DNA of 64,000 nucleotides. It comes from a virus (Duplodnaviria; Caudoviricetes). The position numbers were made by a program, and so were the translations under genes. The DNA is taken from IMG/VR virus record IMGVR_UViG_3300030330_005139. One strand, 5' to 3'. Below are positions 1 to 64,000 of this stretch, in pieces. The first letter of the stretch is position 1. Each line of letters begins with the position of its first letter. The notes under the pieces were generated by a model. That model worked only from the letters and a program-made list of their open reading frames with translations, was not told the origin of the DNA and ran no database searches.

Positions 1-2
1 GA

Positions 3-752
3 CCAGGTGATGGAATTGAATCACCGTTTCCCTCTTACATTCTTGATGGAAAGAGAATCTCAAGTGGAAAAGTAACAACACTCAGTGAGTATTCAATTGT
101 CTCTGAGAACCGACTGACAAAGATTGATCCCAAAACACCAACAGTCTTGGCTGCAATGTTGGGTTGTTCGATGACCACAGCTCTGGGTTTGATTGACAAT
201 GAGATCAACCTGAAGTTTGGTGAGAGTGTTGCTGTCATTGGTTGTGGTGGGGTGGGACTCAATCTCATTCAGGGATTGAAGATGAAAGGCGCTCATCAGA
301 TCTTTGGTGTTGATGTCAATCAGTCTCTGGGTGACATGGTTCTGGATCTTGGAGCTGATTACTTCCTTTACAACATTGATGCTCTTCAACATGTGGATGT
401 TGTCATTGACACCACGGGTAACCCATCTGTAATTGGGAAGGCATATGAGAGGCTAAATCCTAGTGGTCGTTTGATTCTTGTGGGACAACCAGCACCGAAG
501 ATGGGAATTGCAATTCCAAATGCAGTCTCCATGTTTGAGGGTTCTGGTAAAACCATCAAGGCAACACAGGGTGGAATGACAAATCCAACTGTGGACATTC
601 CTCGTTACATCGACTTGGCACTTGCTGGGAAACTGGATTACGAGAGCATTCACACTCACACATACACACTGGATGAAGTGAATGACGCATTTGACCTCCT
701 TCGAAGTGGAAATGCAGGAAGGATTATGATCAAGATTGGAGAAGAACAATGA
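3..752 (+). CDS. Zn-dependent (MDR) alcohol dehydrogenase, 5'-truncated by window edge
   Basis: Frame open from nt 3; LGCS..T and VAVIGCGGVG Rossmann motifs; typical MDR C-terminus. Confidence 0.85.
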   Translation, partial: PGDGIESPFPSYILDGKRISSGKVTTLSEYSIVSENRLTKIDPKTPTVLAAMLGCSMTTALGLIDNEINLKFGESVAVIGCGGVGLNLIQGLKMKGAHQIFGVDVNQSLGDMVLDLGADYFLYNIDALQHVDVVIDTTGNPSVIGKAYERLNPSGRLILVGQPAPKMGIAIPNAVSMFEGSGKTIKATQGGMTNPTVDIPRYIDLALAGKLDYESIHTHTYTLDEVNDAFDLLRSGNAGRIMIKIGEEQ

Positions 753-1963
753 GAAAACAATGGACTAAACAGGAACTGATTGACTTTGAGAGTGAGATTG
801 GTGTTCTTTATGAGAACAATCAACTCCCTTTCTTGTTTCACCTCTCAGGAGGAAATGAAGATCAACTCATTGATATCTTCAGTCAAATCAATGAAGGAGA
901 CTGGGTGATTTCGAATCACAGAAGTCATTACCATGCACTTCTTCATGGCATTCCTCCTGAGATTGTCAAACAAAGAATCATCGATGGACGAAGCATGTTC
1001 ATCTATGACAACCAACGGAAGTTCTTTGTCTCTGCAATCATTGGTGGAACTCCTGCCATTGCTGCTGGAATTGCCTGGGCGTTGAAGAAGAAAGGAAGTC
1101 AGAATAAGGTCTGGTGTTTCATTGGTGATGGAACAGAAGATAACGGACACCTGTTTGAGGCTGCTCGTTATGTTGATGGTTGGAATCTTCCTTGTAACTT
1201 TGTGATTGAGAGTAACAATCGATCTGTGGAAGCATCCAATGAAGATCGTTGGGGGACTCAATCAAACCTTCAGTGGAACTTTGATTGTGTGACCAAGTAT
1301 GAATATGAATGTTCTTATCCTCACTGTCGTAAGCCTGGAATGATTGACCTGGAAGAGACTCTGAAGGTCAAGAAGACCGACGAAGAGTACTTCCCTCCTC
1401 TTCCTGACTTTAAGTATCCTGACCTTCCTCTAAAACTTCTGGAGGATGACAAACCCACTTACAAGGAGGGTGTCAAGAGATCGATGCAGAAACTGGCTGA
1501 GAGAGGTGCCATCTTCATTGGTTACAACGTAAAGTATGGAAAGGCAATGGGAACACTTGAGGGTGTTCCTGATGACCAACTGGTGGAGACACCAGTGGCG
1601 GAGAACCTGATGTCAGGACTGGCCATTGGAATGAGTCTTGAAGGTTTCCTTCCTGTCATTTACTTCGAACGACATGATTTCATGTTGGTGGCAGCAGATG
1701 CCATTGTGAATCACATTGATAAGATTGAACGCATTTCTCATGGTGAGTTCAAGGTTCCTGTTATAATGAGAGCTGTGACCGCAGACGCTGGTCCATTCTA
1801 CTCTGGTCCAACACACTCACAGAACCTGACGGAAATGTTTAGACGAGCTGTTGACTTCCCTGTCATTTGTCCTCAGGATGGTCTTGGTGTGATTTGGGCT
1901 GTGGATGGAGCACTTGCAAGTGGTCAACCCATGATGATGATTGAGAAGAAATCACTTTACTGA
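749..1963 (+). CDS. Fused TPP-dependent E1 alpha + E1 beta (pyruvate/acetoin dehydrogenase or transketolase-like)
   Basis: HLSGGNE, HRSHYH, GDG...NN TPP motif; second half ETPVAENLMSGLAIG, GPTHSQ. Confidence 0.85.
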   Translation: MRKQWTKQELIDFESEIGVLYENNQLPFLFHLSGGNEDQLIDIFSQINEGDWVISNHRSHYHALLHGIPPEIVKQRIIDGRSMFIYDNQRKFFVSAIIGGTPAIAAGIAWALKKKGSQNKVWCFIGDGTEDNGHLFEAARYVDGWNLPCNFVIESNNRSVEASNEDRWGTQSNLQWNFDCVTKYEYECSYPHCRKPGMIDLEETLKVKKTDEEYFPPLPDFKYPDLPLKLLEDDKPTYKEGVKRSMQKLAERGAIFIGYNVKYGKAMGTLEGVPDDQLVETPVAENLMSGLAIGMSLEGFLPVIYFERHDFMLVAADAIVNHIDKIERISHGEFKVPVIMRAVTADAGPFYSGPTHSQNLTEMFRRAVDFPVICPQDGLGVIWAVDGALASGQPMMMIEKKSLY

Positions 1964-1964
1964 C

Positions 1965-2708
1965 ATGACAAAGAAACGTATTCTTGTTATTGGTGACAGT
2001 TGTAGAGACGTTTACACTTATTGTGAGGCTTCACGTCTGGCTCCGGATCGTCCGGTCCCAGTCTTGGAACCTGTTCGTGTAGATAAGATGCCTGGGATGG
2101 CAATGAATGTCTACGAGAACTTGATTAAGATGACACCGAAGAGTGGTGTGGACATTGTTACAAACTCTAACTGGAAATCAATTCGTAAAGAACGATTTGT
2201 TGATTCCAAGAGTAACCACATGTTTGTTCGTGTGGATCATGGTGACGAAGTTGAGAGGTGTGATGTGAGTCAACTCAACCTTGATTATGACTGCATTGTT
2301 ATTTCAGATTACGATAAAGGTTTTCTTACAGAATCTGACATTGATGAGATCTGTCGGAAACATGACAATGTGATCCTGGACACAAAGAAACAACTGGGTG
2401 TCTGGGCAACAGACGCAACGTGGATCAAGATCAATCAACATGAGTATGAGAGGTCGGAAGTCTTCATTAAAAGATACATACCAGACAACATTATCAAAAC
2501 ACTTGGTGGTGAGGGGTGTGAGTTTGATGGACAGGTTTATCCTGTGTTAAAAAAGAAACAAGTTATTGATGTTTCTGGTGCTGGTGACACCTTTTTAGCT
2601 GCTTTTGTGGTAAGGTGGTGTCAAGATAAAGATGTGGTTGGTGCAATCAAAGTTGCCAATCACATGGCATCTAAAGTCGTATCTAAAAGAGGAACAAGTA
2701 CACCATGA
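1965..2708 (+). CDS. hldE: PfkB/HldE-type heptose-phosphate kinase domain
   Basis: ILVIGD..D, RLAPDRPVPV, ISDYDKG, DVSGAGDTF. Confidence 0.85.
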   Translation: MTKKRILVIGDSCRDVYTYCEASRLAPDRPVPVLEPVRVDKMPGMAMNVYENLIKMTPKSGVDIVTNSNWKSIRKERFVDSKSNHMFVRVDHGDEVERCDVSQLNLDYDCIVISDYDKGFLTESDIDEICRKHDNVILDTKKQLGVWATDATWIKINQHEYERSEVFIKRYIPDNIIKTLGGEGCEFDGQVYPVLKKKQVIDVSGAGDTFLAAFVVRWCQDKDVVGAIKVANHMASKVVSKRGTSTP

Positions 2709-3511
2709 CGGCGATTGTAACGGGACATAAAGGTTTCATTGGACGGAACCTTTATAACACCCTGAAGGTAATGGGTCATGATCCTCTTGGGGTTGAGATT
2801 AACAGCGCTTGGAGTTTCTTAGAGAACTTCAATAACTGGAAAGATGTAAGTGCTGTTTATCACCTCGGTGCAATTTCTGACACCAGGGAGACTGATCTTG
2901 ATAAGATTTACAATTACAACATTGACTTCAGTCGAGCTTTGTTTGAGGCTTGTGCCATCAATGGAGTTCCCGTGAAGACTGCATCATCTGCAAGTGTTTA
3001 TGGTAACCTTGTTCATGAAATCAACCCTCTCAATTATTATTCTCTGTCCAAACTGACGATGGACTATTGGATTGAGGAACACATGGCACACTTCCCTTTG
3101 ATCCAATCATTCAGGTTCTTCAATGTTTATGGGGATGGTGAGGAAGATAAGGTCAGGAAAGGGACAGCTTCTCCTGTTTCCACATTCATTCACCAGGCAA
3201 AGACCAAGGGGGTTGTCAAGGTCTTCACGGGGTCAGAGGACTTCATGAGGGACTTTGTTTGTGTGAGGGATGTTGTCTCTCTGATGATCAAGAATGATGA
3301 ACCGAGTGGTGTTTATGATCTTGGAACAAGTCAGCCAATCTCATTCCAGATGGTGGCAGAGTTGATCTGTGCAAAGTATGGAGCAAAGATAAAGGAAGTC
3401 CCCTTCCCCGAAGACTTGGATGGTAAGTATCAAATCTTCACCTCAGCCAAGAAGGATTTCAATCATCAGTTCATTACTGTGAGAGATTATTTGGAGTCAA
3501 TTCATGAGTAA
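2705..3511 (+). CDS. hldD: ADP-L-glycero-D-manno-heptose 6-epimerase-like SDR
   Basis: VTGHKGFIG, HLGAISDT, ASSASVYG, YSLSK, FRFFNVYG. Confidence 0.85.
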   Translation: MTAIVTGHKGFIGRNLYNTLKVMGHDPLGVEINSAWSFLENFNNWKDVSAVYHLGAISDTRETDLDKIYNYNIDFSRALFEACAINGVPVKTASSASVYGNLVHEINPLNYYSLSKLTMDYWIEEHMAHFPLIQSFRFFNVYGDGEEDKVRKGTASPVSTFIHQAKTKGVVKVFTGSEDFMRDFVCVRDVVSLMIKNDEPSGVYDLGTSQPISFQMVAELICAKYGAKIKEVPFPEDLDGKYQIFTSAKKDFNHQFITVRDYLESIHE

Positions 3512-3914
3512 GATTGTTTGGACAAATGGGTGCTTTGACATCCTTCACCCTGGTCACATTGAACTCTTCAAGATTGGTAAGACACTTTCCAATGGAGGGA
3601 AGTTGATTGTTGGTCTTGATTATGATGAGAAGGTGAAGGTGGATAAGGGTCCTGAGAGACCCATCAACACTTTTCAAGACAGGAAGATCATGCTAGAATG
3701 CATTAAATACATTGATGTTGTTCTTGGATTTGGATCAAGGAAGGAACTTGAAGACCTCATTGAACTACACAAACCTGACATTCTAATTGATGGAGGAGAA
3801 TGGCGCCATGATGGAGTGGGACGAGAATTTGCGAAGGAGACTCGGTTTTTCGATCGGGTCGGAGGATATTCCTCCAGTAAAATCATCGAAAGAATCCGCA
3901 GCAGATCCAATTAA
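3504..3914 (+). CDS. HldE-type nucleotidyltransferase (cytidyltransferase-like) domain
   Basis: TNGCFDILHPGH, KGPERPIN, SSSKII. Confidence 0.85.
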   Translation: MSKIVWTNGCFDILHPGHIELFKIGKTLSNGGKLIVGLDYDEKVKVDKGPERPINTFQDRKIMLECIKYIDVVLGFGSRKELEDLIELHKPDILIDGGEWRHDGVGREFAKETRFFDRVGGYSSSKIIERIRSRSN

Positions 3915-4251
3915 GTTTGTCCCCAAAGGTTGGGGATACGAAAAGTGGATTGCCAATGGACCTGAATACTGTGGTAAGCTTTTGTTTATTGCAAAGGATA
4001 GGAGATGTTCATGGCATTTCCATGAACTGAAAGATGAAGTCTTCTTCGTTTACAGAGGTGCCATTGAAGTTTATCATTCTAATGATGATCTTCTTGAGAG
4101 TGCAGACATGACTCTCCTTGGTCCTGGTGAGAAGTTTCATGTTCCTCGTGGGATGAGACACCAGATGGTTGCTCTTGCTGACACAGAGTTGTTTGAGTTC
4201 AGTACTCAACACTTTGATTCAGATTCCCACAGACTTATCAAAGGGGACTAA
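3787..4251 (+). CDS. Cupin (sugar isomerase-like); start uncertain
   Basis: VPKGWGYE, SWHFHELKDE, PRGMRHQM. Confidence 0.75.
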   Translation: MMEENGAMMEWDENLRRRLGFSIGSEDIPPVKSSKESAADPIKFVPKGWGYEKWIANGPEYCGKLLFIAKDRRCSWHFHELKDEVFFVYRGAIEVYHSNDDLLESADMTLLGPGEKFHVPRGMRHQMVALADTELFEFSTQHFDSDSHRLIKGD

Positions 4252-4589
4252 TGAAGAGGTATTGTATTGACATTGATGGTACAATCTGTACCCCCACAGT
4301 TGGAAGAGGTTATGAACTTGCTGAACCTTTCCCTGACAGGATCGCAAGCATCAATGAGATGTATGATCAAGGACATTATATTATCTTCTTTACTGCAAGA
4401 GCGATGGGTCGATTCTGTGGTGACCCTGACGACAGACAGAAAGCTGAGGATCTTATGAGAGATCTCACAGAAAAACAACTTGAGAAGTGGGGAGTGAAGT
4501 ATCATGAACTTCTTTTCGGTAAACCACACGCCGATGTTTTCATCGACGACAAAGCTGTAAGTGACACGGATTGGTTCTGTTATGGTTAG
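4251..4589 (+). CDS. Small HAD-family phosphatase
   Basis: DIDGTIC, FTAR, GKP.ADVFIDDK. Confidence 0.8.
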   Translation: MKRYCIDIDGTICTPTVGRGYELAEPFPDRIASINEMYDQGHYIIFFTARAMGRFCGDPDDRQKAEDLMRDLTEKQLEKWGVKYHELLFGKPHADVFIDDKAVSDTDWFCYG

Positions 4590-5376
4590 AGACAAGAATA
4601 AATCACTCTCCAAAGTAAAAGGGATTGGTCCAATTTATTATCTCAATCTTGATGGGCAACCTGAGAGACGTGAGTTTATGGAGGAGCAGTTCGAGTATTG
4701 GGAGATTGATAATTACAAAAGAATCTCTGCTTATGATGGTCGAGACGATGACCTGAGTGACATCATCAAGGGACGTTACCCTGACATGATGACCTCTGGT
4801 GAGATTGGTTGTACAACATCACATCTCAAAGCCATCAAGGAGTTCTATGAGACTGGAGAACCTTATGCAATCATCATGGAAGATGACTGCAGTCTTGACT
4901 TGATTCGGTTCTGGAACTTTACATGGAAGGACTTTTACTCTAGAATTCCTTATGACTGGGATGTCGTACAAATTGCAATCATTTGTACAGGAGACATTCA
5001 CATCAAAATCCATAAGAGATTTGTGAATGAGTTCTCAACAGCTTGTTATCTTATCACTCGTCATCATGCCGAGAAGATGATCAAGCTTCACTGTAGAGGT
5101 GACAAGTATAAGCTGGACAATGGAGTGAGACCTCGTCCCGTTGCGGATGACCTTCTTTATAACTCTGGAAACACTTACTCAATCCCTCTTCTTCTTTATC
5201 ATATCCCCTTGGGATCATCCATTCATCCTGATCATGTTGACGCATTTCATAAAGGGAATTATGATGCACAAATGAACTTCTGGCAAAACATGGGAGCTCA
5301 GAAGTCTATTGATGAGTTGATGGATTATGATCCTTATCTGGGTCGTGTCAGTGAGTCGTCAGCAAACAGGGGCTAA
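4582..5376 (+). CDS. Glycosyltransferase family 25
   Basis: YYLNLD..ERR, ISAYDG, GEIGCTTSH, IMEDD. Confidence 0.85.
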   Translation: MVRDKNKSLSKVKGIGPIYYLNLDGQPERREFMEEQFEYWEIDNYKRISAYDGRDDDLSDIIKGRYPDMMTSGEIGCTTSHLKAIKEFYETGEPYAIIMEDDCSLDLIRFWNFTWKDFYSRIPYDWDVVQIAIICTGDIHIKIHKRFVNEFSTACYLITRHHAEKMIKLHCRGDKYKLDNGVRPRPVADDLLYNSGNTYSIPLLLYHIPLGSSIHPDHVDAFHKGNYDAQMNFWQNMGAQKSIDELMDYDPYLGRVSESSANRG

Positions 5377-5416
5377 ATAATGAAACCCCACAACAAACAA
5401 CTAGCCATTATTAAAT

Positions 5417-5704
5417 ATGGAAAAAGAGGTATCGGACTTTTCTCTTAAGAGAAGAGAGTGTTCTGTTTGTAAGGCGGTCTGGATCAACGATCAACACATC
5501 TGGTCTGGAACTGGTGCTCAGGGGGATGAACAAACACTACATAACCTGGTATGTTACTCTCAACCTGAGGGATCTGGATGTATCAATCCAGCAAGAGAGG
5601 GTAAGGGTGGGCAGATGTATCCTGATAAGGACTCTTGGGAAAAGAGATCCCAAAAGATTGAACAATTAATGAAAGACATGGAGAACGGCAATGCCTCGTG
5701 GTAG
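5417..5704 (+). CDS. Hypothetical protein with CxxC
   Basis: 95-aa ORF downstream of TAAATA late-promoter-like motifs. Confidence 0.65.
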   Translation: MEKEVSDFSLKRRECSVCKAVWINDQHIWSGTGAQGDEQTLHNLVCYSQPEGSGCINPAREGKGGQMYPDKDSWEKRSQKIEQLMKDMENGNASW

Positions 5705-5846
5705 ACTTGACAAGATTGGAGCTGAGAACCGGCTTTATAAACTCATGAACAGACTCGACGATGAGCCATGTGCCGACAGTGATAAATATCTTGCAAAGAG
5801 GTATCTCAATTACGTTTTAGATTATATCAAAGAACATTCAAGTTAG
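5691..5846 (+). CDS. Small hypothetical protein (MPRGRLDK..., 51 aa)
   Basis: Translated by hand; below the ORF-track size cutoff; fills the gap. Confidence 0.55.
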   Translation: MPRGRLDKIGAENRLYKLMNRLDDEPCADSDKYLAKRYLNYVLDYIKEHSS

Positions 5847-5860
5847 GAAATAATAAATAA

Positions 5861-5960
5861 ACCTTGGGCGAATGGCTCAACTACTATCGCTAGCCCAAGA
5901 ACTAAACAAACAGAGACATGTCGAGTCTCTTATCATCCGTAGGTTAAACTCTACGAGACA
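5861..5960 (+). ncRNA. Candidate structured 5' leader (three hairpins)
   Basis: CTTGGGC/GCCCAAG, AGAGAC/GTCTCT and CGTAG/CTACG stems between ATAAATA (5853) and ATG 5977. Confidence 0.5.
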
Positions 5961-5976
5961 AAAAAGGTAAACAAAA

Positions 5977-6351
5977 ATGATCAAATCTGTATTCGCAGCA
6001 ACTGCTGTAATGTCCATGTCCGCTGGTGCCGCTTTCGCAGGCCCTTATGTTAATGTAGAAACCAATGCTGGTTGGGTTGGCGACGACTACACCGCAGCAG
6101 TTACCGACATCCACGCTGGTTTTGAAGGTCCCATTGGTGAGAGTGCTGGCTGGTATGTTCAGGGCGGACCTGCGCTGGTGAACGTTGATGGTGAAGAGGC
6201 TGCAACTGAGATCTCCGGTAAGGCTGGACTTGGTGTTGATGTTACAGAATCCCTCAACATCTATGGTGAAGTTTCCTTCCTGACCGAAGATCAGTCCTTC
6301 ACGGATGATCTGGCTCTCGGAACTAAAGTCGGCGTCAAGTGGACTTTCTGA
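5977..6351 (+). CDS. Small outer-membrane beta-barrel/porin-like protein
   Basis: Signal peptide ending AFA, alternating beta-strand pattern, C-terminal KWTF. Confidence 0.7.
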   Translation: MIKSVFAATAVMSMSAGAAFAGPYVNVETNAGWVGDDYTAAVTDIHAGFEGPIGESAGWYVQGGPALVNVDGEEAATEISGKAGLGVDVTESLNIYGEVSFLTEDQSFTDDLALGTKVGVKWTF

Positions 6352-6375
6352 TTCACACATAGTGTGTTATAATAT

Positions 6376-6400
6376 GGGGGGACCAGAGGTCCCCTTTTTT
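6376..6400 (+). terminator. Intrinsic terminator
   Basis: GGGGACC-AGA-GGTCCCC followed by T6. Confidence 0.8.
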
Positions 6401-6413
6401 ATTGCTTGGACTT

Positions 6414-6749
6414 ATGAGAAAGTTTATTCCCCTTCTCGTCCTTCCTTTTCTTGTGTCCTGTGGTGGACCGAAGGAGGAAGTGGTCGAGGCTCCTCAGTAT
6501 CCCGTTTACTGCATCCGTGAAGTCGTCTTCCTGGACGATGATCCTCAAGGTCGAGTTCTTCTGGACATGCCTGGTTATCCTTATGGACAGACTGACAAGT
6601 ACCAAGAGATTGATAGACAGACTTATAATGAACTTGATGTTCCTGTCTGCCAATCTGATGACCCACGCATGTCTTTGGAAGCAAGTGGCATTGCCTGGGC
6701 AGATGGACGTGACACATCATTGGATGAATTGCCCGAGTCGGTTGAATAA
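6414..6749 (+). CDS. Putative lipoprotein
   Basis: MRKFIPLLVLPFLVSC lipobox-like signal. Confidence 0.65.
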   Translation: MRKFIPLLVLPFLVSCGGPKEEVVEAPQYPVYCIREVVFLDDDPQGRVLLDMPGYPYGQTDKYQEIDRQTYNELDVPVCQSDDPRMSLEASGIAWADGRDTSLDELPESVE

Positions 6750-6774
6750 ATAAAACTGAATATCGTTGCCGCTG

Positions 6775-6814
6775 AGGGAGTGGTTGGCAAAATCCAACAA
6801 ACACTCCCCTTTTT
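6775..6814 (+). terminator. Long hairpin plus T-tract (terminator or small RNA)
   Basis: GGGAGTG-GTTGG-caaaat-CCAAC-aaa-CACTCCC then CTTTTT. Confidence 0.7.
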
Positions 6815-6831
6815 CTTCATTAAACTAAATT

Positions 6832-7554
6832 ATGATTGAATACTTTCCTTATCATAGAAAACTTCTAAAGAAGAAAGAAGTTAAAGAACTTTTAAATCAT
6901 TTTGACCAGACATTGCTGCACGTTGGGACAATGTCTGGAGGTGATAATGAGACCACAAGACAAATAAAGCAAGCTTACAATGGTTACTTTGAGGACCCAA
7001 GTGCTAATAGAATAATTTATGATGCCTTGGATAGAGATTCGGGGTTCTGCTGGAGAACCATTGCACAAACTACTGAGCGACCGCTGTTGTCGAAGAGTAA
7101 ACTCGGTCAGTTTTATCATCCACACCAAGACAGTCCCATTCTTGGAGACTACAGTACATCAGTTGTTCTGAACGATGACTTCGAAGGTGGTGAACTTCAG
7201 TTGCGTGTCGCTGGTGAGGTGAAGAATTACAAATTTAAACCTGGTGAGGCAATCACTTACCCAACAGGAATGGATCATTGTGTCCGTCCTGTGACTAAAG
7301 GAGAAAGGAAGGCACTTGTCATTTGGACTAAGAGCTCAGTGACAGATCCTCTGTTGAGAGAGATTGCCTGTCTTTCAAATAAGGCATATCATATTCTCGC
7401 TAAAGAAAAAGACAAGAGAAAAGAGAATCCCTATCTTTTTGAAGATGGGATTGAACAGGCTTCAAATGATCCTCTTTTCTTAATGGATAAGATTTTCTCC
7501 CTTATTGGAAGAGCTGATGGTAGCCAGTGGTATAGTAGACGAAATGGTGAGTGA
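6832..7554 (+). CDS. 2OG-Fe(II) oxygenase (PKHD/PiuC-like)
   Basis: YHPHQD, FEGGEL, HCVRPVTKGER. Confidence 0.85.
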   Translation: MIEYFPYHRKLLKKKEVKELLNHFDQTLLHVGTMSGGDNETTRQIKQAYNGYFEDPSANRIIYDALDRDSGFCWRTIAQTTERPLLSKSKLGQFYHPHQDSPILGDYSTSVVLNDDFEGGELQLRVAGEVKNYKFKPGEAITYPTGMDHCVRPVTKGERKALVIWTKSSVTDPLLREIACLSNKAYHILAKEKDKRKENPYLFEDGIEQASNDPLFLMDKIFSLIGRADGSQWYSRRNGE

Positions 7555-7765
7555 GATTGGAAGGTGGATCACAATGGTAATGATGCTCTTCACCATGTGT
7601 AACCAGAGCCCAGAAACACGTCAAGCTTGTATGACTGACTGGGATGTATGGTTATATCCTGAACTTAAGCGGGGGTGGGACCTTCGCTTCGGTGGAGAGA
7701 AACCCTATCAAGAAGAAGAGGAAAAACTCAGAGAGAGACAGAATAACAAATGTATGTTAGGATGA
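7544..7765 (+). CDS. Hypothetical protein
   Basis: ORF overlapping the upstream stop; hydrophobic N-terminus. Confidence 0.55.
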   Translation: MVSEIGRWITMVMMLFTMCNQSPETRQACMTDWDVWLYPELKRGWDLRFGGEKPYQEEEEKLRERQNNKCMLG

Positions 7766-7785
7766 ACACACACTGATGGGGTTCC

Positions 7786-8019
7786 ATGAACACTGACCGT
7801 ACTTATTACATTGCATACGATAACGAAACAAGGTTCTGGATTCAGGAAACAAGATTCGGTTTGTATCAGACCGGTCTTGAGGATGGAACTAAGCTTCTGA
7901 CTGGATTGGATAAGGATGGGACTCTGAAGATGACAGCTCAACACATTGTCTGGATGAAGGAAGGTTTCCCTGAACCACTTAGTGGATCTTATGATGGTGT
8001 GGTTGGTGGAAAACTCTAA
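7786..8019 (+). CDS. Hypothetical cyanophage protein
   Basis: C-terminal YDGVVGGKL motif recalled from cyanophage small proteins. Confidence 0.65.
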   Translation: MNTDRTYYIAYDNETRFWIQETRFGLYQTGLEDGTKLLTGLDKDGTLKMTAQHIVWMKEGFPEPLSGSYDGVVGGKL

Positions 8020-8044
8020 ATAAAGAGAAGAGTAGGATCATTAG

Positions 8045-9259
8045 ATGAGAAGTTTCGATCAGTTTGTTGAATCATCTTCGAAGATTATAAAAGATGAACT
8101 CAACCCAAAGTTCTGGGATGGGAAAGAACTGAAGGAAGACGTAAGAAAGGCATCGATGAGAATCGCTAAGTATTATGCCAACTGGACTGATATCCCCATG
8201 ACAGCCGTGGAGGATGTTCATCTGGTGGGTGGTAATGCTTCTTATCTTTATAATGATAAGTCCGATCTTGACATTCATCTCATCGTTGATAAAGATAAGG
8301 TTTCTGAGTGTGGAGAACTCCTGGATGATTATCTAAGATCAAAGAAGAAACTCTGGGCGTTTGAGCACGACGTAAAGATTTACGGAACAGAAGTTGAAAT
8401 TTATGCTGAGGATGTTAGTGATCCCAAACCTGCTGCTCAGGGTCGTTACTCAATCAAGAATGATGAGTGGATCACTCAACCGAGCAGAGAGATTCCAAAG
8501 ATCAATGATGCTGCAGTTGTGAGCAAGGTGAAGAACCTGGCTGGAGAGATTGATGACATCATTGATGATGAAGTATCAAATGAGTCGCGTCTTCAGTTTA
8601 TCAAAAAGAAACTCTTTAATCTTAGAAGACAATCTCTTTCTGAGGGTGGTGAGTTTGCCTTGGGTAACCTTGTGTTCAAGTCTCTGAGAAACAAAGGTTA
8701 CATTGATAAACTCAATGATTATATGACCAATGTTACTGATAAGAACCTCTCTCTTTATGAGTGGCTTGACATTGAAGAGTCCTCACTTACTCGTGTGATG
8801 AGTAAGGATAAGAAGGGTGGAATGGCAATCATGTCAGCACAGAGAGGTGACAAGAGTGCGAAAGAGAACAGAGCTCGTTCCCAGCAACTTGACAAAGACA
8901 TCAGAGGGAAGGGGTTACCAGGAGCAACCAAAGTTTCTGGTCGTTACACAGAGAACAAAGGTCAGAAGGATGAGAGAAAGGTTGGTGAGAGATCTCATGT
9001 GATCTCCAGTGGTAAGATGGGTAAGAAAAGATTTGCTAAAACAATCAAGTCCCTTGGTAAGAAATACAACCAAGACAGTGTGCTCTTGAAGAAGAAGACA
9101 AAAGGAGATGCGGCACTGGTGGGGACAAACAAATCCTCATTCCCAGGTTATAATAAGCGTATGAAAACTGGTAAGATGAATCCTGGTAAGACAGGTGAGT
9201 TCGACACCAAAGTCAAAAACAAAACGTTCACTTATGAATCAACTGAAGAGGGCATCTAA
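8045..9259 (+). CDS. Pol-beta-family nucleotidyltransferase fused to a basic C-terminal domain; probable head-packaged protein
   Basis: GGNASY...SDLDIH and VEIY motifs; N-terminal MRSFDQFVE resembles the T4 capsid-targeting sequence; TAAATA upstream. Confidence 0.7.
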   Translation: MRSFDQFVESSSKIIKDELNPKFWDGKELKEDVRKASMRIAKYYANWTDIPMTAVEDVHLVGGNASYLYNDKSDLDIHLIVDKDKVSECGELLDDYLRSKKKLWAFEHDVKIYGTEVEIYAEDVSDPKPAAQGRYSIKNDEWITQPSREIPKINDAAVVSKVKNLAGEIDDIIDDEVSNESRLQFIKKKLFNLRRQSLSEGGEFALGNLVFKSLRNKGYIDKLNDYMTNVTDKNLSLYEWLDIEESSLTRVMSKDKKGGMAIMSAQRGDKSAKENRARSQQLDKDIRGKGLPGATKVSGRYTENKGQKDERKVGERSHVISSGKMGKKRFAKTIKSLGKKYNQDSVLLKKKTKGDAALVGTNKSSFPGYNKRMKTGKMNPGKTGEFDTKVKNKTFTYESTEEGI

Positions 9260-9266
9260 GAAGTTC

Positions 9267-9467
9267 ATGAAGAAGTTCCCATTCAATCATGTGGTCCTGG
9301 AGGATCGTAAAGAAGTCTGGATCAAGGGAGGTTATCCTGGATGTATGGCTGTTCCTAAACTCATGGAAAAGTTTTATCCTGACTACGATGCTAAGTTGGC
9401 AAAGAATGAGTTCATTGAGGAACTCAAGAAAGATCCTTCTGTGAGGGACAGGTTAGACGACACATGA
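9267..9467 (+). CDS. Hypothetical protein
   Basis: ORF MKKFPFNH... Confidence 0.6.
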   Translation: MKKFPFNHVVLEDRKEVWIKGGYPGCMAVPKLMEKFYPDYDAKLAKNEFIEELKKDPSVRDRLDDT

Positions 9468-9571
9468 AGAACGAAGACAACCCTCACAGTATGGGGCCTC
9501 TCGCTAATTTAGTGGGAGGATTTCTAATTGCATTATTTGTTGTTCTGATTCCATTTATTATTTTACTATGA
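9464..9571 (+). CDS. Small membrane peptide (35 aa)
   Basis: ATGA overlaps on both sides; LVGGFLIALFVVLIPFIILL. Confidence 0.5.
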   Translation: MKNEDNPHSMGPLANLVGGFLIALFVVLIPFIILL

Positions 9572-9804
9572 CTTTTACTGTTTATTCGAAACAAGGATGT
9601 CCTTACTGTGTTAAGGTCATTAGGGCTCTGCAACTTGCAGAACAGAAGTACGTCGAGTTGAAACTAAATAGAGACTTCGACAAGAGTGAGTTTATCCAAC
9701 AGTTTGGGTTTGGTTCGACCTTCCCTCAAATTGTCACGGAGGATAAACGAATCGGTGGTTGTACCGAAACTGTCAAATACCTACGAGAGAACAATCTAGT
9801 CTAA
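9568..9804 (+). CDS. nrdC: Glutaredoxin
   Basis: CPYC, TFPQI, IGG. Confidence 0.9.
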   Translation: MTFTVYSKQGCPYCVKVIRALQLAEQKYVELKLNRDFDKSEFIQQFGFGSTFPQIVTEDKRIGGCTETVKYLRENNLV

Positions 9805-10169
9805 TGTTTGATCCAGATCTGGAAATCAATAACGCTGTTGAACTGGCAGTTGATCATGCTTTCAGAGGTAAGATTACTATCAACATGTATGAATATCTGA
9901 AGTCACTCAAGGCAACGAGAGGGGACGCTGAGAGATTTCTTGAGAGTCCCACCGCAAAGAATGTCAACCTTTTGATTTATGATCTCGATGATTATCTTGA
10001 GGGAGGTTCTGACTCCGAACATAAGCAACTCAGAGAGGCTTATGGTCATCTTGGGAAGCCAGAGGCAAGAAAGATAAGAAACTTTCTTGACAGTATTATC
10101 ACAGACGCAGGGAAGTATGCACATGACAAACGACCAGGAAGGAGGAAAAGATCTGGCCCCTCTAAATAA
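9804..10169 (+). CDS. Conserved cyanophage hypothetical protein
   Basis: LREAYGHLGKPEARKI motif; follows glutaredoxin. Confidence 0.7.
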   Translation: MFDPDLEINNAVELAVDHAFRGKITINMYEYLKSLKATRGDAERFLESPTAKNVNLLIYDLDDYLEGGSDSEHKQLREAYGHLGKPEARKIRNFLDSIITDAGKYAHDKRPGRRKRSGPSK

Positions 10170-10185
10170 TGAAGATCAACCCCGA

Positions 10186-10374
10186 ATGAACAGAGGGGTT
10201 GAACTAATGATGAGAAACAAAAACAGGAGGAGAGAAGAGCCTAGCCCGGAACCCAAACCTAAGTGGTTTCAATTTCGATTAGGGCAAGTGATTACTCTCT
10301 TTCGTAGAGAATTTCACTTTGGATTCGAAATCTATTTGGATACAAACAAAGGTAAGTTCTCAAAGGAGGAGTAA
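10186..10374 (+). CDS. Hypothetical protein
   Basis: NRGVELMMR ORF. Confidence 0.55.
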   Translation: MNRGVELMMRNKNRRREEPSPEPKPKWFQFRLGQVITLFRREFHFGFEIYLDTNKGKFSKEE

Positions 10375-10375
10375 G

Positions 10376-10597
10376 ATGATAGCTGTCACCCTTACACTGT
10401 CTGCTTTAATTTCACTGTTATTTCTCGGACTTGGTGGAGTTATTGGATGGTTAGCAAAAGATGTTGTTAATCAAAAGAACACAGCATTCTATCCCATGCA
10501 CCCAGAGTTCTTGGATGAGGATGGAAACATTATCGCAGATGAGATTATGTCTGTGAGATTCGAAAACCCTGAAGAACTTGGGGAAGATCATTACTAA
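10376..10597 (+). CDS. Hypothetical membrane protein
   Basis: GGAGGAG RBS, TM helix, HPEFLDEDG. Confidence 0.7.
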   Translation: MIAVTLTLSALISLLFLGLGGVIGWLAKDVVNQKNTAFYPMHPEFLDEDGNIIADEIMSVRFENPEELGEDHY

Positions 10598-10620
10598 ACA
10601 CTGATTATTTTATTAAGACC

Positions 10621-11079
10621 ATGGCAACAGCAAAGAAACTCCCACCCAACCCCTTTATTCATGAGATCCTTGAGTTGGCGAGTAAACAAAAGAGTGCCGC
10701 AAAGAAAGTTGAGGTTCTGAAAGAATACAGAACAGATGCACTTACGGCAGTTTTGATTTGGAACTTTGATGAGAGTATCATCTCTATGCTTCCTGAGGGT
10801 GAAGTCCCCTTTGAGAAGAATGATGTCCCTGTTGGTACAGACCACACCTCTCTTCGTAAAGAATGGAGAAACCTTTATCACTTCGTGAAGGGTGGTAACG
10901 ACAGTCTTTCGAAGACACGTCGTGAATCGATGTTCATTCAGATTCTTGAAGGTCTTCATCCCACTGAGGCAGAACTCTTGTGTCTCATCAAGGATAAACA
11001 ACTGACCAAGAAGTTCAAGATCACTAAGGCTAATGTTGACGCCGCTTTCCCTGACATCCAATGGGGCGATCGGTCATGA
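10621..11079 (+). CDS. Conserved T4-like phage hypothetical protein
   Basis: LPEGEVP, RRESMFIQILEGLHP. Confidence 0.75.
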   Translation: MATAKKLPPNPFIHEILELASKQKSAAKKVEVLKEYRTDALTAVLIWNFDESIISMLPEGEVPFEKNDVPVGTDHTSLRKEWRNLYHFVKGGNDSLSKTRRESMFIQILEGLHPTEAELLCLIKDKQLTKKFKITKANVDAAFPDIQWGDRS

Positions 11080-11264
11080 GTAAAGGTTTTGACATTAACT
11101 TCGAAGGACTTGACATGGACCCAGATCAGGTCCAGGCGCTTCTTAAGCAATATAAAAAGATTAAGAAGTATCAGAAATCAAATCTGTTTGCCATCAAGAC
11201 AATGGATGGAACAGAGAGTGTCGTGTCTAAGATGATTGAGGAAGCTAATGAAGAAGGGTTCTAA
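11076..11264 (+). CDS. Hypothetical protein
   Basis: ATGA overlap. Confidence 0.6.
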   Translation: MSKGFDINFEGLDMDPDQVQALLKQYKKIKKYQKSNLFAIKTMDGTESVVSKMIEEANEEGF

Positions 11265-11415
11265 CCCCATCAACATCCTTAGACTCATCAGTGAGTTGGA
11301 AGGATCCTCTCAGATGCTCAACCTGATCGATGAACAGGAAGACAAAAGAATCATTGATCTTCTGAAGTCAAAGTATTATAAAATTTATTTCAGTCTGAAG
11401 AAACTTGATAAATAG
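11248..11415 (+). CDS. Hypothetical protein (55 aa)
   Basis: Translated by hand: MKKGSNPINILRLISELEGS... Confidence 0.55.
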   Translation: MKKGSNPINILRLISELEGSSQMLNLIDEQEDKRIIDLLKSKYYKIYFSLKKLDK

Positions 11416-11433
11416 CTCAAAGAGTGCTATAAT
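11405..11433 (+). promoter_or_regulatory. Sigma70-type promoter
   Basis: TTGATA-17-TATAAT with TG extension. Confidence 0.7.
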
Positions 11434-11459
11434 GTACTCATGAGGTCAGAGGAACCACC

Positions 11460-11678
11460 ATGACAAAACTCTTATTGAGTCTAATTGTGATTTCCTTGTT
11501 GGGTTCATCACCCGCCTTGGCGGATGACCACACCCCTCTTAGTTGCGAGGAGTATTCTGAGGTTCGTGAGATAATCTTAGAAACTGATTGGCTCTCTCAA
11601 AAAGAAAAAGATCAGCTTCTTAAGAACATCGAATCGTTCCATGAAACTTCTTGTGTCTGGCCTTCGTTCATTCCTTAA
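11460..11678 (+). CDS. Small secreted hypothetical protein
   Basis: Signal peptide ending PALA; two Cys. Confidence 0.6.
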   Translation: MTKLLLSLIVISLLGSSPALADDHTPLSCEEYSEVREIILETDWLSQKEKDQLLKNIESFHETSCVWPSFIP

Positions 11679-11715
11679 GTTTTCATTTTTGGGTAGAAGA
11701 CTGGAGGAACGCAAG

Positions 11716-11790
11716 TAGGACAACGCGGAACGGATCGTTCATTTGAGACCACCCATACCTCAAACGCACACGTTGCCCAAAGGAACGGGA
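11716..11790 (+). ncRNA. Glutamine-II (Downstream-peptide) riboswitch
   Basis: CGTTCA-TTTGAG/CTCAAA-CGCA...GGAACGG core, CAACG/CGTTG pseudoknot pairing, upstream of a YRGV peptide. Confidence 0.75.
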
Positions 11791-11854
11791 ACTAACTCGG
11801 ATCACCCTTAGGGGTTAAAGGAGAAAAACTGTTCACCAACTTTGGAGTAAACAA

Positions 11855-12106
11855 ATGTCTCAAGCTACTTATCGTGGTGTTGCATACACCATTCAGAATG
11901 ACACACAGAGTGTCCCTCAAACCATCTTGACTTATCGTGGTGTGGACTACCGTCCCAACACTGAGATCAACCAACCGTCTGGTGAGCGCACCTATCGTGG
12001 TGTCTCTTACCAAGCTGGTGTCAATCTCGAAGTTGAGCATGTTCGTAAGAACATCCGCAAGCAGAACGCTCTTCATGGAGCACAAAAATCTCTGGCAATG
12101 CGGTGA
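11855..12106 (+). CDS. DUF4278-like protein with three TYRGVxY repeats
   Basis: TYRGVAY, TYRGVDY, TYRGVSY. Confidence 0.8.
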   Translation: MSQATYRGVAYTIQNDTQSVPQTILTYRGVDYRPNTEINQPSGERTYRGVSYQAGVNLEVEHVRKNIRKQNALHGAQKSLAMR

Positions 12107-12128
12107 TTGGTCACTCGTAGTTTGTGAG

Positions 12129-12154
12129 GGGAGGGGTTACACCCCTCCTTTTTT
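12129..12154 (+). terminator. Intrinsic terminator
   Basis: GGAGGGGT-tac-ACCCCTCC followed by T6. Confidence 0.8.
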
Positions 12155-12184
12155 AGTTTATACTGTCATATAATGCCAATCATC

Positions 12185-12343
12185 ATGGATACAGAAAAAC
12201 TAAAACTGATTGTAAGAAATTTAAAGTCTCTGGTCGATGTCTTGGAGTCTGAGATTTATTCTGATGTAGAATCATACACTAAAGGATCAGAGTATCTCCC
12301 CCCACTTGCTGATTACGATGAGGTCTTTGAAGATGACGAATGA
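12185..12343 (+). CDS. Hypothetical protein (52 aa)
   Basis: Translated by hand: MDTEKLKLIVRNLKSLV...DYDEVFEDDE. Confidence 0.65.
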   Translation: MDTEKLKLIVRNLKSLVDVLESEIYSDVESYTKGSEYLPPLADYDEVFEDDE

Positions 12344-12569
12344 GGATTGGAGATATTCAGAAGACAAACTCAAACTCAGGGGAGAGTGTCTTCACATCCT
12401 GTTAAATAAGTTTAGTTATGATGACCCCAACAAAGTCAATTACATAACTCAGGACATTTATGAGTGTGCTCATGACTGGGTGTCACAAGGAAATAAGATC
12501 AGCAGTGGAATCGTTGCTTACTTTGAAGCCTACTATGTAAACAAGGTGGACACAGAACGTTATGTATGA
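12333..12569 (+). CDS. Hypothetical protein
   Basis: DWRYSE...IYECAHDWVSQG. Confidence 0.65.
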   Translation: MTNEDWRYSEDKLKLRGECLHILLNKFSYDDPNKVNYITQDIYECAHDWVSQGNKISSGIVAYFEAYYVNKVDTERYV

Positions 12570-12741
12570 AGAACTAGACTGTTTTGAGAGGGCTTTGCAA
12601 CACTTTGGAACCAGGGTTGAAGTTATTGCTGCCATGGAACTTGGTGGTAGAATTAACGCTGAAGATGCCTATCAAATGATTAAAGACGAACTCAAAGAAC
12701 TCAAGAAATGTCGAAGACAAGTTAAAAAACAGGAGGATTAA
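12562..12741 (+). CDS. Hypothetical protein (59 aa)
   Basis: Translated by hand: MYEELDCFERALQHFGTRV... Confidence 0.65.
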   Translation: MYEELDCFERALQHFGTRVEVIAAMELGGRINAEDAYQMIKDELKELKKCRRQVKKQED

Positions 12742-12746
12742 CATCA

Positions 12747-13382
12747 ATGAAAGTTAGTTTAGTGACAGTTACTCCTGACGCAGAGAAGCACATCGCTTAC
12801 TGCGCAAGAGTCAGTAACCCACAGAATCAAAACAATGATTCATTCGAAGGATTGCTTCGTTATTGTATCAAACACCAACACTGGAGCATCTTTGAACAAG
12901 CAACAATGACTCTGGAGATTGAAACAACCAGAGCTATCGCGGCTCAAATTTTGCGCCATCGCTCATTTACATATCAAGAGTTTTCACAACGTTATGCAGA
13001 TACTAGTCTTCTGACTGACATTGAACTTCCTGAACTGAGACGACAGGACACCAAGAACAGACAGAACTCCATTGATGATCTTGATCCAGAGGTTGTTGAG
13101 AAGTTGAATCGTCAGATGGTAACTCTGTTCAGTTCTGCATCCAATCTCTATCAACAGATGTTGGGACATGGTGTGGCAAAGGAATGTGCTCGATTTGTTC
13201 TCCCTCTCGCAACTCCAACAAAAATGTATATGACTGGCTCAATTCGCAGCTGGTTACATTATATTGATCTGAGATCTTCTAATGGAACTCAGAAAGAACA
13301 CATGGACATTGCTTTGGCGTGTAGAGACATCTTCACAAAAGAGTTTCCAACCATTGCATCTGCGATGGATTGGACAGAATAA
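12747..13382 (+). CDS. thyX: Flavin-dependent thymidylate synthase
   Basis: HWSIFE, QILRHRSFTYQEFSQRY, ARFVLP. Confidence 0.95.
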   Translation: MKVSLVTVTPDAEKHIAYCARVSNPQNQNNDSFEGLLRYCIKHQHWSIFEQATMTLEIETTRAIAAQILRHRSFTYQEFSQRYADTSLLTDIELPELRRQDTKNRQNSIDDLDPEVVEKLNRQMVTLFSSASNLYQQMLGHGVAKECARFVLPLATPTKMYMTGSIRSWLHYIDLRSSNGTQKEHMDIALACRDIFTKEFPTIASAMDWTE

Positions 13383-13405
13383 ATAACTAACCCCTGAGTT
13401 TAATT

Positions 13406-13657
13406 ATGGCGACATATCCTGTCAGAAATAAAAAGACTGGTGAAGAAAAAGAGATCCAAATGAGTGTTCATGACTGGGATCAGTGGAGAGAGGACAATCC
13501 TGATTGGGAACGTTTCTACACTCCATATAACTCACCAGCGTTGGGTCTTGAAATGGGCGACCCCCTTAGCAAGATTTACACGAAACATCCAGGTTGGAAG
13601 GATGTTATCAGTTCAGCTAAGAAGCAACCAGGAAGTACACTAAAACACTACGACTAA
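13406..13657 (+). CDS. Hypothetical protein
   Basis: MATYPV..KTGE; lies between thyX and phoH. Confidence 0.7.
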   Translation: MATYPVRNKKTGEEKEIQMSVHDWDQWREDNPDWERFYTPYNSPALGLEMGDPLSKIYTKHPGWKDVISSAKKQPGSTLKHYD

Positions 13658-13661
13658 TTTT

Positions 13662-14426
13662 ATGCCGAGAAAGAGCAAGTCAGGGATTGGAAGTACTAAT
13701 CCTGTCCCCTTTGGTATGAGCAACAAGCAGATGAAGAGGAAGAAACCAATCAATCTTGATTACATCAAGAAGATTGAACCTCTCACTGATAATCAGGAAT
13801 ACTTCTTTGATAAGTATTCAAAAGATCAGAATATGGTTGCTTATGGGGTGGCTGGAACTGGCAAGACATTCATCGCACTCTACAACGCACTTCTAGATGT
13901 TCTGGATGTCAAGAGTCCATATGAAAAGATTTACATTGTTCGTTCTTTAGTCGCCACCCGAGAGATTGGATTCCTCCCTGGTGACCACGAAGATAAGTCA
14001 TCTCTTTATCAGATTCCTTATAAGAACATGGTCAAATACATGTTCGAGATGCCAGACGACAACGCTTTCGAGATGTTGTACTCTAATCTCAAAGCACAAG
14101 GAACGATTGGTTTCTGGTCCACCTCCTTTATCAGAGGAACAACTCTCGATAAAGCGATTATAATTGTTGATGAGTTCCAGAATTTGAACTTCCACGAACT
14201 CGACTCCATCATTACTCGTGTTGGTGTTGATTCTAAGATTCTCTTTTGTGGTGACGCTACTCAGTCTGATCTAACAAAACAGAATGAAAGGAATGGAATT
14301 GCAGACTTTATGAAGATTCTGAGGAACATGCCTTCCTTTGATATCGTTGAGTTTGAAGCAGAAGACATCTGTCGTTCTGGTCTTGTCAAAGAGTACATTG
14401 TTGCTAAACTTGAATTGGGTCTTTAA
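13662..14426 (+). CDS. phoH: PhoH-family ATPase
   Basis: GVAGTGKT, IGFLPG, FIRGTT, DEFQN, GDATQSD. Confidence 0.95.
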   Translation: MPRKSKSGIGSTNPVPFGMSNKQMKRKKPINLDYIKKIEPLTDNQEYFFDKYSKDQNMVAYGVAGTGKTFIALYNALLDVLDVKSPYEKIYIVRSLVATREIGFLPGDHEDKSSLYQIPYKNMVKYMFEMPDDNAFEMLYSNLKAQGTIGFWSTSFIRGTTLDKAIIIVDEFQNLNFHELDSIITRVGVDSKILFCGDATQSDLTKQNERNGIADFMKILRNMPSFDIVEFEAEDICRSGLVKEYIVAKLELGL

Positions 14427-15115
14427 TGTTTATTCATAAGGAAGTTGACTTTGACTCCATGTCAAGGGAGACAATTGATGGTGTCAGATACTACCATGTA
14501 CCTGGCACCGATAAGTTGGTTAGGTTACCTTCAATCACTTCTGTGATCAGTCACAGGAACAGAGAGAAGTTCAAAGAATGGAGGAAGAGGGTTGGTGAGG
14601 AAGAAGCCAACAACATCACTCGTAAGGCAACTCATCGTGGTACTGATGCTCACACATTGATTGAAGAGTATCTGAACAACGTTGATCCTGAGGAGATGAC
14701 TAAGGTTCTTCCTTTGTCTGAGTATCTGTTCAAACAGGCTAAGCCAACTCTGGACAAGATTGATAACATCCTGTGTCAAGAACAGGCAATGTTCAGTTAT
14801 CAACTTGGGATTGCTGGATCAGTTGATTGCATCGCTGAGTTTGATGGTGAGTTGGCCATCATTGACTTCAAGACTTCCAAGAAACCCAAGCCGCGTGAGT
14901 GGATTGAGGATTACTTTGTTCAGTGTGCAGCTTATGCTTGTATGCTTTACGAAATGAAAGGAACAACTGTTAAGAAGTTAGTTATAATTATGACATGTGA
15001 AAATGGTGACGTTGAAGTCTATGAGGAATATGACAAGAGCAAGTACATCAGACTTCTCACAGAATATATTAGAGAGTTTGTTCAATTCAAATTACAGGAA
15101 TATGCAAAAGCCTGA
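14426..15115 (+). CDS. PD-(D/E)XK exonuclease
   Basis: PSITSV, RGT..H, AGSVDC, IDFKTS, Q..AY. Confidence 0.85.
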   Translation: MFIHKEVDFDSMSRETIDGVRYYHVPGTDKLVRLPSITSVISHRNREKFKEWRKRVGEEEANNITRKATHRGTDAHTLIEEYLNNVDPEEMTKVLPLSEYLFKQAKPTLDKIDNILCQEQAMFSYQLGIAGSVDCIAEFDGELAIIDFKTSKKPKPREWIEDYFVQCAAYACMLYEMKGTTVKKLVIIMTCENGDVEVYEEYDKSKYIRLLTEYIREFVQFKLQEYAKA

Positions 15116-15371
15116 AGAAGAAAATCTGAACGATCTTCTGAGAAGTAAGTTCTTTTCTCCATCGAGATTCTCTGAGGAGATTGAGAAGGTCGTTCTTGAG
15201 AACCCATCCATGGGTTACATGGATGCCATTGTCTTCTTCTGCGATAACAACAACATTGACATTGAGTCTGTTCCAAAGTTGATCTCTAAGCCTCTGAAAG
15301 AGAGGATTAGATGTGAAGCGATTGAAATGAATTTACTGAAACGAACAAGCAGAGCTAAACTTCCCATATGA
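15102..15371 (+). CDS. gp33: Late transcription coactivator gp33
   Basis: YMDAIV...KLISKPLKERIRCEA; synteny. Confidence 0.85.
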   Translation: MQKPEEENLNDLLRSKFFSPSRFSEEIEKVVLENPSMGYMDAIVFFCDNNNIDIESVPKLISKPLKERIRCEAIEMNLLKRTSRAKLPI

Positions 15372-15970
15372 TTCCTAAGGTGAAACCCTTCGACGCTTAC
15401 AAGTCCTACCTTGGACTTAAGAACCACTTTACCCGGTCTAACTATGACTGGCATAAGTACGCTGGAAAGTCGAAGGCATCTGTTCAAGCATTTTATAAAA
15501 GAAAGGACAGATTTTGGTTTGAGAAACTCTCAAGACAGAAGAATGATCAAGAGGTCATCGACTTCTTCGTCGCCAACTTTTCAATGAGCGATGACCCTGG
15601 AACTCTCTGGATTGGTGAGGTTATTCGTAATGGAGAAAGTAATTACACAGAGTGGAAGAAGAGAAACCAAGCTCTGAGTTATCACTTCAAGGAAGAGGTT
15701 GAGAAACTCTTTGATGGAAAAAAGTTTGATGATGTGTTTATGATTGATGGGTCACGTCACCCTGAGATTGTTAAGAAACATTTAGGAAAAGAGGTTTCTC
15801 TTGAAACTTTGATTATATTGGAGAGGATTTTGGGATTCAAGAAAGAGTTTGACAAGAAACTTAAAGACCCTGTCTGGCAAGTTCTTTCCATGAGAATGTC
15901 TAAGTATAATTCATTCCTTAGTGTAGACATTTTTAAGTTCAAGAAAATTTTAAAAGACGCAGTGTTATGA
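15368..15970 (+). CDS. gp59: Helicase loader gp59
   Basis: YLGLKNHFT..YD..KY, FYKRKDRFWFEKL. Confidence 0.85.
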   Translation: MIPKVKPFDAYKSYLGLKNHFTRSNYDWHKYAGKSKASVQAFYKRKDRFWFEKLSRQKNDQEVIDFFVANFSMSDDPGTLWIGEVIRNGESNYTEWKKRNQALSYHFKEEVEKLFDGKKFDDVFMIDGSRHPEIVKKHLGKEVSLETLIILERILGFKKEFDKKLKDPVWQVLSMRMSKYNSFLSVDIFKFKKILKDAVL

Positions 15971-16302
15971 GTTTCTTTGATTCGGAAATTGTTCAAAAAG
16001 AAATGGAGGACATCACTTCTCTTCAGGAGGAGATCTATGATAATGTGTACTCCTACTTCACGATGAATAAGAAGGAGAAGATTGAACACATCAAACTCCT
16101 TCAAACCCTTGTTGACAAACAAAAGATTCTTTATGCTCGTCTTTCTCTCTCGGATGATCCCAGAGCAAAACAGATGAAGGAAAACATTCGTGACTCAGCA
16201 AAGAATCTTGGATTCCCTGATGATGCAGACCTAAATAAGATGTTCGCTTCGATGTCAAATATGATAACATTGATGATGGAGGCATTGGAGGAACAAGAAT
16301 AA
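15967..16302 (+). CDS. Conserved hypothetical protein (DUF1825-like)
   Basis: MSFFDSEIVQ, RLSLSDDP. Confidence 0.7.
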   Translation: MSFFDSEIVQKEMEDITSLQEEIYDNVYSYFTMNKKEKIEHIKLLQTLVDKQKILYARLSLSDDPRAKQMKENIRDSAKNLGFPDDADLNKMFASMSNMITLMMEALEEQE

Positions 16303-16368
16303 CAGATAGTGGGCTGGACGATCCCTAAGCTAAGTCACACAAGCCAAATACAACAAATAGGTAAACAC

Positions 16369-17292
16369 ATGTCGTTCGAAAGTCTAAAGAAGCAATCCTC
16401 TCTGGGTTCCCTCACTTCCAAACTGGTCAAGGAAGTGGAGAAGATGAATGGTGGAGATAAAGGAGGCGATGAACGTCTCTGGAAACCCGAGATGGACAAA
16501 AGTGGTAACGGTTACGCTGTAATTCGTTTCCTCCCTGCACCTGATGGAGAAGATCTCCCCTGGGTGAAGTTGTTCAACCACGCCTTCCAAGGTCCCGGTG
16601 GTTGGTACATTGAGAATTCTCTGACCACTCTGAACCAGAAAGACCCTGTCACAGAGAGCAACCGTGATCTCTGGAACAGTGGTGTTGATTCTGATAAGGA
16701 CATTGTCCGTCAACGGAAGCGTAAGCTCTCCTTCTACGCCAACATTTATGTGGTGAAAGATCCCGCTAACCCTCAGAATGAAGGTGGTGTCTTCCTCTAT
16801 CGTTTCGGTCGTAAGATCTTCGATAAGATCATGGAAGCAATGCAACCTGAGTTCGAGGACGAGACTCCCATCAACCCCTTCGACTTCTGGCAAGGTGCCA
16901 ACTTCAAACTGAAGCTGAAGAAGGTTGCGGGTTACTGGAACTATGACTCCAGTGAGTTCGCTGCACCATCAGCTCTTCTGGATGATGATGAGGCTCTGGA
17001 GGCAATCTGGAAAAAGGAGTACTCACTGGCTGAGATCGTTGCTCCTGATAAGTTCAAAGATTATGACACCCTTCAGAAGCGTCTTGACTCTGTTCTTGGA
17101 GTCGGTAAGCCCAAGGCTCGTCCTCAAGAGGATCTCGACACTGAGGTCGCAGAGACTGTCAAACCCGCAAGTGATGAAGAAGTTCTTCGTCGTCTTGAAG
17201 AGAGCGCTAAGGCAGCACGAGAGGTTGAACCTGCCACCTCTGTTGATGAGGAAGACCCGATGTCATATTTCTCAAAGTTGGCAGAAAGCTGA
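16369..17292 (+). CDS. gp32: Single-stranded DNA-binding protein gp32
   Basis: GNGYAVIRFLP, WYIENSLTT, GANFKLK, NYDSSEF, acidic tail. Confidence 0.95.
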   Translation: MSFESLKKQSSLGSLTSKLVKEVEKMNGGDKGGDERLWKPEMDKSGNGYAVIRFLPAPDGEDLPWVKLFNHAFQGPGGWYIENSLTTLNQKDPVTESNRDLWNSGVDSDKDIVRQRKRKLSFYANIYVVKDPANPQNEGGVFLYRFGRKIFDKIMEAMQPEFEDETPINPFDFWQGANFKLKLKKVAGYWNYDSSEFAAPSALLDDDEALEAIWKKEYSLAEIVAPDKFKDYDTLQKRLDSVLGVGKPKARPQEDLDTEVAETVKPASDEEVLRRLEESAKAAREVEPATSVDEEDPMSYFSKLAES

Positions 17293-17347
17293 GGGAAATC
17301 GACCTTTGATTCCAAAAAAGGTCTAAAATTTTTTCCTGGGCAAAATT

Positions 17348-17383
17348 GACCCCCTTTAGGTTTTTCAGACCTGAAGGGGGTTT
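17348..17383. terminator. Hairpin between convergent gp32 and gp53
   Basis: ACCCCCTTTAGGT...ACCTGAAGGGGGT. Confidence 0.65.
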
Positions 17384-17387
17384 CTGT

Positions 17388-18056
17388 TTAGGTGTACAAT
17401 CTGATGTCATCACCTTTCACAACACTTGGGCTCACATATTGAGTCGATCCTTGTTTGTATGGCATAATTCTGTCAAGGTCATCTTCAATCAACATGAGGT
17501 AGAATGGTTTGAGAACGTAAATGTTTCTCCTCTCTTCTTGGAGTCTCTCTTCCTCTTGGTAATTGGTCACCTCAACAGTGATTTCTGCTGCAGTCGCCTC
17601 ACTTCCAAGACCATAATCATAATAATCAAGTCTGAAGTTCTTAGGAACTGTGAGACCAGCTGGGATGAGAACTTTACCCAATGAGTCAGTCACTTCAATG
17701 GTTTCATAGTGATTGGTTGCGTTGATGTTCTCTTCTGATCCATACTTCTTCATCAGATAATCATCATATGCTTCTTGAGTGAGTGGCCACTCATTTCCAG
17801 GATTGATGATGTTATTTCCAAGCATCACCACCCAATCGTAGTTGGGAGTGTCATAAACTTCCTGAGATACGTCATCTGGACGATCTCCTGGTCTAATCTG
17901 AAAGCGTGTGTAATAGAACAGATTATTGAAAATGTCTGGTCTAATTTTTGCTCTCTTGAAGAGGTTTTTGGTTCTGACGTAGTCACCATTCTTCGCATTA
18001 GGAAGACGGCTGACATAATCAAAGTCTGGAACGTGTCTAAAGTACTTTCTTGCCAT
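17388..18056 (-). CDS. gp53: Baseplate wedge protein gp53
   Basis: YF..VPDFDY, RPDDVS..VY, DWVVML.NNI, WP. Confidence 0.85.
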   Translation of the reverse strand: MARKYFRHVPDFDYVSRLPNAKNGDYVRTKNLFKRAKIRPDIFNNLFYYTRFQIRPGDRPDDVSQEVYDTPNYDWVVMLGNNIINPGNEWPLTQEAYDDYLMKKYGSEENINATNHYETIEVTDSLGKVLIPAGLTVPKNFRLDYYDYGLGSEATAAEITVEVTNYQEEERLQEERRNIYVLKPFYLMLIEDDLDRIMPYKQGSTQYVSPSVVKGDDIRLYT

Positions 18057-18057
18057 T

Positions 18058-19539
18058 TTAGTAACCCATGTTGAGTGCGCCTTCTTCTGCGAGTTGGTCC
18101 CCCTGATAAATCGGTTCGAGTTCTGTGAAAGTTAAATCCATGTTATATGCTGTCATCGACCCATCGGGGTGAGTCATGTAGTTGTTGTCAGGAGTGTAAT
18201 TGACATTAAATGACTGCAACGCCACAGGTTTGAACTTAGGAAGGAATGGATGTTGTGCGTCAGTGTCTCCAAAGATGTACTCCAGTGTGAAAATGTTAGG
18301 AGTCAGGAGGAAAATACTTCCGTTTGAAGTTGCAGGAGCCATGTTCTTTTTGAAGAACTTGATGATGCTTCTACACATACCTGCTTCCTCCAATTCTCTC
18401 GGACAGAGTTTAAAGTTGAAGTTGACAGTACGAAGTGTGGGACCTTGGAACAGAAGTTCCATGTTTGGGTTGAGAACTTGACCTGTCGCACGAGCAACAA
18501 TGTTTCTCCCAACAGCTTGACCTGCGAAATAAGCTTTGATGAAAGGTGCCATTCCTGCATCTCCAGCCAGTTCCTGAGCGGATGCGGAGATGTCACCAAT
18601 CAATCTAGAAGCTGCGCCTGTCAAATCGAAGTTACCCAGCGTTCCGATTGTGTTACCTGCAGCAGCGGCGAGTTTAGCCTGAATGGCGTTTAGTTCATCT
18701 GCACCCCACTTGACATTCGTGTTTTCTTGAATACTTGGTTGCATCGGAAGTAAGACACTTCCTTGAGGATCTCCAAGACGATTTTTACCACTACTAATTA
18801 AGTTAGCAGCAGATTTCTCTCCAGCAAGTACGTCTATCCCAGCGTCTGCCCCGGGCGCTGTGTATTCATAGGCACTAATTCTAATGTAATCAAAACCAAG
18901 TTCTTGTAAATTCGCTAAAGGATATCTAAGTTCCTTTACAGATGCTGCTTGGGCCGCGGCTTTGGTTTGAGCTGGTTTGATTCCATCAGAGTCATTTGTG
19001 AGTGGAATGCTGGTTTCACCTGTTGGATCAACACCAAAGTTTGCTGATGCTGTCAGTGGAAACGCGATATCGGAGAGGAAATTTACTGGAGCATCGGATA
19101 GAAATTGAGGTTGCGCTGAGTATGGGTTAAAGTCTGTAACTGTCCCATTATTATTCACTACCTGCCCTGTTGTGGGATTAACCACATAAGGAATCATTTG
19201 TTCAGTGGAATAATAAGTTTGAAGTGTCTCTGCCTGAAGGGGACTCTCGTACTTTGTTGTGTCATTGAGGATAAGTGCTCTGTCTTCATTGAAAAGGGGC
19301 ACACCTTCCAAATAAAACTTCTCAGTGAACTGATCTACGGTTAATTGCTCACTCCCTGATAGACTACTGTTATAGAGTTGAGTGAACAATTCACTGTCAG
19401 TGATAGTCCAGTTTGAATCTGTAGACTCAGCAAGAAGTTTCCCCTGTGATGAATACAGTTGCATCTTGCCTGTACTTGTATCAGTGATCTCATCCACCTT
19501 TAGGGAGTCCCAAATTCTAGATGATTTATACGACGCCAT
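18058..19539 (-). CDS. gp48: Baseplate tail-tube cap gp48
   Basis: LRYP, NPNMELLFQGPTLR, F.ELEPIY. Confidence 0.8.
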   Translation of the reverse strand: MASYKSSRIWDSLKVDEITDTSTGKMQLYSSQGKLLAESTDSNWTITDSELFTQLYNSSLSGSEQLTVDQFTEKFYLEGVPLFNEDRALILNDTTKYESPLQAETLQTYYSTEQMIPYVVNPTTGQVVNNNGTVTDFNPYSAQPQFLSDAPVNFLSDIAFPLTASANFGVDPTGETSIPLTNDSDGIKPAQTKAAAQAASVKELRYPLANLQELGFDYIRISAYEYTAPGADAGIDVLAGEKSAANLISSGKNRLGDPQGSVLLPMQPSIQENTNVKWGADELNAIQAKLAAAAGNTIGTLGNFDLTGAASRLIGDISASAQELAGDAGMAPFIKAYFAGQAVGRNIVARATGQVLNPNMELLFQGPTLRTVNFNFKLCPRELEEAGMCRSIIKFFKKNMAPATSNGSIFLLTPNIFTLEYIFGDTDAQHPFLPKFKPVALQSFNVNYTPDNNYMTHPDGSMTAYNMDLTFTELEPIYQGDQLAEEGALNMGY

Positions 19540-19557
19540 TTGGTGAAGTTGTGGGTT

Positions 19558-19920
19558 TTAGTTATTTAGAGTGAATTTTTGATAAGCTATGGATCTGAGG
19601 TCACTCAACTCACTTTCACGAACAATATGAAGTTGGCTCTGGGTCTCAACCCAATCATAATTACGAACTTCTCCCCAGTGGTAGTTGATGCCCCTGAATC
19701 CCCACTCGAAGACACCGATACAAGCAATCAGTGGAAACTCATCATAAAGAATTCTTGGTGTCTTTGCTTTGTAGATGAATGTGTAATACTTTCCCACTTC
19801 TGGAACAACATCCGTATCTTTGAGAGTATCCATGATCAGTAACATCTTGTCATCAGAATCCTGAATTAGGGATGTTTGATCAAGAAGATCTCTTGTTCTG
19901 ATTGGTTCTGAATTAGCCAT
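19558..19920 (-). CDS. gp2: DNA end-protector gp2-like (short)
   Basis: GKYYTFIY.AKT, YDEFPLI, GINYHW. Confidence 0.65.
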   Translation of the reverse strand: MANSEPIRTRDLLDQTSLIQDSDDKMLLIMDTLKDTDVVPEVGKYYTFIYKAKTPRILYDEFPLIACIGVFEWGFRGINYHWGEVRNYDWVETQSQLHIVRESELSDLRSIAYQKFTLNN

Positions 19921-20356
19921 TGAACAAGTTGTCCTCTGTGATTATTTTGAATTCAACTCCATTATCCAAACAGAAGTCCTCAGCAGCCTTCCACTTAGCT
20001 CGATTGACTTCATATGTCTTCACTTCATTGATGTAACTTTGAGTTACACGACTCCTCTTCTTTGGAGGCATTGTTTGTTTCTTTGGTTTAACTTCAACAA
20101 CATATTTCTTGACTTTTCCACCCTTCTCTTTCACCTCAATCAGATAATCTGGAAAGTAACGATGAACTCTGTGATCAACAGGAGAGAGATAAGGAATGCT
20201 GAACTCTTCTGATGCCCACCTGAGGATGTTTTCGTTCTTATCACACCAATTGCAGAATCGTCTCTCCCAAGAACTTCTACAAATAATGTTGTTCGGATCA
20301 CCTTGATATTTCTTTGGGTTACTCGGTTTGAACCGACTTTTAATAGGTCTCCCCAT
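19913..20356 (-). CDS. gp4: Head completion nuclease gp4
   Basis: NPKKYQGD, RSSWE, WASEE, HRYFPD, EVKP. Confidence 0.9.
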   Translation of the reverse strand: MGRPIKSRFKPSNPKKYQGDPNNIICRSSWERRFCNWCDKNENILRWASEEFSIPYLSPVDHRVHRYFPDYLIEVKEKGGKVKKYVVEVKPKKQTMPPKKRSRVTQSYINEVKTYEVNRAKWKAAEDFCLDNGVEFKIITEDNLFNG

Positions 20357-20394
20357 ACCCACTAAATAAAGCATACTAATCAACCAATATTTAG

Positions 20395-21051
20395 ATGGCT
20401 ACCGCAGGCGGTTCAAATCCAAAGGCATCGAGTATCAGGACATCCGATCTCAGAACTCGCGTTGCAAATGTCGCAACAACAACCAATTATATTGTCAAAC
20501 TACAACCACCCCCGCTTGTCGCCGCTTACTTGAGAGATAAAGGGTTTAATTACACCAGTGATGATGGTTATAATGTTGAGTTATCCTGTAATGTGGCTCA
20601 ACTTCCTGGTTCCAGTTTCTCAACACATGAACAAAGGAATGATTATTCTGGTGTAACGGAGAGAATGGTTTATCGTAGAGAATATGATACCAATTTGTCT
20701 TTCACATTTATGGTGAATAATCAATATGATGCTGTTGAGATGTTTGATGGTTGGATGGACTTTATTGCTGGACAAGAAGACACCTCATCGTTCCTAAGTC
20801 CTTACGCTTCTTATCGGACTTCTTATGCGAACGATTATAGAACAAACATTCACATTACCAAGTTTGAGAAGAATGTTGATGCGAAATCACTAAAAGGTGA
20901 AAGACCAAGAGAATTGAGATACACCATGGTTGGTGCATATCCTATTTCAACACAACCAATGCAAGTTGGTTACGGGGACAAAAATAACATGTTACAATAC
21001 AGTGTTTACATGACCTTCATTCGTTATGTGAGAGAAAGAGTAGACGCATAA
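20395..21051 (+). CDS. Tail tube initiator (gp54/gp19-like)
   Basis: C..AQLPG, F.GWMDFI, AYPIS; position before gp26. Confidence 0.65.
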   Translation: MATAGGSNPKASSIRTSDLRTRVANVATTTNYIVKLQPPPLVAAYLRDKGFNYTSDDGYNVELSCNVAQLPGSSFSTHEQRNDYSGVTERMVYRREYDTNLSFTFMVNNQYDAVEMFDGWMDFIAGQEDTSSFLSPYASYRTSYANDYRTNIHITKFEKNVDAKSLKGERPRELRYTMVGAYPISTQPMQVGYGDKNNMLQYSVYMTFIRYVRERVDA

Positions 21052-21093
21052 ACCCCACCTAAATATTCACACTGAGATTGTTATTACTTTACA

Positions 21094-21810
21094 ATGCCTT
21101 TACCAAAAATTGCAACTCCAACTTATGAATTGGAACTGCCCTCAACAAAGAAGAAAATCAAATATCGTCCCTTTCTTGTAAAAGAAGAGAAACTCTTGGT
21201 TCTCGCAATGGAGAGTGAGGATACGAAACAGATTACAACAGCAATCAAGAACGTGCTGAAATCATGTATTTTGACCAGAGGTATTAAGGTTGAAGTTCTT
21301 CCAACATTCGACATTGAGTTTTTGTTTCTCAACATTCGTGCCAAGTCCGTTGGTGAGGTTGTTGAGTTGAAGTTGATTTGTCCTGATGATAGAATCACAG
21401 AAGTTGATGTTGAACTTGATATTGAAGAGATTCGTGTTCAGGAACAGGAGGGTCACAACAAAACAATCATTCTTGATGACAATCTGAGGATGGACATGAA
21501 GTACCCCTCTCTTGAACAATTCATCAAGAATAACTTTGATGTTGGAAATGTAGACATTGAGCAATCTTTTGAGTTGATCGGTTCTTGTGTGGATAAGATC
21601 TACAACGAAGATGAGGTTTGGGATACTGCTGATGTCTCGGCAAAAGAGGTCAAAGAGTTTCTTGAGCAGATGAATTCGAAGCAGTTCAAAGACATTGAGA
21701 AGTTCTTTGAGACGATGCCAAAACTCATTCACACAATCGAAGTTATTAATCCAAAAACTAAAGTTAAGAGTCCTATCGTGTTGGAGGGTTTAAACTCTTT
21801 TTTCGCGTAG
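21094..21810 (+). CDS. gp26: Baseplate hub/assembly protein gp26
   Basis: MPLPKI, YRPFLVKEEK, FDIEFLFLNIRAKSVGE. Confidence 0.85.
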   Translation: MPLPKIATPTYELELPSTKKKIKYRPFLVKEEKLLVLAMESEDTKQITTAIKNVLKSCILTRGIKVEVLPTFDIEFLFLNIRAKSVGEVVELKLICPDDRITEVDVELDIEEIRVQEQEGHNKTIILDDNLRMDMKYPSLEQFIKNNFDVGNVDIEQSFELIGSCVDKIYNEDEVWDTADVSAKEVKEFLEQMNSKQFKDIEKFFETMPKLIHTIEVINPKTKVKSPIVLEGLNSFFA

Positions 21811-21812
21811 GG

Positions 21813-21980
21813 ATGGTACACATGTCTCTTGAGGCTTATTTCAAACTGAATTTCGCCCTCATGCAGTACCATAAATACTCACTGACGGAGATTGAAAACA
21901 TGATTCCCTGGGAACGGGACATTTACGTTACACTCCTCCAGCAACATCTTGAAGAAGAGAAGAAACGGCAAATGGAGTAA
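21813..21980 (+). CDS. gp51: gp51-like baseplate assembly protein (55 aa)
   Basis: Translated by hand: NFALMQYHKYSLTEIENMIPWERDIY. Confidence 0.75.
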   Translation: MVHMSLEAYFKLNFALMQYHKYSLTEIENMIPWERDIYVTLLQQHLEEEKKRQME

Positions 21981-24146
21981 ATGGCAGATCCAAAGAAGTC
22001 AAACAAAATGTCCATCTCAGGTAACTCTGAATCGACTTCTGCTGCCAAGAAGAAAGGTATAAACTCAGTAAAAAGTAAGGCAACATCAACGGATATTGTG
22101 GATGTTGATGAGAATGTCGCAGAAGTAATTGGCATTCAAGACAACTTTGACCTATCATATGGGGAGTACAGAACTCTCCTAAAAGAAGCTGCTATCAGGG
22201 GAAGAGATGACAATTCACCAATTGATGGAGAAACAACAGAGAAGATCACACAAGAATACAGGAGAATAAAGGGAAAGGAAGGACAGATTAGACCTAAGGT
22301 AAAGAAGGTTTCCTTCCAAAAAGTATTCAATACAAAACCACCAAAGGTAGCTGGACTGATTGGTGGATCTTCTTCTCTTGCACTGAGATCACCAGATGCT
22401 CTGAAAGAAAAAGAAGAAAAAGAAGAAGACAAAAAAGAGATGATGATGGACAAGTATGTCTCATCATCTCTTACAAAGATAACAAAGAACATCTTTGACA
22501 TTGAGAAAGTTGTTGTTACTATCTTAGGGGACGAAAAGACAAAAGCAAAAAGAGATAATCAGGCAATCCGCGATGCAAAGAGGAAAGAAAAAGAAGAAGC
22601 AGGTGAGAAGGCAGTTGCGAAAAAATCTAAGAGTTTCTTGCAAGGCTTCAAGCCAAAGATTCCTTTCATGGATCAAATCAAGACGTACTTTGGAAACATC
22701 CTTGCTGGTGGAGCAGTCTTAGGATTGTTGAATTGGGTCAATGATCCTGAGAATCAAAAAAAGATTGATTCATTTACAACATTCTTACAGGATTCTGTTC
22801 CAGTAATTTTGGCTGGGTTTGCTGCCTTAATTGCTTTTGATCTTGGAATGAAACTTCTTGGATTTGTGAAGCTTTTTGTTCCTGTCCTAACAACACTTAT
22901 AGGGTTTATGATGAATCCTGCTGTGCTTCTTGCCCTTGCTGGGATTGGAGCTGCGATTCTAATTGATAAAGGTGTGGATATGGCCAGAGATGCACGAGAA
23001 GGTGCAGAGGCCCAAAAAGATCATGATGCACTCAATCAACAGCTGAGAGATGCAGGAATGACTCCAAGGGGGATGAACATCTCGTCAGACATTGGTGAAG
23101 GTGAAGATGGAAGAACACCAGCACAGGAAGCAATCTACCAAGAAGTTCAGAAAAGAAGAAAAATACTTCACAAATATAGTGAGGGTATGAGATCGGAGTT
23201 TGATGCTGTCGATCGTCTAAGACGAGAGCAAATCGAAGCAATTCAGGAAAAAGACTCGAAGTATACTATTAAGAATGTTTATGGTAATCGTGTTCTTACA
23301 GAGGAGGGAGAAGCAGAAGTAGAAAGAATCAAACAAGAAGCAGAAGAAAGGAAAAAGAAAATTCGAGAAGAGTTTGATAAGGAAGTTGCAACTCCTGGTA
23401 GTGTCATGAGGGGTGGTATTTCACTCACCGACCAAGTCATGGGAACTGGTGAGGTTACCACTGAGAGAATTGATGAGCGACTGAGCGCAGCGGAGAAAGC
23501 AAAAAAAGGAAGTAATACCAGAACAAGAGTTCCCGGTGTTGGGTCGATTGTCGCTGGAAGGAATTTCTTTGGTATTGCTGAAACGAAATACTACAATGTG
23601 AATGGAGAGCAAATTAAGAAAGAAGAATTCGATAAACTGGTTAAAGGTGTAAAGTCCAGGATAGAGGGTGGAGAAAAGATTACAATTCCATCAGTCACTC
23701 CACAACCAGGTGTTGGTCCTGGATCAGAGAAAGAAACCGCAGAAAAGGTTAAACCAAGAACTCTGACTGAAGCTGAATTTACTGAGGCAAGAAATAATGC
23801 TGACATCCTTGATGAATATAATGATGAAATTGGAAATTCAAGAAATTATGAAGAGTATTTGAAATCAAAGGGTCTCATCGTCCCTAGGGATGATAAAAAG
23901 ATGGGAGTGGATGCAGAAGAACTTCCAATTGCTCCAGTACAGAAGACACAACCAGCCCCAGATCCTCCTGGAGTAACTGATAAGGATGATGTGACTGTTA
24001 TGCCTGGACCAGAAGCTGGTCCCAACGCATCGACTGCTTCATCCCAACCAGCAGCTGATGTTGCCTTCTTCTCGTCTGAGGACACTGGTAATGATTCAAT
24101 TCTTGGTGTGAAGGGTCTCTATAATGTAACGGCGGTGGCAGCATGA
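21981..24146 (+). CDS. Tape-measure-like / baseplate hub protein
   Basis: Long helical protein with hydrophobic central segments, after gp26/gp51. Confidence 0.55.
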   Translation: MADPKKSNKMSISGNSESTSAAKKKGINSVKSKATSTDIVDVDENVAEVIGIQDNFDLSYGEYRTLLKEAAIRGRDDNSPIDGETTEKITQEYRRIKGKEGQIRPKVKKVSFQKVFNTKPPKVAGLIGGSSSLALRSPDALKEKEEKEEDKKEMMMDKYVSSSLTKITKNIFDIEKVVVTILGDEKTKAKRDNQAIRDAKRKEKEEAGEKAVAKKSKSFLQGFKPKIPFMDQIKTYFGNILAGGAVLGLLNWVNDPENQKKIDSFTTFLQDSVPVILAGFAALIAFDLGMKLLGFVKLFVPVLTTLIGFMMNPAVLLALAGIGAAILIDKGVDMARDAREGAEAQKDHDALNQQLRDAGMTPRGMNISSDIGEGEDGRTPAQEAIYQEVQKRRKILHKYSEGMRSEFDAVDRLRREQIEAIQEKDSKYTIKNVYGNRVLTEEGEAEVERIKQEAEERKKKIREEFDKEVATPGSVMRGGISLTDQVMGTGEVTTERIDERLSAAEKAKKGSNTRTRVPGVGSIVAGRNFFGIAETKYYNVNGEQIKKEEFDKLVKGVKSRIEGGEKITIPSVTPQPGVGPGSEKETAEKVKPRTLTEAEFTEARNNADILDEYNDEIGNSRNYEEYLKSKGLIVPRDDKKMGVDAEELPIAPVQKTQPAPDPPGVTDKDDVTVMPGPEAGPNASTASSQPAADVAFFSSEDTGNDSILGVKGLYNVTAVAA

Positions 24147-26146
24147 TAGGAATGGTCCCTGGGAGTTTAGCTAAAGGTCTTCTTGGTGGAAGTGCCAAGA
24201 AGTCTTCGGTGCAGGGTGCAAGTCGAGCAATCGTCAGACAAACCAAACAAGACGGAGAAGAACGAGCGAAAGAGAAACCAAAGGCAATTCCTGTAAAGAG
24301 ATCATCTCGTTCATCAGGTGGGATGAGTCTGGCTAAATTCACAGGAACATCTAGACCTGAGGAGAAAGTTGAGAAGATTCAAGTCGAAGAAGAGGGAGAT
24401 GAAAAGGTTGCCTCTTCTTTGACATCTCTGGACAAAGCCACAAAGTCTCTCAAGGAGTCCATGGTGGCTCTTGTTACCTTTAGGAGAAAGCAGGATAAGG
24501 AAATAGAAAAAGAAGAGAGAACTGCAACGAGAGAAGCAAAAGAGAAAGGGTTTGAAATTGGAGTTCCTGGGTTCGTTCGCAAAGCCGTACAACCACTCAT
24601 CAATAGGACGATGGATTATCTCAAGAACATTCTGATTGGTGGAATCATTCTTGCCATTGTTCAGAATCTTGAGAAGATCATCGATTACATTAAAGAACTT
24701 TGGAATGAAACTCTTAAACCAATTTTTGAATGGATGAACAAATGGATCTTCCAACCAATATGGACTGGATTGAAGTGGATCGTGAATGAAGGAGTTCCAA
24801 TTGTTAAAGAAATCTTAGCGCATCCTATATCACAAACGGTAATTGATGGGATTAAGGCTGGTCTTGATAAGATCAGTGAAGTCTTTCCAATCTTTGAAAA
24901 TTTGGTCAAAACATTCACCAAGGGTGGCAACGGTCAAGGTGGAGGCAGTGGCACATATGATACGTCATCTGGGGGTCTTTTGGCTGGAGGTGGTGTTGAT
25001 ATGGGATCAGCTGCGAAGAAACAAATCTCTGAAGCGGGATTTGGTGAATCTGAATTCACCTTGTTTAGAGACGCAGTTGCACAAATTGAATCTGGTGGTG
25101 AATATGACATCCAGGGTGGATCTGGTGACATGTATGCTGGTAGATATCAGATGGGTGCAGCTGCAAGACAGGATGCCGCAAGATTCTTAGGTGAAGAATT
25201 CCAAGGAGACAGTGAAGCAGCAAGAAAGAGATTCAGAGAAGATCCTGCAATGCAGGAGAGATACTTCGCTGCTTACACCAGAGCCAATCATCAGACTCTG
25301 ATGAGGAACAAGACTTATGCGGCAATGAGTAATGAGCAGAAACTCCAAGTTCTTGGTTATGCCCATAACGCTGGAGCTGGGAATGCATTGAAGTGGATGC
25401 AACAGAACATGAGAGGAAGTTTTGAGGATGGGTTTGGTACAAAGTCCTCAAAGTATGCAGACGCCATAAGAAGAGCTCAAGAACAAAGAAGACAACCACT
25501 GCCACCATCCATGAGATCAAGGGGTACAACACCTGTTGCTGGAGAGAGTATTGTGTCAAGTGACATTAAGGATTTTAGAAAGTTTAGAACCTCAATGGGT
25601 GGAAGTGCCACAAGACAACCAACTGCTAACCCTGATTATTATCAGATCAGAGAAATGGGTGTTTATGGAAGTGGTAATTATAATATTAGTCCTTTGGCTG
25701 ATGACACCAATTATGAGATTGGACTACACAAAGGTGCAGGACACCATGAGAACAGAGCCTTTGACATTCCAGTCCCTCCCAATTCTGCACAGGGTGACAG
25801 AGTTGCAAAGTTCTGGAGAGATCGTGGATACACAGTGATTTGGAGATCAGCTGGTCACTATGATCACGTTCATGTGGAAGTTCCGAAAGCGAGAGCTGAA
25901 GAGTTCTTCAAAGTGATTCCAGAACTTCAAAAACCAGTTCCTCCAAGTGACAGAGCGAAGAATGTTTCAACCGAACCCTCTTACAGTAAAACTAAAAATA
26001 CTGTTGTGGTTGCATCCAACCCTCCAGCAACACCAGTTGTTATTAATGGGGGTGGTTCAGGTCTTCCCGCCTCTGGCGGTTCTGACAAAAAGGCGTTAAA
26101 TAGTCTTATGAGACAAAGAGCAAATAGTCAACTCTATTCCGCATAA
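24143..26146 (+). CDS. Tape-measure-like protein with lysozyme-like and M15 peptidase-like domains
   Basis: IESGG...GRYQMG...AHNAG; GHHENRAFDI...HYDHVHVE. Confidence 0.7.
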   Translation: MIGMVPGSLAKGLLGGSAKKSSVQGASRAIVRQTKQDGEERAKEKPKAIPVKRSSRSSGGMSLAKFTGTSRPEEKVEKIQVEEEGDEKVASSLTSLDKATKSLKESMVALVTFRRKQDKEIEKEERTATREAKEKGFEIGVPGFVRKAVQPLINRTMDYLKNILIGGIILAIVQNLEKIIDYIKELWNETLKPIFEWMNKWIFQPIWTGLKWIVNEGVPIVKEILAHPISQTVIDGIKAGLDKISEVFPIFENLVKTFTKGGNGQGGGSGTYDTSSGGLLAGGGVDMGSAAKKQISEAGFGESEFTLFRDAVAQIESGGEYDIQGGSGDMYAGRYQMGAAARQDAARFLGEEFQGDSEAARKRFREDPAMQERYFAAYTRANHQTLMRNKTYAAMSNEQKLQVLGYAHNAGAGNALKWMQQNMRGSFEDGFGTKSSKYADAIRRAQEQRRQPLPPSMRSRGTTPVAGESIVSSDIKDFRKFRTSMGGSATRQPTANPDYYQIREMGVYGSGNYNISPLADDTNYEIGLHKGAGHHENRAFDIPVPPNSAQGDRVAKFWRDRGYTVIWRSAGHYDHVHVEVPKARAEEFFKVIPELQKPVPPSDRAKNVSTEPSYSKTKNTVVVASNPPATPVVINGGGSGLPASGGSDKKALNSLMRQRANSQLYSA

Positions 26147-27435
26147 TGGAGAATCCAAACACAGGTGCAGGTAACATAAAGAAGTTCCAAGTCACCAACA
26201 ATCGAACTGGTAACTCTGTGGATCTCTCTGCAGGTATTGTTGAGTATAGTTTTTACGAGAACGTTCTCTCAAACAATATTACTGCACGTGCTATTGTTGT
26301 TGAAACTGGTAACCAAGATCAAGGTGCTCAGGACAGCACCATTGATGGACTTCCCATCCGAGGTGGTGAGAAGGTCGTCATTGAGGTTGAAGATGCCACA
26401 CAACAACCCATCACTCTTCGTAATCCTTTGAGAGTTAATAAGATTGGTAAGGCGACGCCTGGAACAAGACAGGATGTTTATGTTCTTGAGCTTGCAACCG
26501 ATGAGTATCATTTGAATGAGCAGACGAGGGTCACGAAACAATATCAAGGAAAGATCTCCGATAATGTAAGAACGATCCTTACAGAGGTTTTGAAGACAGA
26601 GGAACCCCTTGACATTGACGAGACAGCTCTGGATATGAACTTCTTTGGTAACACCAAGAAACCATTCTACACTGTGACATGGTTGGCATCAAAGTCAGTT
26701 CCAGACTCAAGTGTTGGTGACACAGCTGGTTATCTCTTTTACCAAACAAGAGATGGTCTGTTCTTCAAATCAATTGACAAGTTGTTTGAACAAGAACCAA
26801 CTAAGAAGTATTTTCTGAATGACACACAAGCTCTTCCACCTGGTTACGATGCAAAGGTGTTGAAGTATAATATTGGAAGTAACATCGATCTCCACACTCA
26901 ACAATCAATCGGTGCTTACAACAACAGAAGCATCTACTTTGATTTTTATGCAATGAACTATAAGGTTGTTGATTTTAGTATTGAAGAACAAGAGGGAAAG
27001 GCAAAAACAGCTGGACCAGATTACATCAATGTTGATGAAGAGTTTGTGGCGGAACCCACCAGACTTTACAATCACATTCTTGATGTTGGTGTCAATCCTC
27101 CTGGTTCTGGTGATGATCAACTGAGGAATCAGAAAAAAGATCCAACTGCACCAAACTACAAAGCAGAAGACACAATGGTTCAGACCATTATGAGATATAA
27201 TCAGATGTTCACTGTTAGGGCTGATATTATTATTCCTGGTGACTTTACTATCAAGTGTGGAGACATCGTTCAATGTGACTTCCCACAACTAAAAGGTGGA
27301 AGAGAACAAGAAATAAACAGACAAAGTGGTGGTAAATACATGGTGGCATCTGTTTGTCATCGAATTACAGGAAAGGATACATTGACGAGTCTTGGTTTGG
27401 TTAGAGATTCGTTTGGTAAAGAGGGAGGTTTCTGA
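26146..27435 (+). CDS. Baseplate hub protein (gp27-like)
   Basis: LPIRGGE, GYLFYQT, IPGD, SGGKYMV; precedes gp5. Confidence 0.6.
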   Translation: MENPNTGAGNIKKFQVTNNRTGNSVDLSAGIVEYSFYENVLSNNITARAIVVETGNQDQGAQDSTIDGLPIRGGEKVVIEVEDATQQPITLRNPLRVNKIGKATPGTRQDVYVLELATDEYHLNEQTRVTKQYQGKISDNVRTILTEVLKTEEPLDIDETALDMNFFGNTKKPFYTVTWLASKSVPDSSVGDTAGYLFYQTRDGLFFKSIDKLFEQEPTKKYFLNDTQALPPGYDAKVLKYNIGSNIDLHTQQSIGAYNNRSIYFDFYAMNYKVVDFSIEEQEGKAKTAGPDYINVDEEFVAEPTRLYNHILDVGVNPPGSGDDQLRNQKKDPTAPNYKAEDTMVQTIMRYNQMFTVRADIIIPGDFTIKCGDIVQCDFPQLKGGREQEINRQSGGKYMVASVCHRITGKDTLTSLGLVRDSFGKEGGF

Positions 27436-27437
27436 TA

Positions 27438-30344
27438 ATGATGGACGATTTATTAAGACAACATTTTGTTGGCCGGGATGGATACACCTGGTGGGTAGGA
27501 CAGATTGCTCCTGAGGAGACTTGGAAGAATAACATTCCTGGACAACCAGAACCAGATAACACTTCGATTCTTGGTTTCTCTGAGAGATACCGTGTGAGAA
27601 TCATGGGTTATCACACAGACAGCACATTTGATGTTGCAGACGAGGAACTCCCCTGGGCATACATCATGTACCCAGTCACTGCTGGTGGTGGAGGTAGATC
27701 ATCTTACCAGTCATCCAACATTGCTGCTGGTAACTTCGTCATTGGTTTCTTCATTGATGGACCCAACGCACAACTCCCCATCATCCAAGGAATTATTGGT
27801 AACAATGATTACCAAGAAGTGATGAAGGAGTTGAATGGTGATAAGAGATTTGTCCCTATAACTGGCAACCAACCAGGTGAAAAGGTTTCAACTTTATTGG
27901 TAAAGGCAACTCCTGGTGCTGGAGAAACTGCTCCACAAGAAAACTCAACTGGTGCCACAACCAATAAGGATTACGTTGAGAGCACGACAGGAAATAACAC
28001 TCAGACAGATTTCCAATCTCAAGAGAGTAGGAAAAGCGGTCAAAGGGACAAACCTCTTGCTGAAACACAAGAGTGTGATCCAGCACAAACTGGCAAATTC
28101 CAACAACAGTTGCAAAACGCTCTTCGGGATATTCAAGAGCTCCAGAGGTCAATTTATGACACAAGGAGTGCATTAGCATTGGAGACATCTGACATTCAGG
28201 CAGAGATTGATGCCAAGATTGACGAGGCTTCTAAGTTGATTTCAGGAACAATCAAGAACGGAATCAATGAAGTTGAGGCAGCCATTCAGAGAGAAACCAA
28301 TGAAAAACTAAAACAGGCTTACAACAAGGTCTTCCCTAATGAGATGCCTGGCGTCATGAAGACAACAGAGAAAGTTGTAGACGCACTTGCTTGTGCATTT
28401 AGAGAACAGGTTAATGGCACAGGAGGAACAGTTGCAGATATGTTGGGATTGGCATCAAACAGAATGGTCAACGCTGACAACTGTGCTGCTGAGATTGCAA
28501 TGGGGATCTTGTATGGTATTGCTGTGGGTGGTGCCTCTAAATCACTAGGAGAAGGACTTGGTGATCTCGCTACTGATGTCGTTGATGACACCACTGGGAT
28601 TGTTGGTGACGCCGCTGGTGATATTGTTGGAACTGTTAGTGGTACAGCAGATCAAGCTCTTGGTGCCGCTGGTGACGTTGTTGGGGCTGTTGGTGATCTA
28701 ACATCGGCAATCTCAGATGTCACAAGTGGTGCTAAAAGTTTTGTCAAGGATCCTTTGTCATTCTTGGGTTGTGAAGAGGACCCTAAGTGTAACACAGTCA
28801 CAATTTACAGTCTGTGGAATGGGTCAAAAGTGAGTGGAAAACCTGGCATTTCAGGGGTGATGGACTCAATGAAAAACTCTGTTGATTCTGTAACAGGAGT
28901 TGTTGATGCAGTAACAGGCACCCCAGATGATATTGAAAGTATTTTGAATGAGACTCTGGGAGAATTTCAAAATCTCTTCAATAATCCAAACTGTGATAGT
29001 GGACCCAACAGTGCAAAAGAATGTGGACCACCAACAACCAAGTACATGAACACTGGTGGTGGTTCTGGTGCTTCTGGAAATGTCATTGTCAGTGTAGCTG
29101 GTGAGGTTCTTGGTTACGATCCCATTGATTTTGGAACTGGTTATTCAAAAAACACAACTGCTTATATTGATGACGATTGTGGAACTGGAAGTGGTGCTGT
29201 CGTTAAACCAGTCATTGAAGACTACACCTACACAGATGATGAAGGCAATGAAGTGAAAACCCAAGGTGTTGTTGACCTGATTGTTCTTGATCCTGGAGCA
29301 GATTACACACCAACACCAAATGGAAACAAAGGTGGATTTGGAAGTGTGTGGAAGTATTCAAATGAAACTCTTATCACTCATCCTGATAAAACATTTGACC
29401 CACCCATTCCTCCTGGTTATGAAGTTGAGGTGACACCTGGTGATGGAGTCGAACTCCCACCTGGAACGGAGATTGTCACTGAACCGACCTCACCTAATGA
29501 GACAACTGGTGAAACTGGTGGTGAGACAATCGTTGGTGGAGCCACTCACATCGTCCAACGTCCTGGAATATTTACAACTCCTTTCCCACTTGACAAACCA
29601 GTCGGAGAGAGTTATCCTTCAGAATCAGATGGTGCTTATCCTGTTCTTCTTTATCTTTGTGAGATCATCATTCAGGAAGCTGGTGTTGGTTATCAAACAG
29701 GAGATGAAGTTGTCATTGAACCGTCTTATGGTGCAACCGCAGTCATGGAGGCAGACAATGTTGGAAGAGTAAATAAGGTTAAAGTTACCGCAGGAGGAGA
29801 GGGTTTCAAAGAAATGCCACTGATTTATGTCAGATCGGCAACTGGTTTCAACTCTGTCTTAAGTGCCAAGTTCTGTGTCAGACAGGTTGGCAAGGATGAG
29901 ATGTTCGAACCAGAAACTCAGGAAAAAGTGGTCACAGTCGTTAACTGTGTTGGAGCAAGACCAGTTGGATATGTAAATGGGAAACCATATTATGGTCCAT
30001 TCCACACACATAATGGCAGAAAGATGGTGGGAGCGGTACACACCTCCACTCCTCATGACTTTATTGATGATGTCCCCATCGTCCGAACACCTCTCCCCGA
30101 GGTTGAGGTTAGAAGTTCATCAACAACATCCACACCAGCGTCAACGTCAACAACACCGACACCGACACCCACTTCAACTCCAGTCCAAGCTCCGGTCCCA
30201 ACACCCACTCCAACACCTGCCCCGAGCCCAGCACCTGCCCCGAGCCCAGCACCTGCTCCGAGTCCAACTCCGAGCCCTGCTCCATCACCAAGTCCAAGTC
30301 CAAGTCCATCACCAGGTGGTGGAGGAGGATATGGAGGTTATTGA
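27438..30344 (+). CDS. gp5: Baseplate hub/spike gp5-like protein with Pro-rich tail
   Basis: WWVGQI, RYRVRIMGYH, LPWA, GFFIDG OB-fold motifs. Confidence 0.8.
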   Translation: MMDDLLRQHFVGRDGYTWWVGQIAPEETWKNNIPGQPEPDNTSILGFSERYRVRIMGYHTDSTFDVADEELPWAYIMYPVTAGGGGRSSYQSSNIAAGNFVIGFFIDGPNAQLPIIQGIIGNNDYQEVMKELNGDKRFVPITGNQPGEKVSTLLVKATPGAGETAPQENSTGATTNKDYVESTTGNNTQTDFQSQESRKSGQRDKPLAETQECDPAQTGKFQQQLQNALRDIQELQRSIYDTRSALALETSDIQAEIDAKIDEASKLISGTIKNGINEVEAAIQRETNEKLKQAYNKVFPNEMPGVMKTTEKVVDALACAFREQVNGTGGTVADMLGLASNRMVNADNCAAEIAMGILYGIAVGGASKSLGEGLGDLATDVVDDTTGIVGDAAGDIVGTVSGTADQALGAAGDVVGAVGDLTSAISDVTSGAKSFVKDPLSFLGCEEDPKCNTVTIYSLWNGSKVSGKPGISGVMDSMKNSVDSVTGVVDAVTGTPDDIESILNETLGEFQNLFNNPNCDSGPNSAKECGPPTTKYMNTGGGSGASGNVIVSVAGEVLGYDPIDFGTGYSKNTTAYIDDDCGTGSGAVVKPVIEDYTYTDDEGNEVKTQGVVDLIVLDPGADYTPTPNGNKGGFGSVWKYSNETLITHPDKTFDPPIPPGYEVEVTPGDGVELPPGTEIVTEPTSPNETTGETGGETIVGGATHIVQRPGIFTTPFPLDKPVGESYPSESDGAYPVLLYLCEIIIQEAGVGYQTGDEVVIEPSYGATAVMEADNVGRVNKVKVTAGGEGFKEMPLIYVRSATGFNSVLSAKFCVRQVGKDEMFEPETQEKVVTVVNCVGARPVGYVNGKPYYGPFHTHNGRKMVGAVHTSTPHDFIDDVPIVRTPLPEVEVRSSSTTSTPASTSTTPTPTPTSTPVQAPVPTPTPTPAPSPAPAPSPAPAPSPTPSPAPSPSPSPSPSPGGGGGYGGY
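30200..30315 (+). repeat. Coding tandem repeats (PAPSPA/PS)
   Basis: cctgccccgagcccagca x2 plus variants; ccaagt repeats. Confidence 0.8.
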
Positions 30345-30375
30345 CAAATGACAGAACAACTAAGGAGAACGACAA

Positions 30376-30960
30376 GTGGCTGAAAGAAAGAATTGGCACC
30401 AGGTTAGATATGGCACCGCTGAAGGTGAAATAAAGTTTGGTCATCTTCATGATGACAATGAACAGTCTGCTTTCATTGCGAGGAATGGTAGATCAAAGAA
30501 CCATTACATAACACTTGATCAAACTGGTGGACCAAACAGAAAACATGGAACCATCTGTAGGTCTCCTGGGTCATTCCAAGTTGAGGCAGGATCTGCTGTT
30601 CCAGTAGACACTCCTGGCATTGTATTTGATGCCGAAAATGGAGACATTGTGATAAAGGCACCGAATGGAAGAATTCGGATGGAAGCCATCAACGTTGACA
30701 TTCTTGCCATTGGTGGTGATGGTAACAATGGAAACATTCAGATTGAGGCAAATGAAAAGGTTCTTGTAAAGACCAAAGCATTTGATGTTCAATCAAAAGT
30801 CTCAACCAAGATTTTCTCGGAGAAGACAGTTGATGTTATTGGAAACTCAATCTGTAATCTTTATGGTGGAATTCTTGATTGTGCTGATGGATCCACAAAG
30901 GTCATTGGATCCAAAACACCATCAACAAATGAAGAACAAAACAGAGCGAGGACAGCATGA
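30376..30960 (+). CDS. Spike/beta-helix-like baseplate protein
   Basis: AENGDIVIKAPNGRIRMEA beta-repeat pattern downstream of gp5. Confidence 0.5.
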   Translation: MAERKNWHQVRYGTAEGEIKFGHLHDDNEQSAFIARNGRSKNHYITLDQTGGPNRKHGTICRSPGSFQVEAGSAVPVDTPGIVFDAENGDIVIKAPNGRIRMEAINVDILAIGGDGNNGNIQIEANEKVLVKTKAFDVQSKVSTKIFSEKTVDVIGNSICNLYGGILDCADGSTKVIGSKTPSTNEEQNRARTA

Positions 30961-31763
30961 AGGTACCTGATTTATATGTTGGTAAACAGTTATTTGTTGG
31001 TCTTGGTAAGGCCACTGCACTTGGAGTGGGAGACGCTGCAATTCGTGGATCTGCTTACCTTGAAGGTCCAACACTAACTGGATCCCCAGTGTTTCCCAAT
31101 GTTTGGGCGACATCAATGATTGGACCCACTGCAAACAGTGAGTCTCCAGTGCCATTCATTCCTGGGTCCCTTTGTTACTCAGGTAAAGCCCCTTGGCCCG
31201 ATTGCCCTGCAAATCCATTTTCTCTTGCTGTTATTGGACCAGCAGCATTTATGGGTCCAGTTAACACTAATCATGATGTGGTTGTTGGTATCGATCTTCT
31301 TGCACAGGGTGAAGTCAAATCCAATTGTGGTGGACATGTTCTTTCAAACAAGAAAGACTTTGACATTCCTCACCCAACAAAAGAAGGGTGGAGACTGAGA
31401 CACACCTGTCCAGAAGCACCTTATAATGATGTTTATGTGAGAGGGAGACTGAAAAACAGTGACACCATTCTTCTTCCAGAATATTGGACTGAGTTTGTTG
31501 ATAAGCAATCAATCACAGTAAACATCACTCCTGTTGGTGCTCCTCAATCAATCTATGTAAAGAGAATTGAGGGAAATAAGATTATTTTGTCTTCACAAGG
31601 TGCAATTCCAATCAACTGTCATTATCATGTGTTTGGTGACAGAAAGGATGGAGACAGGTTGATTCCTGAATATGAAGGAGAATCTCCAGCAGATTATCCT
31701 GGAAACAATGACGAATATTCAATTCTTGGTTATCATTATGACATCAGAGAGGAAAGAAAATGA
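30957..31763 (+). CDS. Structural protein with FDIPHP...YVRG domain
   Basis: Paralogous to the next gene. Confidence 0.6.
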   Translation: MKVPDLYVGKQLFVGLGKATALGVGDAAIRGSAYLEGPTLTGSPVFPNVWATSMIGPTANSESPVPFIPGSLCYSGKAPWPDCPANPFSLAVIGPAAFMGPVNTNHDVVVGIDLLAQGEVKSNCGGHVLSNKKDFDIPHPTKEGWRLRHTCPEAPYNDVYVRGRLKNSDTILLPEYWTEFVDKQSITVNITPVGAPQSIYVKRIEGNKIILSSQGAIPINCHYHVFGDRKDGDRLIPEYEGESPADYPGNNDEYSILGYHYDIREERK

Positions 31764-32401
31764 GTGAAACACCGGGCTATTCAGAAGCATTTATTCCTGG
31801 GAATACAGGTTCAGACAGTTGCTCTGATGATCAAGTTTGGGGAGACCCATCAACAGTCTATTCTTACATCCTGAAACCCAGGATGAAACCAGAAGATGAG
31901 TGGGATGCTCAATGTGACCCACTTTATCACAAGACAGCAAAGATTGACAGTCTTAGAATCAACACTGACATTCAGGGTCCTGGTGGAAGTGGAGCATTTG
32001 CAGTAACTTCTTCTACTGTTGCTTTTTCTGGAGCTGTAACTGCAACGACTGTCACTTGTGGTGGAGCAAAGTGTTTCAACATTCCACACCCAACCAAGGA
32101 GAACAAAAGACTTGTTCATGCTTGCATTGAGGGTCCAGAGACTGCAGTTTATGTTCGTGGTCGTCTGACAGACAATAGTGTTATTGAACTTCCAGATTAT
32201 TGGAAAGGTCTTGTTGATCCAGACTCCATCACTGTCTCCCTGACACAGATTGGTTCCTCACAGGATTTGATTGTTGAGGGGGTTGATTGGGGAAACAAGG
32301 TTAGAGTTCGTTCTGGGAATGCTTCTCGAATTGATTGTTATTATAACGTTACAGCAACTCGGATTGACCTGGCACCACTGGAAGTGGAACAGGACGCTTG
32401 A
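31760..32401 (+). CDS. Structural protein with FNIPHP...YVRG domain
   Basis: LVHACIEGPE.AVYVRGRL, LPDYW. Confidence 0.6.
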   Translation: MSETPGYSEAFIPGNTGSDSCSDDQVWGDPSTVYSYILKPRMKPEDEWDAQCDPLYHKTAKIDSLRINTDIQGPGGSGAFAVTSSTVAFSGAVTATTVTCGGAKCFNIPHPTKENKRLVHACIEGPETAVYVRGRLTDNSVIELPDYWKGLVDPDSITVSLTQIGSSQDLIVEGVDWGNKVRVRSGNASRIDCYYNVTATRIDLAPLEVEQDA

Positions 32402-32450
32402 CAGATTGGATGGGATGGGTTTATGATGTAACCATCCCACAAGAGGTTCT

Positions 32451-32687
32451 ATGAACAGTGATGATCTTTACGATCGTTGTAACGAAGATCCTGAATACCT
32501 TGATAATGTTCTTGTTGACATTTGTTCCAGATCTATCATCTTGTTCTCCAATCATGGTAACCAAACTGATGTAACATGTGAGACTCCCAAACAGTTTATC
32601 GAAACACTCACTGCAATTAGAGACAATGTTGACGAAGAGGACATTTATTTCAAGAAGCCCAAGGTAACAAACACAAGCGAGGTTTAG
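32451..32687 (+). CDS. Hypothetical protein
   Basis: ORF after TTGACA-18-TATGAT (32398). Confidence 0.65.
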   Translation: MNSDDLYDRCNEDPEYLDNVLVDICSRSIILFSNHGNQTDVTCETPKQFIETLTAIRDNVDEEDIYFKKPKVTNTSEV

Positions 32688-32689
32688 TT

Positions 32690-32854
32690 TTGAAAATAAA
32701 CATCTGGTATTCAAGTCACGCCACTCAATGGAGATGGGTTCTCACTGATGAAAACAACCACCAAGAAAGTGGTGGTCAGGAGGATCTTAGAGTTGCAATG
32801 AATGACATTGCTAACACCATCGAGTGGTTGGCAAAGACTAAATTACCAGAATAA
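32690..32854 (+). CDS. Hypothetical protein (54 aa, TTG start)
   Basis: Translated by hand: KINIWYS..QWRW...ESG...AMND. Confidence 0.55.
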   Translation: MKINIWYSSHATQWRWVLTDENNHQESGGQEDLRVAMNDIANTIEWLAKTKLPE

Positions 32855-32897
32855 ATAACCTCGTGTGAAGGAAGGCCGCGTCACTATCTGTGCGTGG

Positions 32898-32924
32898 AAA
32901 GGACACCTTAGGGTGTCCTTTTTT
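32898..32924 (+). terminator. Intrinsic terminator
   Basis: AAAGGACACC-ttag-GGTGTCCTTT then T-run. Confidence 0.8.
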
Positions 32925-32965
32925 GTGTTCTAAATAAGTTATAACAGAATTAGTGCGCCGGTAAG

Positions 32966-35900
32966 ATGCCCCTATCTCGATTAGATAACTTCCTCAAAAA
33001 CGTAAGAGGTAACGTAATCTACGTTGCAGGAAATGACCTGGATGCAACAGACGATATTGCCAATCAAGGCAATTCTAGGTCAAGACCCTTCCTGACAATT
33101 CAAAGAGCACTTCTTGAAGCGGTCAGGTTCTCTTATCAGATTGGTCTAAACAACGACAGGTTTGAATACACAACCATCGTCGTTGAACCTGGAGTTTATT
33201 ATGTTGATAATAGACCTGGTTGGATTCCCGATGGCGAAAACTTCAGACTCAGAAGTGGTGAAGTTACTGCCACTTACGAGGAGATGAATGCAAGGACAAA
33301 CTTTAACCTGCAGGATCCCAACAACAGACTTTATACTATTAATAGTATCTACGGCGGTGTTATTGTTCCCCGTGGATGTAGTATTGTAAGTGTTGATGCG
33401 GATAAGACTCAGATCAGACCCCTTTATATTCCGAGCTCGACGAACGAAAATATTGATCCAACAACGATCTTTAGAATCACAAGTGGAAGTTCTATTGACA
33501 GTTTGACATTCTTTGATGGTGACCCAACAAGCACTGTTTATACTGATTATACAACCACCAGAGTCAATCCTGACTATTCTCACCACAAACTGTCATCCAT
33601 TGAATATGTGGATGGTGTAAATGATGTGGACATTAAAGATGAATTTATTGATTATTCTACAAATCGTACAGATTTGCAGATGTATTATGAGAAGATTTCC
33701 ATTCTTTATGGTCAGAGTTCCAACAGACCTATCACCCCCACTTATCCTGCAGATGGTGTTGACCTCCAACCCCTCAGTAATGAATTTGAGATCATCTCTG
33801 TAAGTGAAATTTCAGAAACTGGAATTAGTAGCATCAAAGCCGGTGACGGTACAACTGCAACAATCACAATTACTGTTGATCTTGAAGATCCAATTGATGG
33901 AATTGAGATCAATGACCTCATCGAGATTGATGGAGTTTCCGATTCCCGTTACAACGGCAGATTTGTTGTTGACACTGTTCTTGCTCAGAATGATTTTGGT
34001 GTAACTCGATTCACTTATAAGACTCTTGTTGCTCCTGATAATGCTCTCCCAACGCCTTCTGGTTCATTCTTTACATTATCTGTTGACACAATCAATTCCC
34101 CAATTCCTAAGATTTCTAAAGTTTGTGTCAAGTCATCTTATGGTCTCTCTGGTCTGTTCTTTGATGGAGATAAGATTGGTGGAACAAAACAAACAACGGT
34201 AATTGGTTTTGATTATGAATCTTTCCAGAATGATAACAATGCTTTCATTCGTTATAACAGTTCAAGTGGAACATTTGACGATTCAACCTCTGTGAGTAAT
34301 CTTCACAGTGATTCTTCTGCAAAGTTTAAACCTGATTTTTATAATTACGGAGTCAAAGCAACAAATGATGTTGAGATTGAACTCGACAGTTGTGCCTTCA
34401 CTGGTGCTTACCAACACATTTGTTCAGAGAATGGAGCGAGAGTCTTCTCCAGATCTGCGACCTCTAATTTTGGACAGAGTTCCATGTGCTCAAGAGGATT
34501 TACTGACTCCTCCACAACAAGAGAAGACACTGGTTATATCTCCCACATCATCTCCCCAAAATCAAACCTCAACGACCCCATCAAGCTTGAGTGGGATCAG
34601 ATTGATGTTGAGAGAACTGCTGGAATTGGTTCCACATCCAGACTTTATCTTTACAATGAGACGAACAAGTCCAATCCACCTAAGTCAACACTTCAGGGTT
34701 ATCACATTGGTGCAGCGGATAATGATCAGTTGAGGGTCAGAATTCATGAGTCAGATTATCACGCTGACATTGTGATGCCTCCAACTGAGAAGGATGCAAT
34801 CAAGATCACTGGAACAAAGCGTTACAATGTTGGTAGAAATGTCTCAACAGGAAACAGCATTACCTCAAACACTCTGACACTCACTAGCAATCATTCACTT
34901 CTGAATGGTGAGACAATCAGAGTTATCAGTGATAATGCCAGACTTCCCGATGGTCTTGACTCTGGTTCGATTTATTACTCAATCACATCTGGTGTGAGTG
35001 CCGACCAACTAAAAATTGCAAAAACTTATAATGACGCAGTTCTTGGTGAAGCACTCACAATCAATAACTTGGGTGGAACACTGAGCGTTGAGAGTCGTGT
35101 TTCCGATAAGGATCCTGGAGATCTTGGACACCCAGTTCAGTTTGATGACTCTGTTAATCAGTGGTTCATTACAGTTGCAGAAAGTGCAACCGATAACACA
35201 ATTTACCACGTTGTTGTTGGTCTTGGAACTGCTACTCTTGGTGAAACCACGTCTTCAACTCTGTTTGAGAGAACTCCTGACACAAGGTCACTGACTGACA
35301 GGATTTATCGTTATCGTTATGTCATTCCTGTTTCTTCTGGAATCTCTTCGGCAAAAGTTCCTTATAACGGACAAGTCATCCAATCGTCCTCCGATGTGAG
35401 TGGTGCAACTAACGACGAGGTTGCTCTTCTTTACAGCCCCAGTGGTGTCTCGATGACCAACGCTGGTGAACTAAGAAACCCAAGTTACATCAAACAGACA
35501 ACTTACAGTGGAACCACTGCCTCTTACTTCACTGAGAGGAGACACAATCTTGCAGTGGGTAACATGGTTAAGATTGATAATGTCACCAGCTCCATCAACC
35601 CCACTGGTGTTGGTAACTCTGGTTACAATGGAGAGTTTACTGTTACTGGAATCACCAGTGCAACTGGTTTCACTGTCACTCTTGCGGATAACCCTGGAAC
35701 ATTCAGTAACAACACCTCTTCAAGAACAACAAGTCTCCCCACCTTCTCTCGTAACGAAGGTAATCACGATTTTTACATTTACAACACAGAAACCATTCAG
35801 GACTTCATTCCTGGATCGAGAGATGGAATTTATTATTTGACCGTTCTTAAGTCGTCAAACACTCCCACAGTTTCTCCATTCAATGATGAAGATCAGTTCG

Positions 35901-38794
35901 CCTTTAGTTCTCCCATAAAAGATCTTTATCCTCAAATTGACAGGGACAATCCTGTTAATAACCCTCCTGCTGCAAGTCTTTACGCTCTCCCCTATGAACT
36001 GGGAACAGTTGTTGTTGATGACCAGAAGAACAGTGTCACCAGAGGGATACTTGAGGAGTCTTATCTCGACTTTGGTGTTGGAATTGGTGTCAGTGACATC
36101 ACTTCGACAGACGCTGACACTCACACAATCTTCACTGATGTTGAGCATGGTCTCAACAGAATCACATCTCTGACCATCACAAATGGTGGTGCAGGTTATG
36201 GTAACGGTGTTGGTGCTGAGAACATTTACAACGCTGGACTGACAACCACGAGTAAAGCAGGAGGAGCAACTGCCAGAATCACAGTTGATGCTTCTGGAAC
36301 AATCACCGCAGTTAAGGTGATGGAAGGTGGTTCAGGTTATGCTGTTGGTGACACTCTGGAAGTGACAGGAACAGCAACCACAACTGGTTACTCGGTTGCA
36401 ACACTAACAGTTGCTAACATTTACGATAACACTGGAGACACAGTTGTTGTTGCTGGTGTTGGTTCTGAGACTTATTCTGGTTACAATGGACTTTACGCCA
36501 TTACTGGAATCACAACAGCAAAAGAAATCTCAGTAACCTCTGTAGAGAGTGTTTCTGGATTCACTACTACTGGTGTTGGTGCAACACTCACAAGTTCCTC
36601 TTTCACTAATGTGACTGGAGTTAGACTAGACATTTCTTCTCTGGTTTATAACAATGTAACTGGATTGGCAACAGTTACGACAGTTCAAAATCACGGATTG
36701 GTTGCTGGTAATCCCATTAAAATTGCTGGAGCGACTGATGACCTTTACAACAAACTGGTCCCAACAACTGAAATTGTTGGACTCACAACATTCATCGCTA
36801 AGATTGGAGTTTCAACTGACTCCCCTGCAGTTTCTGGAACACTGAGAGGTTACAAACCATGCGACGAATCGGCAGCTGGTTCGGTCAATTCCTCAAATGA
36901 GAATTTGGGTGGAAGAGCAGCGAAAATTTATGATGGTCCAACTGGAATTACAACCACACTCTCTGATGGAATTGTAACTCCATCTGTGGCTGAGATTGAA
37001 ATCTCCAACGTCGAGAACTTCAACTTTGAGATTGGTGACTTCCTTCAGATTGATGATGAGATATTGAGGATCAAATCAACTGTAACAGGAAACCCTGTCT
37101 CTGTGTTTAGAGGTGTTCTCTCAACAGAAGCTTCAACTCACGAGATTGGAAGTGTTGTGAGAAGAGTTAAGGTTCTCCCACGGGAATTGAGAGATCCCTC
37201 ATTGGTGTCCTCCAATGGCCACGTCTTCAACTCTGTTGGATTTGGACCTGGTAATCTTTCAACTTCTGCACCCAATAATCAAGCGATTTCTCTGTCCTCT
37301 GTTGAGCAGAAACACTCACATGCAAATAAAACCAACTCTGGTCAGATCATTTACAATGGAACTAACGAAAGAGCAGAGTACTTCGTCAACAACAGAAAGT
37401 TTGAAGCTGTAACAGGAAAAGAAATCATCTTTGATGTTCCAAACCCAACAGTAACTGGTGAAGACAGAGGTGCCTTTACAGATGAACCGAACGCCACCAG
37501 AGTTACTGCTGTAAGTGGTAACTTTGAAGGTGGAATTAGTGTTGATGGTGGTCCAGATGAGACAACAATCTCAACCTTTGATGGCCCTGTTGTTTTCTCC
37601 AACAAGGTAACGTCCACCTCCAATGATGGTCTGGAAGCAAACCACATCCTCATTCAGGGTGACTTGGATGTCTCCAGAAAGATCTCTGTCTCTGATGTCA
37701 TCCCAACAGAGGCAGGAAATGTTGGTGACATTGTTTATCATGGAGAACCAGTCACTGGTGGAACTCTTGGATGGGTTTATTCCTATCAGAATGAGTGGGT
37801 CACATTTGGCAGTGTTGGTCTTAACCCTCAAGGTGATGCACTTCTCACCAGAGTTGGTGTTGCAACAGCCACACTTGATGATGAACTGACAGTTCAAGTT
37901 GGGTCTGGTTCTTCACTGGTTGCAATTGATGAAACCGGTGTTGGAATTGGAACCACCGCTAACGAAGTGGCACTCAGAGTTGATGGTGAAGTTTACGCTA
38001 ACCTCTTCACTGGTGATGGTTCTGGACTGAGAAACCTCAGCAATGACAGTAAGTGGGCTGGAATTACAACTTATTATCCTATCGGACTGGCAGGTGTTGG
38101 TGTTGGAACAACCGCACCAGATGTGAATTACTCACTCACAGTGGGTTCACCTGGAACTGGTAAGACTGACCTCTTTGTTTATAACAAGGCAGTGTTTGCT
38201 GGTCAGGTTGAGTTTACGACAGGAAGTGGACTTGAAATCAACACTGGTGTTAGCAGCATCAGAACAGTTTACAGATTTGATCACCCCAGTGGTCAAATCA
38301 ACGCTGGAATTGTTACCACAACTTCCATTGTTGTTAACACTGACACACTTGTTTCTTCTGGCACAAGCATCGGCATTGGAACCACAGCACCAAATGCAGA
38401 TTTGGACATTGATGGTTCAACAAGATTGAAAACTTATCATGAAATCGTAAAAACAATTTCCAGTAACTCTGGAATTGCAATTATTGACCTCGCAGAAGCA
38501 CAAACATTCGCCATCACAGCGACTGAGGACATCACTGAGTTTACACTCACGAATGTTCCCACAAATTCCACAACAGCATTCACTCTGAAAATTACAAACG
38601 ATTCAACAACCGCAAGATCAATTACCGTCGATAACTTCAAGACCCCTGGTGGTTCTGTGATTGATGTTTATTGGCCTGGTGGCGTTGTTCCGACAGTAAC
38701 ACAGAGCACAGGTGCAGTTGACATTTATTCGTTCATGACTCTTGATGGTGGATCAACACTTTACGGCGCAACTAACGGACAGAACTTCTCATGA
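32966..38794 (+). CDS. Large virion structural / tail-fibre-like protein (1942 aa)
   Basis: MPLSRLDNFLKN, PFLTIQRAL, GGSGY and GIGTT repeats; TAAATA upstream. Confidence 0.75.
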   Translation: MPLSRLDNFLKNVRGNVIYVAGNDLDATDDIANQGNSRSRPFLTIQRALLEAVRFSYQIGLNNDRFEYTTIVVEPGVYYVDNRPGWIPDGENFRLRSGEVTATYEEMNARTNFNLQDPNNRLYTINSIYGGVIVPRGCSIVSVDADKTQIRPLYIPSSTNENIDPTTIFRITSGSSIDSLTFFDGDPTSTVYTDYTTTRVNPDYSHHKLSSIEYVDGVNDVDIKDEFIDYSTNRTDLQMYYEKISILYGQSSNRPITPTYPADGVDLQPLSNEFEIISVSEISETGISSIKAGDGTTATITITVDLEDPIDGIEINDLIEIDGVSDSRYNGRFVVDTVLAQNDFGVTRFTYKTLVAPDNALPTPSGSFFTLSVDTINSPIPKISKVCVKSSYGLSGLFFDGDKIGGTKQTTVIGFDYESFQNDNNAFIRYNSSSGTFDDSTSVSNLHSDSSAKFKPDFYNYGVKATNDVEIELDSCAFTGAYQHICSENGARVFSRSATSNFGQSSMCSRGFTDSSTTREDTGYISHIISPKSNLNDPIKLEWDQIDVERTAGIGSTSRLYLYNETNKSNPPKSTLQGYHIGAADNDQLRVRIHESDYHADIVMPPTEKDAIKITGTKRYNVGRNVSTGNSITSNTLTLTSNHSLLNGETIRVISDNARLPDGLDSGSIYYSITSGVSADQLKIAKTYNDAVLGEALTINNLGGTLSVESRVSDKDPGDLGHPVQFDDSVNQWFITVAESATDNTIYHVVVGLGTATLGETTSSTLFERTPDTRSLTDRIYRYRYVIPVSSGISSAKVPYNGQVIQSSSDVSGATNDEVALLYSPSGVSMTNAGELRNPSYIKQTTYSGTTASYFTERRHNLAVGNMVKIDNVTSSINPTGVGNSGYNGEFTVTGITSATGFTVTLADNPGTFSNNTSSRTTSLPTFSRNEGNHDFYIYNTETIQDFIPGSRDGIYYLTVLKSSNTPTVSPFNDEDQFAFSSPIKDLYPQIDRDNPVNNPPAASLYALPYELGTVVVDDQKNSVTRGILEESYLDFGVGIGVSDITSTDADTHTIFTDVEHGLNRITSLTITNGGAGYGNGVGAENIYNAGLTTTSKAGGATARITVDASGTITAVKVMEGGSGYAVGDTLEVTGTATTTGYSVATLTVANIYDNTGDTVVVAGVGSETYSGYNGLYAITGITTAKEISVTSVESVSGFTTTGVGATLTSSSFTNVTGVRLDISSLVYNNVTGLATVTTVQNHGLVAGNPIKIAGATDDLYNKLVPTTEIVGLTTFIAKIGVSTDSPAVSGTLRGYKPCDESAAGSVNSSNENLGGRAAKIYDGPTGITTTLSDGIVTPSVAEIEISNVENFNFEIGDFLQIDDEILRIKSTVTGNPVSVFRGVLSTEASTHEIGSVVRRVKVLPRELRDPSLVSSNGHVFNSVGFGPGNLSTSAPNNQAISLSSVEQKHSHANKTNSGQIIYNGTNERAEYFVNNRKFEAVTGKEIIFDVPNPTVTGEDRGAFTDEPNATRVTAVSGNFEGGISVDGGPDETTISTFDGPVVFSNKVTSTSNDGLEANHILIQGDLDVSRKISVSDVIPTEAGNVGDIVYHGEPVTGGTLGWVYSYQNEWVTFGSVGLNPQGDALLTRVGVATATLDDELTVQVGSGSSLVAIDETGVGIGTTANEVALRVDGEVYANLFTGDGSGLRNLSNDSKWAGITTYYPIGLAGVGVGTTAPDVNYSLTVGSPGTGKTDLFVYNKAVFAGQVEFTTGSGLEINTGVSSIRTVYRFDHPSGQINAGIVTTTSIVVNTDTLVSSGTSIGIGTTAPNADLDIDGSTRLKTYHEIVKTISSNSGIAIIDLAEAQTFAITATEDITEFTLTNVPTNSTTAFTLKITNDSTTARSITVDNFKTPGGSVIDVYWPGGVVPTVTQSTGAVDIYSFMTLDGGSTLYGATNGQNFS

Positions 38795-40416
38795 GCCCAA
38801 TCGCTTTTAATGTCTTCAGAGGGACTCAGACAGATCTCGATCTGAATGGTCCCAATCTCTCCTTTCTTCAAAATGTGAGTGATGTTATTGTTGACAGCAC
38901 TGGTGGTGGTAATGCCACATTTGTTGGAATTGCAACAGCAACATTTCCCCAATCCGAAAGGGCAACTAACACAGGAACCATCACTTACCAGTGGTTTGAA
39001 CAGAAGGTTGGTGGTGATGTTAGATTACAAGATGGTGCAAACATTACAGGGACGGCGACAACAACACTCACTCTGAGTAACATCTTCTCTTCCGCAAACA
39101 ATGGAAGAGACTTTTACCAAGAAGTGAGTTACACACCTGGTCCAACAACTGGTAATGCAATCAACGAACCACTCAAATCTGCAGTTGGTGAATTGATTAT
39201 CATTCCCACACTTTCGTTTGTTGAGAACCCAGAACCCATTATTGTTGCTGAACAAGAGACAGCAAGGTTCGTTGCTGTTGCTGAAGTGAGTGATGAGAAC
39301 TTCCTTCCAATTACTTACTTCTGGACAAAGGATGGTGTCAAACTGACCGACAGTGACACTGTTGTTGGTTCTGCAACCACAACTCTTGAAATTACACTTG
39401 ACAGTGTTGGTCTTTCCACAATCCAATGTAACGCTGAAATTCAAGCTCAGGACAGAGTTGTAAGTGTTGGAAGCAGTGTTGTTGACCTGACAATCAGAGC
39501 ACCAGAAAGTAAGTTGAAGTTTGAGGCTTATGACACAAATGGAAATTATAAGACAATCACTCATGACATCTTGACTGATGGAACATTCACTCTCAACAGT
39601 GACACCTTTGGAAGTGATTATTCAATCATTCAGTTCACTGCACCTGAACTTGCCATTGATCGAGTGAGAGTGGATGCATTCGCCGCTGCTGGAAAGGACA
39701 GATCCATTCATAAAGGTGGTCAGGGTGGAAACTCAAGATTTGACCTTGACCTTGAGGTTGATGTTGAGTACACAATCATTGGAATCTCAAATAACACATC
39801 AATCTTTGTTTACAGACAGGCACAACTGATTGCTGTGATTGGTTCTGGTGGTGATGCTGGTTCCATTGGAGATGGTGGTGATGGTGGTGGAATCAACATT
39901 GATGGTTCAAGAGGAAGTGGAAAGACTCCTGGTGTTGGTGGAGAGTCACCCAACCCCGGAACATTGGAGTTGAATGGTGTGTTTGGTTCTCTCCTTGGTT
40001 CAAAGACAAGCAGCATCACAACTTATGTTGGTGACTCCATCGCAACAGGAAATGCTGGTGGACGGTCAATCTCTTGCACCAAGGGTTCTTATTGGACTGA
40101 CCTTGGAATCTCCCCATGTTCCAACAACTCCACAGATAAAATTAGGTTTTTTGATGACAGCGGACAAGAGATTGTTGACAGCATCAAAATCTTTAGAGGA
40201 TTCAAAGCAGGTTACACAATCAGCGACACCCGTGGTCTTGGAATCAATGATGGTGGAAATGGAGGAGGTGGTGCCACTGGTGGAGATGGTGGTGTGAATG
40301 GTTCTGGTGGTGGCGGTGGAAGTGGTTATTCCAACGGAACATTCGCTCTCCAGGAGTCGAGAAGAGGTGGAAACAACACGACAAACTCTTTCATGACATT
40401 TAGAATTCCCGATTAA
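38791..40416 (+). CDS. Structural protein with Ig-like domains and Gly-rich C-terminus
   Basis: TYQWF...GTATTTLTL and TYFWTKDG...GSATTTL; GGGGGSGY. Confidence 0.7.
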   Translation: MSPIAFNVFRGTQTDLDLNGPNLSFLQNVSDVIVDSTGGGNATFVGIATATFPQSERATNTGTITYQWFEQKVGGDVRLQDGANITGTATTTLTLSNIFSSANNGRDFYQEVSYTPGPTTGNAINEPLKSAVGELIIIPTLSFVENPEPIIVAEQETARFVAVAEVSDENFLPITYFWTKDGVKLTDSDTVVGSATTTLEITLDSVGLSTIQCNAEIQAQDRVVSVGSSVVDLTIRAPESKLKFEAYDTNGNYKTITHDILTDGTFTLNSDTFGSDYSIIQFTAPELAIDRVRVDAFAAAGKDRSIHKGGQGGNSRFDLDLEVDVEYTIIGISNNTSIFVYRQAQLIAVIGSGGDAGSIGDGGDGGGINIDGSRGSGKTPGVGGESPNPGTLELNGVFGSLLGSKTSSITTYVGDSIATGNAGGRSISCTKGSYWTDLGISPCSNNSTDKIRFFDDSGQEIVDSIKIFRGFKAGYTISDTRGLGINDGGNGGGGATGGDGGVNGSGGGGGSGYSNGTFALQESRRGGNNTTNSFMTFRIPD

Positions 40417-40466
40417 GACTAAATAAAGATAACAGTTTTGCGGTGGATAATGAAACCGCTAATTAA

Positions 40467-43400
40467 ATGGCAGAAAAGTCTTTTGTTGTAAGAAAGGGTC
40501 TTGAAGTTGCAGAAACTCTCATCTTTACCAATGATGAGATTAACAGTGTTGGAATTGCGTCCACTCAACCTGGTGGTAAGTTAACAGTCTCTGGAACCAT
40601 TGAAGGCGATGGAATTCGTTTGGTTGGTTTCAGCACTGCAGAAAGGGGTCTAAACATTGGTGTTGGTGGAACAGTTTTATCTGTTGAGACAAACACACAA
40701 AAGATTGGAGTTAACGAAGCGTCTCCATCGTTCCCACTGGAAGTCAAGGACCCAGCAGGAATTGGTGGGACAACTTTATTTGTGCATGGAAACATTGGAG
40801 TCAGCACCGACCTGATTGTTGATGAGACAGCAACGATTCAGAGAGACCTTACGGTCAATCGTCACTGTCTTGTCTCTGCTGCTGGCATCACAACATTAGC
40901 AAGTGAGACAAAGATTACTGGAGCAATCAGCGCTCATATCAACGCAACCAGCAGTCTTGCGGTTGGTTCGACTGCATCCTTTGGTGGAGCAGTTGCTTTC
41001 GCCAGTTCCATTGGTGGTCCTGAGGCACATATTGATGACCTGACTGTTAGACGCAACTTACATGTCAATGCAACAGGTTTCAGCACCATTGCAAGTGACC
41101 TGAGTGTGACTGGTAATGTCACAACTCACCTTGGAGTCACCAGCAGTCTCTCCATTGGTTCAACATCTGACTTCACTGGAGCAGTTGCTTTCGCCAGTTC
41201 GATTGGTGGTCCAGAAGCACACATTGATGACCTAACTGTCAGACGCAACTTGTTCGTCTCAAGTGCTGGTGTTGGTACCATTGCAGCAGACATTGCCATC
41301 ACTGGTTCTGTCACGGAACACCTTGGAGTTACCAGCAGTCTTTCCATTGGTTCCACTTCAGATTTCACTGGAGCAATCTCCTGTGCCAGTTCAATGACTG
41401 CTGTCACATTCTTTGGTGATGGTAATGGACTGACAAACATCAATCCAAGTGAAGTGAACTTGGATGGAACAGATCAAAGACTGGATGATCTGGACGTTGC
41501 CGGTGTCGGAACAGTCGCCACACTGGATGTTACTGGAGTTTCAACTTTCACAGGAGATGCCCACTTTGAGGCACAGATTGGAGTTGGAACAGCAGATCCA
41601 AAGACAGGATCTCTTCTTCATCTTTATGCCACTGCTCCTGAAATCTTCTTTGAGGAATCTGACGCACTTGCTGATAACAGAATTTGGTCTCAGAAAGTTG
41701 ATGGTGAAGAACTTCTCTTCGCTGCTGGTACCGATGCTCTTGGTTTTGGTACCACTCGGTTCAAGATGACTCGAACCCTCAACTCCATTGACACATTTGA
41801 AGCAGAGAAAGATGGAGAAACTTGGTTACTTGTTGACAACAGAGATAAGAGAGTTGGATTTGAAACTGCAGACCCAAAGGTTTCACTTCACGTTGTTGGT
41901 GACGCACAAGTAAGTGGTTTCTGTAGTGCAACCAACTTCTTTGGAGATGGTTCAGCACTCACCAACATTTCAGCATCTGAGGTTGACTTGGATGGAACCT
42001 ATCAAGACTTCCAAGGTCTGACTGTTGCTGGTGTTACCACACTCACAGAAGGATTGCGTTCAGTTGGATTTACAACTTTCCTTCAGAAGGTTCACATTCT
42101 CGATAACGTCCAACTTCAAATTGGTGGAGCAACAGAAGGTGCCACTGGAGACATGAGACTTTATCATGACACCACAAACAGTTTCATTGATGATAATGGA
42201 ACAGGTAATCTACAACTTAGAACTATCCTGGGAACAGGAATTGATATGATTGGTGGTGGTAGTACGGAGTACCTCTCAAGATTTATAAAAGATGGCGCTG
42301 TTGAACTTTATTATGACGGAAGTAAAAAATTAGAAACTCTCGAAGATGGTATTGATGTAACAGGTAATGTTGGGGGTGACACTTTAAACATCTCTGGAGT
42401 TGGAACCATCAGTGGTGGTTTGACAGGAAATGTGACTGGTAATGTTACTGGTGATCTGACTGGCACAGCCACTAACGCTACCAAGGTTAACATCGAGGGA
42501 TTGGATGCCACCGGAAACCGGGCCATCTTATTCCAGGGAGCCTCAGGAAATGCCGCCACCACTGAAGGTCGTGTTGCTTTGGCCTCCACTACTAACTATC
42601 CGAGGATTCAACCATCTACAGGAAAGATAACTGCTGCAGGTGGTGTTGTTGCCAATTTGACTGGTAATGTAACAGGTAACTTGACTGGTAATGTGACTGG
42701 CAGTGTCACGGGTAATGTGACGGGTGTTTCGACTGGATCAGATGCAGTCAAACTTACCACTGCAAGTGACGGAACAACCAGACAAATCCTCTTTGTTAGT
42801 GGGAGTAACACAGAATATGACGCCGTTGAGATTGACAGCGAATCCAGTGAGTTGACATACGTTCCATCAACAAACACATTCTCAGTTTCTAACATTGTTG
42901 GTGACTTGACTGGTAATGTTACAGGCAACGCAGACACAGCAACACTTGCAGCCACATCAACCATTGTTGCTGGTACTACAGCCTCCAGTTTCGTCAACTT
43001 CACTGATGGTGGAACAGGAGCACAGGCACTGAAGAGTGACACATCTTTGCGTTACACTCCCACATCACAGACACTTACAACTGGAACAGTTAATGCCGCT
43101 TTGACGGGTAATGTTACAGGTAATGTGACTGGTAACTTGACTGGTGATGTCACTGGTGATGTCACTGGTAACGCAGACACAGCAACAACTGCAACAAGTT
43201 CCACTAACATTCGGGTTGATTCTGATTCCACCAATGCTGATCGAATTATTGTATTCGCTGATAGTACAGGAACTAGCAAAAGAGCAAAGGCTGACACTAA
43301 CCTGACTTACAACCCATCCACAAACACACTGACAGCAGGAACTTATGACACAAGTTCTGACGAAAGAATCAAGAAAAACATCAATCCGATTGATGACGCT

Positions 43401-43619
43401 CTGGAGATTCTGAGTGAACTGAATGGTGTTAAGTTTGAGTGGAAAGAGAATGGTCTTCCTTCAGCAGGTGTCATTGCTCAGGATGTTGAGAAAGTTCTCC
43501 CAGAACTTGTCCATGAAGTTAACGAAGTCAAGAGAGTGAATTATGATGGACTTATCGGAGTCCTCATTGAATCAGTGAAGACTCTCACAAAGAGAGTTGA
43601 AGAACTTGAGAATAAATAA
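40467..43619 (+). CDS. Tail fibre with C-terminal intramolecular chaperone (peptidase S74)
   Basis: GNVT/GNLT repeats; TSSDERIKKNI...GVIAQDVE...VNYDGLI. Confidence 0.85.
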   Translation: MAEKSFVVRKGLEVAETLIFTNDEINSVGIASTQPGGKLTVSGTIEGDGIRLVGFSTAERGLNIGVGGTVLSVETNTQKIGVNEASPSFPLEVKDPAGIGGTTLFVHGNIGVSTDLIVDETATIQRDLTVNRHCLVSAAGITTLASETKITGAISAHINATSSLAVGSTASFGGAVAFASSIGGPEAHIDDLTVRRNLHVNATGFSTIASDLSVTGNVTTHLGVTSSLSIGSTSDFTGAVAFASSIGGPEAHIDDLTVRRNLFVSSAGVGTIAADIAITGSVTEHLGVTSSLSIGSTSDFTGAISCASSMTAVTFFGDGNGLTNINPSEVNLDGTDQRLDDLDVAGVGTVATLDVTGVSTFTGDAHFEAQIGVGTADPKTGSLLHLYATAPEIFFEESDALADNRIWSQKVDGEELLFAAGTDALGFGTTRFKMTRTLNSIDTFEAEKDGETWLLVDNRDKRVGFETADPKVSLHVVGDAQVSGFCSATNFFGDGSALTNISASEVDLDGTYQDFQGLTVAGVTTLTEGLRSVGFTTFLQKVHILDNVQLQIGGATEGATGDMRLYHDTTNSFIDDNGTGNLQLRTILGTGIDMIGGGSTEYLSRFIKDGAVELYYDGSKKLETLEDGIDVTGNVGGDTLNISGVGTISGGLTGNVTGNVTGDLTGTATNATKVNIEGLDATGNRAILFQGASGNAATTEGRVALASTTNYPRIQPSTGKITAAGGVVANLTGNVTGNLTGNVTGSVTGNVTGVSTGSDAVKLTTASDGTTRQILFVSGSNTEYDAVEIDSESSELTYVPSTNTFSVSNIVGDLTGNVTGNADTATLAATSTIVAGTTASSFVNFTDGGTGAQALKSDTSLRYTPTSQTLTTGTVNAALTGNVTGNVTGNLTGDVTGDVTGNADTATTATSSTNIRVDSDSTNADRIIVFADSTGTSKRAKADTNLTYNPSTNTLTAGTYDTSSDERIKKNINPIDDALEILSELNGVKFEWKENGLPSAGVIAQDVEKVLPELVHEVNEVKRVNYDGLIGVLIESVKTLTKRVEELENK

Positions 43620-43638
43620 GAGGAGGAGTTGATTTCTT

Positions 43639-44595
43639 ATGGCTGACAAGTATCAAGCGGGGGGATCGCTCCTTGCCGATAGTGAAGAGTTTCTAACAGG
43701 TAAAGATGGTACCTTCAGTGGAACGGTAAGTGCATCCGATTTCCATCTAACTGGAGGTATCCAGGCTGGATTGCCTTATCCAACTGGTACAGTTTTGTGG
43801 TGGCCAGCATCCTCAGCACCAACTGGTTGGAGGAAATGTAATGGTGATGCAATCAGCAGAACAACTTATTCTGATTTATTTGCACTCATTGGAACAACAT
43901 ATGGTTCTGGTAATGGTTCAACAACCTTCAACATTCCTACGATTAATGATGACCGTTTTATTCGGGGTTGGGGTAGTTCTGGTGGTCTTGATCCAGGGAG
44001 AACTTTTGGATCATCACAAAATAGTGACATAGGAAATCATAGTCACACATCAAACTCTGCCAATGCCCCACACACTCACACGGTGAACTCCAACGCCAAC
44101 CAGATGGGTCACAACCATCAGTTCGTGATTTCGGCAGCCAATATGCCACACCAACACAATGCCAACACTGGTGGTGCAAACGCTCCTCACAAACACGGCG
44201 GTAACGCGTCCGGCAATAACAATCACACCCACCCAATACGCAGAAGAGAAAACCGTTCGAACCCGGGCAATAACTATTCTGGACACTGGAACACCAACTC
44301 CCCGGCTGATAACGGCATGATGAGGCCTGCAGGAGGTCACAGCCACAATGTTGGTTTTGCAAATGCACAGGTTCCCCACAGTCATCCAGCCAACGTTGGT
44401 GCTGCCAATGCTCCTCACACTCACCCGACAGCTGTCGGGTCATCAAATGCTCCACACAATCATGGAACTAAGACCACTGCTGAAGCGAGTAATGTCTCAC
44501 ATACACACGCATTTGATGGTGGTGATGGTGGAGATAGTCCAGGGAACATAGTTAGGCCAGCTGCCTTCTCAATGATGGCTATTATCAAATTATAA
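43639..44595 (+). CDS. Tail collar-domain fibre with 11 HxH motifs (paralog 1)
   Basis: PTGW..CNG..ISRTTYSDLF collar domain; (N)APHxH repeats. Confidence 0.85.
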   Translation: MADKYQAGGSLLADSEEFLTGKDGTFSGTVSASDFHLTGGIQAGLPYPTGTVLWWPASSAPTGWRKCNGDAISRTTYSDLFALIGTTYGSGNGSTTFNIPTINDDRFIRGWGSSGGLDPGRTFGSSQNSDIGNHSHTSNSANAPHTHTVNSNANQMGHNHQFVISAANMPHQHNANTGGANAPHKHGGNASGNNNHTHPIRRRENRSNPGNNYSGHWNTNSPADNGMMRPAGGHSHNVGFANAQVPHSHPANVGAANAPHTHPTAVGSSNAPHNHGTKTTAEASNVSHTHAFDGGDGGDSPGNIVRPAAFSMMAIIKL

Positions 44596-44607
44596 GGAGG
44601 AATAAGA

Positions 44608-45513
44608 ATGCCATATAAAATAACAGGATCAGAAGTCGTTCAAGACGATCTTGACATATCTGGGAGAAATGCTACCTTTGTTGGTGTCGCAACTGCCGCG
44701 GCATTTGATGGTTTAAACGTAGCACCTACTGGTTCTATAGTTTGGTTCGCAGCTAATACAGCACCAACTGGTTGGCTTGCACTTGATGGTTCCAACGTCA
44801 GCAGAACAACTTATTCTAGATTATTCGCCATTTTTGGAACATCATTTGGTTCTGGTAATGGTTCAACAACCTTCGGGTTGCCTGACATGAGAGGTCGGTT
44901 CTTCAAACACCAAACGACCGGCAACGCGTTGACGAAGACAGGTGGAATTCCTCCACACAATCATTCACTTTCTGCCGCTAATGCAAAACACGAGCACCCT
45001 GGATCTAATTTCTCTAGCGTCAATGCACCACACGCTCATCCAGCCAACACTGGTAGTCACAACACTCCTCATTCTCATCCAGGAAATGCTGGTGGTGTAA
45101 ACGCTCCTCACGGTCATAACACAAACACAAATAATACAGGAGGTCACCACCATGAATTTACAGGAGCTGATGATATCGAAATTGACAACACTAGCTCCAG
45201 AGACAAATTTGTAAACGGCCCGGGTCCTCAGTCGCAAAATGCGAACACCTTCCCAGGTGGAGCTCATAGTCACCCCACAGTTAATTGCAACACTGTCAAT
45301 GCCCCACACAGCCATGCTGCGAACACCAGCAATAATCAGGTTCCCCATAATCACAGCTCGTCTATGACGAACACCAATGTTCCTCACACTCACCCAGCTA
45401 ACTTAAATACTGTTAACGCTCCACATAATCACGGTGCTGGTTCTCACACTGGCGGCGCCAGCAGTTATGTCAGACCCAAAAACATCGCTCTTCTTCCCAT
45501 CGTTAAGACCTGA
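44608..45513 (+). CDS. Tail collar-domain fibre with 11 HxH motifs (paralog 2)
   Basis: PTGWLALDG..SRTTYSRLF, PDMRGRF, RPKNIALL. Confidence 0.85.
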   Translation: MPYKITGSEVVQDDLDISGRNATFVGVATAAAFDGLNVAPTGSIVWFAANTAPTGWLALDGSNVSRTTYSRLFAIFGTSFGSGNGSTTFGLPDMRGRFFKHQTTGNALTKTGGIPPHNHSLSAANAKHEHPGSNFSSVNAPHAHPANTGSHNTPHSHPGNAGGVNAPHGHNTNTNNTGGHHHEFTGADDIEIDNTSSRDKFVNGPGPQSQNANTFPGGAHSHPTVNCNTVNAPHSHAANTSNNQVPHNHSSSMTNTNVPHTHPANLNTVNAPHNHGAGSHTGGASSYVRPKNIALLPIVKT

Positions 45514-45515
45514 TC

Positions 45516-46460
45516 ATGTCATTCAAAGTAGATTCTTCAACAATCATTGATAACAATCAAGATTATACATTCCAGGGAGGAACTTTCACAGGAACCTTAA
45601 CTTCCAATGGTGGGTTTAACTGGGGAGATGTTCCTGTTGGACTTATGCACTGGTGGGTTAAAAGTAACGTATCAGATCTCCCATCTAATTGGCTTCATTG
45701 TAATGGACAGGCAATCAGCAGAACAACTTATTCTGATTTATTTGCAGTCATTGGAACAACATATGGTTCTGGTAATGGTTCAACAACCTTCAACCTCCCT
45801 GACACCAGAAATCACTACATTATGGGTGATGTGTCTGGATCTGTTGGTGCTGGTCCACATGCACCAAAAATCTCTAACCACTCTCACCCCAGTAACACAT
45901 TAGGCCAAGCAGTAAACATTCCTCATACTCACACAGCGACTTCTGGTGGTGCGAACTCTCCACACACTCACAGCGCCAATACCTCTAACGCTTCCAATGC
46001 CCCACACACTCACAACGCGGCGACTAGTGCAGCCAACATGCCACACAGCCATAATGGCAGCACTGGCAACAATGGAAGTCACACTCATGCAGCCGGTACT
46101 GTTCCAACATCCGAAGTCGAAGCTTCGCCAGCTGGTAATCAAAATTATGCAGCCAAAAACGTAAGCCAACTCATTCCCGAGGGAACACGGCCTGCAGGAG
46201 GACACTCTCACCCCGTTGCTGGAACTGGAGCCAATGCTCCACATGGTCACATCTTGCCATGGTCTGGGAACGCACCTCATGGTCACACCGCCAACATCAA
46301 TCAATCAAACGCTCCACATAGTCACAGCTTATCGGTGAGTGACGCTAATGCTCCACATGTTCACAATACTGATGTAACAAATAACAACCCAGTTTCAGCC
46401 TCCAACAGTGGTGTGGAGTTGCATAGTTATCTCATGAGACTTATCATCAAGGTTACATAA
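45516..46460 (+). CDS. Tail collar-domain fibre with 11 HxH motifs (paralog 3)
   Basis: WLHCNGQAISRTTYSDLF; HxH repeats. Confidence 0.85.
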   Translation: MSFKVDSSTIIDNNQDYTFQGGTFTGTLTSNGGFNWGDVPVGLMHWWVKSNVSDLPSNWLHCNGQAISRTTYSDLFAVIGTTYGSGNGSTTFNLPDTRNHYIMGDVSGSVGAGPHAPKISNHSHPSNTLGQAVNIPHTHTATSGGANSPHTHSANTSNASNAPHTHNAATSAANMPHSHNGSTGNNGSHTHAAGTVPTSEVEASPAGNQNYAAKNVSQLIPEGTRPAGGHSHPVAGTGANAPHGHILPWSGNAPHGHTANINQSNAPHSHSLSVSDANAPHVHNTDVTNNNPVSASNSGVELHSYLMRLIIKVT

Positions 46461-46502
46461 ACCACAATTTCAGTTATAATGTCAAAATATTGATTATCCA
46501 AA

Positions 46503-47621
46503 ATGAGATCTAAATTATTTTCCATCCTTGGTAACTCATATAAAGTTATACCGAATTATATCTCAAAGAAAGAAGCAATCAGACTTGGGAAGAAATTTGA
46601 GAAGGAAACTCGCGAAAAGAATTTACCAGGTGAGGCTGGAAACCTTGTGGGAGAAAACCACAACGACGAATACATGAATCCAGATCATGTTGCTCTTCTT
46701 TCTGAGAAGACCAAGTTCCTAAACAAGTTGTTTGGGACAAAGGTTGTTCCAAGTTATTGTTATTCTCGTGTTTACAGATCGGGAACTCATCTCGGAAGAC
46801 ACAAAGACAGGCCTGCCTGTGAAGTATCTCTGAGTGTTCATCTCTATGGAACAAAAGAGTGGGCATTTGGTATTGTCGATAAAGATGGAAAAGACATTGA
46901 AGTTGTTCTTCAACCTGGTGATGCCATCATCTATGATGCACCTTATGCGGAACACTGGAGACCACCATTTCCAGGAAATGATGATGATGTTTATGTTCAA
47001 ACATTTCAACATTATGTCTTTTTGAATGGAAAGTTTGAGAATGAGATCTTTGACAAGAAGAACTCAGTAACGAGTGTTGGTATTTCTAATGACCTAAAGT
47101 CTCAGATTTTTCTCTCTAAGGGTGTCTTTACAAAGAAAGAATGTAAAGAGATCATTAAAAGGGCAATCAAAGTGGATGATTGGGAACCACAACAAACTGT
47201 GGGAAAACATGAAGGTGTCAGGGTTTGTGAAGGATGGTTTATTCCAAAAATAGAAGAGATTGACTCCTTAATACACAGTAAGGTTGGTGAGATTCTAAGA
47301 AAATCGGAGATCTATTATACTGAACTTGGAGGAAGTCCCCAAATTAATGAGGATCATGGTTATACAGTTTTGAAGTACATACCTGGTGGAAAGTATGATC
47401 AGCATATTGATCAGGGCCCAACTAACAACAGAGTTCTCACAATGATTATTGCTCTCAATGATGATTATGAGGGTGGTGAGGTTGAATTCTGGGACGGAAA
47501 ATATAAGTTAAGATTAAATAAGGGAGATGTTTTAGTTTTCCCCTCCAATTTCATGTTCCCCCATGCAATTGTTCCGATCAAATCAGGGGAAAGATATTCT
47601 ATTGTTACTTGGATCACTTGA
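46503..47621 (+). CDS. Two-domain 2OG-Fe(II) oxygenase (prolyl-hydroxylase-like)
   Basis: HKDRPACE...HWR and HID...YEGGE...HAIVPIKSGERYS. Confidence 0.85.
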   Translation: MRSKLFSILGNSYKVIPNYISKKEAIRLGKKFEKETREKNLPGEAGNLVGENHNDEYMNPDHVALLSEKTKFLNKLFGTKVVPSYCYSRVYRSGTHLGRHKDRPACEVSLSVHLYGTKEWAFGIVDKDGKDIEVVLQPGDAIIYDAPYAEHWRPPFPGNDDDVYVQTFQHYVFLNGKFENEIFDKKNSVTSVGISNDLKSQIFLSKGVFTKKECKEIIKRAIKVDDWEPQQTVGKHEGVRVCEGWFIPKIEEIDSLIHSKVGEILRKSEIYYTELGGSPQINEDHGYTVLKYIPGGKYDQHIDQGPTNNRVLTMIIALNDDYEGGEVEFWDGKYKLRLNKGDVLVFPSNFMFPHAIVPIKSGERYSIVTWIT

Positions 47622-47622
47622 T

Positions 47623-48288
47623 ATGAATTACGAACTTGAATTAATTGAAGAGATGAGGAAGGCTCACTCCAATGATGATTTTATAAGAGAATTTAAAGGA
47701 AACTTATCACCCAAAGTTTGTAAACAATTAATTGATCTGTTTGAGAAAGAGACATATCTCACTACTCCTGGACAAACTGGAGCTGGACTGGACACTACGA
47801 TCAAAGATAGTCTAGATCTAATGATAGGTTACGCAGTAGTAGAGTCCAAAAAAGAAAAAAGAAGAAAGAAGTGGGCGAAGTTGGATTCAATTCTCTGCGA
47901 TGCCTTGAGTAAAGGAGTTAAGGAATATTACAACGAATTTAAGGTTTTTGATGAAAAGTATCCACATGAGTGGACGGCATTTAACCATCCTGCACTTGTT
48001 GACACTGGATATCAAATTCAAAAGACGACTCCAAAATCTGGTGGATACGTTCCACACCATGATTCAAGGTCAGAATTCATAGAAGATCGCCCTCAGACAA
48101 GACAGCTGACATTCATCTGGTATCTAAACGATGTTGATGGTGGACCAACTGGGTTCATCACAGGGAAAGACATTCAACCAGAGGAAGGAAAGTTGGTTCT
48201 CTTCCCAGCAACATGGAACATGGTTCACTGGGGTGTTCCACCCAACACGGGAAACAAATATATTGTTACAGGTTGGTTGTATGATTGA
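47623..48288 (+). CDS. 2OG-Fe(II) oxygenase
   Basis: HHD, FIWYLNDV, GKLVLFPATW..H, KYIVTGW. Confidence 0.85.
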   Translation: MNYELELIEEMRKAHSNDDFIREFKGNLSPKVCKQLIDLFEKETYLTTPGQTGAGLDTTIKDSLDLMIGYAVVESKKEKRRKKWAKLDSILCDALSKGVKEYYNEFKVFDEKYPHEWTAFNHPALVDTGYQIQKTTPKSGGYVPHHDSRSEFIEDRPQTRQLTFIWYLNDVDGGPTGFITGKDIQPEEGKLVLFPATWNMVHWGVPPNTGNKYIVTGWLYD

Positions 48289-48313
48289 CAACCTGGAGAG
48301 AGACCTGTAAGAT
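48285..48313 (+). promoter_or_regulatory. Sigma70-type early promoter
   Basis: TTGACA-17-TAAGAT. Confidence 0.7.
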
Positions 48314-48420
48314 ATCAGTGTTGCACCTTCTTATGACCGCTTCCGACAAGTTAATTTTTGTGTCATCCTTCTTCATTCTCATGAATTGGGGTGTTAGGGT
48401 AACTCAAGCTCTGATCAACC

Positions 48421-48834
48421 ATGCTCTTAACTGAAATCACTGGTCACAACTCAAGAAAGAAACTCTGTAGGAGTGTTATTCAGTGGTTTGACGCTAAGTA
48501 TCTAAAGGATTACACAATCGACCTCACAGTCCATCACAGAGGTCTCAAAAGAGAGGGTGTCTTTGGTTGGTGTACTCCTGAGACTGATGACATTGACCCT
48601 CGTGAATTTCTCGTTGAAGTTCACAACAGACTGGACGTGGACGCTTATGTGAAGATTCTTCTTCATGAACTTTGGCATGTCTATCAACATGTCCGAGGTG
48701 ATCTTGTCGATTATCCAGAGAAGAGATGTTGGAAAGGCATCGACCACACTGATACAAATTATGAAGATCAACCCTGGGAAAAGGAAGCAGTTGAAATGGA
48801 GGATGAACTCTATGAAGGATACTTAGAGTCATGA
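48421..48834 (+). CDS. HEXXH metallopeptidase-like protein
   Basis: LLHELWHVYQ...PWEKEA. Confidence 0.7.
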   Translation: MLLTEITGHNSRKKLCRSVIQWFDAKYLKDYTIDLTVHHRGLKREGVFGWCTPETDDIDPREFLVEVHNRLDVDAYVKILLHELWHVYQHVRGDLVDYPEKRCWKGIDHTDTNYEDQPWEKEAVEMEDELYEGYLES

Positions 48835-49052
48835 ACATCAGCATCTACAGTTACTACACAACAATTCTAATCTTCATGGTTGTTGTATACGTGATCTCAC
48901 AAGATCAACTCCTTTCAGCAAGAATTGACCTCAACTTCAGAGCTTTCATGTTAAACTTACGGAAGTTGTGGCTTATGATTAAACTTCACCCACGAAATTT
49001 CATCACTAACTGGCAATTCGAACGTAAGTACAGAAACAGGAACAAGAAATGA
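48831..49052 (+). CDS. Hypothetical membrane protein
   Basis: ATGA overlaps; TM segment. Confidence 0.6.
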   Translation: MNISIYSYYTTILIFMVVVYVISQDQLLSARIDLNFRAFMLNLRKLWLMIKLHPRNFITNWQFERKYRNRNKK

Positions 49053-49375
49053 ACTACAACAAAGTTTGGGAAAAGATGAACCATCTTGAGGAATCTTTCA
49101 GTTCCATCTCCACAATCAAAGAACTTGTTGATGACGTTGATCGAATGATTGATTGTGAGGATCTTGAGAAGGCAAAGGAATCAGCAACAGTTCTGAAAGG
49201 TTATCTTGACATCTTCACTCGTAAGTGGGACAAAGCATTCCGAAGTGCTTGGAATGATGTTGTCATCCCTTGTAAAATTGAGGATCTCCACAGTTACTCT
49301 GAGCTCAATTACTCTGAGATCGCAGATGCTCTTGAAGAAGAAAAGCGACTGGATGAGACCTGTGGCACTCTCTGA
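49049..49375 (+). CDS. Hypothetical protein
   Basis: ATGA overlap; 108 aa. Confidence 0.65.
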   Translation: MNYNKVWEKMNHLEESFSSISTIKELVDDVDRMIDCEDLEKAKESATVLKGYLDIFTRKWDKAFRSAWNDVVIPCKIEDLHSYSELNYSEIADALEEEKRLDETCGTL

Positions 49376-49577
49376 GCAACAGTGGAAGCAAATGAAGATT
49401 CTTCTCAGAATGAAAAGGAAGATGCCTCACATCTTTGATGAATCTGCATCAATGCGTTGGAATCAACTTAAGGGGTTGGCAACCCAAGATAAAAGGGTTA
49501 ATCTAGGTTCTGTAGCACCTCCGCACAATAAATAAACTCTGTGGAGGAAACAACTATTGTTTTTCAAGGTCAAAACA

Positions 49578-49781
49578 ATGTCCAAAGAAAAAGATCCAAA
49601 CGACAAGTATTCAGAGTACGACTTCGGTCTTCACTGTAAAGAAGAACACAAGGAAGATGAGTGGGACTCTGAGCACGACGGCAAAATTGCTGATTGGCAT
49701 GAGCGTCATCGAGATCAACTCTTAGATGACTTCTGTGATACACATCCAGGTTCTCCGATGTGTAAGGTCTTTGACGTTTGA
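49578..49781 (+). CDS. cp12: CP12-like protein (Calvin-cycle inhibitor-type C-terminus)
   Basis: C-terminal LDDFCDTHPGSPMCKVFD resembles the CP12 C-x8-C tail. Confidence 0.55.
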   Translation: MSKEKDPNDKYSEYDFGLHCKEEHKEDEWDSEHDGKIADWHERHRDQLLDDFCDTHPGSPMCKVFDV

Positions 49782-49951
49782 TTATGAGAGTCGAACAGAT
49801 GTTGATGGATCTCCAAACACACATAAAGTATTTGGAGACCACGATCGAAAAACAGAAAAACGAGATTGAAAAGTTGCAACAACTTATTCAATTCATACAA
49901 GACGCTTCACCTCCTTCAAAAAAGTTTGATCTCTGAGTTGATTTAAACAAA

Positions 49952-50140
49952 ATGACCGACAAAGAAAAAGCGGCACTCAATCTCATGATTGAAAGTGTAC
50001 TCAAACCTGATGCAAAGTTGAGAGGTTGTGCATATAACCAAGGTTGTTATGAAGAATTGATGCTCTGGCGTGGAAGAATCCTGGAGCAACTTTATAGTTA
50101 TGAAAAAGGTGATTCGAATGAAGTTCCGTCTGAAGTATGA
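49952..50140 (+). CDS. Hypothetical protein
   Basis: 62-aa ORF. Confidence 0.6.
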   Translation: MTDKEKAALNLMIESVLKPDAKLRGCAYNQGCYEELMLWRGRILEQLYSYEKGDSNEVPSEV

Positions 50141-50270
50141 CAAGCCCAAGAAGAAGGGTCGGTGGTCGCGCCAAGAAGCAACGTTTTATGACATGAACGA
50201 CCTTCTCTGGTATAAAGACATTATACTGGAGTCTGGTTGTAAAAACTACACGATTACACCTGTTGATTGA
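50118..50270 (+). CDS. Hypothetical protein
   Basis: KPKKKG...QEATFY. Confidence 0.55.
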   Translation: MKFRLKYDKPKKKGRWSRQEATFYDMNDLLWYKDIILESGCKNYTITPVD

Positions 50271-50566
50271 TTATGGAACTCTTCTTCCATCGTGCCCCAG
50301 ATGGTTACGAATACGTTATTGACGACTTCAACAATACAACCAAACGAATCTGGATTCTCAATCGATCCAGAGAATTTATCTATCGTGAGGGTGCTGGACC
50401 TCCACGATCTGTTTGGGGTTTCTACAAACCAAAATCAAAGAAGTTTTACTCACCAATCAACCACAAAAAGGTTGGTAAAGAAGTTGACTTGAAAGAAACA
50501 TCTCCTTATTCTGCAATGCCACTCAACCTAAACCCACTAGAATCAATTCTCTATGGAAACTCGTAA
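50267..50566 (+). CDS. Hypothetical cyanophage protein
   Basis: SVWGF...SPINHKKVG...YSAM. Confidence 0.7.
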   Translation: MIMELFFHRAPDGYEYVIDDFNNTTKRIWILNRSREFIYREGAGPPRSVWGFYKPKSKKFYSPINHKKVGKEVDLKETSPYSAMPLNLNPLESILYGNS

Positions 50567-50825
50567 AGAGAAGATGCAGTTTGAATATGAAACTCCGAGA
50601 GTTGATGATTATGTGAGGTGGACCACATCAACTGGAATGGTTCATGAAGGATGGGTTTACTTTGCTGGTGATGAATACATTACAATTGAACTTGGGGTAA
50701 AGGATAAACCCAATTGCGAATACACGGTGAATGAGAAGCACAAAAAGATTCACAACTTACTCGTATGTCAAAACTGGTACTGGTCTGAGTTAGAATACAT
50801 CAAGACCAGAAAGGCTAGTAAATAG
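50553..50825 (+). CDS. Hypothetical protein
   Basis: DDYVRW...EGWVYF...YITIE. Confidence 0.7.
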   Translation: METRKEKMQFEYETPRVDDYVRWTTSTGMVHEGWVYFAGDEYITIELGVKDKPNCEYTVNEKHKKIHNLLVCQNWYWSELEYIKTRKASK

Positions 50826-50848
50826 ACACATTAACTTATGAGACTTAA

Positions 50849-51544
50849 ATGAAACGAACTTTATTTACTCTGGCACTTTTGTTGTCAGGAATGATTCCTG
50901 TGGGAGCCACACAATACACTGATGAAGTTGACTTCTCAACAAATCCCATCAGTGAAGTTGATTACAACTCAAACCATTCGATGGGTTGCATGTTACTTCA
51001 GGAATGTACTGCTGGAGTTGTCGAGATCACCTCATCGCAGGACCTGAAAGATTATTATGGTGAGTATTCCGAACTTCCATCAGAGTTTGAGAGCCTCCTG
51101 GAAGTTTTTGACGAGATTGGAATCAAAGTTTTCATTGCACCTGAGGAATACTTTGTTCAGAACACTCGTGGTGTTTATCACACCGTTTCGAACAATTTCT
51201 TTCTTAATGCAAAATACATGCAACATAAACATCATCTGATGTCTGTTGTTCGTCATGAAGGTTGGCATGCAGCACAGGATTGTATGGCTGGAAGCATCAA
51301 TAACTCATACATCGCTGTGATCCGCAATGACGATGACATTCCTCAGCTTTGGAAAGACATGGCTGAAGAACTTTATCCCCCAAGTGCTGTTCCCTGGGAG
51401 CAAGAGGCGGGATGGGCAGGAAGAACTGAGGGCATGACCCTTGAGGCACTCCGTGCGTGTGCTTCACCGACACCCATGTGGGAAATCTTGGAACCCACAC
51501 CACTGACGCGTCAGTTCCTGGTCGATAAGGGTTTCATCAAATGA
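50849..51544 (+). CDS. Secreted HEXXH metallopeptidase-like protein
   Basis: Signal peptide; RHEGWHAAQDC...WEQEA. Confidence 0.7.
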   Translation: MKRTLFTLALLLSGMIPVGATQYTDEVDFSTNPISEVDYNSNHSMGCMLLQECTAGVVEITSSQDLKDYYGEYSELPSEFESLLEVFDEIGIKVFIAPEEYFVQNTRGVYHTVSNNFFLNAKYMQHKHHLMSVVRHEGWHAAQDCMAGSINNSYIAVIRNDDDIPQLWKDMAEELYPPSAVPWEQEAGWAGRTEGMTLEALRACASPTPMWEILEPTPLTRQFLVDKGFIK

Positions 51545-51653
51545 CAACAATTTACGTCTTATTCTTGACACTGGGTCTCTGTGGTGTAATGCATGTTACT
51601 ATTCCTGGGAGATATCGATAAGAAAAGTCAAGTCTTAAGAATAAATAAAACAC

Positions 51654-51682
51654 TTGACAGATCCCACCTGTCGGTGTAAACT
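51654..51682 (+). promoter_or_regulatory. Sigma70-type promoter
   Basis: TTGACA-17-TAAACT. Confidence 0.6.
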
Positions 51683-51707
51683 TAATTCACATTCACCAGT
51701 CAGAACG

Positions 51708-51878
51708 ATGCAACTTTCTTCTTTGCCGGGTCAGAAAACGAAATATCGCATCACTCTTGAACTTGATGTTTTTGAAGACTTCTCACCCAATGATATTGAT
51801 TGGGAGAAAGTCCTTGACATTCAAGGAGATGAATCGATTAAATCTTATGTTGAAGATCTCTCGGTGGATGTTTGGTAA
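51708..51878 (+). CDS. Hypothetical protein
   Basis: KYRITLELDV...IDWEKV. Confidence 0.6.
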   Translation: MQLSSLPGQKTKYRITLELDVFEDFSPNDIDWEKVLDIQGDESIKSYVEDLSVDVW

Positions 51879-51883
51879 TTGTT

Positions 51884-51910
51884 AAGACACCTTACAAAGG
51901 TGTCTTTTTT
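51884..51910 (+). terminator. Intrinsic terminator
   Basis: AAGACACCTT-aca-AAGGTGTCTT then T-run. Confidence 0.8.
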
Positions 51911-51941
51911 ATGCTAAAATACTATTACTTGAGTCAGTAAA

Positions 51942-52103
51942 ATGGTCCTTCTCCCATACCTTCCTGTCGAGATTCCAGATGAGACCATTGAAATGAGGGA
52001 ATCAGTTCGCAAACTGATTGAACTTGATCCAAAAAATGATGAGTGGAGTCACGATCATGATGATGGAGACTTTGAGTTGGAAACAATGGAGACTGTTTAT
52101 TGA
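51942..52103 (+). CDS. Hypothetical acidic protein (53 aa)
   Basis: Translated by hand: MVLLPYLPVE... Confidence 0.45.
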   Translation: MVLLPYLPVEIPDETIEMRESVRKLIELDPKNDEWSHDHDDGDFELETMETVY

Positions 52104-52131
52104 TAAATAAGAAGAAGCTGTCTTTAGAAGA

Positions 52132-52761
52132 ATGAAGAATCTGAGAGATTTTGTGTCTGAAGCAACTTACGATCCAGATATTGCTGGTCGTTCTCAGATC
52201 AGAACAATGGGACAGGGTGGCAGACTGGCACCTTCCAAGAAAAAAGACGAAGCTCAGAAGACAAGAATGAAAGCCGCTGGTGGCGGTAAGATGGTCCCTG
52301 CAAAGGATTATAAACCTCGTTCTGACATTGGAACACCCAAACCCAAGTCCGCAAACATTCAACAACCCACAAAAGAACGTGGGTCTGCTGAGGTCAAACA
52401 GTCTTACGCAGATAAAGTAAGAGCTGAGAGAAAAGCTGCAGCACAAGCAAGAATTGCTGCTAAGAAATCAGGTGGTGAGGTGAAGAAAGACACCACATCT
52501 GCCAAAGCAAGTGAGAAGCAGGCAACTGAACTTCTGAAGAAAAAGACAACCAAGGCTGTCAACCCTAATTACAAGCCCCAGAAAGCGTCAGGATATACTA
52601 GACAAGAGCGCATGAAGATTACCCGCAAAGGTGAGACTGAACTCCGTGGCATCATGAAGCAACAAGAGACAGATCGTTATAAGAAAGAAACTGGCACCAA
52701 CCCTGACGCAAAAGGTCGGACTAAAATTATGGGTAGAGTACATCGCAGGATGAGCACTTGA
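52132..52761 (+). CDS. Basic Lys/Ala-rich protein, probable internal head protein
   Basis: ATAAATA upstream; N-terminus MKNLRDFVSEA resembles a capsid-targeting sequence. Confidence 0.6.
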   Translation: MKNLRDFVSEATYDPDIAGRSQIRTMGQGGRLAPSKKKDEAQKTRMKAAGGGKMVPAKDYKPRSDIGTPKPKSANIQQPTKERGSAEVKQSYADKVRAERKAAAQARIAAKKSGGEVKKDTTSAKASEKQATELLKKKTTKAVNPNYKPQKASGYTRQERMKITRKGETELRGIMKQQETDRYKKETGTNPDAKGRTKIMGRVHRRMST

Positions 52762-52823
52762 TGTGTTATAATGTTAGTAACCACCAAAGCTCCCCTTTGG
52801 TGTAATCACTAATCTAAAACGAC

Positions 52824-53015
52824 ATGTCGAGCACCCTTCTGGCAATTCAATCTCTTCGTAAAGTTTGGCGTGAGCAAGACTTCAAATTGAGTTCTGATCA
52901 ACAAAAACGTCTCGACGAGTTGACAGACCTTCGCCGCCGTGAAGTGAGTGAATTCTATGAACAGGGTCGCGTTTGGTCTGGTCCTTCTGAGGCTAGCAAA
53001 CCCGTCGAAGAGTGA
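52824..53015 (+). CDS. Hypothetical protein
   Basis: First ORF after repeat 1. Confidence 0.65.
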   Translation: MSSTLLAIQSLRKVWREQDFKLSSDQQKRLDELTDLRRREVSEFYEQGRVWSGPSEASKPVEE

Positions 53016-53021
53016 CAAACT

Positions 53022-53047
53022 GAGGGGGTTTCGCCCCCTCTTTTTTT
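53022..53047 (+). terminator. Intrinsic terminator
   Basis: GAGGGGG-tttcg-CCCCCTC followed by T7. Confidence 0.85.
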
Positions 53048-53060
53048 ATCTTAACTTATC

Positions 53061-53354
53061 ATGACAATGACTGAATCTAATTACAGAGTTCTGAAGTTTG
53101 GTAATCATCCCACCGAGGGTTTGTGGAACAGCAGAACATTCACTCGTTCGCTTGTTGAGGCAGAAAGTCTTTTTCATGAAGCAGAGGTTGAGCGTGCCAC
53201 TGGTGGAGATCTCATCGGTTCTGTTCTCATTAAGGTTGATGACGATTCCTGGCATGTCCTTGACAAGTTTGGCACAGAGGGTTACAGTATTGGTCTGTCT
53301 CAAGTTGGAGTGTTTGAGGTCTCAAATTCCGACACTGTTATGGATCTATCATGA
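53061..53354 (+). CDS. Hypothetical protein
   Basis: 97-aa ORF. Confidence 0.6.
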   Translation: MTMTESNYRVLKFGNHPTEGLWNSRTFTRSLVEAESLFHEAEVERATGGDLIGSVLIKVDDDSWHVLDKFGTEGYSIGLSQVGVFEVSNSDTVMDLS

Positions 53355-53623
53355 AATTTGTTGACTTTACGGCAGAAGAATATACCTTCGTTACCAAATT
53401 ATTGGAAGAGACGAAGGCATCTACAAACAAGGATCTTAAAGTTCTGAATGGTGCAATCTTGGCTCTCAAAATTGCATCGGCTGACGACCATTACCGTCGT
53501 TATGTGAAGATTGCTCCTCATGGTGAAAGACTCACTAGGGAACAATTCTTTGAGGAACTTTATCATATAACTGAACAAGATTTGAAGTCAAGAGATGATA
53601 ACGGCGGTTTCGGTTATTGTTAG
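53351..53623 (+). CDS. Hypothetical protein
   Basis: ATGA overlap; its TAG stop lies inside repeat 2. Confidence 0.6.
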   Translation: MKFVDFTAEEYTFVTKLLEETKASTNKDLKVLNGAILALKIASADDHYRRYVKIAPHGERLTREQFFEELYHITEQDLKSRDDNGGFGYC

Positions 53624-53647
53624 TAACCTCTAAAGCTCCCCTTTAGT

Positions 53648-54553
53648 ATGACTAAACCTCTCACCCACATAGCCCACCCAGAAGACCTCATCCTCTCCGG
53701 TGAGCTCTGGGTGGTTGATGCCCTAACTAATCAAGCCAATCACATCTCTGTCAAGATTGATGGAGCACCTGCGATTGTCTGGGGAACTCACCCACAAACT
53801 GGTAAGTTCTTTGTTTCAACCAAGTCTGCTTTCAACAAGAAAAAGGACAAAATCTGTTACACCATTGATGATGTCAGAAAGCACTTCAAAGGTGTTTATG
53901 AACTCCAAGACATTCTGATCACCTGTCTTATGAACTTGCCCGTAACTGAGGGCATCTTCCAAGGTGATTTCATTGGTTTTGGTGGTGAAGGTCAGAAAGC
54001 TTTCACTCCTAACACTCTCACCTACACCTTCTCTGAGGCACCACATCAGACCATCATTGTCGCCCCTCATACTTATTATGAGGTGGATTCTGACACTCAC
54101 ATGAGTCAAGCAGTCCCACATCCTCTGAAGGGTGATCTCATCTCGACCGACGATTGTTTGTTCATTCAACCTTTCGTTGATCGTTTCCAACGTGATCACC
54201 GTCCCTTCAAGATTAACAAGTCTCGTTGGAACTTTCTCTCTCAGAAAGACGCACAAAGTGCAATCATCTCCATCAACGCTTTGATCCGTTCTGGTCAAGA
54301 ACTTGATGACCAAACTCTCATCGAGATCATCGGTGATGCTGACCTGGTTAACCTCTATCAACTGGTCATTTCTCTAAAAGAGATGTTTATGGATGATCTC
54401 ATCGTTTATGGTTCTCCGACCTGTTCTGTGGGGTCTGAGAGGGTTCTGGCAGAGGGTTTCGTTATTTACTCCGACCACGGTGACATTCCTCTGAAACTTG
54501 TCAATCGTCATGAGTTCGCATTCAACAACATGAACTATGGTAAATTCTCCTGA
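53648..54553 (+). CDS. Ligase-like covalent nucleotidyltransferase-fold protein (DUF6267-like)
   Basis: H..HPED, VKIDGAP, FQGD, EGFVI, LKLVNR. Confidence 0.6.
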   Translation: MTKPLTHIAHPEDLILSGELWVVDALTNQANHISVKIDGAPAIVWGTHPQTGKFFVSTKSAFNKKKDKICYTIDDVRKHFKGVYELQDILITCLMNLPVTEGIFQGDFIGFGGEGQKAFTPNTLTYTFSEAPHQTIIVAPHTYYEVDSDTHMSQAVPHPLKGDLISTDDCLFIQPFVDRFQRDHRPFKINKSRWNFLSQKDAQSAIISINALIRSGQELDDQTLIEIIGDADLVNLYQLVISLKEMFMDDLIVYGSPTCSVGSERVLAEGFVIYSDHGDIPLKLVNRHEFAFNNMNYGKFS

Positions 54554-54605
54554 TTATTGTTAGTAACCTCCAAAGATCACCTTTAGTGTAACCGCCCCCC
54601 AACAC

Positions 54606-54803
54606 ATGAACGAACAGAACTCCAATCAACTGCGAGACAAAAGCATTGACACAATGGGTCAGACTCTTTTTGACCGTTTCGCTGAACTTCTGGACGACGA
54701 TCAAGAAACCGCTAAGGCACTCCATTCTGAATGGGTTGTTGATGGTCAGGATCCCGAAGAAGGCGATTACGAGTTCATCTTTGTTGAAAAGATCTCCTCA
54801 TGA
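54606..54803 (+). CDS. Hypothetical protein
   Basis: After repeat 3. Confidence 0.6.
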   Translation: MNEQNSNQLRDKSIDTMGQTLFDRFAELLDDDQETAKALHSEWVVDGQDPEEGDYEFIFVEKISS

Positions 54804-55006
54804 AAAATCTCTCAGATCGCACAATTTCTAACCTGGCAACTGCAGTCCATGAGTCTGTCGTCAAACAGATCTACAGTGATCCTAAATTCCTGACAGACTT
54901 GTCTGAAGCCCTTGGCAGATCCCTCACCGAGCTTTATGGTGAGATGGACGAACAACTAAGGTCAGATATTGGAATGTTAATTTTCGACAGGATGACAATC
55001 AAATGA
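54800..55006 (+). CDS. Hypothetical protein
   Basis: ATGA overlap; resembles 58691-58909 (IYSDPKF vs IYTDDRF). Confidence 0.6.
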   Translation: MKNLSDRTISNLATAVHESVVKQIYSDPKFLTDLSEALGRSLTELYGEMDEQLRSDIGMLIFDRMTIK

Positions 55007-55215
55007 GCAAATGGATTGTTCAGAAACCCTCCATTCTTGACCCAAAACAAATCTCTCACGGGTTTGTCATCAATGATGGAGAATATGCAGCAGTCCCAAT
55101 GAGTAACAGCGACGCACAACTGATGGTCATCCATAACGGATCACCACTCAAAGTTTGTCGTAACGAATCATCAGCTTTCAACTTTATCAAGAAACACCAA
55201 AAACGAAGAAAATGA
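55003..55215 (+). CDS. Hypothetical protein
   Basis: YAAVP...IHNG...CRN. Confidence 0.65.
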   Translation: MSKWIVQKPSILDPKQISHGFVINDGEYAAVPMSNSDAQLMVIHNGSPLKVCRNESSAFNFIKKHQKRRK

Positions 55216-55424
55216 AACAAACATTCAGATTCTTTTCATCCATCATCATCGGTTCTGTGGCACTTGCTGGTGTCTCTTTCATCTTTGATCAACAACGTAA
55301 CCAACAAGATTTTGTTGGTGGGCGAGTTGTTGGTTATGTTGAAGTTTCTCCTGGTGTTTGTGAATCCACCTTCATGGGAGAAGACAATGAGTTCTACATT
55401 ATTCAAGAGGAGTGCAACAAATGA
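55212..55424 (+). CDS. Hypothetical membrane-anchored protein
   Basis: TM N-terminus; VGYVEVSPGVC. Confidence 0.6.
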   Translation: MKQTFRFFSSIIIGSVALAGVSFIFDQQRNQQDFVGGRVVGYVEVSPGVCESTFMGEDNEFYIIQEECNK

Positions 55425-55606
55425 TCAACACTGATCTTCTCGCAGTCATCGAAAGTCTGGAAGATGGTGTGAATGTCTCATATGAGGCACTTGATGATCC
55501 TGATCGGGGTTATACTTACGCCACTAGATATTCACGAGTCACGATGACTCACGCCATTGAATGTCTCAAACTCATCATTGAACAAAACCAAAAAGAAAAT
55601 GATTGA
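55421..55606 (+). CDS. Hypothetical protein
   Basis: ATGA overlap. Confidence 0.6.
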   Translation: MINTDLLAVIESLEDGVNVSYEALDDPDRGYTYATRYSRVTMTHAIECLKLIIEQNQKEND

Positions 55607-55769
55607 CACTGATCTTCTCATCGCTTACGAAGAAGGAACCATTGAAAAAGATCAGTTCCTTGAATTGTTCCAACAAATTTATGACTCTAGGGCATATACC
55701 TGGCTTCAAGGTCATTATGGTCGCACACTTTCTGACCTGGCACAAGCTGGTCTGATAAATCTCAAGTGA
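55599..55769 (+). CDS. Hypothetical protein
   Basis: AYEEG...WLQGHYGR. Confidence 0.65.
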   Translation: MIDTDLLIAYEEGTIEKDQFLELFQQIYDSRAYTWLQGHYGRTLSDLAQAGLINLK

Positions 55770-55820
55770 TTATTGTTAGTTACCCCTAAAGCTCCCCTTT
55801 AGTGTAACCACTGATTTACT

Positions 55821-56009
55821 ATGACACTCACTGAAAGAAACCAAAAACTCTTCGAACTTCGTCAGAAACTCAACAAAGCCCGTGCAGAAGTTGCATGGAT
55901 TGAGCAAGAGATCTGGCTCACCAAAGATCAATATGATCGTGAGGGTCTTGACCTCTTCAAAGAAATGGGTCTCGATAGTCCCATGTTCTACGAAATTTAC
56001 GGAGGTTGA
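55821..56009 (+). CDS. Hypothetical protein
   Basis: After repeat 4. Confidence 0.6.
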   Translation: MTLTERNQKLFELRQKLNKARAEVAWIEQEIWLTKDQYDREGLDLFKEMGLDSPMFYEIYGG

Positions 56010-56013
56010 TGAC

Positions 56014-56181
56014 ATGATCACATCTAAGACACAAATGCTCAAGATCATGAAAACCTGTGCTCATGCAGATACTCTCACCCGAGAAGAAAAGTTTCTTGTC
56101 TTCTGTAGAGTATGTGACAACATGCTCAAAGAGGGCAGAATGACCAAGGCAACACATAAACGGTTCACTCAGATTTGGTGA
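56014..56181 (+). CDS. Hypothetical protein
   Basis: MITSKTQ...DNMLKEGRMT. Confidence 0.6.
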   Translation: MITSKTQMLKIMKTCAHADTLTREEKFLVFCRVCDNMLKEGRMTKATHKRFTQIW

Positions 56182-56235
56182 CATTATTGTTAGTTACCCC
56201 TAAAGCTCCCCTTTAGTGTAACCACGTTTTCCATT

Positions 56236-56583
56236 ATGACTTTCGTAGCTCCACAACACAAATCAGAATATCTCACTGAGTGTCTCATTGAGGTTCTCAA
56301 CAACCGTGAGAAAGTGAACGCTCTTGAGTCTTCACGAACCGTTTACACTAACTTCGAGTATGAAGTTGGTCGTAAGTACATCAAAGTCTGGTCTTATCTG
56401 GTCGATGGTGATGAACGTCTCCGTGGTCGTTCCTGTTACATGTTCGTGGACAAAGAGACTGGAGCGGTTTACAAACCAGCCTCTTATAAGGCACCCGCTA
56501 AGGGCATTCGGTTCCAGATTGATCAGTTGGCTGATAACCCTGACATCTGTGATCCTTATGGGAGTTTCCTTTACATCCGATGA
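56236..56583 (+). CDS. Conserved phage hypothetical protein
   Basis: GRKYIKV, FVDKETG.VYKPASYKAPAKG. Confidence 0.7.
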   Translation: MTFVAPQHKSEYLTECLIEVLNNREKVNALESSRTVYTNFEYEVGRKYIKVWSYLVDGDERLRGRSCYMFVDKETGAVYKPASYKAPAKGIRFQIDQLADNPDICDPYGSFLYIR

Positions 56584-56587
56584 GAAT

Positions 56588-56615
56588 GAGAGAGGTTTAC
56601 AACCTCTCTTTTTTT
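56588..56615 (+). terminator. Intrinsic terminator
   Basis: AGAGAGGTT-tac-AACCTCTCT then T-run. Confidence 0.8.
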
Positions 56616-56713
56616 ATGTTAAAATCCTTTTGTCTCAATGAAGGCGCTAAGAATCTAGAGTACATTGTTAGTAACCTCTAAAGCTCTCCTGTAGTGTAAC
56701 TTACTTGGTTTTT

Positions 56714-56908
56714 ATGACCAGTTCTGATCTTCGTCCTAATGTTGTGATGGAAATGGATGATTATTCATCCACCTTTGAACTCCTAACCCTTGACTTTAAG
56801 GCACGAGTAAAGATTCACAACTATGAAGTAAAGAAACTCGGTGAGGACATCAGAGCACTTTTCAACTTCGTTTCTGATAAGATGTTCTTCAAACTCATCG
56901 ACATGTGA
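56714..56908 (+). CDS. Hypothetical protein
   Basis: After repeat 6. Confidence 0.55.
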   Translation: MTSSDLRPNVVMEMDDYSSTFELLTLDFKARVKIHNYEVKKLGEDIRALFNFVSDKMFFKLIDM

Positions 56909-56913
56909 TGAAC

Positions 56914-56939
56914 GAGAGAGGAGTAATCCTCTCTTTTTT
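56914..56939 (+). terminator. Intrinsic terminator
   Basis: AGAGAGGA-gtaa-TCCTCTCT then T-run, abutting repeat 7. Confidence 0.8.
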
Positions 56940-56990
56940 ATTGTTAGTTACCTCCAAAGCTCACCCTTAGTGTAATCACTCATTCAAACC

Positions 56991-57170
56991 ATGATTCACT
57001 ATCTCGTTAAGTGTCCCTCTGATCCTTATGAGAACACCGATTGTTTAAGTGATCTCGACAGGGCTTGGGATCTCTGTCTCTCACTCGCTGAAGAGTATGG
57101 ATACGCCGAAGTTGGTTACTATAACATCCAAGGACATTACCAACTCGTCGGTGATTATTGTTTCAACTGA
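56991..57170 (+). CDS. Hypothetical protein (59 aa)
   Basis: Translated by hand: MIHYLVKCPSDPYEN...AWDLC...YGYAEV. Confidence 0.6.
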   Translation: MIHYLVKCPSDPYENTDCLSDLDRAWDLCLSLAEEYGYAEVGYYNIQGHYQLVGDYCFN

Positions 57171-57172
57171 TT

Positions 57173-57325
57173 ATGAATAATAATACCACTAACTCTGTCA
57201 TTTCTCTTGTTACCTATCTTCAGGAACTGGAAGAGAACAACAAAATCAATGAGAGTGAGTACAAAAGAGCGTTGAAACTTGTAAACAATATTGTTAGTAA
57301 CCTCCAAAACTCTCCTTTAGTATAA
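57173..57325 (+). CDS. Hypothetical protein (50 aa), reads through repeat 8
   Basis: Translated by hand; ends VSNLQNSPLV. Confidence 0.4.
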   Translation: MNNNTTNSVISLVTYLQELEENNKINESEYKRALKLVNNIVSNLQNSPLV

Positions 57326-57339
57326 CCCACTCAATCATT

Positions 57340-57474
57340 ATGACACCTGAAGAATTTGAAGAAAATGTCAGAATCATCACGGGAGATCCTAACTGGTCCC
57401 TCCCTGATGATGAAGACAATAATGTTAGTAACCCCCAAAGCTCTCCTTTAGTACAACCCACTCAACCATTATGA
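57340..57474 (+). CDS. Hypothetical protein (44 aa), reads through repeat 9
   Basis: Translated by hand: MTPEEFEENVR...VSNPQSSPLVQPTQPL. Confidence 0.4.
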   Translation: MTPEEFEENVRIITGDPNWSLPDDEDNNVSNPQSSPLVQPTQPL

Positions 57475-57659
57475 AAACTAAGAATCCTCGTCTTGTCTTT
57501 GGTGATGATGAATTCACCTTCTTCCGTGTTAAACTCCTTGAAGAGGTAAAAGCTCAGAAGAGGTTGTTCAACCCAACTCAAGCAAAGAAAGAACAGAAGA
57601 AGGCAGACGATTGTCTTCGTTATCTGATGAACCATCAACCACACCAACTGGAATTCTGA
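57471..57659 (+). CDS. Hypothetical protein
   Basis: After repeat 9. Confidence 0.6.
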   Translation: MKTKNPRLVFGDDEFTFFRVKLLEEVKAQKRLFNPTQAKKEQKKADDCLRYLMNHQPHQLEF

Positions 57660-57808
57660 TGAACACTTTACAAGTCGAACAATTACAGGAAGACATCATC
57701 ACAATCATGGAATCTCATTTTCCTAATGAGAACGTAGATGAGGTGATTGAACTTCTATGTGACGCTGTTAACCAAAACATTTCACCCACACTTTCTGATC
57801 ATGACTAA
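57659..57808 (+). CDS. Hypothetical protein
   Basis: EQLQEDII...LCDAV. Confidence 0.55.
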   Translation: MNTLQVEQLQEDIITIMESHFPNENVDEVIELLCDAVNQNISPTLSDHD

Positions 57809-58091
57809 AACTGAAGCACTCGCCATCTTCAAGCGAGCAGGATACACTTTCATTGGATACAAGGACACTGGCTGGGGTTGTAAGCAGTACTACTTCACTC
57901 ACCCCAACATTCAAGGAACTGAGGTTTCTTATGATCTGCCACTGTTGAGAAAGAGAGCAAGACATCTCGACATCAAGATGTGGCATGATGAGTATAAGGA
58001 ACAGCTGAGACAGGGCATTCAGGAGACTCTCTTCACTGACACGGAGATTGAGTGTAATTACTTCATCGAGAACCCTGTTGTAGTCGCCTAA
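57801..58091 (+). CDS. Hypothetical protein
   Basis: MTKTEAL...; stop abuts repeat 10. Confidence 0.6.
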   Translation: MTKTEALAIFKRAGYTFIGYKDTGWGCKQYYFTHPNIQGTEVSYDLPLLRKRARHLDIKMWHDEYKEQLRQGIQETLFTDTEIECNYFIENPVVVA

Positions 58092-58148
58092 TATTGTTAG
58101 TTACCTCCAAAGCTCCCCTTTAGTGTAACCACTCATTCAACTCAAATC

Positions 58149-58631
58149 ATGGCAACTCGTGGACGAATTGGAATCAAACTTTCTGATGGTTCCATCCTCT
58201 CAGCTTATCATCACTGGGACTCCTATCCTCAGTGGCTCGGTGTTAACCTGGTGAAGAACTTCAATTCTTTTCAGAAAGCAGCTGAACTCATCGATGGTGG
58301 TGACATGTCAGCATGTTACACTACTCATACTTGGGAGTCTGAACCTCTCAAACGAGAGATCATTCAACCTGATGGATCTTCTAAGTTCGAGTACATCAAA
58401 GACAATGAAGGCAACTGGGTTTACACCAAAGTGAAGCCAGAAGCTGGTCCTCAGTATTACTCTGAGCGTGGTGAGGATTGTCCTCCCCGTCTCGATCCTG
58501 ACCTTTTCGAGTATCTCTCCAAAGGCGAAGAATTCGCATACGTTTTTGAAGGTGGAACCTGGATATGTTATGATCTACATGAGTTCGATAGTGAGGAACC
58601 TGAAATTGTTGAAATCCCTCAGGTTCTCTGA
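58149..58631 (+). CDS. Conserved phage hypothetical protein
   Basis: MATRGRIG...YHHWDSYP...EEFAYVF. Confidence 0.7.
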   Translation: MATRGRIGIKLSDGSILSAYHHWDSYPQWLGVNLVKNFNSFQKAAELIDGGDMSACYTTHTWESEPLKREIIQPDGSSKFEYIKDNEGNWVYTKVKPEAGPQYYSERGEDCPPRLDPDLFEYLSKGEEFAYVFEGGTWICYDLHEFDSEEPEIVEIPQVL

Positions 58632-58690
58632 TTATTGTTTGTAACCTCTAAAGATCCCCTTTAGTGTAATCAACCATTTTCTCTAAACTG

Positions 58691-58909
58691 ATGACCAACC
58701 CTTCACAAACCCATAAAGCTCTTCAACTCCTTCGTGATGGGTTCATGATTGAGTTGACTGAAAAGATCTACACCGATGATCGATTCACAAATCTCATGAT
58801 GGATCTCACCTCTGAGTTTGTTGAGCAAAACATTCCCGTTGTTGATGAAGATCTCCAAGTGGATCTGGCACTGATGATGATGGAATCGATCTCGCTTCGT
58901 TCTTATTGA
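58691..58909 (+). CDS. Hypothetical protein
   Basis: After repeat 11. Confidence 0.6.
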   Translation: MTNPSQTHKALQLLRDGFMIELTEKIYTDDRFTNLMMDLTSEFVEQNIPVVDEDLQVDLALMMMESISLRSY

Positions 58910-58916
58910 TTTAAGT

Positions 58917-59435
58917 GTGACCGTGAAAACCAACCAAGAATTTATTTCCCTTGTAGAAGAGAGAACTCAATCAATTCTTTCCACCAAAGGTGATGTTGGG
59001 CGTCAGGCAATCGCAACGACTCGCGGTCAACAGGTGGAGAAAGCAGCAGCAATCTTATTATCGGATCACCCCAACGTTGAGAGTGTGGTTGAACAAGTCT
59101 TTGAAGAGGAAGTAGACGAGTTCTCCAACATTGACCTGGTTGTTACCACTAAAGACGGTCGAACAGTTTATGTACCCTGTGCTCGTGATCTTTGGTTGGG
59201 GACATCACAACAAGATCGCCTTCAGATTGTATGGGCAAAGTTTAAGGGTGGACTGTTTAATGACCATGATGTCTGTTATCTCTGCCTGGATGATATTAAC
59301 ACAATCTTGAACAAAGAGCACCGCAAGAGTGCCAGACGGGGACCAAAGATCAAAAACTGCTGTCGTGTTCTATTTGAAGCTGGAGTGATAATGAACTTCG
59401 AACACCTTTGGAATCACCTTCTCACCACTGATTGA
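58917..59435 (+). CDS. Hypothetical protein, possible degenerate restriction-endonuclease fold
   Basis: G..VE helix and IDLVV strand, no canonical ExK. Confidence 0.4.
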   Translation: MTVKTNQEFISLVEERTQSILSTKGDVGRQAIATTRGQQVEKAAAILLSDHPNVESVVEQVFEEEVDEFSNIDLVVTTKDGRTVYVPCARDLWLGTSQQDRLQIVWAKFKGGLFNDHDVCYLCLDDINTILNKEHRKSARRGPKIKNCCRVLFEAGVIMNFEHLWNHLLTTD

Positions 59436-59481
59436 TGGTGATTATTGTTTGTAACCTCCAAAGCTCCCCCTTAGTGTAACC

Positions 59482-59688
59482 ATGTTTTTCATTATGGCAT
59501 TTCTCGACTGGATTCAAGAAGCAATCGGTTCTAAAGTTGAAGACGAATTTGGCATGGTTCATGTCATCACAGGTGGCAAACTTGTGGCTGACTCTCCCAT
59601 GTGGCCGATGATTCAACTGACTGATGACATGGGTGTTCTACGATATGTCACTCTTGATCGTTTCATGGAACTCGTTTCTGTTGGGTGA
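59482..59688 (+). CDS. Hypothetical protein
   Basis: Between repeats 12 and 13. Confidence 0.6.
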   Translation: MFFIMAFLDWIQEAIGSKVEDEFGMVHVITGGKLVADSPMWPMIQLTDDMGVLRYVTLDRFMELVSVG

Positions 59689-59803
59689 TATTGTTTGTTA
59701 CCTCCAAAGCTCTTCATTAGTGTAACCAGGACTTCTTCTCTAAGGTTGTTTCTCTGAAAAGACTTCTTCCTTAGAGTTGTTTCTCCTCTTAAACAAAAAC
59801 ATC

Positions 59804-60010
59804 ATGGTCTATCTCATCTCTCAATCCAACGGTTGCACATACACTCTCGACCCCGATCATTCCCGAGTTCTGTATTACGCACCTTTGTTGTCCGATGGTA
59901 CTTGTGAAACCGCATTCTCAGCTTACGCTGAAGTCGAATGGGACGAATTGGATGAAGATGTTCTTAACGAAGCAGATCGTTGTTATCACCTTCTGATGTC
60001 TGATCGTTGA
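59804..60010 (+). CDS. Hypothetical protein
   Basis: Between repeats 13 and 14. Confidence 0.6.
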   Translation: MVYLISQSNGCTYTLDPDHSRVLYYAPLLSDGTCETAFSAYAEVEWDELDEDVLNEADRCYHLLMSDR

Positions 60011-60064
60011 GGATTATTGTTTGTTACCTCCAAAGCTCTTCATTAGTGTAACCACATCAACCTC

Positions 60065-60208
60065 ATGAAACTCGTTCTTTTCGTCATCGTTGGAATTCTG
60101 TTCTGGACGAGTGATGACGCACGAAACTTTACCGCTAATCAACTCAATAACGCAGCTGAAATCGTCCGACCTGATACTAACAAGAACTCCTTCACAATCA
60201 AATTCTGA
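60065..60208 (+). CDS. Small membrane protein (47 aa)
   Basis: Translated by hand: MKLVLFVIVGILFWTSDDARNFTA; fills repeat 14-15 interval. Confidence 0.6.
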   Translation: MKLVLFVIVGILFWTSDDARNFTANQLNNAAEIVRPDTNKNSFTIKF

Positions 60209-60264
60209 TTATTGTTTGTTACCACCAAAGCTCCCCTTTAGTGTAACCACTCATTCAACCAATC

Positions 60265-60501
60265 ATGACTAACACCACTTACAACGGCTGGGCCAATTAC
60301 GAGACCTGGAATGTCGCTCTCTGGCTTGGAAATGACGAATCGATGTATCAAATGGCTCGGATGTTCCGCCATCATGGTTATAAGTCACTTTCACACATGT
60401 TGGAAGAAACTTTCGGTTCTGTGACTCCCGATGGTGTATATTGGAAGCACTCTGATCTTGACATTGAAAGTCTCAATGAAATGTTAGAGGATGATTTCTG
60501 A
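60265..60501 (+). CDS. Conserved phage hypothetical protein
   Basis: YNGWANYETWNVALWL. Confidence 0.7.
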   Translation: MTNTTYNGWANYETWNVALWLGNDESMYQMARMFRHHGYKSLSHMLEETFGSVTPDGVYWKHSDLDIESLNEMLEDDF

Positions 60502-60503
60502 TT

Positions 60504-60791
60504 ATGTCATCAATTTATCAACTCCGCGGATCCACTTTGGATCCTTTTCTTTCTGCTAAACTTGCACCTTTCATTCACGCACATCGTCCACATGATAAAC
60601 CTCCCGCTAAAGAAGATTTGGATAAAGGTGATTACATCCCCAAAGAATCGCCATTGTCTAAAGATAACATCATCGACACTTATAAGGCAATTAAGTATCA
60701 CCAAGACCTTGAATGGTTAAAGAGAAAGAGAGAGTATAATAGTAAGTGGAAAGGATACAGATCTCATTTTGCGTTAGGTATCTCCGAATGA
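60504..60791 (+). CDS. Hypothetical protein
   Basis: 95-aa ORF. Confidence 0.5.
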   Translation: MSSIYQLRGSTLDPFLSAKLAPFIHAHRPHDKPPAKEDLDKGDYIPKESPLSKDNIIDTYKAIKYHQDLEWLKRKREYNSKWKGYRSHFALGISE

Positions 60792-61249
60792 AAGAATTTG
60801 ATTATGAACTTGATTACAAACGTCTTGACTTTACAGATGAAGAAACTCGTCAACTTTATCGTATTGGAAGGGGAGAACAAGGGGTTTTATTGGTACGCCC
60901 TTACACAGACGATATTTGTGCTCATTGGAAATTTAAAACCCCTCGTTTAGCATCATTATCATCACAAAAGATTCTAAAGATGTATGAAGATTATAAGGAG
61001 AATAAGGACTTTATTGGTATGGATATGTGTCGTAAGTTTTTAGAGATGGGTTTCACAAGAGCAAGAAGATATGCCAATCATAAGGATGGAAAGAAGTATA
61101 ATTCTCAGGGGGAGGTGTTACCTCAGGAGAAGGATTGGAGAACATCACCTAAGGCACAATCTGCTGTCATTTTTAAGAAGATAAGGGACCAAGTTGCTTA
61201 TGATCCTGTTTATAAGGAGATGAGAAGGTTATGGAGGGATAATGAGTAA
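60788..61249 (+). CDS. DUF4385-like protein
   Basis: YRIGRGEQGVL..PY, GMDMCRKFLEMGFTRARRYANHK. Confidence 0.75.
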   Translation: MKEFDYELDYKRLDFTDEETRQLYRIGRGEQGVLLVRPYTDDICAHWKFKTPRLASLSSQKILKMYEDYKENKDFIGMDMCRKFLEMGFTRARRYANHKDGKKYNSQGEVLPQEKDWRTSPKAQSAVIFKKIRDQVAYDPVYKEMRRLWRDNE

Positions 61250-61530
61250 ATGGTCCTAAAAAAAGGTCATAAATAACACTTTTTTATTAAATAAATGGTT
61301 TTTTAAATGTGTATGAGTGTTTTATTGTTTTCCACAAGTAATGTTCAATTCTGTGGAAATCGTGTGGAATAGTGTGATAAACTGTGGAAAAGTAACAGAA
61401 TAAGAGAGAGAATTATGGTCATCTTTTATCGTCCTAAATGTCTCCTGCCGTTGTGACTTATGTGTCTGGAAATGTGCCAGGTCTTGTGATCTTATTGTCA
61501 GTTTATGTCACCTGGCGTTGTGATCTTGGC
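61250..61530. other. Candidate replication origin or DnaA-binding region
   Basis: AT-rich tract, four TTTTCCACA-like boxes, three TTGTGA(T)CTT repeats. Confidence 0.45.
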
Positions 61531-61534
61531 GAGC

Positions 61535-61563
61535 ATTCTAACAGAAGGACTCAGAAATGTCAA
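61535..61563 (-). promoter_or_regulatory. Sigma70-type promoter firing leftward
   Basis: Minus strand TTGACA-17-TAGAAT with TG extension. Confidence 0.7.
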
Positions 61564-61694
61564 CCCCCCTCCGAGACACTCCCACCCCCAGATTGCAATT
61601 CCTTATGTATGACTTTCGCAACACACTTAACACAGTGGAGATATACTTGTTATAATACTTTTGTCCTCATAAAGGCACTGAGACTCAGCAGCAT

Positions 61695-62243
61695 ATGAAT
61701 ATACTTACCAAGACACTTTTAGGCACTCTGAGTCTACTCAGCACCATCACTGCCACTGTACTCTCAGGAGAACAGATTGGTAAGTATCACTTCATGACTG
61801 GTGAAGACTTTGGAGAACATGAAGCACTTGCCACACAACTGATTGATACACTGAACCAGATGAATGTGCCTGTGTTGGATGGTACTAAGAATGAACTCTC
61901 ACAGTGTACATCAAAGACGAGTAATGTTCTGGGGTACTACTCAGCAAAGCATGATGTGATGGTGATTTGTACTAAGGATGTTCCAGATTGGTTGAGGTTT
62001 GAGACATTGGTGCATGAGACAGTTCATGTCATTCAAGACGCCAGAGATGGGTTGGAGAATGACACATTAGGGCAACCTGGTAGGAGTTACATTTCTACCC
62101 TATATGGAGATCTGGCTAAGAAGAAGCGCCGCCTAATCCGTGAGTCTTATCCACAGTCTCAGTGGAATGTTGAGGTGGAGGCATTCTACTTTGAGACGAA
62201 ACCTCAGGTGGTGTTGAATGAACTGAAGACGTGGGCATTCTGA
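61695..62243 (+). CDS. Secreted HEXXH metallopeptidase-like protein
   Basis: Signal/TM segment; LVHETVHVIQD...EVEA. Confidence 0.7.
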   Translation: MNILTKTLLGTLSLLSTITATVLSGEQIGKYHFMTGEDFGEHEALATQLIDTLNQMNVPVLDGTKNELSQCTSKTSNVLGYYSAKHDVMVICTKDVPDWLRFETLVHETVHVIQDARDGLENDTLGQPGRSYISTLYGDLAKKKRRLIRESYPQSQWNVEVEAFYFETKPQVVLNELKTWAF

Positions 62244-62282
62244 TGGTGTTATTGTTAGTAACCTCGAAACCTCTTCTTTAGT

Positions 62283-62519
62283 ATGAACAACACTTCTACC
62301 ATCACTTTCCGTCAAGCACTTGTCATTCTTGAAGAACACTTTGACTCAACCTATCGTGGCATCAAAAGTGTTCGTGAAATGTGTTCAGATTTGACTGACG
62401 CGATGTATTGGGACAAGGAAGATCCCAACACAATCTATCATCAATTCGAGACTAAATTTGGTCCGAATCGTATTGTCAAAGACGATCAAATCATCAAACT
62501 TGCTCTACACTACGTTTGA
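62283..62519 (+). CDS. Hypothetical protein
   Basis: ATG embedded in the end of repeat 16. Confidence 0.6.
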   Translation: MNNTSTITFRQALVILEEHFDSTYRGIKSVREMCSDLTDAMYWDKEDPNTIYHQFETKFGPNRIVKDDQIIKLALHYV

Positions 62520-62527
62520 CCCATTGA

Positions 62528-62556
62528 TTGACAACTAAGGAAGAAACAGTTATTAT
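62528..62556 (+). promoter_or_regulatory. Sigma70-type promoter
   Basis: TTGACA-17-TATTAT. Confidence 0.75.
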
Positions 62557-62561
62557 ACATA

Positions 62562-62709
62562 TGTGAGACCAAATCCCTAAGGTCTATAAACTTAGAGGGA
62601 CACATAGAGAGTGGTTACTTTATGTGAGCTGTAAAGATTGGTGGTTCTTTCTTTATAGTCTAGTGGTTACAAAAAACAAGGGCTGGGGGTGGTTCCCCTG
62701 GTCCTTTTT
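62562..62709 (+). ncRNA. Candidate ~150-nt multi-hairpin small RNA with repeated GUGGUU
   Basis: Promoter upstream, four hairpins, terminator 62678-62709; GTGGTT at 62611, 62641, 62663, 62689. Confidence 0.65.
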
Positions 62710-62769
62710 ATTGCCTGGTTGTTATCACTGAAGTGGTGGTTATTATGTGACACAAAGTAACACTGAGAT

Positions 62770-62798
62770 TTGACAAATAAGAACAGTTCTGGTATACT
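62770..62798 (+). promoter_or_regulatory. Sigma70-type promoter
   Basis: TTGACA-17-TATACT with TG extension. Confidence 0.75.
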
Positions 62799-63040
62799 GA
62801 AGGGACAGTGATTTCCGTTGTTATAGTATATCGGGGTGTCCGGCTTAGTGAATAATAAGTAATAAGGGTAATAAGGGTTAACCCCCGAATGACCCCCCCC
62901 CTACTTTTTTCGAAAAGTCTAACCTACAAAGGTGACAATTCGAGCGAACAATATCTTTCTAATAAAAATATTTCTGAGGTATACGAAGGTAAATCTATGT
63001 CGAATTCAATGAGACACCCGTCGAAACACTTAAAGCACTT

Positions 63041-63208
63041 ATGAGACCAGAAACAAGAAAGTCCATGGAGATGTTATTCACCGCCCGTTGGAATGTCCCG
63101 AAGGCAGCCAGACACTGTAACCTCACAGATAAGGAAATGAAGATTACTTTCAATGAGTATTGTCGTCTCAACCCTCCCACCTGGAAAGTCTCTGAGACCC
63201 CCCTGTGA
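63041..63208 (+). CDS. Hypothetical protein (55 aa, possibly HTH-like)
   Basis: Translated by hand: MRPETRKSMEMLF..WNVPKAA.HCNL. Confidence 0.6.
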   Translation: MRPETRKSMEMLFTARWNVPKAARHCNLTDKEMKITFNEYCRLNPPTWKVSETPL

Positions 63209-63282
63209 TCCCCTCAGAGAGGCTTTATGACACTCAGTGTGTGTTTATGTTATAACTAAGATATCCTTACAATTACTCACCT

Positions 63283-63459
63283 ATGATTGAAAGTAAAGGA
63301 GAGGTTTATCATGTTTACTGTGAAAGAGAATGTGTGATGAATAATCTTCCAAAAGAAAAGTTTGAGTCTGTGTGGGAATTCTGTAAAGAACTGCAAGACT
63401 CTCGGTTTTCTTATGAGAGATGTGATACAATCAAAACACTCGAAGAGGAGAGTTATTGA
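63283..63459 (+). CDS. Hypothetical protein (58 aa)
   Basis: Translated by hand: VYHVY...F..VW...EESY. Confidence 0.55.
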   Translation: MIESKGEVYHVYCERECVMNNLPKEKFESVWEFCKELQDSRFSYERCDTIKTLEEESY

Positions 63460-63461
63460 CC

Positions 63462-63617
63462 ATGAAGAAGTATCTGGGTCACTGTGTTGGTCAGGTCGGA
63501 GTTCCGGCAATTCATAACGTCATCGTCGAAGCTCGTAATCCAATTCAAGCTCGACAGTTCCTTGAGGCTCGTTATCCGGGTTACACGAAGTATTACACAA
63601 GCTCACAGGTTTCCTGA
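63462..63617 (+). CDS. Hypothetical protein (51 aa)
   Basis: Translated by hand: VIVEARNPIQARQFLEARYPG. Confidence 0.55.
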   Translation: MKKYLGHCVGQVGVPAIHNVIVEARNPIQARQFLEARYPGYTKYYTSSQVS

Positions 63618-63635
63618 AAGTGAGGTGCAACCGAA

Positions 63636-63845
63636 ATGAAGTTTGATCTCACAATGGAAGACTTCACCATTATTCAGAATGCTCTTCATTATTATAAGCA
63701 CGTTGAGAAACGGGGACAGTTCCAACAGTATGACGTTGAGAGAGTGAATCAACTCAGAGATAAGTTATCTTATCAGTTGATTCCAAGTCCCATGTCTCGT
63801 CGCATTGATGAGAGTGACTATGAGGATGAGTCTGAGGGATTATGA
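63636..63845 (+). CDS. Hypothetical protein
   Basis: 69-aa ORF with GAGG RBS. Confidence 0.6.
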   Translation: MKFDLTMEDFTIIQNALHYYKHVEKRGQFQQYDVERVNQLRDKLSYQLIPSPMSRRIDESDYEDESEGL

Positions 63846-64000
63846 AAAAACCGGCGAAAAATAGGGCCGTTAAGAAAAAGAAAATCGTCCAAACATTTCC
63901 CAACTTCTTATCTAAGGAAGATTGGGACACGTCATTCTTTGAATATCTCCAACGACCGAAGTGGGGATATGGTCACGCTTCGGCAAGAAAAACGCCGTCA
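63842..64000 (+). CDS. 3'-truncated ORF, possibly a 2OG-Fe(II) oxygenase N-terminus
   Basis: ATGA overlap; NFLS...W.YGH; open to the window end. Confidence 0.35.
   Translation, partial: MKKPAKNRAVKKKKIVQTFPNFLSKEDWDTSFFEYLQRPKWGYGHASARKTPS

Follow-up and report, generated by a model that had tools for sequence, protein, structure and literature searches.

The window, by which we mean the whole 64,000-nucleotide stretch of viral DNA that was analyzed, comes from a marine T4-like cyanomyovirus that is uncultured. Genes for gp32, PhoH, ThyX, and tail proteins lie in the window, which cultured Prochlorococcus and Synechococcus myoviruses match in short patches only. From 52.7 to 62.3 kb, every gene is small, lies on the + strand, and is tightly packed, and this array carries 16 same-strand copies of a 40-bp promoter-like element (TTATTGTTAGTWACCTCCAAAGCTCCCCTTTAGT followed by GTAACCAC; 52768..62290, +), each ahead of a small gene, which together form the proposed target set of the RNA described here.

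Predicted transcription unit and fold

The region that follows the array had been flagged in a first-pass annotation as a candidate small RNA displaying GUGGUU in successive hairpin loops, and the promoter and terminator which that annotation described are both present. A sigma-70-type promoter, TTGACA-17 nt-TATTAT, lies at 62528..62556 (+) with 11 of 12 consensus matches and a predicted transcription start near 62559-62563, and 36 of 37 promoter bases are identical in both relatives that carry the RNA. Sites with 11/12 matches number six on the two strands of the 64-kb window, vs 1.9 in shuffles, and four of the six are clustered at 61563-62770. At the other end, an intrinsic terminator (62678..62712, +) is formed by a hairpin at 62678-62706 with 12 pairs (7 G-C) and a 5-nt loop, UGGUU, followed by a U tract (TTTTTATT / UUUUUAUU); the fourth GUGGUU motif (62689-62694) occupies its apex, as claimed, and the changes found in the relative L320 keep the stem. 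A dedicated promoter and a Rho-independent terminator therefore bracket a short region without a conserved ORF, which is the layout of an sRNA gene, and a non-coding transcript of ~150 nt (62560..62712, +) is predicted from the fold, the consensus fold, and the strand asymmetry, comprising a three-way junction and the terminator hairpin. A coding reading was rejected, the sole ORF being one of 35 codons with a GTG start whose frame changes after 16 codons in L320. ARAGORN found no tRNA and no tmRNA, and the D-loop-like look of AGUGGUUA was dropped.

Further near-consensus promoters were observed on either side of this unit. At 62770-63040, a second promoter (TTGACA-17-TATACT, with a TG) is followed by a conserved non-coding stretch composed of GGGACAG...GGGGUGUCCGGCUUAGU, a C-run, and CTAACCTACAAAGG, the last part of which also occurs in S-B43 and P-TIM68; this stretch folds no better than shuffles (z 0.1). 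At 61535-61656, back-to-back near-consensus promoters are found, one at 61563 (-) directed towards the array and one at 61627 (+), and a leftward transcript from the 61563 promoter would run antisense to the array, with GUGGUUAC words of its own.

The predicted transcript (62560-62712, +; 153 nt) folds with -53.8 kcal/mol (z -4.19; 0/200 shuffles as good), as opposed to -31.3 kcal/mol (z -0.97) for the reverse strand of the same region. This strong strand asymmetry is expected of a fold rich in G-U pairs (9 of the 46 predicted pairs in the consensus fold), in agreement with the earlier remark that several stem mismatches are G-U. The consensus fold consists of a 5-bp closing helix, a plain 5' hairpin, two motif-loop hairpins, and the terminator. 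The 5' arm of the closing helix P1, GACCA (62567..62571, +), is invariant in the three variants known and pairs with UGGUU at 62664-62668, which is most of motif 3. Hairpin P2 (62574..62600, +), seen in both the fold and the consensus fold, is without a motif. Hairpin P3 (62601..62626, +) has a 9-bp stem, CACAUAGAG/CUUUAUGUG, and the loop AGUGGUUA, which holds motif 1 at 62611-62616 and has an unpaired probability of >0.9, while hairpin P4 (62628..62659, +) has a 10-bp stem, GCUGUAAAGA/UCUUUAUAGU, and the loop UUGGUGGUUCUU, with motif 2 at 62641-62646; these three hairpins were recovered as the first-pass annotation had drawn them. The third motif (62663-62668), part of a second seed AGUGGUUACA at 62662..62671 (+), had been described as unpaired, and this did not hold: it is predicted to be masked by P1, with a low unpaired probability, and its pairing with GACCA at 62567-71 closes the three-way junction. 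In the predicted ensemble, motif 1 is largely unpaired, motif 2 is unpaired in its core only, motif 3 is partly buried, and the motif 4 loop is largely unpaired yet partly buried.

GTGGTT occurs on the + strand at 62611, 62641, 62663, 62689, and 62736, that is, five times in 131 nt compared with 61 times on both strands of the whole window, which by our estimate is ~100 times the local expectation. The five copies reported earlier are thus all present, but four lie within the RNA and the fifth (62736-62741) is beyond the terminator, within a degenerate repeat-element copy (family D5; 62714..62755, +) that is deleted in L001/L320.

Homologues and conservation of the RNA

Homologues of the window RNA were sought by blastn, by synteny via the upstream ORF78, by three pattern scans, and with a covariance model. 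Three variants were found in all, namely, that of the window (= L257), that of L001/L320 (= L261), and that of L002/L319, the last of which has an N run (assembly gap; L319 = G002:C1, ~35680) within the terminator and is missing its 3' end. In blastn against 50,697 phage records, only the flanking ORFs were matched and the RNA stretch was without a match; synteny via ORF78 gave 13 loci, 2 of which have the RNA. Among metagenome contigs, the pattern scan recovered two Tara Oceans contigs with the flagged stretch, one identical and one a 90% variant. Besides the three variants, the motif-pattern scans of IMG/VR and metagenome contigs returned just coding repeats and iterons of unrelated viruses, and the covariance model gave no match in 37 related records (the complete S-B43 genome included) or in the loci of the kindred hairpins described below.

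Motifs 1-4 are invariant in both other variants, and the fifth copy is not conserved. Among the three variants, six stem changes are one-sided with the pair kept, four of them in P4 with the pair kept in all, and there are no double compensatory changes; by our count, 6 of 7 stem changes are kept, which is not significant (~0.16) for three near-identical variants. The RNA is 90% identical to that of L320, as opposed to 95% at the third codon positions of the adjoining ORF78, and so shows no sign of overall purifying selection. Divergence is concentrated in the 3' half (~86% identical), where three motifs and their flanks are unchanged, an outcome with an estimated chance of ~0.02-0.07. At the gathering score, the Rfam scan gave 0 matches in the window, C4, GcvB, CsrB/RsmZ, 6S, Yfr RNAs, and cyanophage motifs included, and with E up to 10 the best match was cow-rumen-3 at 15.5 bits vs a gathering score of 86.7. 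Since the RNA has neither an Rfam family nor a distant homologue, covariation within it is weak, and the comparative support that its own sequence could provide is likewise weak. In the literature searched, no paper was found that describes the promoter-like element or the window RNA, and no transcriptome of this phage was found.

The repeat element and its leader box

The element that precedes the small genes is not confined to the window: 199 distinct copies were collected from 58 IMG/VR stretches, and the cultured relatives S-B43, S-B05, and SynMITS9220M01 have it as well. Conservation extends from about -36 to +8 around a -10-like hexamer, TATAGT (TTTAGT in the window), with a 9-bp box, GTTAGTAAC or ATTACTCAC, at the -35 place and A/T tracts further upstream. 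The plan can be written as (A/T-rich)-GTTAGTAAC or ATTACTCAC-CTCCAAATGTCCCC-TATAGT-GTAACCAC/GTAAGCAY/ATGAACA (example loci L265-L318, L132:12001), of the three continuations after TATAGT GTAACCAC being the commonest, and GTAACC occurs twice per element. The ATG follows the element either at 0 or at 14-25 nt, and the leaders are nearly G-free. A portable promoter element with a C/A-rich GUAACCAC leader box is found across many marine cyanomyoviruses, and we read it as a putative promoter with its leader, specific to the phage and organized like PeSL cassettes. On sequence alone, readings as an NtcA box, a T7-like promoter, an N4-type hairpin promoter, or a late promoter fit worse than a -10 TATAGT preceded by A/T tracts and an unusual, conserved -30 box, and a CTAAAG/CTTTAG hairpin inside the window's elements was dropped, being absent from the wider family. 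The sequence AUUGUUAGUAA in the 5' part of the elements resembles the in-vitro-selected T4 RegA RNA site, AAUUGUUAUGUAA, and cyanomyoviruses encode RegA, so that the likeness offers a lead.

Where transcription from the element would begin bears directly on what the leaders contain. If TTTAGT is a sigma-70-type -10, the start would be the A of CCAC, which counts against the main reading: the promoter's own mRNAs would lose the greater part of the box, leaving read-through transcripts as the only targets. A start 7 nt after the hexamer is, in turn, hard to reconcile with the 24 genes whose ATG abuts the -10-like hexamer with no later ATG (for example, the DUF6267 genes; window positions 53648 and 62283, and 22 further loci). 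Such ATGs speak for heavy read-through or for a start further upstream, and hence for the region being included in some mRNAs. In ORF78, ATC stands at the position of the start codon of S-B43. The array itself contains two similar intrinsic terminators: behind that at 53013-53054, the next ATG (53061) comes within 7 nt, and behind that at 56581-56622 come an element copy and an ORF with a TTG start at 56705. Genes downstream of them may accordingly depend on read-through.

The GUGGUU-type loop words of the RNA are the exact antisense of the box that ends the element ahead of the small genes. Two 10-nt words, GAGUGGUUAC of loop 1 and AGUGGUUACA of motif 3, match GUAACCACUC and UGUAACCACU, respectively, as perfect complements. 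The best seed is GAGUGGUUAC (62609-62618), with exact 10-nt complements at 58125 and 60243, and those of AGUGGUUACA are at 55803, 58124, and 60242; in addition, UUGGUGGUU of the P4 loop is complementary to AACCACCAA in the first element copy (52779). Exact complements of the 10-mers GAGTGGTTAC and AGTGGTTACA occur in five element copies; the exact box is confined to 5/16, and weaker versions with G-U pairs or mismatches are seen at other copies. Perfect sites of 8-12 nt are found 8-13 nt upstream of five ATGs, opposite an accessible seed: UGUAACCACU at 55803..55812 (+), 8 nt before the ATG at 55821; UGUAACCAC at 56217..56225 (+), 10 nt before 56236; UGUAACCACUCA at 58124..58135 (+), 13 nt before 58149; GUGUAACCACA at 60046..60056 (+), 8 nt before 60065; and UGUAACCACUCA again at 60242..60253 (+), 11 nt before 60265. 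No Shine-Dalgarno word is present at the array starts, and seed and box are unchanged across the three variants.

This complementarity was further examined by counting and by duplex prediction. The + strand of the window has 71 complementary sites of nine nt, and 17 of these fall within the elements' 816 nt (1.3%). Predicted hybrids have energies of -14 to -17 kcal/mol, which after opening costs become a modest -4 to about -8 kcal/mol, the best duplex being that with the box at 58124 (hybrid -17.3, total -8.3 kcal/mol), and they are better than those of 250 random + strand windows (Mann-Whitney p ~1e-6). The element copies being repeats, these enrichment statistics count non-independent events.

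Kindred hairpins in related cyanophages

Kindred hairpins were found by way of GTGGTTA outside ORFs in element-bearing loci, and one family, GGGCAU-UGUAAC...[UGUGGUGGUUAC]...GUUACA-UGUAAGRCCC, keeps the loop word GUGGUUAC invariant while being non-homologous to the window RNA. Of 40 related records, 12 carry one copy or a tandem pair, and the window and its close relatives have none; examples lie at L013:2724-2782, L277:2588-2649, and L310:1262-1320 and, on the minus strand, at L301:1629-1686, L302:6447-6506, and L317:2168-2226, with a tandem pair at L268:1697-1808 (-). Compensatory double changes affect 6 of 13 pairs, the covariation score is reached by 0/500 shuffles, and 94% of cells pair vs 28-45% when the partners are slid. 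The family is absent from Rfam. These hairpins usually stand 10-15 nt upstream of an element, and the complement of their loop has a mean length of 7.2 nt downstream vs 3.3 nt upstream, the same tendency as in the sister family described next. Moreover, an AACCAC flank is seen in 29 of 53 unique elements in loci with such a hairpin or the window RNA, vs 19 of 133 elsewhere (odds ratio 7.3, p 5e-8), an association that is confounded by lineage.

A sister family, GGGC-GUCAA-[loop]-UUGAC-RUAAGRCCC, has highly variable loop sequences (minus-strand examples at L295:7292-7332, L287:6904-6946, and L335:10520-10557; further copies in L348-L367). In 16 of 17 distinct copies, the loop has a perfect complement of 8-13 nt just before the downstream ATG, placed 19-34 nt downstream (mean length of the complement 9.7 nt vs 2.3 nt for the upstream control). 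A NATAAATA late promoter (or TATAAT) usually lies between the hairpin and the complementary leader, and the genes behind are homing endonucleases with NUMOD3 and HNH_3 domains. To judge from these sequences, the sister family follows the T4 I-TevI plan, with co-variation of loop and leader. The pairing of loop words with leaders is a selected design in this phage group.

Proposed function and alternative explanations

The window RNA carries the word four times, has its own host-type promoter and a closing terminator, and finds its matching boxes in other, upstream units, which leaves it only action in trans. This trans-only layout, together with the selected loop/leader design of the phage group, leads us to predict a stand-alone, trans-acting, multi-loop anti-leader sRNA, a prediction that we give about an even chance of being right. 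Under this proposal, host RNA polymerase would start at the near-consensus sigma-70 promoter and end at the intrinsic terminator, yielding an RNA of ~150 nt with three hairpins on a junction and a terminator hairpin, in which G/U-rich GUGGUU(AC) words would be shown in loops. In trans, the loop words would pair with (U)GUAACCAC(UC), the C/A-rich box behind the promoter-like element, 8-13 nt upstream of the SD-less start codons of many small array genes, and this pairing would either block access of the ribosome to the short leader or direct its cleavage, so that the output of the whole box-bearing gene set would be lowered together. The window RNA would then represent the freed, multi-loop trans counterpart of the single cis anti-leader hairpins of related phages. 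What we observe is the sequence anatomy, the fold statistics, the complementarity, and the conservation and co-variation of the kindred hairpin families; transcription of the RNA, inclusion of the box in the target mRNAs, and repression as opposed to protection by the pairing are inferred. A bolder version, which we offer tentatively and consider somewhat less than probable, is that a free four-loop sRNA derived from a cis anti-leader hairpin would silence in trans a regulon of at least 12 of the phage's own cassette genes, defined solely by the GUAACCAC box, as an RNA counterpart of the early shut-off by T4 RegA/RegB.

The complementarity on which this proposal is built could also stem, at the sequence level, from descent of inverted element copies. 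The region sits directly behind ORF78 and ends the array with a locally strong terminator, both of its halves are weakly similar to the element reverse complement (summed 387 vs 278 +/- 28 in shuffles), and it is not conserved above neutral sites; it might therefore be nothing more than the structured 3' end (terminator and stabilizer) of array or ORF78 transcripts, assembled from inverted element remnants, with GUGGUU words that are fossils without a trans function. We regard this explanation as unlikely, given that a near-consensus promoter with 36/37 conserved bases stands after the ORF78 stop, that the motifs are invariant though the surrounding 3' half diverges by 14%, that three of the four motifs are held in hairpin loops, that no single alignment to the inverted element reaches significance (best score 29 vs 22.7 +/- 3.1), and that an unrelated hairpin family keeps the same loop word by selection. 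A trans-acting RNA could alternatively be aimed at the host, its G/U-rich loops pairing with AACCAC-type C/A-rich leaders or other RNAs of a Synechococcus or Prochlorococcus host during takeover. The promoter is indeed of a host-type early kind, and short repeated seeds might fit many C/A-rich, SD-less cyanobacterial leaders, but the exact 10-nt matches and the enrichment concern the phage's own elements, and the kindred hairpins pair with phage leaders, which makes a host target decidedly improbable.

The first-pass annotation had left the choice between a phage sponge and a multi-target regulator, and its antisense half is the one that gained ground, exact complements having been found in phage leaders, while nothing was found for the sponge. 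A protein sponge or decoy, whose GUGGUU loops would titrate an RNA-binding or single-strand-binding protein (in one version by mimicking the template strand of the element start), draws on the four like motifs, three of them in hairpin loops as in the CsrB/RsmZ layout, and on the loops being equal to the element's template strand from the end of the -10 onward. Against it, the motif is no known binding site and is without the GGA word of a CsrA-type site, no sponge or 6S family was matched in Rfam, Pfam scans of 20 window ORFs found no RNA-binding regulator that could be a candidate partner, and the co-variation of sister-family loops with downstream RNA sequence would be left unexplained; the sponge reading is not supported, and we consider it very unlikely. 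The words might finally be DNA sites, GTGGTT/GGTTAC serving as iteron- or operator-like sites for a factor that reads GTAACC, with an incidental RNA fold. GTAACC does occur twice per element, and GTGGTTAC iterons do occur in unrelated phages; however, it was the search pattern that picked out the iteron matches, the motifs with their intervals of 30, 22, 26, and 47 bp are out of helical phase, the fold is strongly strand-specific and G-U-rich, and the words lie between a promoter and a terminator, so that we find this explanation scarcely credible.

Should the trans-acting anti-leader sRNA be real, its implications would reach beyond a single locus. Targets are known for very few small RNAs from lytic phages, and among T4-like cyanophages, the antisense RNA CfrI alone is established (PMC2984593). 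Genes newly acquired with a mobile promoter-leader cassette would, through its short box, come under common post-transcriptional control, and the RNA would open a direct way to study how marine cyanobacteria read leaders that are C/A-rich and SD-less. The two uncatalogued hairpin families, with their strong covariation, extend the "masked leader" rule of T4 to ocean phages, and both can be converted to covariance models for annotation.

Comparison with known systems

The closest known counterparts of the target elements, as opposed to the RNA, are the PeSL cassettes of T4-type phages (PMC2839356, PMC4122927). Both consist of a conserved promoter-bearing repeat ahead of each small gene in a hyperplastic region, and relatives differ in the neighboring genes at the element seams. 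Unlike in PeSL cassettes, the -35 region of the element (GTTAGTAAC or ATTACTCAC) is not sigma-70-like, its spacer and the first 8 bases past the -10 are conserved, and a stem-loop is not conserved across the element family.

For the RNA itself, the T-even hairpins of I-TevI, I-TevII, I-TevIII, segB, and mobE mask the ribosome-binding site on read-through transcripts, while late transcripts escape (PMC2988022). The kindred hairpins display this plan, with an arm and loop, a promoter (often NATAAATA), a complementary leader, and a homing-endonuclease gene, and the window RNA has the same kind of loop word as they do. It differs from such masks in having four loops instead of one and a terminator after the loops, with no complementary box within the next unit; closed by this terminator, and with boxes upstream in other units, it cannot act as a cis mask. 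The likeness to CsrB/RsmZ is limited to several hairpins with the same short word in each loop: the loops AGUGGUUA, UUGGUGGUUCUU, and UGGUU are without an A(N)GGA word, and in place of a family match or a partner protein, neither of which was found, there is a complementary RNA partner.

The c4 antisense RNAs expose short words that pair with complementary stretches of mRNA from the same phage and shut off translation. Those of phages P1 and P7 (Rfam C4; Citron and Schuster 1990, cited in PMC8198154) provide, alongside silencing by GcvB (PMC3879156), a precedent for the principle. The window RNA resembles c4 in being a small structured phage RNA whose words match sites just upstream of a phage gene start. 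It is unlike c4 in that it has no sequence or model match to C4, in that it has its own promoter and terminator whereas c4 is cut from its target transcript, in that four like words face up to 16 dispersed targets as opposed to two sites in one operon, and in that it belongs to a lytic T4-like cyanophage and not to a temperate immunity circuit.

The G/U-rich region R1 of GcvB silences ACA or C/A-rich enhancer motifs upstream of the start site (PMC3879156). The window RNA likewise sets a G/U-rich seed against C/A-rich words upstream of many starts, in element leaders that are nearly G-free. It departs from GcvB in coming from a phage, in repeating the seed in separate loops, in having no Rfam match, and in having targets that share the box via one common promoter-leader element. 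No Hfq dependence is known or expected in marine cyanobacteria, which is a further difference from GcvB. The window RNA is new and without a family match, while the kind of RNA is already known; what is unusual is that its seeds are repeated and that its targets are defined by a portable promoter-leader element.
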